From the UHGV virus genome UHGV-0391210: DNA of 38,844 bases. One strand, given 5' to 3'. The position numbers and the translations under genes were made by a program. This DNA comes from a virus. Positions 1 through 38,844 of the stretch are shown here, one piece after another. The notes beneath the pieces are model-generated. The model had not been told where the DNA came from. It was given only the letters and a program-made list of their open reading frames with translations, and ran no database searches. Every line of letters begins with the position of its first letter. The first letter of the stretch is position 1.

Positions 1-34
1 CTTTTCTGATGATTTCTTTCTCTTTTTCGCTCAT
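1..34 (-). CDS. Partial CDS (N-terminus only, MSEKEKEIIRK...), runs off the left edge of the window
   Basis: ATG is the reverse complement of 32-34, preceded by a strong RBS AAGGAGG (reverse complement of 38-44). Only 11 codons are visible. Confidence 0.35.
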   Translation of the reverse strand, partial: MSEKEKEIIRK

Positions 35-44
35 GTGTACCTCC

Positions 45-809
45 TTATGCTGCGTTCTGTTCAATTACTGGATGGATTCCGTTTTTCTTTAGTTCCTCGT
101 ATAAAAACAGGCGTCCTTTCTGCGTCCACTGCGTCTGCATTGTTACATCCGGATCTCCGTTGCTCCTTGTAATATCGATTGTTTTACTATGTACATAGCC
201 GCAATTCTGATACTTGGAGTAGAGCACCCACTGTTTGTTGACTTTGTATTGGATTTTCATATCATTCAAAATCCGGTTAAATCGCACCGCTGACATTCCA
301 TAGTCTTTGGCGATCTGCGTAGTCGCTACCAACGATTTTGACTCCAGAATATGGTCAACATAGTTCGCTTTTGGTGTCATTTCCTCGATCAATTTCTGCT
401 GTTCCACAACCTGCCCTCCGAGGAATTTGCACCTGTCTTTTAGGCTGTCAATGGTCTTTCCTGCCATCTTTAAGGCTCTTGCCATTACCTGTTCTGGTGT
501 GTTCCATGCTTTCTCGAGGTCAATTAATCTTTGTCTGCATTCTCTCCCTTTGTCAGTTCTACTCATGAGGCAGATGTGCTTTGCCATGTCAGTTGAGACT
601 TGGTAGTCTTGCACTTCCTTTTCACCACCATACTGATTGCTATGTACCTTTAGGTACGCACCATTAAAATCCTCATTCTCAATAAATCCTTGCGAATTCT
701 TTTCGAACCATTCAGAAAATCTTTTTCTGATTCCAAGAGCCTTATGAAGATCTCTGGCTGATACGGTTGGTTCGCTACCGTCTGTGTTGATTGCAAATAA
801 TTCATTCAA
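45..809 (-). CDS. Phage antirepressor (Ant/KilAC-type, N-terminal Bro-N/AntA-like region)
   Basis: 254-aa ORF. The N-terminal '[16 protein letters not shown]' and the central/C-terminal regions resemble phage antirepressor KilAC-domain proteins. It lies within a lysogeny-control-like neighbourhood. Confidence 0.65.
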
Positions 810-937
810 TGCCTTTTACCTCCTGTTCTTTTATTGCCATCGCAACCTCCATGGCGGGATTGCTTTCTTTTGGTTTATCTCCTATACTGTAAATACAGGG
901 CACTGCCATGCCTGAGTATCACGAAAGGAGCGATTTT

Positions 938-1165
938 ATGAGACGTTGTAATTCGCCATTTAACGGCAATCGCTATGTGCTTAATAAAAACACTGGTGAA
1001 ATCCATGATTTAGACCGCGAAACCTCGTGCTGCCGCATAAATGATATAAAGTCCGAACATATCTTTAATTGCAGTTCCTATGAGGAAGCTGTTGTTTTTT
1101 CTTCCATGCTTGACATCAGAAGAAACGGATGCGCTCACTGCATGCCAGAGAAAAACAACGGATAA
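938..1165 (+). CDS. Small Cys/His-rich protein (putative zinc-binding) of unknown function
   Basis: ATG at 938 is preceded by RBS GAAAGGAG (922-929). It carries an NTGEIH...C...NGCAHC motif that resembles the C-terminal motif of the DUF4236 protein at 2782-3807. Confidence 0.45.
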   Translation: MRRCNSPFNGNRYVLNKNTGEIHDLDRETSCCRINDIKSEHIFNCSSYEEAVVFSSMLDIRRNGCAHCMPEKNNG

Positions 1166-1590
1166 CCATTAAGAGCTGCTTCTTTTAAATGAGGTAGCTC
1201 TTTTTCAGGCATCTCCTCTTCAAGAAGTTCTGCAAATGCTTCAGGAGTTTTTTTGACTTCGATCAAGCCAAATACCATATTAGAAAACTCTTTCTCTCTA
1301 GTAATGGATTTCAATACATCGAATTTTTTTATCTTTCTATCCTTATTTTCTTCGTCAAGACCTATAAACTCATCGATATATTTTTCGATACGTTCAACCC
1401 CCTGAATTTCTTCGCGCAACTCTTCTGGTTGTTCAAGAATTTTTTTTGCAGTATTCCTGATTAAATTCTCCGTATTTTCCTTCTGAATTTTGATGTCATC
1501 TTCACACTTTTTGATGCGATACAGCAAGCAATCCCATTTTCGTCTTGAAACCCACATCTTTCTCACCTCGCTTTCTTTTTCCCCCGTCAT
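1135..1590 (-). CDS. Hypothetical acidic coiled-coil protein
   Basis: 151-aa ORF, charged and helical in composition. It is divergent from the XRE gene across an operator-rich intergenic region. Confidence 0.5.
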   Translation of the reverse strand: MTGEKESEVRKMWVSRRKWDCLLYRIKKCEDDIKIQKENTENLIRNTAKKILEQPEELREEIQGVERIEKYIDEFIGLDEENKDRKIKKFDVLKSITREKEFSNMVFGLIEVKKTPEAFAELLEEEMPEKELPHLKEAALNGYPLFFSGMQ

Positions 1591-1634
1591 GCCGATAGGT
1601 CAGCGTTTTTTGTTTTGGTTTGTGTTGTTGTTTT

Positions 1635-1650
1635 CTTGTTGATGAACAAA
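1635..1650. promoter_or_regulatory. Operator-like inverted repeat CTTGTT-GATG-AACAAA
   Basis: The TTGTT-N4-AACAA dyad is seen directly. It is one of three similar sites in the divergent intergenic region 1591-1763. Confidence 0.45.
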
Positions 1651-1707
1651 TCATAACTCGTTTTATTTTGTTTGTCAATAAGATTTTTAAAAAAATTAAA
1701 TATTTTT

Positions 1708-1723
1708 CTTGTTGACTAACAAG
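1708..1723. promoter_or_regulatory. Operator: perfect 16-bp palindrome CTTGTTGACTAACAAG overlapping the -35 element
   Basis: Perfect 6-bp arms with a 4-bp spacer. It overlaps TTGACT (1712-1717). Confidence 0.55.
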
Positions 1724-1740
1724 TATAATAATGATATACT
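1712..1740 (+). promoter_or_regulatory. Sigma-70-type promoter: -35 TTGACT, 17-bp spacer, extended -10 TGaTATACT
   Basis: TTGACT at 1712-1717. TG at 1732-1733 and TATACT at 1735-1740. RBS AAAGGAGGA at 1750-1758 and a TTG start at 1764. Confidence 0.6.
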
Positions 1741-1763
1741 GATTTCAGAAAGGAGGAAGCCTT

Positions 1764-2147
1764 TTGGAATTGAATATAGGAGAAAGAATTGAAATCTTAA
1801 GAAAAGACTTAAGTATGTCCAGGAGAGTTTTTGGAGAAAGGCTTGGCGTCAGTGAAAGCGTTATTGTTAATATAGAATACGATCGCTTGAAACGCCCAGA
1901 TCAAAAAGAATCCTTATATAAGTTGATTTGTAAAGAGTTCAATGTGAACGAAGAATGGTTAAGAACCGGAAACGGTGAAATGTTTATCCAATTAACAAGA
2001 GACCAGTTGATTACAGACTTTGCTGCTGATCTTATAATGGAAAATGATACATTTAAAAAAAGATTAGTAGAAGCTCTTGCAAAGCTGGATGAAAGTGAAT
2101 GGGATGTCCTAGAAAAGCTCGCAGAGAGCTTAATAAAAAAAGACTAG
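1764..2147 (+). CDS. XRE-family HTH transcriptional regulator (phage CI/Cro-like repressor)
   Basis: 127 aa with an N-terminal HTH ('RLGVSESVIVNIE') and an 'EEWLRTGNGEMF' motif typical of phage XRE regulators. TTG start with a strong RBS. Confidence 0.8.
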   Translation: MELNIGERIEILRKDLSMSRRVFGERLGVSESVIVNIEYDRLKRPDQKESLYKLICKEFNVNEEWLRTGNGEMFIQLTRDQLITDFAADLIMENDTFKKRLVEALAKLDESEWDVLEKLAESLIKKD

Positions 2148-2173
2148 GGTTTCCCCTAGCCTAAAAGATTTTT
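2144..2173 (+). terminator. Putative rho-independent terminator (CTAGGG-TTT-CCCTAG hairpin, then a T-run)
   Basis: Inverted repeat 2144-2159, T5 at 2169-2173. Confidence 0.35.
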
Positions 2174-2340
2174 GCAGAATCGGTATATAAGTTCCAACAT
2201 CTCAATGTTGTTGGACTTGTTTACCAATTCGATAATAAGTTTTTTGTAGTCCATTCGCGATCCCCCTAACTGCAAAAACACTTGTTCGAAATCCCTGAAC
2301 ATATAATACTATCTCAGGGGACAAAAATCAATATTTTGTT

Positions 2341-2353
2341 CGAACATTTGTTC
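2341..2353. promoter_or_regulatory. Cheo-box-like LexA site CGAAC-ATTT-GTTC
   Basis: Matches the Gram-positive SOS-box core GAAC-N4-GTTC with the 5' C. It lies in a 300-bp ORF-poor region next to a candidate minus-strand promoter (TTGATT-17-TATTAT, reverse complement of 2303-2331). Confidence 0.45.
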
Positions 2354-2450
2354 TGTTATTTTTTGGTACTTATGTACCTCTCTATTAAGTTAACAATCTA
2401 AAATCGGGAAACTTACGCGAAAATGGACAATCGTCCCATATCTGGGACAC

Positions 2451-2648
2451 TTATTGATATGGAGAGTCGATAAGGTCAGAAATTCGGACTTTTAAGCCCT
2501 TGGCAAGCAATTCCAGCGTGTCAGCTGTCGGCGATATTTTACCATTTGCAATGCGGTTAATCGTTGATTTTGATATTCCAGTTGCAATGGATACTTGCCG
2601 AGTAGATAGGTTTTTATCGTGCATGATCTTATCGAGTAGTATTTTCAT
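2451..2648 (-). CDS. Small XRE-family HTH protein (Cro-like)
   Basis: 65 aa. 'LSTRQVSIATGISKSTINRIANGK' is a classic HTH_XRE. Confidence 0.8.
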   Translation of the reverse strand: MKILLDKIMHDKNLSTRQVSIATGISKSTINRIANGKISPTADTLELLAKGLKVRISDLIDSPYQ

Positions 2649-2668
2649 AGTGTAATTATTGTAGTATA

Positions 2669-2682
2669 TTCCAAATCTGGAA
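2669..2682. promoter_or_regulatory. Operator-like palindrome TTCCAAATCTGGAA nested in GTAGT...ACTAC
   Basis: 5-bp arms with a 4-bp spacer, flanked by outer GTAGT/ACTAC (2661-2688). It sits in the divergent promoter region between 2648 and 2782. Confidence 0.4.
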
Positions 2683-2781
2683 ACTACAGGTAAATAATGG
2701 TAATGATATAACCGCTTCGGCGTTTATATATAAATTGCGGGAAAAGTACAGGAGAGAAAAAGAAGGTGAATTAAGAAAGGA

Positions 2782-3807
2782 ATGGGATTTCGTTTCAGAA
2801 AAAGTTTTAAAATTGCTCCCGGTATAAAGTTTAATCTTAACAAGAATAGCCATAGCTTCACGTTTGGTGGAAAAGGAATTCACTACACTGTTAATTCTGA
2901 TGGAAAACGGACAAAAAGCTTTGGAATTCCAGGGAGCGGACTGTATTACACAGAAACCAAAAACGGAAAAACTAAAGAAAACAAGGGGAAAACAATGAGT
3001 AAAGCATCGAATAAGAGTGGTGGTGGATGCCTTAGTGTTATTGCATTGCTGATAATGCTCTCTATTGCACTTGTAGTGTATTCTTTTTTATGGATACCAG
3101 CGATACCGGCATTGATATACTGTGTTGTATCCAAAAAATTCCGGCCATACAGGATCAGGAATACTGTGATATGCTCGATTGTGTTTGCAACATCTCTAAT
3201 TATCTTTATATGGCTTGGATCTCCGTCTGAATTGAACTCTATATCTGCAGAGTGGGGGAAAGAAGAATTTAATATCGGAGATGTAACGGAGGTGAAAATT
3301 ACTCCAAGCCCGTCGGACGCAAAAATCGAAAGCTTGGAATTATCCGAAAATAATATCGCAGATCTCGAATATAAGGACGGAAAAGCCGTCATTACATTTA
3401 CGGGTTCTGGGAATGCATCACTATTTTTTACGGCGAATGGAGAAATTAAAAGCAGTTCGAAAACTATTACCGTTATAGATCCGGAAGAAGAAGCGAGAAT
3501 AAAAGCCGAGGAAGAAGAACGGATTAGGTTGGAACAGGAAGCTCAAGCAGCTGAACAGGCGCGTATCGAGCAAGAACAGGCTGCGGCTGCTGAACAGGAA
3601 AGGATTGCACAAGAGCAAGCTGCAGCGCAAGCAGCACAAGAGCAGGCTGCACAGCAAAGCCAAGATGACCCCATCGTGTATATAACAAACACTGGGGCAA
3701 AGTATCATAGCGCTGGATGCAGAACTTTGAAATCTAAGATAGAAAAACATCTGTCTGAGGTACGCGGAGTTTATGAACCGTGCGGCATTTGCCACCCACC
3801 ACAATAA
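2782..3807 (+). CDS. DUF4236-type membrane protein with E/Q/A-rich coiled coil and a C-terminal Cys/His cluster
   Basis: The N-terminus 'MGFRFRKSFKIAPGIKFNLNKNSHSFTFGGKG' matches the DUF4236 signature. Two or three hydrophobic TM segments follow, then an EQAAA low-complexity repeat. The C-terminus reads 'KYHSAGC...PCGIC'. Confidence 0.7.
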   Translation: MGFRFRKSFKIAPGIKFNLNKNSHSFTFGGKGIHYTVNSDGKRTKSFGIPGSGLYYTETKNGKTKENKGKTMSKASNKSGGGCLSVIALLIMLSIALVVYSFLWIPAIPALIYCVVSKKFRPYRIRNTVICSIVFATSLIIFIWLGSPSELNSISAEWGKEEFNIGDVTEVKITPSPSDAKIESLELSENNIADLEYKDGKAVITFTGSGNASLFFTANGEIKSSSKTITVIDPEEEARIKAEEEERIRLEQEAQAAEQARIEQEQAAAAEQERIAQEQAAAQAAQEQAAQQSQDDPIVYITNTGAKYHSAGCRTLKSKIEKHLSEVRGVYEPCGICHPPQ

Positions 3808-3980
3808 AATAAAAACCGCCCCTGCGCCAACAGAGACGGTATACATACCCGAAGATATGCGATTAAAATCCATGAATATTGTATCATCTTCGGAAACAGC
3901 TTGCAAGCGGAACGTTTGTTTTGCGCGGCTGTTATTTTTATACCTATTTTTAAATACTATTTACAAAGGAGTGATACAAG

Positions 3981-5378
3981 ATGCAAGAGAAAATATTGAG
4001 ATGTGCCATCTATATCCGCGTCTCCACATTTGAGCAGAGCGTACATGGCAAGTCTCTGCAAGCACAGAAAGAATGCCTAAAGCAATATGCAGCGGATCAT
4101 AATATGGCTGTAGTCGGAATTTATGCGGACGAGGGAAAGACTGCCAGAAAAGAACTGAAGAAAAGAAAAGCCATCCATGCTCTTGTAGAGGATGTAAAAA
4201 AGGACAGAATCGATGTAATACTATTTTGGAGACTGGATAGATGGTTCCGAAACCTGTCGGATTTTTACAAAGTGCAGGACGTGCTAGATGCGCATGGAGT
4301 GCGTTGGATATCCGTATCTGAGCCGGGAATCAACATGGAGACACGGGATGGACGTTTGCAGTTAAACGTTGTACTCTCAATCGGCCAAAACGAAGTAGAT
4401 ACCACATCGGAGCGTATTAAATTTGTCAACGAATCATCTATACGGCAGAAAAAGCTAATATTTGGTGATGCAAACATGCCTTTTGGTTATAAAACAGGTG
4501 TTGTAGATGGAAAGAAATGCATGGTTAAAGATTCGGAAACAGAACACATGGTGGAAGATTTTTTTGAATATTTTAGAAATCATAACTCCAAGAAGGGCGC
4601 TATCCGGTACATGCAGGAAACCTATGGAATTGATTTTAGCTATGGCATGTTACGGACGATGTTATCCAGCGAATTTTATAAAGGGACGTACAGAGGATAC
4701 CCTTATTGTCCAGCATACCTGTCAGAAAAAGAATGGGATGAGATGCAAACTATATCGAAAAGAAATATTAAAAACACGCCGTCTGGTAGAATATACCTAT
4801 TTACAGGTTTGATGCGCTGTCCTGTGTGCGGACAGAAATTAGTTGGCACCGGATGCTCATCAATTATCAACCGTAAAACCGGAGAAAAAAGAACATACTG
4901 CTACTACCGTTGCAACAGAGCGCTTATTGATCATATTTGCACGTATAGGCATAGGGTAAGCCAGAACCTTATCGAAAAATATCTGCTCGAAAATCTTGAA
5001 AGAGAGTACGAAAAGTATAAGGTCCGCACCAACCAGATCAGCGAAGAGTTAAAAAAGCAAAAGAAAGCGAAAGATCCGAAAAAGCTTAGAAAAGAAATGG
5101 AACGATTAAATTTGTTATTTCAAAAGGGGCGGATCTCTTTTGAATATTACGATACGGAATACAACCGGCTAGAAGAAGAATACGTGCACTCTTCCAACCC
5201 ATGCCAACAAAAAGAAGAAGCTCGCAATACACGATACATAGAAGAATTGCTGCAAACTGATTTTCGGCAGATGTACAACTCTCTTTTGCTCGAAAACAGG
5301 CGTTCTTTTTGGCGATCCACAATACAGGAGATTTACCTAAATGATGACAATACGATTAAAGCTGTAGATTTTTTATAA
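3981..5378 (+). CDS. Large serine recombinase (integrase)
   Basis: 465 aa. The N-terminal resolvase domain 'AIYIRVSTFEQ' contains the catalytic Ser. A recombinase domain and a Cys-rich zinc ribbon (CPVCGQKL...CYYRC) follow, as in phage and ICE serine integrases. Confidence 0.9.
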   Translation: MQEKILRCAIYIRVSTFEQSVHGKSLQAQKECLKQYAADHNMAVVGIYADEGKTARKELKKRKAIHALVEDVKKDRIDVILFWRLDRWFRNLSDFYKVQDVLDAHGVRWISVSEPGINMETRDGRLQLNVVLSIGQNEVDTTSERIKFVNESSIRQKKLIFGDANMPFGYKTGVVDGKKCMVKDSETEHMVEDFFEYFRNHNSKKGAIRYMQETYGIDFSYGMLRTMLSSEFYKGTYRGYPYCPAYLSEKEWDEMQTISKRNIKNTPSGRIYLFTGLMRCPVCGQKLVGTGCSSIINRKTGEKRTYCYYRCNRALIDHICTYRHRVSQNLIEKYLLENLEREYEKYKVRTNQISEELKKQKKAKDPKKLRKEMERLNLLFQKGRISFEYYDTEYNRLEEEYVHSSNPCQQKEEARNTRYIEELLQTDFRQMYNSLLLENRRSFWRSTIQEIYLNDDNTIKAVDFL

Positions 5379-5382
5379 TCTG

Positions 5383-5432
5383 TTTTGTACTAAGTGTTTA
5401 GCCCCATTTGGGGCAGTATAATTAGTACAAAA
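5383..5432. other. 50-bp dyad-symmetric att-like site (TTTTGTACTAA ... GCCCCATTTGGGGC ... TTAGTACAAAA)
   Basis: Perfect 11-bp outer inverted arms and a central 14-bp palindrome share one centre (5407/5408, TT), 5 bp after the recombinase stop. This architecture is typical of serine-integrase attP sites. It could also act as a terminator hairpin. Confidence 0.5.
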
Positions 5433-5690
5433 TAAATGATACAATATTCAGGACGGCAGATCCATCCGTCCGACACTCATATATGCCGCCCGTAAAAAGG
5501 TGTGCATCATTTCGGTTGTCAGGATCATCCCTTCTGGCAGCCGGAACTTGAATGTATTACCTGGTATCTCCAAAAACTCTTGGTAAAGCAAAAATGTATC
5601 GTAAGATTCGTATATTTGATATTCCATATCTATCCCCTCCATTTATTCCATTATATCATAAAAATATTTTAAAAACTTTTCATTTTCCTA

Positions 5691-5719
5691 TTGACTTTAC
5701 GCCTTATAAGACGTATAAT
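5691..5719 (+). promoter_or_regulatory. Near-consensus sigma-70 promoter TTGACT-17-TATAAT
   Basis: TTGACT at 5691-5696, a 17-bp spacer, then TATAAT at 5714-5719. RBS AAAGGAGA and ATG at 5754 follow. Confidence 0.7.
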
Positions 5720-5753
5720 AAGGCCATAAGATAAAGCAAAGGAGATACGAAAA

Positions 5754-6179
5754 ATGAAAAAATACAACTTATCAAAAATTATGAAAAGAGCATGGGAACT
5801 GGTAAAGAAAACATCCTTCGGAATCTCCGAAGCTTTAAAGAAAGCATGGAAAGAAGCGAAAATGGGAGGAACAAAAATGACAGGAACAGAGAAACAGATC
5901 AACTTCGCAAACGATCTGATCAAAAAAATGAACGAGCAGTTTGATGCACTGATCGCAGAGTGCAAGGCAAAATATCCGGAAAGCGTGAGCATGTGGGAAT
6001 CTCGCAAGGAAGAATACAACAGAATCCTTTCCGAATCTGATGCCGGACTCGTAATTGATCTGCTGAAGTGGAACAATGAAACAGCTTACATGAAATACTA
6101 CCAGAGACTTATGTTTGATCTTAAACACGAACGCAATACAATGTGCAGAAGAATTTTAAGTGAAGTTTACGGAAAATAA
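5754..6179 (+). CDS. Hypothetical protein (moron cassette gene 1)
   Basis: 141 aa. Repeated KxAWxxxKK motifs near the N-terminus. No family recognised. Confidence 0.55.
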   Translation: MKKYNLSKIMKRAWELVKKTSFGISEALKKAWKEAKMGGTKMTGTEKQINFANDLIKKMNEQFDALIAECKAKYPESVSMWESRKEEYNRILSESDAGLVIDLLKWNNETAYMKYYQRLMFDLKHERNTMCRRILSEVYGK

Positions 6180-6257
6180 TTACAAGAAAGACATTGTAGC
6201 AAGACGCAAGTGATGTATATGCTGACCTATCGGCTACGGGGAGAAAGAGGCAGAAAA

Positions 6258-6551
6258 ATGAAAATCAATGGAATCGGAACAATTAAAAAAGAAGAAGCAA
6301 TGAAGATTTTAACGAGAGAAGGAAGGGAGGCAGTTAAATCTGGGGAAATTACAACTGAAGAGCTTGGACGCATGTATAAACTGGAAATGGTTAAGAAATT
6401 ATCTAAAATCGGAAAATACGGTTGTACGTTTGCCGAAAATTATAATAGAGTGCCGCAAGAAATCGCCGATAAGTTATCACCGGAAGAGATTGCCGAATTA
6501 GTAGATAGTTTTTATGATTGCTATAGTGATGGGAGAAAGAGGGGTGAATAG
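6258..6551 (+). CDS. Hypothetical protein (moron cassette gene 2)
   Basis: ATG at 6258 follows RBS GGGGAGAAAGAGG. 97 aa with no recognisable domain. The stop overlaps the start of the next gene (TAGaATG). Confidence 0.5.
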   Translation: MKINGIGTIKKEEAMKILTREGREAVKSGEITTEELGRMYKLEMVKKLSKIGKYGCTFAENYNRVPQEIADKLSPEEIAELVDSFYDCYSDGRKRGE

Positions 6552-6552
6552 A

Positions 6553-6756
6553 ATGAGGGAACATTTAAGCAGCGTGCAAAGATTAAGAAAGGCTACAGGG
6601 CTAACGCAACAAGAACTTGCCAATAAGACTGGTATTAACATTCGGCAGATACAGAAATACGAGTACGGAGAGTACGATACCGGAAAAATGATGCTCAGGA
6701 ACGCAATTGCTCTGGCAGATGCGCTGGAATGCGATGTACGGGAATTGATCAGATAA
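6553..6756 (+). CDS. Small HTH XRE-family DNA-binding protein
   Basis: 67 aa from ATG 6553. 'LTQQELANKTGINIRQIQKYE' is an HTH. It is translationally coupled to the upstream ORF. Confidence 0.7.
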   Translation: MREHLSSVQRLRKATGLTQQELANKTGINIRQIQKYEYGEYDTGKMMLRNAIALADALECDVRELIR

Positions 6757-6764
6757 AAAGAAAA

Positions 6765-6794
6765 GGATAAGCATTAAGCCTATCCCTATCTTTT
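6765..6794 (+). terminator. Rho-independent terminator (GGATAAGC-ATTAA-GCCTATCC, then CTATCTTTT)
   Basis: Hairpin followed by a T-rich tract directly after the three-gene cassette. Confidence 0.5.
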
Positions 6795-6980
6795 AGCTAT
6801 TTAAAGCTACTTCTAATATTTCAATCCGCGAAACTGTGATTTGCTCAGTCTCCGCAATACAGAGCATCATCTGTATTGGACAGTTTTATAATACCACATT
6901 TGTACGGGTGTGTAAATACATTAGTAGTAATTGCGTGGAAATTTCACCCCTCAGAGATTTAATCTCCGAGGGGATTTTAT

Positions 6981-7955
6981 TTAGAACAACTGGAATCTAT
7001 CGATTGCCTGTCCGAACGCTCCAGCATATCCGTCCTGTCCGTTTCCGGTCTCATTATCATACTGCCAATCCCAGTATGTTCCATTTACCGGACTGACACG
7101 GTACTGCGCTTTCTGGTAGCCATATTTTGCCGCATAATCCGCTGGAGTATTGTAGTACACCTCGATTGCATCGATTGGCTGTCCTGTACCTGCATAGCCG
7201 TTGTTGTGGTCATTCCAGTTACATCCGGTCACATAAGGCAGCCACCCTCTGCCGATTACGTGAACTCTATACTTTACGGATCCTTTGTCTACCTTAATAG
7301 CTACATCCGTGATGCGCTTGCCCTGAATCCCGGCAAAATCCGTGAGATTCCGCACAAACGGCAAGATGCGTCCGTCCTCCAGTTTGACGGCGTAAGTAAA
7401 TACTACTTCCGGCTGTCTCTGTGCAGCTTGAGCCTGCGCCTGTCCACCAGACACATAAGTTGGTGGCGTGACATTACCACCCATGTACTCCTTGATTCGC
7501 TTGATAAAATATGATTTCGTAGCTTCTCTGCCGCCGTGAATCTCTACAGATCTGTGAGGGCATGATGTGGCATACACTTCCTGATGGAGTCTGATTGTGC
7601 TTGTGCTTGGTGTGATTCCATACTCCTTGCACTTCTGCGCCGCCAACTGCAATGCTTTTTCCTCGTTTGCTTTAAATACATCCAGATCACCCATACTCTG
7701 GCATGTTTCGATGCCGAGATAGTTTAAGTTTCCATTTGTGTCCCCGCAATGCCATGCACAATTCATATCATCCTCTGCCTGTAAGATGCCATCCTGTGCT
7801 ACATAATAGTGCGCAAATCCATTTTCAAGCGGATGTGTCTGTAACCAATTTCTGTAAAATGCTGCATTGGCGTTCTTACTTCCAGCGTCATTATGGATAA
7901 AGATTCCCGCTGGATTTCTTCCTCTGTTTCCTGCTACTCCACGACAAATACTCAT
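6981..7955 (-). CDS. Endolysin: N-acetylmuramoyl-L-alanine amidase (Amidase_2/PGRP type) with C-terminal ChW cell-wall-binding repeats
   Basis: Start at the ATG that is the reverse complement of 7953-7955, with RBS AAAGGAGAAAAT. The 'FAHYYVAQDGILQ...AWHCG...NLNYLGIE' motif matches the amidase-2 signature. The C-terminus has repeated W/Y-rich ChW-like units. Confidence 0.8.
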   Translation of the reverse strand: MSICRGVAGNRGRNPAGIFIHNDAGSKNANAAFYRNWLQTHPLENGFAHYYVAQDGILQAEDDMNCAWHCGDTNGNLNYLGIETCQSMGDLDVFKANEEKALQLAAQKCKEYGITPSTSTIRLHQEVYATSCPHRSVEIHGGREATKSYFIKRIKEYMGGNVTPPTYVSGGQAQAQAAQRQPEVVFTYAVKLEDGRILPFVRNLTDFAGIQGKRITDVAIKVDKGSVKYRVHVIGRGWLPYVTGCNWNDHNNGYAGTGQPIDAIEVYYNTPADYAAKYGYQKAQYRVSPVNGTYWDWQYDNETGNGQDGYAGAFGQAIDRFQLF

Positions 7956-7985
7956 ATTTTCTCCTTTCTGTGCACAATCGCACAA

Positions 7986-8252
7986 TTACATATCAAATTT
8001 AATGTTTTCCCACTTTTTATAAGCATCAAAATAGATCTCATTTTTATCTCCATTGTAAGTGATCTCGTAATACATACCATCACTTACTGGCGTACTAAGC
8101 AATGCCTTGTGATTTTGCAGTGTTTTGCAATACCAAACTACAAATACATCATTCACAGTCATGTTGCCAGATGCGTCCGTCTTGTCCTTGTTTTGGTTAA
8201 AATAATCTGCTACCTTCGCCTTGCAAATGTTTAAAAATTCCTTGCTTCCCAT
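7986..8252 (-). CDS. Hypothetical small protein in the lysis cassette
   Basis: 88 aa from MGSKEF, with RBS GGAAAGGAG. It is preceded by the same conserved palindromic motif as the endolysin. Confidence 0.5.
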   Translation of the reverse strand: MGSKEFLNICKAKVADYFNQNKDKTDASGNMTVNDVFVVWYCKTLQNHKALLSTPVSDGMYYEITYNGDKNEIYFDAYKKWENIKFDM

Positions 8253-8298
8253 GATTTTAACTCCTTTCCGTGCGATGTCGCACAATAAAAGAGGACGA

Positions 8299-8752
8299 TT
8301 ACCCGCCATCCTGCTCCTGTGATTTATTTGTTAAAACATCCAGTGCTTTTTTTAACGCTTCCGGATATTTCACGCCCATAATTCCAACATTTTCCAAAAT
8401 CGAGATACCCTCATTTGCTATAAATGCCAGTACTACGGCTGTGCGGATGTAGTCTACGCCGAGAGTGACATCCAGCCGATATGCAATAAGTACGATAAGT
8501 AGGGATACCCCTTTTCTGCACAGGCCTTTCCATGCAGAGTAGCTGCTTAGCGCACCGTTCTCCGATTTGTTGCTCTTTTTCCAAAAGGCAGCGATCAGCA
8601 ATCCAAGAACAAAGTCTGCACCCATAAAAATGAGTAATGTAGTCAAGTCCTCAGACCATCCTCCGATCAGGTTTACGAAACCTCCTGCAATAGCTCCGAA
8701 TACCATGCATAAAAACGCTTTTACATTTGCCAACTGCTCCATTTTCTTCATA
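8299..8752 (-). CDS. Holin (phage_holin_4/TcdE-like) with a dual-start motif MKKM
   Basis: Several TM segments ('AFLCMVFGAIAGGFVNLIGGW', 'LLIFMGADFVLGLLIAAFW'). RBS GGAAAGTGAGGA lies before an ATG-AAG-AAA-ATG dual start. It sits just upstream of the lysin. Confidence 0.75.
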
Positions 8753-8829
8753 TCCTCACTTTCCTTTCTGATTTTAAAGTATAAAAATAAGACCATTACG
8801 GTCTTGCTCTGATCTCCATATTCGCTCCT

Positions 8830-11331
8830 TTAGTCATCCGTGATCCATGTAAATGTCTTTATGCGCTCACAGTAGTCTGTCTTGCCAGTTACAATGGATA
8901 TTCCTCCGTCTTTTGTAATGTAATACCTGCCAGTCCCGATAATTGACGTACCAACCAATTCGCTGTACGTCTCTACTATGTCTACGACTGGTCGATATCC
9001 TACAGGGATCTTTAATTCGTCGAACGGTCCGTGCGATCCTGTGTTTGGAAATTGTATAAGTGCCGTGATTTTACATGTAACCACGCACCCTCTCCTTTTT
9101 AGCTCCGCCTGTATATAGTTGGATGGGTTTGTGCTGGCGAATGGTCCTTTTATCTTTCCGGAGTCATAATTTGTTGCTTTAGATATGTTCATTTCGTATG
9201 ATCCGGAGTTTTTAACAAATATACCGTCCCGTTTAAAATTAACAAGGTTTGAAATGGTGGCTCCGTCAAAATACTGCGCAATCTGCGTTGGGAATATAGA
9301 CAAGCTTGTGTGTCTGCCGCTGTCCATCCCATTCGCTACAAATACGCCCTTGCTTATCGCAGAGCTGTTTATCCCGTTTTCATCTTCGGAGTAGATCTCT
9401 CCGGTATTTACCTGGATAAAAAAGTGTCCGTCCAGACTCTTTATAAGTCCAGCGGTTACAGTTCCGAGGTTTGCGGCAATCGCACTTAGCGTCTCTACAT
9501 TCAGATTTTCTACAGAAATGTAATAGATCGCCCATTTACTTCCATCCCATCTTTTAATCGGCTCTCCACTTGCTGTCTGCCAGAGCTGTCCAACTTTTGG
9601 ATTTTCCGGGGGTGTGGGAGATATGATAATTCCACTATCCCCTGTCTCTCCGTTGTCTCCACGTACACCGATAATCACAGGTGTGGTCTTGGTTTCCGTG
9701 CTATTGGTGTACCGGATAAGGTCGTAGCTCCATAGGTTTTTCTTGGTTTCGGTCATGTCTTGCTTCGTGTCCGTCCATCCCGGAGAGGATACCGTGATTC
9801 CCGTGCTTTTTTCGGATGCCAGATAATACTTGGTCACACTCTCGATTCCTACACCGTCCTTTCCGTCATCCCCGTTTTTTCCAGGATCTCCCGGTGCTCC
9901 ATCGTCCACCTTGGTGATTGTTACCTCATAATATCCACGCCGGATTCCATTTTCAGTTGCCACGAAAGAGTACACCGCCTTGGTATCCACATCCTCTGCA
10001 TTTACTGTCACGCTCCTACCTACATAAAACTCTGTCCCATCTTTACTCCACCGGATTTCCAGATTTCCAGACACATCCACACCGTTGTTGTAAGCGTAGG
10101 CAGTCAGTGTAGTGCTGCCGATGCCGTTTTTAAAGATAATGCCGTTGTTTGTAGAGATGGAACAGGTGTAGACTTTATTTTTTGAAATCAAGTCCTGCAT
10201 CCTTTTGATGAGATCGTCGGATATTTCGGATGTAAGCTCTTTGTAGTTTGTAAATACCGTCTTTGCAGTTTTTGGATTGGTAAGACTCCTGATCTGTTCT
10301 GATACTCTTGCCTGTAGATAAAGGACTGGTGTCCACTCCTGATCCTGCATCCTTACCGTATCCCCGATGTTGGTGTCAAAATATCCGTCCACCTCGTAGG
10401 TTACTACTGGCTCGGATGCGGTCTTGAGGTCAGATAATGCCATGCTGTACAGCTTGTCCTTGCTGTCTGTATCGTACTCTTTACGCATCAGGATATAAGC
10501 ATCAGCCTTATTTACGATGTTGGATGGGAACCGGTCCCTTGCCTGTGGTGCGCGGATGATCGCACCGTCTGTAAAGTACTCGATATTGCCGTTTTCATCG
10601 TATTCTTTCTTGTCAAGACCATTGATTGTCAGACCGTCCTTTCCGGTCGGCTGGATGCAGGTGTAAAGCTTCTCGGCATCTGTGGTTTTTCGAATTCCGG
10701 TAATTCCTTTCCCGTACCGCAGTACAATGTCATTCCGGTATTCTCCGACTCCGCTGTCTGTATCGGAGTGTTTCCGATATACATTTAGGACAATCTCTTT
10801 TAAAGAGTAGTCTCTGTTCAGTACTGTCTCAAATTCGATCTCCGCAGAAAAAACATTGGCCAGAGAAAATAATCTCTTTAACACGGTCGTTGTGCCAGTC
10901 CATTCGTTGGTAATCCGTTTGTCCGACACCTCATTGAGTCCCAATTTAAGCGTTCTCTCAGCGTCAAACACGGCAAGGTACTCTTCAAAGCTCATGGCTT
11001 TTCCAGCTTTGTATTCGCCAGCATCCTCGTTAATAAGCTCAAACGACAGAGACCATGCCGTAGCAGTAATTGTCTTCTCCGTCTGATCGGTATTTACAAT
11101 ATTTAAGTAGTAAGATTTACCCTTGTAAGTAAATGCCACCTTGTTTCCGACTGTAACATGTTCTGCGTCTGGATGCTTTGCATTTACCGTAAAAGTATAG
11201 GTATTCGCCGCTCCCTGCAAATACTCATGCAGATCATCATCCCAGTAGTGCATAGACTTTTTGTGTGCATTATCCATAAATGCTATAGGCGTGTTATTTG
11301 CACTTAAAATTGCAATTCTAATACTGTCCAT
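8830..11331 (-). CDS. Tail fibre / tail-associated lysin-like minor structural protein (prophage-tail N-terminal domain, collagen-like G-x-x stretch)
   Basis: 833 aa, placed after Dit. The N-terminal region resembles siphovirus Tal/prophage tail endopeptidase proteins. It contains a 'GAPGDPGKNGDDGKDGVG' collagen-like repeat. Confidence 0.7.
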   Translation of the reverse strand: MDSIRIAILSANNTPIAFMDNAHKKSMHYWDDDLHEYLQGAANTYTFTVNAKHPDAEHVTVGNKVAFTYKGKSYYLNIVNTDQTEKTITATAWSLSFELINEDAGEYKAGKAMSFEEYLAVFDAERTLKLGLNEVSDKRITNEWTGTTTVLKRLFSLANVFSAEIEFETVLNRDYSLKEIVLNVYRKHSDTDSGVGEYRNDIVLRYGKGITGIRKTTDAEKLYTCIQPTGKDGLTINGLDKKEYDENGNIEYFTDGAIIRAPQARDRFPSNIVNKADAYILMRKEYDTDSKDKLYSMALSDLKTASEPVVTYEVDGYFDTNIGDTVRMQDQEWTPVLYLQARVSEQIRSLTNPKTAKTVFTNYKELTSEISDDLIKRMQDLISKNKVYTCSISTNNGIIFKNGIGSTTLTAYAYNNGVDVSGNLEIRWSKDGTEFYVGRSVTVNAEDVDTKAVYSFVATENGIRRGYYEVTITKVDDGAPGDPGKNGDDGKDGVGIESVTKYYLASEKSTGITVSSPGWTDTKQDMTETKKNLWSYDLIRYTNSTETKTTPVIIGVRGDNGETGDSGIIISPTPPENPKVGQLWQTASGEPIKRWDGSKWAIYYISVENLNVETLSAIAANLGTVTAGLIKSLDGHFFIQVNTGEIYSEDENGINSSAISKGVFVANGMDSGRHTSLSIFPTQIAQYFDGATISNLVNFKRDGIFVKNSGSYEMNISKATNYDSGKIKGPFASTNPSNYIQAELKRRGCVVTCKITALIQFPNTGSHGPFDELKIPVGYRPVVDIVETYSELVGTSIIGTGRYYITKDGGISIVTGKTDYCERIKTFTWITDD

Positions 11332-12800
11332 TACAAGTAAACCTCCCGTATTTTTGCTTTAATCTGTGGCGGCGGAGCAGAGAAAGAAGAGTAGCAGAAC
11401 TGTACTTCCGTTGTTCCGGGCGGAACTTTTGGATAATTAGATCCATCAATCTCATCTCTTTTTGCCGGCATCCCGTTAACATAGACCTTTGTACTCTCTC
11501 CATTTATGGACACCACATCTCCAGCACGATACCGGTTCGGCACATCTCGGTATTTTTCCACGTTATCCTTACGGAACCAGATACTTTTTAAATAATTGTG
11601 CGTGACGTACTGGTTCGTGAGGTTTCTGTCTCCCCACTGCCCGATCCAGATCTGGATTTTTTCGCATTCCATATCCTTAATCTCTGGTATGTTTCGCTCC
11701 ATATAACTTCCATACCAGAAAATCCGCAGCTTTTCTCCCTCTTTTAAAAAGTCGTTGTGGCATCCCATTTTTAGGTTAAACGGATTGCCCTCGTAGGCTG
11801 TCGGCTGGAACTCTTCCCGTCTGAGCAAGGTGTTCCCTGGGGCAAACCACTCGATACGCGCCGTATTACCTGTGGCATCACTCTTGTTAATAGACATGGA
11901 GCAGATCACTTCATTTTTCCTTGTAAGAAACGCAATAGTCTGTGCTCCCGTCTGTCCCATCAATCCAGTCTCGAACCAGTGCTGGGTGTAACAGTAAAAG
12001 TTCTTCGCTCCACGTCTGCCCTCGCTGTCCACCGGGATAGTAAGGGTTTTCATTCCACCGTTCCAGTATCCGGATGTTGCCTGTCCACCTTTTAATGCCA
12101 TGACGTTATATCCGGCAACATTCTTGACTTCGAGTGTTCCCTGTGTGGTATTTTCTGGATTCTGATAAGAGGTGCCGCGATCGTCCTGAAACAAGCTATA
12201 ACCGTTAAACAGTTCTTCAGATGCTTCGTAATTCTCTCCGTCTGTCTCTTCTTGCTTGCCGAGCTGGATCACTCCATACTGACTAACCAGTCCGATAAAG
12301 CCGTTTTCGTGCTGGTGCGTGATCTCATAGTCCACATCCGCCCATTCGGTGCCGTTGTTTTTAATGGTTATGGTCTGGTAGCCGTCTTCCTGTACTCCGT
12401 CAAAGGTAAATTCTGCGGTTGAGTACGCTACCCCATCCGGAATGAGCCATGTGATCGTGCCTTTCCCAAACATTGCAACCTGTGTTATATCAAAATTACC
12501 GTCAGGGATAGCATAAAAATAGCGATCCGGATAATTCCCAAACACAAGCCTTTTCGGCTCTGTGACGTTCAGGATTTTCTGAATCGCGTCATAGCTTGCT
12601 AAGATGTCTCCTTTAATTTCAAATGGCATTTCAAGCGTCTTTGATTTATATGTTGTATAGCCAAAATCCTCTCCTTTTGCACTTTCTGCTCCGTCAAGGA
12701 GTCCCGACTCTCTATTTGCTCCACTAAACGGAGAGAACCCGGACAATACACTTAAGTATCGCCCGAGTTCCTGATCGTCAAATTTTACTGATAGGCTCAA
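11331..12800 (-). CDS. Distal tail protein (Dit, Sipho_tail family)
   Basis: 489 aa, immediately downstream of the tape measure, overlapping it by ATGA-type coupling. Confidence 0.65.
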   Translation of the reverse strand: MSLSVKFDDQELGRYLSVLSGFSPFSGANRESGLLDGAESAKGEDFGYTTYKSKTLEMPFEIKGDILASYDAIQKILNVTEPKRLVFGNYPDRYFYAIPDGNFDITQVAMFGKGTITWLIPDGVAYSTAEFTFDGVQEDGYQTITIKNNGTEWADVDYEITHQHENGFIGLVSQYGVIQLGKQEETDGENYEASEELFNGYSLFQDDRGTSYQNPENTTQGTLEVKNVAGYNVMALKGGQATSGYWNGGMKTLTIPVDSEGRRGAKNFYCYTQHWFETGLMGQTGAQTIAFLTRKNEVICSMSINKSDATGNTARIEWFAPGNTLLRREEFQPTAYEGNPFNLKMGCHNDFLKEGEKLRIFWYGSYMERNIPEIKDMECEKIQIWIGQWGDRNLTNQYVTHNYLKSIWFRKDNVEKYRDVPNRYRAGDVVSINGESTKVYVNGMPAKRDEIDGSNYPKVPPGTTEVQFCYSSFSAPPPQIKAKIREVYL

Positions 12801-14680
12801 TTTCTATCCCCTCCTAACATCTTCCGAAAACTTGAATTCTTTTCTATTTGTTTTTCCATTGGTGTTGCAAGTACTCTGGATGTCTCCACGGAATCGATTT
12901 TATTGATAATTTCAAGCGGTCGGTTTGCGAGTCTGGATAATCGATCTACCGCGTAGATCAGATCGCTATTATCTGTCGTTCTGACCGCTGATCTGGAAGC
13001 GACATATCCACTTGCTGTCGGGCTTGCAGACGTTGTAACACCAAGAGCAACTCCCTGTATCCGGGACACCATCTTGTTTGCCTGTTTTTCCATGTCTTTG
13101 TATGGGATATTATCCTCGAATCCAACCCCTATACCGAGAGCCATGTTTTTCCCGACCTGATCCCTAAATACACGGGATGGGGAATGGATCCCAAGTTTGC
13201 TTTTAACCCAATTCAAGGCATCTGTAGCAGCGCTCACAGCGGCATCTACTAGCTGTCCGGCTGCAGAAGCGACACCGGATGCAATTCCCTTTATGATGTT
13301 AACTCCAACGCTAAGCCAATCGACACTCAAAAATGCGTTTTTGATAGCGGAAATGATTTGCGGTATTTTGCCTACAAGGTTTGGTATGGCTCTAATCAAA
13401 CCAGAAGCTAACTCTCCGATAATTTTAATCCCAGCGGATAAAATCTGGGGAAGATTACTTGCGACGCTGGCTACAAACCGCGCTATCGCCTGAGCTGCAG
13501 CGGATACGATAGCCGGCAAATTGTTTATAATTCCATCCACAAGGCGGAGAATCATCTGGACGCCTGATTGCAATACAGATGGAAGAGACGACAGAAGTCC
13601 ATTCACAAAGTTCGTGATAACCGCCGCTCCTTGCGTGATTAACTGCGGTAGATTTTGCAAAATACCAAGAACGAGCTGAGTTACGATTTCAAACCCTTTG
13701 GTAATCAGTGCTGGAACTCCGGTTGCGATTCCGAGTAAGAACTGATTAAGCAGCTCCATTCCTGTAGAGATAAGCAACGGAGCATTTTCCATCATTCCGG
13801 TAAATAGTCCATTCACGATATTTCCAGCTGCTTGAATCATACCGGCAACGCCGTTTTCTTCAAATCCTTGCGTCAACTGTTCAATGGCGCTAATTGCCGC
13901 AGGCAACAAAGACTCTGTCAATCCATCAGATATCGGTTTCACAACCTCGCCAAGAAGCTGCTGAGCATTATCCTTTAATGTGGAGATCAGACCACTAAAC
14001 GTCTGGCTTTGCTTTTCCATACTCTGGAAGTACTTTCCACCCTCAGACGTTGCCCTCTGCATGGACGCTGTAATTTCATCGACAGAGATCGTTCCCTTGC
14101 TGATTCTGTCGTACAGTGACGCCATGGATTCCCCTGTGCTCTCAGAAATTTCTTGCAGTGGATTAAATCCAGCTTCAATCATCTGTTTGACATCTTCCAA
14201 CGATACCTTTCCAGCAGAGGACATCTGACCGTAAGCAGTAGCAATTCTGGACATTTTTTCGGCAGAGCCTTGGGAAATATCACCGAGCATCATCATTTTG
14301 TCCATGGCTTCATCTGCGCTAAAGCCATAGTTCATTAAGAGCTGTGTAGTATCTGCCAAGTCTGGAAGTTCAAACGGTGTCTCCGCTCCAACTTTCTTTA
14401 ATTTGTCGATTACTTCCGCAGCCTTTTCTGCGGATCCAGTCATAACATCAAATGATGTCTGGTAAGACTCTATGGATGCATTGTATTTTACTCCGGCTAC
14501 AACACCAGCTCCAAGCGCAGCCGTCACAGCGCCAACCGCAGCAACTGCCACTCCCGCACCTTTCTTGGCTATTCCACCAAGTTTAGAAATTCCGGAATTA
14601 AATCCGGATTCATTTATTTCCGTATCAAATTTTAATGAGCCATCATAACCCATACTATCCCTCCTATTCTTGGATAGCAC
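12797..14680 (-). CDS. Tail tape measure protein
   Basis: 627 aa. Ala/Gly/Ile-rich helical repeats, a Gly-rich predicted TM region, and the expected position between the chaperones and Dit. Confidence 0.8.
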   Translation of the reverse strand: MLSKNRRDSMGYDGSLKFDTEINESGFNSGISKLGGIAKKGAGVAVAAVGAVTAALGAGVVAGVKYNASIESYQTSFDVMTGSAEKAAEVIDKLKKVGAETPFELPDLADTTQLLMNYGFSADEAMDKMMMLGDISQGSAEKMSRIATAYGQMSSAGKVSLEDVKQMIEAGFNPLQEISESTGESMASLYDRISKGTISVDEITASMQRATSEGGKYFQSMEKQSQTFSGLISTLKDNAQQLLGEVVKPISDGLTESLLPAAISAIEQLTQGFEENGVAGMIQAAGNIVNGLFTGMMENAPLLISTGMELLNQFLLGIATGVPALITKGFEIVTQLVLGILQNLPQLITQGAAVITNFVNGLLSSLPSVLQSGVQMILRLVDGIINNLPAIVSAAAQAIARFVASVASNLPQILSAGIKIIGELASGLIRAIPNLVGKIPQIISAIKNAFLSVDWLSVGVNIIKGIASGVASAAGQLVDAAVSAATDALNWVKSKLGIHSPSRVFRDQVGKNMALGIGVGFEDNIPYKDMEKQANKMVSRIQGVALGVTTSASPTASGYVASRSAVRTTDNSDLIYAVDRLSRLANRPLEIINKIDSVETSRVLATPMEKQIEKNSSFRKMLGGDRN

Positions 14681-14705
14681 AGGCTCATAGGCTCACTTAA
14701 GTGCT

Positions 14706-14852
14706 TTATTTCTTAATTTCTATTTCTTTCTTGCAAGTCCGACATTTTACGTAGATACCGTGGCTTTTGGCTGTATTGTCTGCAATAGCAAGCTTGCAGC
14801 CGCACACAGGGCATCTAATCCAATCTCGGACTAATATTGGTTCTTTTTTCAT
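14706..14852 (-). CDS. Small zinc-ribbon protein (48 aa, MKKEPILVRDWIRCPVCGCKL...CRTCKKEIEIKK), missing from the ORF track
   Basis: ATG at 14852 is 7 nt after the upstream stop, with RBS GGTGGA. Two CxxC pairs. TAA stop at 14706-14708. Confidence 0.45.
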   Translation of the reverse strand: MKKEPILVRDWIRCPVCGCKLAIADNTAKSHGIYVKCRTCKKEIEIKK

Positions 14853-14859
14853 GATCCAC

Positions 14860-15414
14860 CTACATAAAAGCGTCACCGATTTCAAAATCAGTCAATTCTT
14901 CCTGTTTTAACTCGATCAGTTTTTTGATTTTCTGGATTCTCTTTTTCTCTTCCGGATCTTTAACTTCGCTCAGATCAATCCCTCTGTACATAATTCTTTT
15001 CTTTATTTCGTTATCCTCGGATAATCCATCAAAAAGCATCCGGAATTTCCACCAATGCAGATATTTAATATCAATCAAGTCAATCCCGTAATCGCGCAAA
15101 AATGCTGATAATATATAGGGATAATCGATGGAAAAGGAAAAAAGATTCTTCTGCCTCACTGCTCCGGTTTGACTGGATTCTCCGTCTGAAAAATCAGCAC
15201 TCATAAAGTCGCATAATGCGTCAATTGCAGGCTGCGATATTTCGACATCGTCGAGAAAATACTCACTCAAAATCAACAGCTTATCCACGGACTTGATACC
15301 TTTATCTTTTAACATATCCAAAAGAGAAATATAGTCCCGAAAATCGGTTCTGATTCTTACAAGCCTTCCGCTTACCATTACCGATGTCGGGAGGGCTTCA
15401 TAGAAGAGGTTCAT
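14860..15414 (-). CDS. Tail assembly chaperone (T-like, downstream member)
   Basis: 184 aa between gpG-like and TMP. Its ATG overlaps the upstream stop (ATGA). Confidence 0.55.
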   Translation of the reverse strand: MNLFYEALPTSVMVSGRLVRIRTDFRDYISLLDMLKDKGIKSVDKLLILSEYFLDDVEISQPAIDALCDFMSADFSDGESSQTGAVRQKNLFSFSIDYPYILSAFLRDYGIDLIDIKYLHWWKFRMLFDGLSEDNEIKKRIMYRGIDLSEVKDPEEKKRIQKIKKLIELKQEELTDFEIGDAFM

Positions 15415-15797
15415 CGGTTCTTCCTTGCCCCTCTCCTTGCCTTCCTGTTTGGTGCATACTTGTTAACCATGCTGTTATATCTGGACTGCTCGCTGTTCCG
15501 GAGATCAAACAAAGAATTGGCTGCTTTAACTCTCATGTCCATGCTGTTCTTGCCGAGAAACATTTTCCTGCTCGTTCCGTCTCCGAATAATCGGTCATAG
15601 AAATCATCAAAAACCTTGCATTGCGCCCTCGTAATCTCGGACACTTTTCCAACTTTCGGTACTTTTTCGGATTCTACAACCATTTTCTCATAGCAGTCCT
15701 CAAATTTTCCCATAAAATCTGCGTCTGTAAAATCGATGTCTGTTTCAAAATTATTAAATTTCCACTGGCTCATCGGCTCGCTCTCCTTTTCTTTCAT
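15411..15797 (-). CDS. Tail assembly chaperone (G-like)
   Basis: 128 aa, acidic, directly after the major tail protein. Confidence 0.55.
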   Translation of the reverse strand: MKEKESEPMSQWKFNNFETDIDFTDADFMGKFEDCYEKMVVESEKVPKVGKVSEITRAQCKVFDDFYDRLFGDGTSRKMFLGKNSMDMRVKAANSLFDLRNSEQSRYNSMVNKYAPNRKARRGARKNR

Positions 15798-16357
15798 TCA
15801 ACTGCTGCGTAATCACCTTTTGTGTAAGTAACCGTCTTGCTTGTAAAGTCAGTTTCTGTAACATATCCTTCTTCGATGTCGGACACAGATTTAAGAGATC
15901 CGCCATACACAAGCGCATCCGTTCCGTCTCCGTCAGAATCCGGGATGACCGCATAAGTACGCTTTGTTGCGTAGCATTTGTCTCCTTTATCATTTTTTTT
16001 GAAAAAGTCAACAACTACAACTTCTACATGTGCGTCATCTCCGAGCTTTTCACCATCGTGGATTGTTGCGATTTTTTCGTGTACCGGGTTATTTGTGTAC
16101 CGGTCAAATGAATATTCGATTGCCGGAGCGTACCCTACAACGTCCGCGCGCTCCGCGATCTCATCCACGTACTGTCTGGAATACTCTTTCGGGTTTTTCC
16201 CGTTTGTCATTGCGGTAAAATTTGTCATTCTTTCGTATTTCGGCGAACTACCCGTTGCATCCGTGTTCATGAATGCCACACGCAAATGTCTGCCGACTAA
16301 TTTTGGTGCTGCTGCTACTGCCATACTTATACCTCCTGCGTATAAATTAAGCGGCAC
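15794..16357 (-). CDS. Major tail protein
   Basis: 187 aa. Its position and composition match siphovirus major tail proteins. Confidence 0.7.
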   Translation of the reverse strand: MPLNLYAGGISMAVAAAPKLVGRHLRVAFMNTDATGSSPKYERMTNFTAMTNGKNPKEYSRQYVDEIAERADVVGYAPAIEYSFDRYTNNPVHEKIATIHDGEKLGDDAHVEVVVVDFFKKNDKGDKCYATKRTYAVIPDSDGDGTDALVYGGSLKSVSDIEEGYVTETDFTSKTVTYTKGDYAAVE

Positions 16358-16746
16358 TCAATACGATACTTTGCGTTTTCACCGTTCATATCGTACAAGT
16401 AACCGCTGTTTAAAGTTTCGATTGATATTGGGTTCTTCTTTTCTTCGAGTTTTGGTAGGTTGTCGTTAAAACTCTGCTGTTCCAACCACTCTTCGAAGCT
16501 CTGGAAAAATCCACTGTTTTCAATGTTAATTCGCGCGTCTTGGTCATATTCTTCTTGGCTTGTAAATGCGAATTGGAACTGCTTCTTTGCCCCTCCGTCC
16601 GTGTATCTCTGCATGATCGGGTCGCAAGGGAGAGGGTCAACAGAGTACCCCATATCCGTTCCAATGTAGTCCACGTTCACACGTCCATCACTTAAAAACG
16701 GACATGTGAGAATGTATGATCTGACGCTGTCAATGAGATTTGACAT
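16327..16746 (-). CDS. Head-tail joining / tail completion protein
   Basis: 139 aa within the connector gene block. Confidence 0.5.
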   Translation of the reverse strand: MSNLIDSVRSYILTCPFLSDGRVNVDYIGTDMGYSVDPLPCDPIMQRYTDGGAKKQFQFAFTSQEEYDQDARINIENSGFFQSFEEWLEQQSFNDNLPKLEEKKNPISIETLNSGYLYDMNGENAKYRIECRLIYTQEV

Positions 16747-17131
16747 ACTTCGCCGCTCCTTTCAGGATAGAGTCTTTGTGACGGTTTTTCATTCGCTCAA
16801 ACCATCGTGATTTTTCCTTATGCTCGTAATACTGCCTACGTGCATAAGGTGCAATCTGGTTGATCTCGCCACTTCCAATCACGGTGCCGAGAGTTGCTGA
16901 CTTAACAAGTACTTCTGTCCGTCTTGGAGTCTCCGGGTTCATGCGCCGGATGCATTCAGAGTCAACAAACTCCTGTGCGCTTGCGAAACCAGATTCCATA
17001 TTCGGTTTAAAGTTCGGATTCCAGTCGAGTCTCGCTATTGTCCTTCCTTTCAAATCTCCCTTGGAAATCGTGTAAGTTGATATCTTACCTCTCGGTGTCT
17101 CGATCTTAAATTTCTTCTTTCCTTTTGCCAC
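16730..17131 (-). CDS. Head-tail joining protein (HK97 gp10-like minor capsid/tail component)
   Basis: 133 aa, basic N-terminus. The position is conserved. Confidence 0.5.
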   Translation of the reverse strand: MAKGKKKFKIETPRGKISTYTISKGDLKGRTIARLDWNPNFKPNMESGFASAQEFVDSECIRRMNPETPRRTEVLVKSATLGTVIGSGEINQIAPYARRQYYEHKEKSRWFERMKNRHKDSILKGAAKYVKSH

Positions 17132-17484
17132 TACACTCCCACCACCTTAATATGCGGGTTGCCGCCAAAAGTATTGTAGTTTGCAGATGTAATTCTAGTC
17201 TTGTCCAGTCCGTCCAAGTCCTTAATTGTCTGCATGTCAACCTTGCAATCGCCTTTTACAAGGTAATCGTCTTTCTTAATTTCCACGCTCGTATCCGGGA
17301 TTCTGACCGTGTAGGTGTCTGCTTGCTTTAACCCATCTGTCGTGATCTGCGACTTTTCATTTTTATACCACCATACCTCAGGTATGTAAGCTCGCTCCCA
17401 CTCATCCAGTCTGGTTTCAGAGTTGTACTTTCTTCTGTACAGTGTTGCATCTGTGTTGGTTATCATGATTCTACCCCCATACAT
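17131..17484 (-). CDS. Head-tail adaptor protein
   Basis: 117 aa, typical size and position. Confidence 0.5.
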   Translation of the reverse strand: MYGGRIMITNTDATLYRRKYNSETRLDEWERAYIPEVWWYKNEKSQITTDGLKQADTYTVRIPDTSVEIKKDDYLVKGDCKVDMQTIKDLDGLDKTRITSANYNTFGGNPHIKVVGV

Positions 17485-17843
17485 AAGAGACCAGTCGGGT
17501 CAAGAAAGAGTGCTGCCGTATTATACATCTTTTTATGCAACAGATCATCCGCTGTCTCTCCATTCCCTCCGCTTTCAAAGCTGACAGAATATCCATCCGT
17601 ATTCTCGGATGTGACCGCACGTCCTAAGTGTTTGCTTCTGACTTTTTCATCATTTGCCAACAATTCGCAGACGGCACAAGTAGCAAGTTTTACCTCTTCC
17701 ATTTCCATGTTGTCATCAGCGCGCCCGAAGGTAATCCTTCGGACATAAGCTGATGCTGGAATAACAGATTTATCAAATTCTTCATCTGTTAAATTTCCCC
17801 TATATTCAGAGACGTAAAATGTATAATCCGCATACAAGTTCAT
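17463..17843 (-). CDS. Head-tail connector (gp6-like DNA-packaging protein)
   Basis: 126 aa directly downstream of the major capsid gene. Confidence 0.5.
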   Translation of the reverse strand: MNLYADYTFYVSEYRGNLTDEEFDKSVIPASAYVRRITFGRADDNMEMEEVKLATCAVCELLANDEKVRSKHLGRAVTSENTDGYSVSFESGGNGETADDLLHKKMYNTAALFLDPTGLLCMGVES

Positions 17844-17861
17844 TTACATCAACTCCTATTT

Positions 17862-18719
17862 CTACTCCACTGCAGTATGTACATAGATAGCCACTTTCTT
17901 GTTATCTTTCGCCTCTGCGATACCTACGGTACGATATCCGAACTTCCAAGCATCTGCATCCTGGTTTGCATCCGGTGTGATGATCTTAGATACAGTGTGC
18001 TTCTGATTCTGGATTACTGCATTCTTGTCAACAATCAAGAAATCAATCTTCTTACCGCCTGTTGTTGTAAAGCCGCCGGCTCCAGATGCTGTCAACGTGA
18101 CTTTGTCGAAAAATCTTCCCTCAGGAACTTCAATCACTCCAGCCCAGCCTTCCAGAACTTTCTTGGATGCCGTTGTATCAAGGTCCTCAATATCCCCTTT
18201 GAGTGCGGCAGAGATATACAGATAACAGGTTTCCGGCTTTGCCTCCGCATTTTTAATAGCAGTCTTGCCTTTTCTAATTGCTGCAATTCCGGCTTTCGCA
18301 TCTGCAATCGCTGCTGCCACTTTATTAGCAGATAGTGCGTATCCTGCATAAGATGCAAGTCTCCAAGCGTCAAGCTCCGGAACAACCTGTGTTCTCAAAA
18401 ATTCTCCAGAAAGACGTCCGAAGGCAACACCTGCAGACTCGATATTGTCCATAGCGTCCACAGTGAACATACGGCCTCGATCATAAGTACATTTCTTAGT
18501 CTCGTACTCAAGTGTCACGTCACCTGCAACATATCCTGTCTGCTTATTGTAATTTGCAAGACCGGACATCGTCATTTTCGGAATCAAAATTTCATTTGCG
18601 TTTGCACCCTCTCTCACAAGCTCATTCGGACCATCCAAAACCGCTGTCAAAGATGCCAGCTTGTAAACTTCGTCCAACATCGTAGAGTATGCTTTTCTTA
18701 ATGCAATTGTGTTCGCCAT
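17862..18719 (-). CDS. Major capsid protein
   Basis: 285 aa following the scaffold gene. Ala-rich, with compositional similarity to Firmicute siphovirus capsid proteins. Confidence 0.7.
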   Translation of the reverse strand: MANTIALRKAYSTMLDEVYKLASLTAVLDGPNELVREGANANEILIPKMTMSGLANYNKQTGYVAGDVTLEYETKKCTYDRGRMFTVDAMDNIESAGVAFGRLSGEFLRTQVVPELDAWRLASYAGYALSANKVAAAIADAKAGIAAIRKGKTAIKNAEAKPETCYLYISAALKGDIEDLDTTASKKVLEGWAGVIEVPEGRFFDKVTLTASGAGGFTTTGGKKIDFLIVDKNAVIQNQKHTVSKIITPDANQDADAWKFGYRTVGIAEAKDNKKVAIYVHTAVE

Positions 18720-18744
18720 ATCTTATTACCTCATTCTTTCAAAA

Positions 18745-19296
18745 TTATTTTTCTGCCGGAAGCCCCATGGCCGCTCTGATTGCTGACATATTATCTCCGC
18801 CAACATCAGCACCGCCTCCTGTTGCTCCGACTGCGTTCATGAATGGTTCATTAGAACCAAATAAATAAGCATCAGATTCCTTTACGGTTTCCAATGCTTT
18901 CTTGATGTCCTCAGACTGGTTTTTCGATCCTTTCAAAGCGTCAATATCAAGCATAGCCATGACCGCTTTTTCATTGCGTCCCCCGGCTGTCTTGATTGCT
19001 TCTTTGATCGTGTCGGAAAAGATGCGATCCGCTTCTTTGGCGGCATACTCAGCATCCTTGTCTTTCAGCTGCTGATTCAGCTTATCAATTTCTCCCTGCA
19101 TAGCTGTTGGGTCAACATCTTTAAACTTTTCCAAAGATTCCGTTGTGGTCTCAAGCTGACTCTTATAATTGTCACGCTCCCCCTCTGCTTTGGTAGTCTT
19201 TGCCTTTTCAGCGGCAATGTCTTTCCCGTTCTCTGCCATGATTTTATCAATGACATCCTGCTCCAATCCAAGTCCTTTTAAAAATTCTGTTTTCAT
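18745..19296 (-). CDS. Scaffolding protein
   Basis: Start at MKTEF, with RBS AAAGGAGAATGG. Acidic, coiled-coil, Lys/Glu-rich, upstream of the capsid gene. Confidence 0.7.
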   Translation of the reverse strand: MKTEFLKGLGLEQDVIDKIMAENGKDIAAEKAKTTKAEGERDNYKSQLETTTESLEKFKDVDPTAMQGEIDKLNQQLKDKDAEYAAKEADRIFSDTIKEAIKTAGGRNEKAVMAMLDIDALKGSKNQSEDIKKALETVKESDAYLFGSNEPFMNAVGATGGGADVGGDNMSAIRAAMGLPAEK

Positions 19297-19522
19297 GTTT
19301 CCATTCTCCTTTCGCATTAGGTTGTTTAAGGTGTGTAACCATCCACCACGAATTGACTGTTTAAGGTCTCATCTACTGACCAAAAAGGCATAAAAATAAC
19401 ACATATCTCTATGTGCTAATCTCTTAAAGTAACGCCTGCACCTGCTCTTTCAAGCTCTCCGGTACATTATCAATTGTCAAGTGTCCACCTTTAATTCTGT
19501 TTGCCAAAAACTGCGCCATAAT

Positions 19523-19810
19523 TTACACCTCCGCTTCCATTGTTGCAAGAATCAACTCCTGCACCGCCTGATCTGTGACTTCCTGTGCCGCCTGTGTTGC
19601 TTTCAAGTCTTTCTGCAGCTTGCCGTAGGCGCTCATACCATCATCCACTGCTTCATACTCTTTTATTACATTCTCCTCTGTCTCCGTATATCCGACAAAG
19701 ACAAGGTTACTAAATCCCTCTGGTTTCTCTTCCTTGAGTGGTTTGTAGCCCTCCTTTTTGATGGAGCTGATTCTCACAGTTCCGTTTTCCATTATTTTTG
19801 CATAGTTCAT
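19523..19810 (-). CDS. Hypothetical protein (head-module insertion)
   Basis: 95-aa ORF, tightly packed after the 506-aa ORF. Confidence 0.45.
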   Translation of the reverse strand: MNYAKIMENGTVRISSIKKEGYKPLKEEKPEGFSNLVFVGYTETEENVIKEYEAVDDGMSAYGKLQKDLKATQAAQEVTDQAVQELILATMEAEV

Positions 19811-19811
19811 A

Positions 19812-21332
19812 TTACTTCTCCTTTCGGTATGTTACTTTAATATCGGGGTCAAGCTCCCCTCCGTCCGCTGTGATAACTGTGGTTGGGTAGTAGGTTTTTA
19901 AGGCTCGGATAGCGTTCTGCTCGGACTGTTGGAGTGGGATGAATTCGGTGGTTTCTGATTTTCCGATAATATTGAGTGGGTATTCTTTCAATTTTGCTTT
20001 AATTTCAGAAGCTGTTTTCCCGTAAAACTCTTGAGTGTTAAGCGTATAAAGAAAATTATTATTGGCAATCCCGAATAAGACAAATGGTTCCCCGTTCGAC
20101 ATTTTCTTTGTATACAACTTGTCGCAATATCCAGTTTTTTCTTTCTTGTCAATATTTTTGACGTGAATAAAGAATCCGTTGGGCGCATACAAAGAAATGT
20201 CAGCGGTTTCATCAATTGTTGCTATCACGCTCCCATACAACCACCCAATCTGTCCGCCCTGTTCGACCAGTCTGTCCCATTTTGTAATAGGGCGGTCGGA
20301 TGTGAGGGTGAGTGTTTGTTCTTTGTAGGGTTCATATTCAGTTAATGTCTCTCCTAATTCGATTTGAATGTCCATTTCTTTTAGGATGTTTACATCCTCA
20401 CTCCGATAAAAAAATATGACATAAAAAACCCCATCATCTTTAGTCGTTATTTTTACGGAGTTTACATCATTGTTAAATGCTAACGCACCACCATAATATA
20501 TGCCGTTGTTAATCGCACCGTTGACATTTAAGCTTTTCCTTTTTGAGACTGTATACGTGGTATTCGGTTTTACCTTAAAAGTTGCATATTTCCAGTAGGT
20601 AGCATCTCCCTCTTTGTTCTGATAGTTTTCGCTTTCTGCGAAATAATTAACATCAAAAAGATTCTTTCCTACTACTTTCACATCAACTTCATACTTCTGT
20701 TTCTCCTCATTCCACTTCCCAGAGTTTTTAATTTCCTGCGGATATTCTGGGCTTGGGGATGGTTTACCGCCTGTGTATGGTTCGTAAGAAATGGATTTAG
20801 AGCCTTCATTTAACATGATTCCACCAGTGTTTTGTATCATACTCTTAACTCTTTCGAGATTGTTATTGACTCCTAAATAAATGTTTCCATCTTCCGGAGT
20901 CAATGTTTTATACTTGGAAATAGCTGCAGATCCGTGCGATAACCATGTTTTATCACTACCGTCCGGTTTTATCCCCACTGTCAGATGTTCGCCATTTTTG
21001 TTTGCATTTTTAGTAGATACTGTAACCGTACCGCTTACTGGAAATTTATAATAATAAAATCCGCTTCCTGATTGTGTTTTATCATAATTTTCGCTGTCAA
21101 AATCTAAAAGTAACTTTTCGTCAAATAGGTTAACGCCCGTAGTCTGCACCTGTTCCGTCTTACCACCAAGCTCCAACCTCTCAAGCGGCGCATCCAAGCT
21201 GTTCGGCAGTGCCAACATCCCTGCCCCCTCTAGCTCTACTTTATCGTAGTTCGGTGGCTGCGGAGTGGAGATTCCAAGAGGGCAGATCATATCCACTCCT
21301 ATGATTCCTGTTCCATCTACCATTTTAAGCAT
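19812..21332 (-). CDS. Large hypothetical protein inserted in the head morphogenesis module
   Basis: 506 aa, Tyr/Asn/Lys-rich and beta-rich by composition. No recognised family. Located between the Mu-F-like head protein and the scaffold. Confidence 0.55.
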   Translation of the reverse strand: MLKMVDGTGIIGVDMICPLGISTPQPPNYDKVELEGAGMLALPNSLDAPLERLELGGKTEQVQTTGVNLFDEKLLLDFDSENYDKTQSGSGFYYYKFPVSGTVTVSTKNANKNGEHLTVGIKPDGSDKTWLSHGSAAISKYKTLTPEDGNIYLGVNNNLERVKSMIQNTGGIMLNEGSKSISYEPYTGGKPSPSPEYPQEIKNSGKWNEEKQKYEVDVKVVGKNLFDVNYFAESENYQNKEGDATYWKYATFKVKPNTTYTVSKRKSLNVNGAINNGIYYGGALAFNNDVNSVKITTKDDGVFYVIFFYRSEDVNILKEMDIQIELGETLTEYEPYKEQTLTLTSDRPITKWDRLVEQGGQIGWLYGSVIATIDETADISLYAPNGFFIHVKNIDKKEKTGYCDKLYTKKMSNGEPFVLFGIANNNFLYTLNTQEFYGKTASEIKAKLKEYPLNIIGKSETTEFIPLQQSEQNAIRALKTYYPTTVITADGGELDPDIKVTYRKEK

Positions 21333-21598
21333 TGTACTTCTACTCCTTTTTCGCTGGTTGCTGTGGGGATGATTTGGACGAGGTTACTCTTTCCACCGCC
21401 GTAAGAACCGTACTGCAATCGCTGTGCAGTCTGCGCCGGAATCAGTACACTTTGTTCTTTTGTCGCGTCCCTTTCCAGAGATGCGTAGATATCACCGTCC
21501 GTGAAATTCTTGACCAGAAATTCTGATGACTCCACCTCGAATTCAAAAATCAATGTTGCTTCCGCTGTCGGTTGTCTGATTACTTTTACTTTACTCAT
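21317..21598 (-). CDS. Hypothetical protein
   Basis: 93-aa ORF, coupled to neighbours on both sides. Confidence 0.45.
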   Translation of the reverse strand: MSKVKVIRQPTAEATLIFEFEVESSEFLVKNFTDGDIYASLERDATKEQSVLIPAQTAQRLQYGSYGGGKSNLVQIIPTATSEKGVEVQCLKW

Positions 21599-22797
21599 TT
21601 CCTAAACCTCCTAAATCGTTTTGGTACGGGTGCCACTCTGCCGCGCATATCGTAATAGATGCGCTCTCTTTCTTGTTGTAGACCCATTCTCTTGCAAAAT
21701 CTGGTGTATTCTCCAAGCTGTCCTTGATATTTTGCTTTCGCAAGCATCACATCGTCTGGATCAGCACCACCCTGTTTTAATAGCACAGCCTTTTCTCTCT
21801 GTGCCCTCATTGCCGTTTCCATTTTCCGCTGTTGCTGTCTGGCTTCGTATAAGGTGTATTCCTTGCCGTTAAATGTCTTAGGTATACTTTCCTTGCGGTT
21901 CTGCTCTACAAGCCAAGAATCAGACCAATTCCGCTCCGAGACGCCTTTTACAAAAGGGTAATACTCATGGTAACAGTTTGCTCCAAGTAGTCCGGTAACT
22001 GTTCCAAGACCGCATACCGTGACAAGTTCTTTCTTACTCCATACCTTGCCTTGCCAAACAGCGTGTGATGGTCTTGCTCCGGCGTGCCACGCGACTTCGT
22101 AATGCTCTGTCCCAAGCTTATCGGCGTTCATTTCTGATATTTTCCCGGTAAGCTGTGACACACCCGTCATAACCGCTCTCCTTGCCGCCACATCTACCCT
22201 GCTATGCCACCCAGAAGCGTAGTCAATGCTTCTGAGTCCGCTGTTTGTGAGTTGAGTAACCACCTTGCGAATCATGGTATTGTAGTCAAACGTGCCGTAT
22301 ACAACACCTGTAATAGCTTGGTCGAGATATCCTTGGTAGATGTCGGACAATGGAGTCATAACGAGCCTACCGCCGCCATAATCCACATAAAATCCCATGG
22401 ACTTTGTGACGTTCCGCAGATCATCATTGCTCTGCCGGATGAATCCATCTGTAAGCTGTTGCAACTCCTTATTATCCTCGTAAGAGATATATTCTGCATT
22501 GACCTGCTCGTAGATGTCTTTATTACGGACATATTCCCAGTCGATTACCTTGTCGTACAGCTCAAACACTTCCGGATAGGACAGATTCAGCGTGGTTTTT
22601 ATCATCTTTTCGATGTCCTCAGAAGAGTACCCAATAATCTGTAGTCGGTTAATCTGCCAGTCGGCTGTGCTTGTGATTTTTCCCGCTTTTTTAATCCGGC
22701 GAACAATGTCCTCGAGAATCATCTGTTCCAAATCAAGAAAATGCTTCTCGATCTGTCCGGATAGCTGCTTTTTGTAGTCTTCCCTCAATTGGTTCAC
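21595..22797 (-). CDS. Minor head protein (phage Mu F / SPP1 gp7 head morphogenesis family)
   Basis: 400 aa. 'HAGARPSHAVWQGKVW' is the conserved F-like core. It immediately follows the portal gene. Confidence 0.8.
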   Translation of the reverse strand: MNQLREDYKKQLSGQIEKHFLDLEQMILEDIVRRIKKAGKITSTADWQINRLQIIGYSSEDIEKMIKTTLNLSYPEVFELYDKVIDWEYVRNKDIYEQVNAEYISYEDNKELQQLTDGFIRQSNDDLRNVTKSMGFYVDYGGGRLVMTPLSDIYQGYLDQAITGVVYGTFDYNTMIRKVVTQLTNSGLRSIDYASGWHSRVDVAARRAVMTGVSQLTGKISEMNADKLGTEHYEVAWHAGARPSHAVWQGKVWSKKELVTVCGLGTVTGLLGANCYHEYYPFVKGVSERNWSDSWLVEQNRKESIPKTFNGKEYTLYEARQQQRKMETAMRAQREKAVLLKQGGADPDDVMLAKAKYQGQLGEYTRFCKRMGLQQERERIYYDMRGRVAPVPKRFRRFRK

Positions 22798-24150
22798 CTA
22801 CTCCATTACTTCGATCTGCTCTGGCAACATCTTTTTCGCTGTGGCTTCGTCCTCGTTGTACCACTTCATGCGGTATTCCAAATGCGACATCACTCCCATA
22901 CTCACGTCCTGTCTGTCCTGCTGACGCTCTGTTTCCTCATCGGTCAGTATGGAATCGTTGAATTTGCAAGAGAACTCATATCCCGAATTAAGCATACTGT
23001 TGTAGAATGCAAGCCCTGCGGCAAAGTCCTCTAAGCAATCGTATAAGTTGTTCTGGATCGCCGTCACTCGGTTGTACTTGCGGTTCTTCGATGCCTTGAT
23101 CTCCGTAGCTGTCTTTGCTACTTCCTGCGCATCTGACAGGTCTCCATAAGCAAGACCTACGGAAAATTCAATCTCACGTTTGTATTCCTCCAACCCACGC
23201 TTAAAGGCTTCGTCCCTCATTTCTGGGGAGTATTCTTTTAAGAGTTCTTGGTCTTTTCCAACGTCCAGATTCATTCCTCGATACAATTTGTTTTTGAGTT
23301 TTGGGAGTCCAAACTTCCCGGTTGCCTTATCTTGTTTAAGTGCTCTATTATCCACATGGATAGCACGCTCACCCGATTCGTATTCCCAGTCAAGCCTTGC
23401 CCCCTGTGTATCAGTTTTCCGGATCAGTGCAACTGCCGACTCGTACACCGACACTCCGCAGGCAGAACCATCTATTTTATTTTTAATTGGATTGCGATAA
23501 TATCCAAAGTCCATACGGTTCATGCCGGGATAGGTAATCGGTCCAGGTAGGATATTCTCCCATTCTTCCACCGCTTCTAGGCTGCATGGAAGACCGATAT
23601 CATTCGCTGTCTGAGAGTGGAAACACTTGTTTTCTATAGTCAGATTCCCGTCAATGAAATAGTGCCGTTCAAGCCTTGTGAAATAATCAGCGTCCCCAAC
23701 CTTTTTTACGGTCAGAAATGCAATATCATTTGGCTTTCCATCATCCCCAAAGCTGATCGGGATGATCTTGTCGGCAGAAACAAATTCAGCAGCCGATTCT
23801 CCCAGTGGCTTCAGGACAAACGACCCCAGTGCAAGTCCTTCCTGTAGGTTCTCATTTAGGCTTGCGATATTCTTCTGGTAAATTTTGTCTAACCGTTCGT
23901 TACTTACGCTGGTTTCCATTTCCACCAGCGCACAGTCCGCAAACTCTCGGCAGATTCCATCTTCAATCCCGAGGGAAACAATGCTGTCAGAAATCCAATC
24001 TGCATCATCATTTAACATCTGTCTCCATCTGTTGATTGCATCTATCATGTCGTTGGATAGTGCGATATCCTTGCCGATGATCTGTTTTAATGTCGTGTAC
24101 CCAAACATCCTCATGATTCCTTTCCATACTCTCTTAATTCCATCAAACAT
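22798..24150 (-). CDS. Portal protein
   Basis: 450 aa between TerL and the Mu-F-like head protein. SPP1-type portal composition. Confidence 0.8.
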   Translation of the reverse strand: MFDGIKRVWKGIMRMFGYTTLKQIIGKDIALSNDMIDAINRWRQMLNDDADWISDSIVSLGIEDGICREFADCALVEMETSVSNERLDKIYQKNIASLNENLQEGLALGSFVLKPLGESAAEFVSADKIIPISFGDDGKPNDIAFLTVKKVGDADYFTRLERHYFIDGNLTIENKCFHSQTANDIGLPCSLEAVEEWENILPGPITYPGMNRMDFGYYRNPIKNKIDGSACGVSVYESAVALIRKTDTQGARLDWEYESGERAIHVDNRALKQDKATGKFGLPKLKNKLYRGMNLDVGKDQELLKEYSPEMRDEAFKRGLEEYKREIEFSVGLAYGDLSDAQEVAKTATEIKASKNRKYNRVTAIQNNLYDCLEDFAAGLAFYNSMLNSGYEFSCKFNDSILTDEETERQQDRQDVSMGVMSHLEYRMKWYNEDEATAKKMLPEQIEVME

Positions 24151-25477
24151 CTTCCACCTCTTCGATTAGGTATTTCATGTCACGTTCGATCGTGTACTCA
24201 AACGCATCCAAGCTGTCAATGTCAGTGCTGCCATCGTCCAAGCGTTCGTCTTTGTCCTTTACTTCTTTGTCCCACACTGCATCCGAAAAAGCAGTTTGCA
24301 GAGATTCGCAGTCTTTTGTAATAAAAAACCGCCCAGCCCCCATGAGCTTGACGGTGCATCTGATTCTGTCGTTTATAGGTCTTTTCTTTGCTGGTTTGAC
24401 AGCTATCCACGGAAATTCCTTTTCCACGGCATTGCGGATAGAATTACCAAGGACGGTTTCTGCATTGTCCCAGAATACGGACTCTACGTTACAATACTGT
24501 ACATAGTCTCCACTCTTCACGCACACAGAGTAATCATCTATCACTTCTTGTACAAACTCACAGAACAGCTCATTCAGTCGGTTGCTGTCGATATCCTCTT
24601 TCTCATCTTTTGCCATGACTCTTCTGGATTTTAAAGCAATCACGTCTCTGTAATCGTCCGTATATCCTCTGGCAACGAATGAGTGACCAGATTGATTACC
24701 ACCAAAGTCCAAGCCAATCTCGATTGATGTGATATCCTCTTTTCGGAATTGCTTATGCTCTGATTCCTGTGAGAGATTATCCACGATTTCGCACCGGAAC
24801 GCTTCCGGATTGTCTGCGAACCTCTTGTAGATTGATCCGTCAGCCCTTTTCCATAACCCCAGGATGAGGCGGTCATAATAGATTGTACCATCATATTCCT
24901 TGCAGAGTTGCTTAACAAATTCTGGATCCAGAAATGGATTATCAAATATCGTGTACTTTTGGAGATAGATGTCCAGCTCTACATTGTCGATGAACTCTTT
25001 GAGCCAGTGCGTCGGATGTTCCGGGTTGCAAGCTCCATCAAAGCAGGAGTACGTCTTATCGAGACGGGATTTAAGCATCTGGAACACCTCTTTGTTCCAT
25101 TTTGCGATCTCATCACCATAGCAGTACTTAATGGACGCTCCCTGTATCTTTGCAACCTGACTGACCTTTTCCGCTCCGAGACAATAAACATCCTCTCCGC
25201 ATACTCTGGCTACATTCCGGTTGTTAATGTTCCCGATAAGGTCGCTGGTATAGATTTCTCTCATTGGCTGTAGGACGTTTCGCTCTATGGATTCTTTGGA
25301 GACACCCATGATTACATTTAAGCCGGGAAGTCCAGCTCTCTCTCGGATTCTTTTAGGCACGATATAAGCAGTATCAACAAAAGACTTTCCAGAACGAACC
25401 GCTCCGGACTTGATATTCCATCTATGAGTTGCGTTTATGATGTATTCATTCTGTTTCTTGCTTAGCTGCATTGTCAT
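24143..25477 (-). CDS. Terminase large subunit (PBSX/Terminase_6 type)
   Basis: 444 aa. Walker A 'KSGAVRSGKS' near the N-terminus. An acidic nuclease half. Confidence 0.85.
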   Translation of the reverse strand: MTMQLSKKQNEYIINATHRWNIKSGAVRSGKSFVDTAYIVPKRIRERAGLPGLNVIMGVSKESIERNVLQPMREIYTSDLIGNINNRNVARVCGEDVYCLGAEKVSQVAKIQGASIKYCYGDEIAKWNKEVFQMLKSRLDKTYSCFDGACNPEHPTHWLKEFIDNVELDIYLQKYTIFDNPFLDPEFVKQLCKEYDGTIYYDRLILGLWKRADGSIYKRFADNPEAFRCEIVDNLSQESEHKQFRKEDITSIEIGLDFGGNQSGHSFVARGYTDDYRDVIALKSRRVMAKDEKEDIDSNRLNELFCEFVQEVIDDYSVCVKSGDYVQYCNVESVFWDNAETVLGNSIRNAVEKEFPWIAVKPAKKRPINDRIRCTVKLMGAGRFFITKDCESLQTAFSDAVWDKEVKDKDERLDDGSTDIDSLDAFEYTIERDMKYLIEEVEDV

Positions 25478-25913
25478 GCAATCCTTTCAAGATTTCATCC
25501 AGCTTCTCAATCGCTGTCCTATCTTCATATTCCTGCTTATCTCTCCACTTGTCCGGTTTCCGGTTCTTCAACCAGAAGATCTGGGCTGTAGTGTCCGGCG
25601 CTACTTGCTTTGTGACCTTTTTCGTAGTTTTCATCTCATCAAGTTCCGGTATGTATTCCCTGGTCGTTTCCGTGTACTCATATCCAAGCGCACGTTTTAG
25701 CAAAGCATTCTCGACTTGACGATCGACAACCTCTTTTCCTCTTTTTAGGGTGTCCGAAATGTCCGAATACTTGTCTTTCCAGCTATTTAATGTGCTTCTG
25801 GAAATCCCGATATTATCTGCAATCTGCTCGTCCGTCAGACCATCTCTCGCCCATCCCTCTATCTTCAGCAAGCCTTCCGGCTCTAGCCACTCTTGATATT
25901 TACCTTTTGCCAT
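25446..25913 (-). CDS. Terminase small subunit
   Basis: Start at MAKGKYQEW, with RBS AAAGGTGGTGAG. The HTH-like 'LTDEQIADNIGISRSTLNSW' is typical of TerS. It overlaps the TerL start. Confidence 0.75.
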   Translation of the reverse strand: MAKGKYQEWLEPEGLLKIEGWARDGLTDEQIADNIGISRSTLNSWKDKYSDISDTLKRGKEVVDRQVENALLKRALGYEYTETTREYIPELDEMKTTKKVTKQVAPDTTAQIFWLKNRKPDKWRDKQEYEDRTAIEKLDEILKGLHDNAAKQETE

Positions 25914-26073
25914 CCGACTCACCACCTTTGTAACATAATAAAAGCACCCATCTCTGGATGCTAAGAATTTAGGACTACTGCTGAAAGAATTAATAACGCC
26001 AACAAAAACCAAAATAACCAAATACACAATCAAAATTTATAAGAAAAAGGAGGAACCTTGCAGTAGTCCACAA

Positions 26074-26146
26074 CGGGTATAGTAGGACTCGAACCTACGA
26101 CACATCGGTTAACAGCCGATTGCTCTACCAATTGAGCTATACACCC
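26074..26146 (-). tRNA. tRNA-Asn (anticodon GUU)
   Basis: Cloverleaf drawn by hand. Acceptor GGGTGTA/TATACCC, D-arm GCTC/GAGC, anticodon arm ATCGG-CTGTTAA-CCGAT, T-arm GTAGG-TTCGAGT-CCTAC. Confidence 0.85.
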
Positions 26147-26337
26147 GTAGGATGCCTTTTATTGACACCCTTTACCCTATCCGCACTCGGGTACTGACAC
26201 TAAATATAGATTGCTGAATCTATTTTTGTTTGTTTTGCAGATCTGCGGATATCTGCGTTTTGGTACCATTTGTGATGTAAGTCCGGTGTGCACTCCCCAG
26301 AACAGACCTCAGCTGTGCAGCCTGCATACTCACATCA

Positions 26338-26409
26338 CAAAGCGGAGCACTTGGAATCGAACCAAGGACACAGGGCGCGACCCTGCGCATCTACCATTGA
26401 TGCTATACT
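26338..26409 (-). ncRNA. Degenerate tRNA-like element (His-like G-1, canonical T-arm and acceptor, aberrant anticodon arm)
   Basis: Acceptor CGGAGTA/TGCTCCG with an extra 5' G. T-arm CTTGG-TTCGATT-CCAAG. D-arm GCAT/ATGC. The anticodon region CAGGG-TCGCG-CCCTG has only a 5-nt loop. Confidence 0.35.
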
Positions 26410-26413
26410 CCGC

Positions 26414-26453
26414 ATAAAAAACCGCCAGACGAGAAAGGGCAGAAGTCCGGCGG
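26414..26453 (-). terminator. Rho-independent terminator after the late-regulator gene
   Basis: On the minus strand: CCGCCGGAC...GTCTGGCGG hairpin followed by UUUUUUAU. Confidence 0.55.
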
Positions 26454-26555
26454 TGTTCCGAATGTTGTTTGGAAAGCTTTTGGAGTCTTTCTTCTAACTC
26501 CATGTTATACTATATATTATTTAAAGCGGACAATGTGGACAAAACGGACAAACTT

Positions 26556-26972
26556 CTATTTTTCTTTCATCCACCTCTGAAATTCTTTCCTTGCGCTTTC
26601 TCCTGTGCAATTCCCTTTCATCTTCGCAGCCACTTCATCCCATGTCAGTCCTTGCATCACCTTGAACCGGATAATCCGCTGCATCCTTACCGGAGCTTTA
26701 TTGATTACTCGCTCTGCTTTTACTTTAATCCGCTTTGCGTTCAGCTTTCGTTCTTCCAACAACCGTTCCTCTTCGTCTATATTCACCGTGTTCTCTACAC
26801 ATCCAGAGATATTAAAGCTCTGTGGTTGGTACGGAAACTCTGGATTGCTGCCTGTCACTTTATCCTGCACAAACGTCTTTCTTCTGTGCCGTCTGATATC
26901 TTCCTCTGTCTCTTTCACAAGTGCTTTCGCATCCATGTACTCATAGATTATATTCTTATCCACCTCAATCAC
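26556..26972 (-). CDS. Late-gene transcriptional activator (ArpU/RinA-like, sigma-70 region-4-like HTH)
   Basis: 138 aa. The C-terminal 'RMQRIIRFKVMQGLTWDEVAAKM...ESARKEFQRW' follows the sigma region-4 pattern. It sits immediately upstream of the tRNAs and terS, as phage ArpU/RinA regulators do. Confidence 0.65.
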   Translation of the reverse strand: MIEVDKNIIYEYMDAKALVKETEEDIRRHRRKTFVQDKVTGSNPEFPYQPQSFNISGCVENTVNIDEEERLLEERKLNAKRIKVKAERVINKAPVRMQRIIRFKVMQGLTWDEVAAKMKGNCTGESARKEFQRWMKEK

Positions 26973-27189
26973 CTCCCGGAATTGGCTTTTTGATGTTGTA
27001 CTTGCTTGCTATGTATCCTAGAGTGTCCGTATTTGTTCTGTCAGCCCTTTTAAAATCACAGGCAAAGGCTTTATGCCCCTTTTGCTTTAAAGCGGTCTCA
27101 CAGGGCTTTCTCGTTGCCATATCATGTGCATCTATCTTTCGGATAACTCCTGCTGTCTCCTTTCTACGTTTCATGCTCTCTCTGGTCAT
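26965..27189 (-). CDS. Hypothetical small basic protein
   Basis: 74-aa ORF coupled to the downstream regulator gene. Confidence 0.4.
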   Translation of the reverse strand: MTRESMKRRKETAGVIRKIDAHDMATRKPCETALKQKGHKAFACDFKRADRTNTDTLGYIASKYNIKKPIPGGD

Positions 27190-27812
27190 GCCGTCACCTC
27201 AATTTTCTCTCCTGTCAGCTCTTCCAACTTCTGTCGCATTTCTTCCACTGTCATTTTCTTTGGTTCTTTGCGCTCCCAGATGAGTTCAAGGTTGCTTTTA
27301 ATAAACACATCTTCTATGCGTCTGAGTGATTCCGGAGTAATCCTATAGACTTTAACGATGTCTCCTCCTGTATAACCTTCCCATTTCAAGTCATCATCAT
27401 AACCGCCTATATTATTGCATCCGCCTTTTCTCACTGCCATCCCAGCCAATACAAGATACATGTTACCATCTCTTTGCTCAACTACCATCCCATCTTCCAA
27501 ATCTGCCTTGGTAAATTCTTTGTCCATGTAATCGCTCCATTCTAAAATTTCATATCTATACTTCTTAAAGTGATCATAACTCTGATATACACCTTGTCCG
27601 TCGTAGCACGTTTTATCCTTGTATTTCTCATAGTGTGTGCAACTCAAATAACTATTCCCACTCCCCCATACCATACCGTGTTTATACATCTGTCGGCAAA
27701 AATCTTTCGCTTCTTCCTCGGTCTTACAGTGCACCGCAAATTTTACTTCTTTAAATTCATCCCAGTTAAATTTTCTCATATTTTCTACCTCACTATCTTT
27801 CTTACCACCCAA
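27186..27812 (-). CDS. Hypothetical protein
   Basis: 208-aa ORF rich in aromatic residues. No domain recognised. Confidence 0.5.
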   Translation of the reverse strand: MGGKKDSEVENMRKFNWDEFKEVKFAVHCKTEEEAKDFCRQMYKHGMVWGSGNSYLSCTHYEKYKDKTCYDGQGVYQSYDHFKKYRYEILEWSDYMDKEFTKADLEDGMVVEQRDGNMYLVLAGMAVRKGGCNNIGGYDDDLKWEGYTGGDIVKVYRITPESLRRIEDVFIKSNLELIWERKEPKKMTVEEMRQKLEELTGEKIEVTA

Positions 27813-28033
27813 TCCACAAATACAACAAATAGTACAAACGGAAAGAGCAAAGCCATTAAATAATCCTCAAATTTCAGTTCTGCATCCTCATATACCCCAC
27901 TTATTAGCGCTACCATAGTTCCAAGCCCCAATATGTAGTACAGGGCTAGGGATGCGATTGTGATTAAAATGTCCATGTTATTCCTCCTTGTATGGTTCTG
28001 GTAACGACTGATACGCCAAAATTCTTCCGTCAT
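27785..28033 (-). CDS. Small membrane protein
   Basis: 82 aa with two hydrophobic segments. Confidence 0.4.
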   Translation of the reverse strand: MTEEFWRISRYQNHTRRNNMDILITIASLALYYILGLGTMVALISGVYEDAELKFEDYLMALLFPFVLFVVFVDWVVRKIVR

Positions 28034-28346
28034 ATATCCCGTAAGTCCAGTACCATAAATCCTCTTTAAATCTCATTCCCTTTACCGGATATTCTTCATC
28101 GTCACACGTTACAAGATATACATCTTCTTTCTTAGGCATATTTTGTACTGAGTAAGGAATCCAGTCATTGTCTTTCTTGCTGTCTTCATATCCTTTCTGA
28201 TACCATTTTCTTCGGCTGCATTCTCCGCACTTCTGGACTTCGTCCATGTGGGAACGAATGATTTCTTTTATCCATCTAATACTCACATAATCATCACACA
28301 TTCCGAATGATTCAAACTCTATCGCATGATCTTCAATCTCTTCCAA
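27978..28346 (-). CDS. Hypothetical protein
   Basis: 122-aa ORF ending just before the IS element. Confidence 0.45.
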   Translation of the reverse strand: MEEIEDHAIEFESFGMCDDYVSIRWIKEIIRSHMDEVQKCGECSRRKWYQKGYEDSKKDNDWIPYSVQNMPKKEDVYLVTCDDEEYPVKGMRFKEDLWYWTYGIYDGRILAYQSLPEPYKEE

Positions 28347-28357
28347 GATCTTCTCTA

Positions 28358-29625
28358 GTATAACGAATATTAAATAATTGCTATATTAAATTGATACTGC
28401 TTCCTCTTCACTGATTTCATCCATTTTATACTTCCAGTGATAAACCACGGGTTCACGGTTCACTTCGTCAAAGTACTTGTAAATTCGTTCTTCCAACTCC
28501 TGTTTGGTATTGACACGAATTCCTCGAAGCATCTGTCTGGTCATCTTGCTGAAGAAGCTTTCAATCATGTTTAACCATGAGCCATGTTTTGGTGTAAACA
28601 CAAATTTAAAACGTCCCTTTGGCATAGTATCCAGAAAGCGCCGTGTTTCTTTGGAAGTATGTGCAGAATGATTATCCAGGATGATCCGAATGGTATCCTG
28701 TGATGGATATTTTTTGTCCAGTATCTTTAAAAACTCAATAAAATCAGAACTCTTATGGGTCTCACTTACTAACGGAATTGCTTCTCCAGTGAGTAAATCA
28801 ATGCCAGCCAGTAAAGAGAGCGTTCCCAGACGTTTGTATTCTGCATCACGATATACTTCCCCATGTTCTGATGTCGGGCGTAAATCCGGTACCGTATTGG
28901 AGATTGCCTGAATGCCCGGCTTCTCATCATACGATACCGTAATCGTCAGTTTATAATCGTCTGGAACAATGAGATCACCATTTTCATCAAACTGCATTTC
29001 AATCTGCTTATAAACCAACAGAACCTCATGCATTTTTGATTCAAAATCAGGATCCCGTTTTTCACAGTAATATTTGATTTTAAAGGGTTTCATATCCTGT
29101 TCCTTAAGAAATTTCTGGATATACGGTTTGGTAACGGTTGAAAGCCTTGGATATCCCGCTTCTTCTGCATGTTTCTGAATGTATTTGTGGAGAGAGGTCA
29201 ACGTCCACAATTCCTGTGCATAACCGAGTTCTGTCGGTCTCTGACACGCAATATGAATCATCCATGCTTTTGCATCATCAGTGATTTCCGATGGACGTCC
29301 AGGACGCTGAACATCAAACAGTGCAGCATCTAAACCGCCTTTCTGAAACTTCGAAATACAAAGGCGTACCGTTGCGGTACTAATGGCAAGTTTATCAGCA
29401 ATTTGCTGGAATGTCATTCCATCGGCTTTATATAAAAGGATTCTGGCACGGTCCACAACTTGTGCCTGAATGGTTCTCTTTTTGGATAATGCTTTAAGGT
29501 AATCTCTGTCTTCATCTGACAGAGGAAGATATGTTTTTCTCATAGTGTTCATCCTTTCTTAGATAACACTATTTTACCATACATTATCCTCAAAATATAT
29601 AGTAGAAATTTAATTTATTCTATAC
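28358..29625. mobile_element. IS630-family insertion sequence with imperfect terminal inverted repeats and a TA target duplication
   Basis: Left end GTATAACGAATATTAAATAATTGC and right end (reverse complement) GTATAGAATAAATTAAATTTC. Flanking TA at 28356-28357 and 29626-29627. It encodes a DDE transposase. Confidence 0.75.
28386..29552 (-). CDS. IS630-family DDE transposase
   Basis: 388 aa. An N-terminal HTH, then the 'DNHSAH...SWLNMIESFF' region typical of IS630/Tc1-mariner transposases. Confidence 0.85.
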   Translation of the reverse strand: MNTMRKTYLPLSDEDRDYLKALSKKRTIQAQVVDRARILLYKADGMTFQQIADKLAISTATVRLCISKFQKGGLDAALFDVQRPGRPSEITDDAKAWMIHIACQRPTELGYAQELWTLTSLHKYIQKHAEEAGYPRLSTVTKPYIQKFLKEQDMKPFKIKYYCEKRDPDFESKMHEVLLVYKQIEMQFDENGDLIVPDDYKLTITVSYDEKPGIQAISNTVPDLRPTSEHGEVYRDAEYKRLGTLSLLAGIDLLTGEAIPLVSETHKSSDFIEFLKILDKKYPSQDTIRIILDNHSAHTSKETRRFLDTMPKGRFKFVFTPKHGSWLNMIESFFSKMTRQMLRGIRVNTKQELEERIYKYFDEVNREPVVYHWKYKMDEISEEEAVSI

Positions 29626-29633
29626 TAGTACGT

Positions 29634-29822
29634 TCATTCCACATTCTCCTTATCTGCATACTTCTCTATAACATCCACTGCACAGGTCGCCCCATAAATA
29701 TAGCTTTCCAGCTCTTCTGCTGTTTTGCTCGCTCCGTGTCTTTTTCTTTCTTCCTTCAGTGTTTCGTAGGCGTCATTTTTCATGGATTCGATTTCTTCCA
29801 CGATTTTCTCCGGTATATTCAT
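29634..29822 (-). CDS. Hypothetical small acidic protein
   Basis: Start MNIPEK after RBS GGAGAGG. It overlaps the 3' end of the upstream ORF in another frame. Confidence 0.35.
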   Translation of the reverse strand: MNIPEKIVEEIESMKNDAYETLKEERKRHGASKTAEELESYIYGATCAVDVIEKYADKENVE

Positions 29823-29988
29823 TTTTCCTCTCCACTTCATTGTCGTATTTCAGGCACTTTCCATCCTTGTACGCTATGCATCGCTCTTTAATGCACGGAT
29901 TTAATACTGGTCTGACAAAATCTCCATTTCCTACGAGCATTGCTTTTACCTCTTCTTTTCCGACTAAATCAGGGCAAAATAAAATCAT
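29773..29988 (-). CDS. Hypothetical small Cys-containing protein
   Basis: ATG overlaps the methyltransferase stop (TGATG coupling). 71 aa. Confidence 0.35.
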   Translation of the reverse strand: MILFCPDLVGKEEVKAMLVGNGDFVRPVLNPCIKERCIAYKDGKCLKYDNEVERKNEYTGENRGRNRIHEK

Positions 29989-30692
29989 CACTCCACCCCT
30001 TTCATATAGCATCCCCAGAATGTCTTACTCTTCTTTCCACTTCTGTGTCCAAATAATGGCTTCTGTCCAATTGCATCCCATACTTCGCTTGCCGGTATGT
30101 CATACTCGCTCCACTTAAAAATCAGTACCCCGTCTTCTTTTAGAACCCTCATGCATTCAGTAAATCCATCATGTAACATTTTTCTCCAGTTTTCTCCAAG
30201 TTTCCCATACTTCTTGGCTAGCCATGCAGTCTCTCCAACTTTCTTTAGGTGCGGAGGATCAAATACTACCAGTGAAAAGCTATCATCTCCAAACGGAAGA
30301 TTCGTAAAATCGCACTGTATGTCTGGATCTATAGAACACAACCTTTCAGACGCTTTCCAGATTCCGGAAAAAGATTCCCTTCTCTTGTCACAATATATTA
30401 CGGACGGGTTTTCTTTATCGAACCAAATCGTCTTGGATCCACAGGTTGCATCTAATATTTTCTTTCCCTTGCAATCTTCCTCATATTCCGGACACTCCGC
30501 ACAATACTCATACCGGTCCATTCTTGCGCACTGCTCTTTGCACACTTCGTTTTCTGGGCATTCTATGCAGCAACGATCGGATCCGCATATACTTGTTAAT
30601 TTGCATCTTCCCATCATAGCTATTTCACCCTCCTGTTCCATTTCCCTATAGCAGTAGTTTCTAAAGCATATCTTCGCGTTGCGACTCCGCAT
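29988..30692 (-). CDS. DNA methyltransferase (N6-adenine/N4-cytosine type, DPPH motif) with an N-terminal Cys-rich zinc-binding region
   Basis: Motif I-like 'ILDATCGSKTIWF' and motif IV 'VVFDPPHL'. The N-terminal 60 aa contain about 12 Cys. Confidence 0.7.
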   Translation of the reverse strand: MRSRNAKICFRNYCYREMEQEGEIAMMGRCKLTSICGSDRCCIECPENEVCKEQCARMDRYEYCAECPEYEEDCKGKKILDATCGSKTIWFDKENPSVIYCDKRRESFSGIWKASERLCSIDPDIQCDFTNLPFGDDSFSLVVFDPPHLKKVGETAWLAKKYGKLGENWRKMLHDGFTECMRVLKEDGVLIFKWSEYDIPASEVWDAIGQKPLFGHRSGKKSKTFWGCYMKGVE

Positions 30693-30805
30693 TCTTCGCA
30701 GTACACGAAAGCTGATATAACTTTTTCGTCAAATCCATAATGGATTTTCAGTGTCGCTTCTCCACCACAAAACGGACATTTCTTTAATTCTTCCATGTTA
30801 CTCAC
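30620..30805 (-). CDS. Lar-family restriction-alleviation-like zinc-ribbon protein
   Basis: 61 aa. 'LKKCPFCGGEA...CEECG' matches the Lar-family signature. Confidence 0.55.
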   Translation of the reverse strand: MSNMEELKKCPFCGGEATLKIHYGFDEKVISAFVYCEECGVATRRYALETTAIGKWNRRVK

Positions 30806-31109
30806 TCCAATCTAATCTCTGTCCACAATGATTGCAGCAATCAGAATCCCAATGACAAAACATTTCTATATCTGCCATATTTCCAAACAGTCTTTTGCAT
30901 CTAGGACACGACGCTTGTCCATTCCAGTTTTCTACTTTCTTCGGCAACTGCTTTTCTAGTGCTTCGATTGCTATTAGAAATGCATCAACATAATTGTTAT
31001 AATCACTTTTTTCTCTCGTTTTTGGTGGAAGTGAGCATAATGTTGCGTTATACATGTCTCGCATTTTACACATTCTTTCTATCGCTTCTCTAATTTTCTT
31101 CTCATCCAT
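30798..31109 (-). CDS. Zinc-finger protein, unknown function
   Basis: 103 aa. CPRC...CHWDSDCCNHC cluster. Confidence 0.45.
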   Translation of the reverse strand: MDEKKIREAIERMCKMRDMYNATLCSLPPKTREKSDYNNYVDAFLIAIEALEKQLPKKVENWNGQASCPRCKRLFGNMADIEMFCHWDSDCCNHCGQRLDWSE

Positions 31110-31284
31110 CTAATTTTCCTCCCGTTATTTCCAACCATAAACCACTCTCTCCATCTTTTTCGTAGAGAAAATCTGTCTCTATACAGCAGGATGCCAACTC
31201 ATTCATTGTCCTCACGCAATCCTCTGCATCAGCGCATTTGATCGTGTCGCCTTTTCGCAAGCGTGTTTCTTTCACTTTTGGCAT
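31102..31284 (-). CDS. Hypothetical small protein
   Basis: 60-aa ORF coupled to its neighbours. Confidence 0.35.
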   Translation of the reverse strand: MPKVKETRLRKGDTIKCADAEDCVRTMNELASCCIETDFLYEKDGESGLWLEITGGKLDG

Positions 31285-31287
31285 TAG

Positions 31288-32172
31288 TCATTCCTCCGTA
31301 ATAAAGTCTTCTATGCTCATTTGCCCTGGTATGTTTTTGTCTTCCATCCACCAGTTAAAAACTTCTTCTCCTGTTTTCCACGTATTCTCTTTTCCTCTCC
31401 TTGTTCTTTCTTGTAACATTCTTTCAAACGCATGTATGTATAATTTCTTGTATTCCGGGAAGTCTGCAAATTCTTTGTATCGTTTCTTTCCTGCCATCAC
31501 GCAACCAATGCACCCCACACGATCATATCCGCACTGGTACAGCTCGCACGTCTCTATTTTCTCGGAATTTATATATCCCCAGATATCACTATGCGTCCAA
31601 TCTATGATAGGATTTACAATCATTTTTTTCTGCTGCATACATAGCTCACTCATCCGTCTTCGTGCATCGTTATCCTCCATCAGCATTATCTTCGTAAATT
31701 TTTCTTTCTCTTTTTTGGTTTGTCCGAGCTTTTCAAACTCTTCCCTTTTCAATCTGGAAGTACTTTCGTCCCATCTTACTCCGGTTGCGATATACCGGTT
31801 TGCACATCCAGTTTCTTTCAGCGTAGAGCAACAGTATCTTACCAATCTTGTCGGCGGCATAAGCTTTTCGGGAATTAACCTCCACATGCTAATCAATTTT
31901 CCTTTATAACGTGGTTTTTCTATCTCGCACTTAATTCCATGCAGTTCCAGTTCTCGGAATGCCTCCCGAATATGCCGAACTGTCTGCGGCGCATCTGCCG
32001 TTGTATGGCTGTTATGTACTTCAAAAGGGATCCCGGATCGCTTAAAAATCTCTAACATCACATCACTATCCTTTCCTCCGCTGTATGTGCAAATAAGCGG
32101 TCTACCATAGTGGTGTAGACTCATTTCACTTGCCATTTTAATTCTTTCGATTGCTTTTTTCTCTTTATCCAT
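31288..32172 (-). CDS. Phosphoadenosine phosphosulfate (PAPS) reductase-family protein (PP-loop ATP pyrophosphatase fold)
   Basis: 294 aa. The N-terminal 'CTYSGGKDSDVMLEI' PP-loop (SGGKDS) matches the PAPS-reductase/DndC-like family. Confidence 0.7.
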   Translation of the reverse strand: MDKEKKAIERIKMASEMSLHHYGRPLICTYSGGKDSDVMLEIFKRSGIPFEVHNSHTTADAPQTVRHIREAFRELELHGIKCEIEKPRYKGKLISMWRLIPEKLMPPTRLVRYCCSTLKETGCANRYIATGVRWDESTSRLKREEFEKLGQTKKEKEKFTKIMLMEDNDARRRMSELCMQQKKMIVNPIIDWTHSDIWGYINSEKIETCELYQCGYDRVGCIGCVMAGKKRYKEFADFPEYKKLYIHAFERMLQERTRRGKENTWKTGEEVFNWWMEDKNIPGQMSIEDFITEE

Positions 32173-32246
32173 TTTCTCAGAAGCCCGGTATACCCTTGCC
32201 CCGGCCGGAGGCTGGCTCCTTTCTATTTTCGCTTATTTTTTATAAC

Positions 32247-32735
32247 CTACTGTAAATACCTCCGCATTAATATCCGGTTTGGATTCGACATCGCCCTGTT
32301 GAGTCGGCAACTGGTCCGTACCCAGCCTTCGTGAAACTCCATGTAATTTGCGATTGTTCCAAAGATATCCTTAACCGAAGTTTCTTGTTTCTTTGACTCA
32401 GGCAGCATATCGTTATCCTTCAGGAAGTTTTTAAACGTTTCAATACTTGCATCGATTCCGCTCTCTTCGCTTATTGCTGCATAGATGTTCTGGATCGTAA
32501 GTCCGTATTCGATCATGCACTTAATTTCTCCCTTGTACGGTTCGTATTGTTTTCTTTTATTTTCCATTTTTCTTAACCACATCCTCTTGTTTGCTATTAC
32601 CCTCTTTTTCACTTCTTTTCCAGTAATATCCTCAAGTACTCTGCAGATATGCTCATCCGTGCATCCGAGCTTTACCATCTCTTCGATCTGGAACTTGTAG
32701 GGATCCAGAAAGTGTACTGGTCTACTCATTTTCAA
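32247..32735 (-). CDS. Hypothetical protein
   Basis: 162-aa ORF. Confidence 0.45.
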   Translation of the reverse strand: MKMSRPVHFLDPYKFQIEEMVKLGCTDEHICRVLEDITGKEVKKRVIANKRMWLRKMENKRKQYEPYKGEIKCMIEYGLTIQNIYAAISEESGIDASIETFKNFLKDNDMLPESKKQETSVKDIFGTIANYMEFHEGWVRTSCRLNRAMSNPNRILMRRYLQ

Positions 32736-32913
32736 CCTCTCTTTCCAGCCACTCTTTTTGGCTCTTGTACAAATTCAGGTATTTATCACGGTTTTCTTCG
32801 TACAGATCGTTTTCTAAATCCTCATCTATTCTTGTAAGTATCATCTTCACTGCGGAGATTTCTGGTGTATCAATTTCTCCTGTTATGTTGTTTAAATGAT
32901 CATTGTTCGTCAT
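32722..32913 (-). CDS. Hypothetical small acidic protein
   Basis: 63-aa ORF. Confidence 0.35.
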   Translation of the reverse strand: MTNNDHLNNITGEIDTPEISAVKMILTRIDEDLENDLYEENRDKYLNLYKSQKEWLEREVENE

Positions 32914-33040
32914 TTCCCTCTCACCCTATTCTTTCTCTTCCGCTTTGTGCTGCCGCGCGTAAACGCATCCATATTTCCGTGTCTCAATCCGGTAGACTGT
33001 TTCCTATAGACTCTAAAACCGTATCTTTTTCTGTTCATGT

Positions 33041-33619
33041 TTACTCCCTTTCTAAGCTCCACCATGCTTTCGAGTTCTTCCCATATCCGGTTGTCTGTAT
33101 CTTTATTTTTAATTCGTTTCTCGCTTTCATGACATCTGACCGTTTGATTCCCGCGGCATCCGACTCCATGAGCAGCTTCGCTCCGTCATATCGCCCACCT
33201 GCCATTTTATCTTTTAACCATTCCACCGCCTTGTCATAATCGGTCTTAGATACCTCGTTGACCTTGTCCTTAATCTTTTCCAGTTGGACAGTGTTGGTGT
33301 TCAGCTTGTTCCAGATTTTCTCGAAATTCTCCTGCATGATTCTGCGATTATCTAAAATCTCATCCCGGATGACTGTAAGCGCCTGTGCTGCGGTCATTCC
33401 TTTCTTCTCCGGTTCTTTTACCAGACTTCCCGGCTCAAGCCCGAGTAGCAAACACATGATCCGTTCCACCGCTTCTGGTTGATCTGGATTATTGGCTATG
33501 TAATTCACAAAACTTTCGCTTCTCCCCATTTCTAGGGAGAATCCCTTTTTCGTCTTGCCCTGCTTCTCCAATTGCTTGCAGAGCAGAGCGTAATTTATCG
33601 TTACTTTCTTCGGTTCCAT
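33041..33619 (-). CDS. Hypothetical protein with a possible N-terminal HTH
   Basis: 192 aa. 'FSLEMGRSESFVNYIAN' is HTH-like. Confidence 0.45.
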   Translation of the reverse strand: MEPKKVTINYALLCKQLEKQGKTKKGFSLEMGRSESFVNYIANNPDQPEAVERIMCLLLGLEPGSLVKEPEKKGMTAAQALTVIRDEILDNRRIMQENFEKIWNKLNTNTVQLEKIKDKVNEVSKTDYDKAVEWLKDKMAGGRYDGAKLLMESDAAGIKRSDVMKARNELKIKIQTTGYGKNSKAWWSLERE

Positions 33620-33627
33620 AATTCCTC

Positions 33628-34359
33628 CTAACTAAAGCTTGCTTCCGGCTCTTCCTGTGGACATATTTCTCCATCTGCTTCCATTTCGTTTATGATGATT
33701 TTCGTTCCCGCTCTTTGCAATCTCATTAACAACATGTCAAATTCCCCGAGATATCGAAGAGACTGGATATTCACACATCCTAAATTATCAAGTGTATGCT
33801 CTTTTTCAAAATCCCATTTTGATATCGGAATCTCGATGTTTAATTCTTCATCATGATCGTTTTCGAAAACAATCACCGCCCTATGCACAGAACTCCAAAC
33901 AGGTCTTTCACTCTCTTCTATTCGCATCTCGCATCCGACCGATTCGTAGTATGGTCCATCGTCAAACTCCACTTCCAGGCCAGTTGTACTGATCTTCTTC
34001 TCGCACATTTTAATCCATGCTTCAAACAGATCCGTGACTTTAATCTCTTTTTCTTCCTGCTTGATTGATAAATCCTTAAAATTCTCCAGAATCTTTTTAT
34101 TCTCAATGCAAGCATCAGAATTTACAATTTCAGTAAGCACCGTATCCAACTTTGGAAGGTATTCCGAAAAATCATACTTCTCTATGTACGGCACCATAAC
34201 TTCGTCTATTTTTTTCTTCAGTGCACTTTCTACTTTTCCCCATCTAAACGCTGATTCTATTGCCGATTCTATCGATTCCTTAAATTTCTTTTTGAGTATT
34301 TCCTTTACTTCTTCCTCAGAGAGACACTCCTGTGCCATTTTTAATAATTCTTCTTTCAT
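33628..34359 (-). CDS. Hypothetical acidic protein
   Basis: 243-aa ORF. Confidence 0.45.
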   Translation of the reverse strand: MKEELLKMAQECLSEEEVKEILKKKFKESIESAIESAFRWGKVESALKKKIDEVMVPYIEKYDFSEYLPKLDTVLTEIVNSDACIENKKILENFKDLSIKQEEKEIKVTDLFEAWIKMCEKKISTTGLEVEFDDGPYYESVGCEMRIEESERPVWSSVHRAVIVFENDHDEELNIEIPISKWDFEKEHTLDNLGCVNIQSLRYLGEFDMLLMRLQRAGTKIIINEMEADGEICPQEEPEASFS

Positions 34360-34370
34360 TTTGCTCCTCC

Positions 34371-35243
34371 TTAATTCGAATTCAACAGCTGCTCTTCCAG
34401 AGAGTCCATGTCGTATTCTCTGCGATCAAAGTTGTTTAGGTTTCTGCTTACTGGCGGTTTTGATTGCTTTGCATCTTTGTTTTTATAATTCCCATCCAGA
34501 ATCTTTGCCATATTTGCATCATTCATCATCCAATCAAAGGTTGCCGACCAATTCCGGTTATTTTCTCCTTTTAGAAAATCGCTTTCCTCTGCAAGCTCAA
34601 ATACCTTCTTAATGTCATCAATGGAGTATTTTCTTAATCTTGCTTTAATTGCACGTTTTCTTTTTTCAGATAATCGTGTTAAGCGGGGGAATGACACGCA
34701 AGTGGCATTATACATATCAGCTATTTGCTGATAATCTACTCTATTACCTCTTATATCTCTTTCTTTATCTTTATCTTCTTCTTTATCTATATCTGTAGCG
34801 TGACTTCCCAAATTTGTCACACTTACGTCACGTGACATTTCTGTGACACACTCAATTTTCTGTTTTTCCCTCTGTTTTTGCTTCCTAATCCGGTTCTGTT
34901 CCCTGATTTTCTCGAGGGCTTCCGCGTTCTGGTGCTCTTCCCAACCCGGAATAGTAAAAAATCCATTGTCCATCACGATCATTTCCAACTGTTCCAGTGA
35001 TTGTAAGGCTAATTTCACGGTATTTTCCTCAAAATCCAGCTCATCAGCCAACATTTTAGGCGTGTATGGGATGTTCTGCGTTAAAAATACCATTCCGTTA
35101 CTATTACACCGACCAGCCATCGTGAGTAGCATTACCCAGATCAGGACGATATTGTTCCCGTCCGGTAATTTCCGCAGATGCTTGATTTTGCGATTATCAA
35201 ACATATCTGTTGTGATCTTGATCCACTTTACTTCTGCCATCAC
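34371..35243 (-). CDS. Phage replisome organiser / replication initiation protein (N-terminal replisome-organiser domain, DnaD-like C-terminus)
   Basis: 290 aa. The 'MFDNRKIKHLRKLPDGNNIVLIWVMLL' N-terminus is typical of the Firmicute phage replisome-organiser family. The C-terminal 'NWSATFDWMM...AKILDGNYKNK' is DnaD-like. Confidence 0.65.
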   Translation of the reverse strand: MMAEVKWIKITTDMFDNRKIKHLRKLPDGNNIVLIWVMLLTMAGRCNSNGMVFLTQNIPYTPKMLADELDFEENTVKLALQSLEQLEMIVMDNGFFTIPGWEEHQNAEALEKIREQNRIRKQKQREKQKIECVTEMSRDVSVTNLGSHATDIDKEEDKDKERDIRGNRVDYQQIADMYNATCVSFPRLTRLSEKRKRAIKARLRKYSIDDIKKVFELAEESDFLKGENNRNWSATFDWMMNDANMAKILDGNYKNKDAKQSKPPVSRNLNNFDRREYDMDSLEEQLLNSN

Positions 35244-35650
35244 TCATCCTCCGCAATATAGACCACCACGCAAGGCTCATCAGAATACACTTTTTCGATT
35301 TCCAGACTGGTCACCTGCTTATCATCCGTATATGCGACTCCATTCAGGCCATCCAGAATGATTTTTGCAATGTTGTCTAAGTCTGGCTTTTTATTCGGCT
35401 TTATTTCGCCTTTTAAAGCCCTATCCTTATTCTTCTTAGACCAGCTCTCTGAAATCGGAAATTTCGCTAAAATTCGAACTCTCAGAGGTATCTCTGTATA
35501 AAGAACGCCTGCGCTTTGTTTATAAATCCTCGCAACTTCCTTTTCATATTTCTTGGTTGCGGGCGGCGTGTATGTAATGACCTTAAATCCGGCTCTGCGG
35601 AATTTTGGCCTTGCTTTTCCAACGGGCTTTCCCGGAATTGTAATTATCAT
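35240..35650 (-). CDS. rusA: RusA-family Holliday junction resolvase
   Basis: 136 aa. 'IPGKPVGKARPKF' N-terminus and overall RusA-like architecture. Confidence 0.75.
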   Translation of the reverse strand: MIITIPGKPVGKARPKFRRAGFKVITYTPPATKKYEKEVARIYKQSAGVLYTEIPLRVRILAKFPISESWSKKNKDRALKGEIKPNKKPDLDNIAKIILDGLNGVAYTDDKQVTSLEIEKVYSDEPCVVVYIAEDE

Positions 35651-35763
35651 TCGTTCTCCTTTCTGCTCCCGGAGTTACCGGGAGACAATGAATCTGGCTT
35701 ACTTAAGGTATTTGTGACGTACTACACAGCAGCCATGAACGGGTTACAATTTATAGCAAAGGT

Positions 35764-36144
35764 TTAACCCTTACTAACATAGTGAAATTCTTGCCGGAAC
35801 TGTTCTTCTGTTCCGTAGTGCTGCAAATAATACTCCTTGCAGCGTTTTCTTAAGTATCGGTCAACTTTCGATGCATTCTCCCCTGCCCTTGTTCCGTTTG
35901 GATGCAGATCCGGTCTCAGTGGAGCTATGAATCCGTAATCTTCCGAAAGTTCAATTTCTCTCGATGTGTGGCTAAAAATATGATGACGCTCCACTCCGTA
36001 AACTCCTGTGTACATGCAGTGATCCATATCTTCTGTAAATATGCTCCACAGCTTCTTTGGTCTGCCGGATGCTCTTTGATGACCTTTTTTCTTTTTCTTT
36101 CGCTTCGGCTTTGGGAATGCCATGTCACTGTAATCAATACTCAC
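35764..36144 (-). CDS. HNH-like / DUF968-like nuclease-associated protein
   Basis: 126 aa. Basic N-terminus 'PKPKRKKKKKG'. 'CMYTG...ERHHIF' His-rich motif. Confidence 0.45.
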   Translation of the reverse strand: MSIDYSDMAFPKPKRKKKKKGHQRASGRPKKLWSIFTEDMDHCMYTGVYGVERHHIFSHTSREIELSEDYGFIAPLRPDLHPNGTRAGENASKVDRYLRKRCKEYYLQHYGTEEQFRQEFHYVSKG

Positions 36145-36692
36145 AGTTCAATCCCCCATTTTTGTCTAAGCTCTTCTTTTTCATCTGGGGTCAAAAGGTC
36201 TGCATCCGGTATTCCAACCTCTCTGCAATCTTCCAACACGCCTTTGATGAGTCTGCTCATTTCCTTGGTGTTATACTTGCTTGACCCTTTGTAGCATTGC
36301 AGAGTGTGTAATGTTTCAGTTCTCCCTTTTAGGTCTTTTACTTCCTGTGCTCCACGATCTATCACAATCCGGAACACTGACTGTGCCAGATAGATGTCTT
36401 TTTCTCGGAGTGGTATGTACTCAAAAGCACCGTGGGATTTTAATTCATTTAGGTACGCTTGCCACCTGGTTATGTCCAACTTTTCCGCTAATTTATCGAG
36501 TAACACCCACAAATAAGAGTTCGCGTCAAGGCTTCTCTTCGCTCTGTACGGCTTTATTTCAAGCGTTAATTTCTCATAATCTTTCAGTTCATCGTAGGCT
36601 TGTCGGAAGTCCTCTATAGGCTCGAATAGAATGGTCAGCTTTCCACTGTGATAATCTGCGACAGGTTCTTTCAATCTTCCTGTAAACCTCAT
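36141..36692 (-). CDS. ninB: NinB/Orf-family recombination mediator
   Basis: 183 aa. 'KRSLDANSYLWVLLDKLAEKL' parallels the lambda NinB 'RSLDQNRKLWACLGDVSRQV' motif. Confidence 0.6.
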   Translation of the reverse strand: MRFTGRLKEPVADYHSGKLTILFEPIEDFRQAYDELKDYEKLTLEIKPYRAKRSLDANSYLWVLLDKLAEKLDITRWQAYLNELKSHGAFEYIPLREKDIYLAQSVFRIVIDRGAQEVKDLKGRTETLHTLQCYKGSSKYNTKEMSRLIKGVLEDCREVGIPDADLLTPDEKEELRQKWGIEL

Positions 36693-37408
36693 TATTCTTC
36701 TCCCATATTTCTCATAAGCTTTTTAAATTGCTCCACTGTCAGTTCTCGCAAACCAGACACCTTATAAGCCCGACACACATTCGCTATTGTCTGCTTATGC
36801 TTAGGAATGCAAATTTCCAGTGTTTTTACCTGTGATTCGGTCACATAGTTTTTGGGAGGTTCTTCTTGATTAGCAGGATTATAATTTCCGGCATTTCTAC
36901 CAAGCGAAAATACTACTTTTCCGGTTTTCTCATTTTCGATTTTCAGTGCATCTATGTTTCTTTCTTTGTCATAACCAACATAACTTACTCGGAAACGATC
37001 ATAACAAGCGCTTCCATTACCATTCTGTTTCGCGGAAATTTCGCATTTATCGGATGGGATCCAAATAAACGGAGCGGTATATAACTCTCTTCCGATTCCC
37101 CAGTTAAAGCAAGCTCTCTTAAAGCTGTCGGATGCAAGACCTTTCTGTTTTTCAGTAAAGCTTTCCGTTCCTGTATCTTCTTTGGAAACCCAGATACCTT
37201 TATCATCATCCCATATACTCACGGTGCAGTTTGCGTTGTCTCTGCTATGTTCTCTTTTCCAATTTAACTTTCCAACAGTTTCATCCAAGATATTCATATC
37301 GCACCTTGCATCTTTGTATAGTAATAGTGATATCCCATTACTCTTCACCGTTGCGATCCGACATTCAATCTCGTTTGCCTTTAATGTCCTAAATTCCATA
37401 TTTCTCAC
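36692..37408 (-). CDS. sak: Sak/Rad52-family single-strand annealing protein
   Basis: 238 aa. 'KQKGLASDSFKRACFNWGIGRELY' matches the Rad52/Sak conserved C-terminal core. It sits downstream of a Gp157-family gene. Confidence 0.7.
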   Translation of the reverse strand: MRNMEFRTLKANEIECRIATVKSNGISLLLYKDARCDMNILDETVGKLNWKREHSRDNANCTVSIWDDDKGIWVSKEDTGTESFTEKQKGLASDSFKRACFNWGIGRELYTAPFIWIPSDKCEISAKQNGNGSACYDRFRVSYVGYDKERNIDALKIENEKTGKVVFSLGRNAGNYNPANQEEPPKNYVTESQVKTLEICIPKHKQTIANVCRAYKVSGLRELTVEQFKKLMRNMGEE

Positions 37409-37873
37409 CTACCGAATCTGAATATTATTATTCTGCACCAATACAACGCCAGAGAGTTCGATTCCATCTTTCAGTGCCTTTTTCACTTTGGTCTTGTCCA
37501 CCTCGGGATCAACGAATTTCAAATATTCTTCATCCAGCTTTGAAATATCCTGTACCTCTACACTCTCTGATTTTCGATAAGAAATGCTGACTCTTGGTGT
37601 CTTAAATTTTTCACCACATAAATAACCAGACAGGTATTCTTTTAGATTTCTTGCCTTGTTCTCACATGACCGCTGGCGGTCAGCCAGTTTATTTTTCTCT
37701 GCCTTGATTGCTTCTGCATCAGATAAGAGGTTTTTGATCCAGAGAGCAATTCCCTCTACCTTTTTGTCAAAATCCATCTGTAGCTGTGCCAGCTTTTCCG
37801 GGTCGATAATCTCGCCTGTTTCCTGATCTACACAATCTAAAATCTCTTCGTCAATCTCGTATAATGTTGCCAT
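37409..37873 (-). CDS. Siphovirus Gp157-family protein
   Basis: 154-aa acidic protein immediately upstream of sak, the conserved arrangement in streptococcal and lactococcal phages. Confidence 0.6.
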   Translation of the reverse strand: MATLYEIDEEILDCVDQETGEIIDPEKLAQLQMDFDKKVEGIALWIKNLLSDAEAIKAEKNKLADRQRSCENKARNLKEYLSGYLCGEKFKTPRVSISYRKSESVEVQDISKLDEEYLKFVDPEVDKTKVKKALKDGIELSGVVLVQNNNIQIR

Positions 37874-37998
37874 TTGTTATTTCCTCCATAAAATTGCAAT
37901 AATTCTGATAGTGCCTTTTACGCACTCTAAAATATCTCTGTTTTTCAATTACTTCTTGGTCTGATGTTTCCTCTGTTTCTTCCGTGCATCCGTACATA

Positions 37999-38262
37999 TT
38001 ATTCGCCTACCTTGTCTACTGCTTTTTCCAGCAATACTTTTACCAAAACAATTGCATCATCTAGTTGCTTATCTGTCGCAATCCCGTCAAACAAATCGTA
38101 ATCCCCATTCGCGGTAAATCCGTTTTCTTGTGCGATTAAAAGTATTCTGCTACCGTAGTTCGAAAATTCAATGTTTACATAAGGGTACCCATCCTTACCT
38201 TCTCCGCGTTCCTGGATCTCGAGAATTAAGTCTAAAAGTTCATGTATTTTCTTTCTATCCAT
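37999..38262 (-). CDS. Hypothetical protein
   Basis: 87-aa ORF. Confidence 0.45.
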   Translation of the reverse strand: MDRKKIHELLDLILEIQERGEGKDGYPYVNIEFSNYGSRILLIAQENGFTANGDYDLFDGIATDKQLDDAIVLVKVLLEKAVDKVGE

Positions 38263-38349
38263 TGCTTATCCTCCTAAAATCTGTTACTATATTCTTGATT
38301 TTTTGTCAGAGTACCTACGGCTCCCCAGCCTTTTTGTAGGTGCTCATTT

Positions 38350-38535
38350 TTAATACCCAAACACCAGATACCACGCCAGTAGCACCAAGATAAACCCGAT
38401 CACTGCCACTCCAGCTCTGATCCAGTAAGGCTTGTCCTGCTCCGGCAGATCTACCGATACAGACCGGATGTCCCAGCTATTTAAGGTGTTTGGATGCTGG
38501 GTGGTATCGCAACGGTATGTTCCTTTAATCTCCAT
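38350..38535 (-). CDS. Small membrane protein
   Basis: 61 aa. RBS AAAGGAGGA. A C-terminal TM segment 'AGVAVIGFILVLLAWYLVF'. Confidence 0.5.
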   Translation of the reverse strand: MEIKGTYRCDTTQHPNTLNSWDIRSVSVDLPEQDKPYWIRAGVAVIGFILVLLAWYLVFGY

Positions 38536-38556
38536 GCTTGTCCTCCTTTCTACCGC

Positions 38557-38670
38557 CTAAGCGGTTTTCTCTTCTGTCCTCTTTTCGAGTGTGTAATCAA
38601 TTTTCACATGTTCTTGTTCTTCGATAAGAGATATCAACACTTGTATGATTTTTTCCATATCTGGCTTCAT
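38557..38670 (-). CDS. Small hypothetical protein (37 aa, MKPDMEKIIQVL...)
   Basis: RBS GAGAGGTGA precedes the ATG at 38670. Not in the ORF track. Confidence 0.35.
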   Translation of the reverse strand: MKPDMEKIIQVLISLIEEQEHVKIDYTLEKRTEEKTA

Positions 38671-38723
38671 AAAATCACCTCTCTAATATGTATGATGGTT
38701 AGATTGTCCATGATATGTTGTCC

Positions 38724-38844
38724 TAGTCATCTTCTTTTTCTTTATTTTCTTCGTTCTTCTGGCTCTTCTGAGATGCCATAGCTTCTGCAAAGCCGAGAAA
38801 ATACCCTTTATTCATGTCCGACATATCCGGCAGTGCTTGCGCCA
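38724..38844 (-). CDS. Partial CDS (C-terminus ...MNKGYFLGFAEAMASQKSQKNEENKEKEDD), runs off the right edge
   Basis: Open frame from the window edge to a TAG at 38724-38726. Confidence 0.4.

Follow-up and report, generated by a model that had tools for sequence, protein, structure and literature searches.

A 50-bp dyad beside a large serine integrase gene is very probably the integrase's own phage attachment site

What is the role of a 50-bp dyad that lies just past the stop codon of a serine recombinase gene in a viral genome sequence? The question was raised by an earlier note on a 38,844-nt viral sequence (UHGV-0391210; this whole stretch is referred to below as the window). The note offered three readings: an intact attP carried by an unintegrated or circularly permuted phage genome, a hybrid junction between two tandemly integrated elements, or a transcription terminator. 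We examined the gene and the dyad directly (Table 1), and compared the locus with its relatives in public data.

Table 1. Features of the window that bear on the dyad at 5383-5432.
Feature	Position	Strand	Details
AntA/KilAC antirepressor	45-809	-	
HTH regulator	1764-2147	+	
DUF4236 protein	2782-3807	+	
Large serine integrase, 465 aa	3981..5378	+	Pfam, PHROG 95; stop TAA 5376-5378
Probable attP, 50 bp, two 24-bp half-sites flanking TT	5383..5432		Dyad, relatives' site forms, published string
Integrase-proximal outer arm (P half-site)	5383-5393		TTTTGTACTAA; positions 14-24 from centre
Core palindrome around the probable crossover	5401-5414		GCCCCATTTGGGGC, GCCCC-ATTT-GGGGC, read directly
Probable central crossover dinucleotide TT	5407-5408		Symmetry centre of outer arms and core palindrome
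Integrase-distal outer arm (P' half-site)	5422-5432		TTAGTACAAAA, exact reverse complement of TTTTGTACTAA
64-aa ORF	5448-5642	-	
Small cassette right of the 64-aa ORF		+	
Amidase endolysin	6981-7985	-	
Holin	8299-8796	-	
Long ORF run to window end		-	Tail fibre, tape measure, portal, terminase by RG-TP1 homology

The product of the gene next to the dyad has Pfam matches above the cut-offs to the Resolvase domain (residues 9-147, E 2.9e-26) and to Zn_ribbon_recom (273-339), along with a match to the Recombinase domain (186-261) that, at 20.8 bits, falls slightly under the gathering cut-off of 21.1 bits. It also matches the PHROG 95 integrase with E 4.9e-95. These matches and the position of the stop codon bear out the earlier identification of a serine recombinase ending just before the site. 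Near the N-terminus (...CAIYIRVSTFEQ...), the motif YIRVSTFEQ contains S15, the presumed nucleophile by comparison with the serine-integrase family. Searching the PDB with the whole integrase returned relatives of the catalytic domain only (3guv, TP901-1 3bvp and, weakly, the Bxb1-type 9iu2), and a phmmer search with the C-terminal 313 aa gave no detectable sequence match to solved integrases in the PDB. As to the coiled-coil motif expected within the zinc-ribbon domain of such integrases, residues ~340-440 contain much charged, heptad-like sequence, for which the sole Pfam match was a spurious one to GvpG.

Direct reading of the dyad confirmed the geometry first described, in which perfect 11-bp outer arms and a central palindrome share one symmetry centre on a TT. 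The site begins 5 nt past the integrase stop and its centre, T5407-T5408, lies 29 nt past it. Its 24-nt half-sites agree at 19 of 24 positions, and the segments joining arm to core (GTGTTTA and AGTATAA) are not complementary. A repeat finder extended the dyad to 39-nt arms (5368-5406 and 5409-5447) that are 74% complementary and have exactly 2 nt between them. When every centre in the window was scored over 25 nt to either side, 5407/5408 proved to be the best dyad in the 38.8 kb, with 19 of 25 positions paired, a score reached by one in 200 dinucleotide-preserving shuffles of the whole window. The window has one inverted repeat with perfect 11-nt arms no more than 40 nt apart, against 0.55 expected per shuffle. 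The symmetry by itself is moderately unusual. The location of the site is non-random, because its position relative to the end of the integrase gene is near-constant in ~45 related loci, the core starting at an offset of 31-32 in most of them and up to 39 in others.

To compare site forms, DNA around the integrase gene of relatives was taken from IMG/VR and the sequence after the stop codon was compared. The junction data come from relatives whose integrases are 88-97% identical to that of the window and whose arms are identical to the window's; a genome collection with one genome per species contained no integrase above 72% identity and did not show the window's own host junction. These close relatives show intact attP, attL and attR forms in public data. 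The attP is intact, flanked left and right by phage DNA and followed by the small ORF, in eight contigs (L025, L026, L027, L029, L030, L032, L048 and L058) and in phage RG-TP1.

The split forms occur in more than 17 contigs. Seven viral contigs carry attL (L021, L023, L028, L033, L035, L036 and L038; integrases 88-97% identical). They follow the window, exactly or nearly, to ...GCCCCATTTGG / ...TTTTGTACTAAGTGTTTAGCCCCATTTGG, and then continue with AGCCGACAAAACGATGACTGCTG... / AGCCGACAAAACGATGACTGCTGTACTTTCTGG..., a layout of left arm, TT and host TGGAGCCGACAAAACG... (TGGAGCC...). The host continuation encodes a host protein from residue 79 on, at 100% identity. A search with the right arm recovered attR in 10 contigs, where host sequence ending ...GAACTCGTCACAGGA / ...GGCATTGAACTGGAACTCGTCACAGGA gives way to TTTGG(G/A)GCAGTATAATTAGTACAAAATAAATG... 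/ TTTGG(G/A)GCAGTATAATTAGTACAAAATAAATGATAC..., a layout of host ...GTCACAGGA (...CACAGGA), TT and right arm. The outer arm TTAGTACAAAA is kept beside host DNA in all 10, and one of them (L074) matches the window exactly from A5406 onward. Both junctions were found on a single contig in three cases, with core-to-core spans of 36.0 kb (L066 and L038), 36.8 kb (L079 and L035) and 35.8 kb (L204 and L168).

An empty attB can be predicted by fusing the host parts of attR and attL. The predicted 26-mer, GTCAC(A/G)GGATTTGGAGCCGACAAAAC, was present in 70 human-gut metagenome contigs, in which its flanks are the host sides of attR and attL. The attB reads GTCACAGGA-TT-TGGAGCCGACAAAAC (50-bp form ATTGAACTGGAGCTCGTCACAGGATTTGGAGCCGACAAAACGATGACTGC). 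It is identical to attP at 18 of 50 positions, and its two half-sites are alike at 6 of 24 positions, versus 19 of 24 for attP. The earlier note had proposed looking for a related attB with a TT core as a check, and attL, attR and the empty attB were all found to share the TT. Its candidate attP of the adjacent serine recombinase also gained support, as homology breaks at the dyad centre and the junction forms were recovered. We conclude from these comparisons that 5383-5432 very probably serves as attP for the large serine integrase that the phage itself encodes (3981-5378).

The junctions also bear on where strands would be exchanged. In attR the sequence is host-type at 5405 (G for C) and phage-type from A5406, and canonical attL is phage-type through G5411; the run ATTTGG, the sole contiguous stretch shared by attP and attB, is therefore common to both. 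Two further contigs (L034 and L046) depart from the phage sequence directly after ...CCCCATT, and L168, an attL with AA in place of TT, departs directly after ...CTCCAAA. Taken together, the junctions bound the apparent exchange to 5406-5408. Every locus has either TT or AA, and the positions next to this pair vary (A or G before, T or C after). The symmetry centre and the alternation between TT and AA point to T5407-T5408, not AT, as the probable crossover.

The target is a gene for a 343-aa lipoprotein that has a signal peptide with a lipobox cysteine, matches the Pfam NMT1/THI5-like family (E 4e-26) and weakly resembles the SsuA family by NCBIfam, under that model's cut-off. The intact gene was read from other contigs; the copy in L087 is frameshifted, probably by an assembly error. 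The putative crossover falls within the codon for Phe79 (F79) of ...ELVTGFGADKTM..., and attB spans codons 76-84. Integrases at a greater distance (58-79% identity), found in Dorea, Sporofaciens, Muricomes, Eubacterium and some Lachnospiraceae genomes, occupy the same codon of the orthologous gene. At attR the reading frame runs ...VTGFGAV-stop, which truncates the gene after ~80 codons, and attL lacks a start codon followed by a signal peptide; the substrate-binding gene should therefore be inactive in lysogens. The resulting prediction is that lysogens lose an NMT1/SsuA-like substrate-binding protein. SPbeta SprA and spsM, and other serine-integrase prophages that split a host ORF (PMC5499854), offer a parallel: there, as here, attB lies inside a coding sequence that the prophage interrupts and precise excision would restore. 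The present sequences gave no sign of developmentally regulated excision, or of a transporter gene that matters to the host.

One contig departs from this pattern of insertion. In L046, the left arm of the phage found in L044, L045 and L048 is followed by TT and then by the start region of a GGCT/AIG2-like gene, an apparent secondary attB.

A search of full texts and supplements located a published att-site prediction for a close relative of this integrase. Supplementary file 3 of Durrant et al. (2022, Nat Biotechnol 41:488, PMC10083194) lists, under 'Fig. 1B tree details', an LSR cluster321, with a row that reads Firmicutes / dsDNA Phage / NZ_NIHO01000002.1:114402-115799. Over its 399 printed residues, the integrase of that entry shares 97.2% identity with the window's. 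The 106-nt attP of the entry matches the reverse complement of window positions 5356-5461 exactly, and its attB coincides with the stretch of the substrate-binding protein gene that we reconstructed from attL and attR. The attP/attB pair is thus already known as a published computational prediction. The cluster321 entry was predicted from an integrated copy, whereas the window represents the free, circularly permuted form, and the row names neither the crossover dinucleotide nor the target gene. Neither the window integrase nor cluster321 appears in the same study's table of experimentally characterised recombinases (PMC10083194). For RG-TP1 and those of its relatives that the searched public data contain, true lysogeny can be tested by PCR with the attP, attB, attL and attR sequences reported here. 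The integrase, the 50-bp attP and the compact attB together make a candidate orthogonal recombination tool, as judged from sequence.

Conservation of the site differs between its parts. The core palindrome varies: in RG-TP1 and L032 its right side alone is altered, to GGAGC, and in L029 both sides differ, giving a symmetric GCTCC/GGAGC. Among integrases 58-97% identical to the window's, most attL and attP sites keep the outer-arm motif (T/C)TTGTACTAA, which also occurs beside a 35%-identical integrase. Some relatives (L165, L166 and L168, and L182-L185) have different outer arms.

A dyad of this kind, situated between convergent ORFs, the integrase on the plus strand and the 64-aa ORF on the minus strand, could instead be mainly a transcription terminator at the 3' end of the integrase mRNA, possibly a bidirectional one, with no recombination site. 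As RNA, a 70-nt region does fold into a long hairpin, with -25.3 kcal/mol on the plus strand (z = -5.4) and -22.2 on the minus strand (z = -5.35). Yet no U-tract follows the stem on either strand, the plus strand continuing AAAAUAAAUGAUAC and the minus strand CAGAUUAUAAAAAAUC with their T and A runs in the wrong order, and a terminator scan made no call at the dyad. The G-C core stem is broken without compensation (GGGGC to GGAGC) in RG-TP1 and several relatives, and most relatives (integrases 35-97% identical) preserve the arms at the sequence level, with no compensatory changes. In one relative (MT836489/L027) a canonical terminator (CCCCTCAGAG...CTCCGAGGGGATTTTTATT) stands directly downstream of the site, so termination is handled by another element. 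Finally, in the prophage state, where the integrase gene mostly resides, the hairpin is split between attL and attR. The missing U-tracts and the destruction of the hairpin in the prophage tell against the terminator option of the earlier note, and we consider it very improbable. In the circular form, the hairpin may have a minor, secondary role in pausing.

The remaining option of the earlier note was that the site is an attL/attR-type hybrid, or leftover junction, between an integrase and regulator element at 1-5407 and a siphovirus from 5408. In favour of this, the site has phage genes to its left and right and marks a change in gene orientation. Against this, both half-sites of the dyad are phage-type, with 19 of 24 positions identical and perfect outer arms, whereas a genuine attL or attR each holds one host half-site with almost nothing in common with the arms. 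In contigs that carry both attR and attL, the left module of the window (antirepressor, HTH regulator, DUF4236 protein, integrase) forms one end of a prophage and the right module (lysis, tail, head, terminase, replication) forms the other end of that same prophage, and these 35.8-36.8 kb prophages hold all modules of the window between attR and attL. The end of the window joins its start seamlessly, making one circle of the left and right modules: a 520-nt end-to-start probe aligned over its full length in L021 and L035, and at 97.8% identity over 317 nt across the join, with one gap, in L029, L023 and L038. A search for a terminal direct repeat in the window found none. Temperate siphoviruses have a standard map that runs attL-integrase-regulators...replication-packaging-head-tail-lysis-attR, and the arrangement of modules matches it. 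An intact attP would likewise be present if two copies of the same phage were integrated in tandem, but a window of exactly one unit with abutting ends would then be a coincidence. Since the end joins the start in relatives and all four site forms are accounted for, two tandem elements are excluded, and we give the hybrid reading next to no credence.

What did hold was the proposal of an unintegrated or circularly permuted phage genome, the end and start of the window being contiguous in relatives. The lysis cassette meets the integrase gene at the dyad, and, read on the minus strand, the window is a siphovirus circle opened at an arbitrary point. The nearest deposited phage is Ruminococcus phage RG-TP1, which covers 71% of 24.6 kb at 89% identity. 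It was induced with antibiotic from Mediterraneibacter gnavus DB_YZ_1, and the same integrase, dyad and small ORF are contiguous mid-way in its 36-kb record. A 2026 survey of R. gnavus phages placed RG-TP1 in cluster D and did not identify integration sites (PMC13435783). By its gene content and joins, the window is one complete, circularly permuted, unintegrated genome of a Mediterraneibacter (Ruminococcus) gnavus temperate siphovirus related to RG-TP1. This settles its annotation as a single unintegrated temperate phage genome, with the probable attP at 5383-5432 and the probable crossover at 5407-5408.

That the dyad is a chance palindrome, or an operator for another DNA-binding protein unrelated to integration, deserves hardly any weight: one in 200 shuffles does reach the same dyad score and 35% of 38.8-kb shuffles contain a perfect 11-nt inverted repeat somewhere, but the spacing to the integrase stop is near-constant in ~45 loci and homology breaks exactly at the dyad centre in more than 30 independent integrated copies.

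How would an attP of this form be used? One comparison is with the LI integrase of the A118/Listeria innocua prophage, whose attP is a pseudo-palindrome of ~50 bp with 25-bp half-sites and a central dinucleotide (Rutherford et al., 2013, PMC3783163). In the LI model, the recombinase domain covers the inner part, and the zinc-ribbon domain the outer part, of each 24-25-bp half-site; attP and attB dimers synapse through coiled-coil contacts; and four strands are cut with a 2-nt stagger, after which one half turns by 180 degrees and religation follows only if the overhangs pair (PMC3783163). By analogy, an integrase dimer would bind the two near-identical 24-bp half-sites of attP and a second dimer would bind attB. 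The synapsed tetramer would cut four strands at TT (5407-5408), rotate and religate, leaving a prophage of ~36-39 kb between the hybrid sites attL and attR. The products would read integrase, left arm, TT and host TGGAGCC... at attL, and host ...CACAGGA, TT, right arm and lysis genes at attR. The non-palindromic TT would set the orientation of the prophage. In this scheme the chemistry of S15, the 2-nt stagger, subunit rotation and the contacts between domains and site are carried over from the serine-integrase family, as is the expectation that excision would need a separate directionality factor, for which no candidate was identified in the window.

The LI system and the one in the window are alike in some respects and differ in others. 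The outer LI motif TTTAGTATC, at ~16-24 from the centre and read by the zinc ribbon, resembles TTAGTAC at 14-20 in the window attP, and the LI structure of integrase with attP (PMC3783163) suggests, by analogy, a zinc-ribbon contact for the outer arm here. Both integrases are small, at 452 aa for LI and 465 aa for the window, and the C-terminal 313 aa show no detectable similarity by phmmer. The target genes differ as well. A118-type phages, too, insert inside a host ORF, in their case comK. In the LI model the outer attP motif recurs in attB, shifted by 5 bp toward the centre (PMC3783163). Such a shift is not visible here: when TTAGTACAAAA was slid along both B half-sites, shift 5 gave 4 of 11 matches. 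The best matches were 6 of 11, at shift -1 in B-L and shift 10 in B-R, and since this attB is coding, its conservation is uninformative on the point.

The relatives also allowed us to ask whether the central dinucleotide sets the direction of insertion. For Bxb1 and phiC31, a non-palindromic central dinucleotide common to attP and attB is described as the sole determinant of polarity (Ghosh 2003 and Smith 2004, as cited in PMC3783163). Those results were obtained with engineered sites in assays, whereas the evidence here is comparative sequence only; moreover, the Bxb1 and phiC31 hosts are Actinobacteria and the integrases are unrelated to the window's past family level (Bxb1 9iu2, E 6e-4, N-terminal domain only). 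At 24 integrated loci among the relatives the core, read in the sense of the integrase gene, is TT, and the neighbour of the integrase gene is the sense-oriented 3' part of the target gene. L028 has the TT-type orientation as well; its core was not called automatically. All six loci with an AA core (L003, L004, L008, L009, L013 and L168) have the 5' part of the gene there, inverted and broken at the same codon. Orientation follows the core, TT and AA relatives inserting in opposite directions, as the polarity rule of the central dinucleotide predicts.

AA types appear in at least four places among the TT types in a neighbour-joining tree of the integrases, a provisional count from a tree without bootstrap. 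We lean towards the view that attP polarity has flipped repeatedly in nature within this family of Lachnospiraceae-phage integrases, whose members target the Gly-Phe-Gly codons of one transporter gene, and that a change of the central TT to AA, in the integrase sense, would alone invert insertion. The arms are almost perfectly symmetric, so that inverting the dinucleotide would be enough to reverse the prophage, and with such arms attP may be free to change its orientation in evolution. A possible route for such flips is rare ligation of antiparallel synapses followed by segregation of the mismatch. A shallow literature search found no description of natural attP polarity flips. If true, the flips would be a natural and recurrent counterpart of the engineered polarity-switch experiments with Bxb1 and phiC31; they would illustrate the central-dinucleotide rule in nature, and may merit a short follow-up.

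The AA types were also recovered in other site forms. An intact AA-core attP, GCGCTCCA-AA-CGGGG, was found through the L003 integrase in L165 and L166, with arms that differ from the window's. The AA-type attL, L168, and attR, L204, lie on the same contig, and L204 reads the reverse-complemented 3' part of the gene, AA and the right arm. An exact scan with the right arm had returned only the two attP contigs, and a looser pattern found this attR; three of the five matches to the looser pattern (L203, L205 and L206) were unrelated chance matches. L152-L155, which had been taken through the pattern TTGTACTAANNNNNTAGCYCCAAA as AA-core attP sites with TTGTACTAA arms, turned out to be sites with a TT core, seen from the opposite strand; lying beside the 35%-identical integrase, they carry TTGTTGTACTAACATCATAGCTCCA-TT-TGGAGCTATGTTATTAGTACAACAA.

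Relatives whose attP carries an AA core (read in the integrase sense; the core is TT elsewhere) are inserted in the host transporter gene at the Phe codon that the TT types also use, but they face the other way. At every integrated locus compared, 24 of 24 with a TT core and 6 of 6 with an AA core, the orientation of insertion was as predicted by the core dinucleotide. In a neighbor-joining tree of the integrases, built without bootstrap values, the AA types occur in at least four separate places, a provisional count.

Two contigs, L046 and L034, have a phage left arm that ends directly after the TT and is followed by DNA other than the usual transporter gene. In L046 the arm runs into the beginning of a GGCT/AIG2-like gene that lies on the opposite strand (MKETYYFAYGSNMN...); this flank includes CCGGCAAAATG, which is similar to the canonical CCGACAAAACG but 5 bp nearer the core. 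The phage type found in L046 occupies the canonical attB in two other loci, L044 and L045. The L046 junction looks like a secondary attB in use. One attR, at about position 250 of locus L079 (IMGVR_UViG_3300045988_028606), reads GGATTAGGAGC in place of GGATTTGGAGC; this T-to-A change at the first base past the core dinucleotide reflects either a real polymorphism or an error in sequencing.

An attP-like architecture recurs beside a distant integrase. In the relatives L152-L155, whose integrase shares only 35% identity with that of the window, there is an almost perfect 52-bp attP-like palindrome, TTGTTGTACTAACATCATAGCTCCA-TT-TGGAGCTATGTTATTAGTACAACAA, whose arm motif and core are those of the window, and canonical terminators lie on either side of it. 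The integrase of Ruminococcus phage RG-TP1 (gp42, L001 3871-5475) was deposited as a ‘hypothetical protein’. Its annotated start is about 70 codons upstream of that of the window integrase and overlaps a DUF4236 gene. With the shorter form, the Resolvase domain already starts at residue 9, so the N-terminal extension of gp42 is probably an annotation artefact.

Coordinates of features in the window and its relatives
Feature	Location	Strand	Remark
AA-core attP	L165, L166
AA-core attL and attR	L168 and L204		one contig, IMGVR_UViG_2854065680_000001
Further AA-core relatives	L003, L004, L008, L009, L013
Non-canonical left-arm junction	L046 11395-11635		also L180
Non-canonical left-arm junction	L034 11392-11444
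attP-like palindrome	L152 6390-6445		example among L152-L155
Intergenic dyad region	window 1634-1730		between divergent ORF 1135-1590 (-) and HTH regulator 1764-2147 (+)
Near-consensus promoter	window 5691-5719	+	TTGACT-17-TATAAT
Cassette ORFs	window 5754-6179, 6210-6551, 6514-6756	+	last encodes HTH protein

Two likely operators of the lysis-lysogeny switch are the dyad that ranks second in the window, TTGATGAACAAA...TTTGTTTGTCAA (score 18/25, centred on 1658/1659), and the palindrome CTTGTTGACTAACAAG at 1709-1724, which overlaps a -35 box, TTGACT.

The last and first bases of the window (38844/1) adjoin in relatives, and an open frame of 100 codons runs across the join on the + strand. Together these indicate that the window is a complete genome linearised within a gene; a search of the window for a terminal repeat found none.

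Between attP and the endolysin, a cassette on the + strand (window 5691-6756) would be driven by the predicted promoter. Family searches with its first two ORFs gave no informative match. Some relatives have the cassette, whereas others have different DNA in its place, so it resembles a moron or accessory module located at the end of the prophage.
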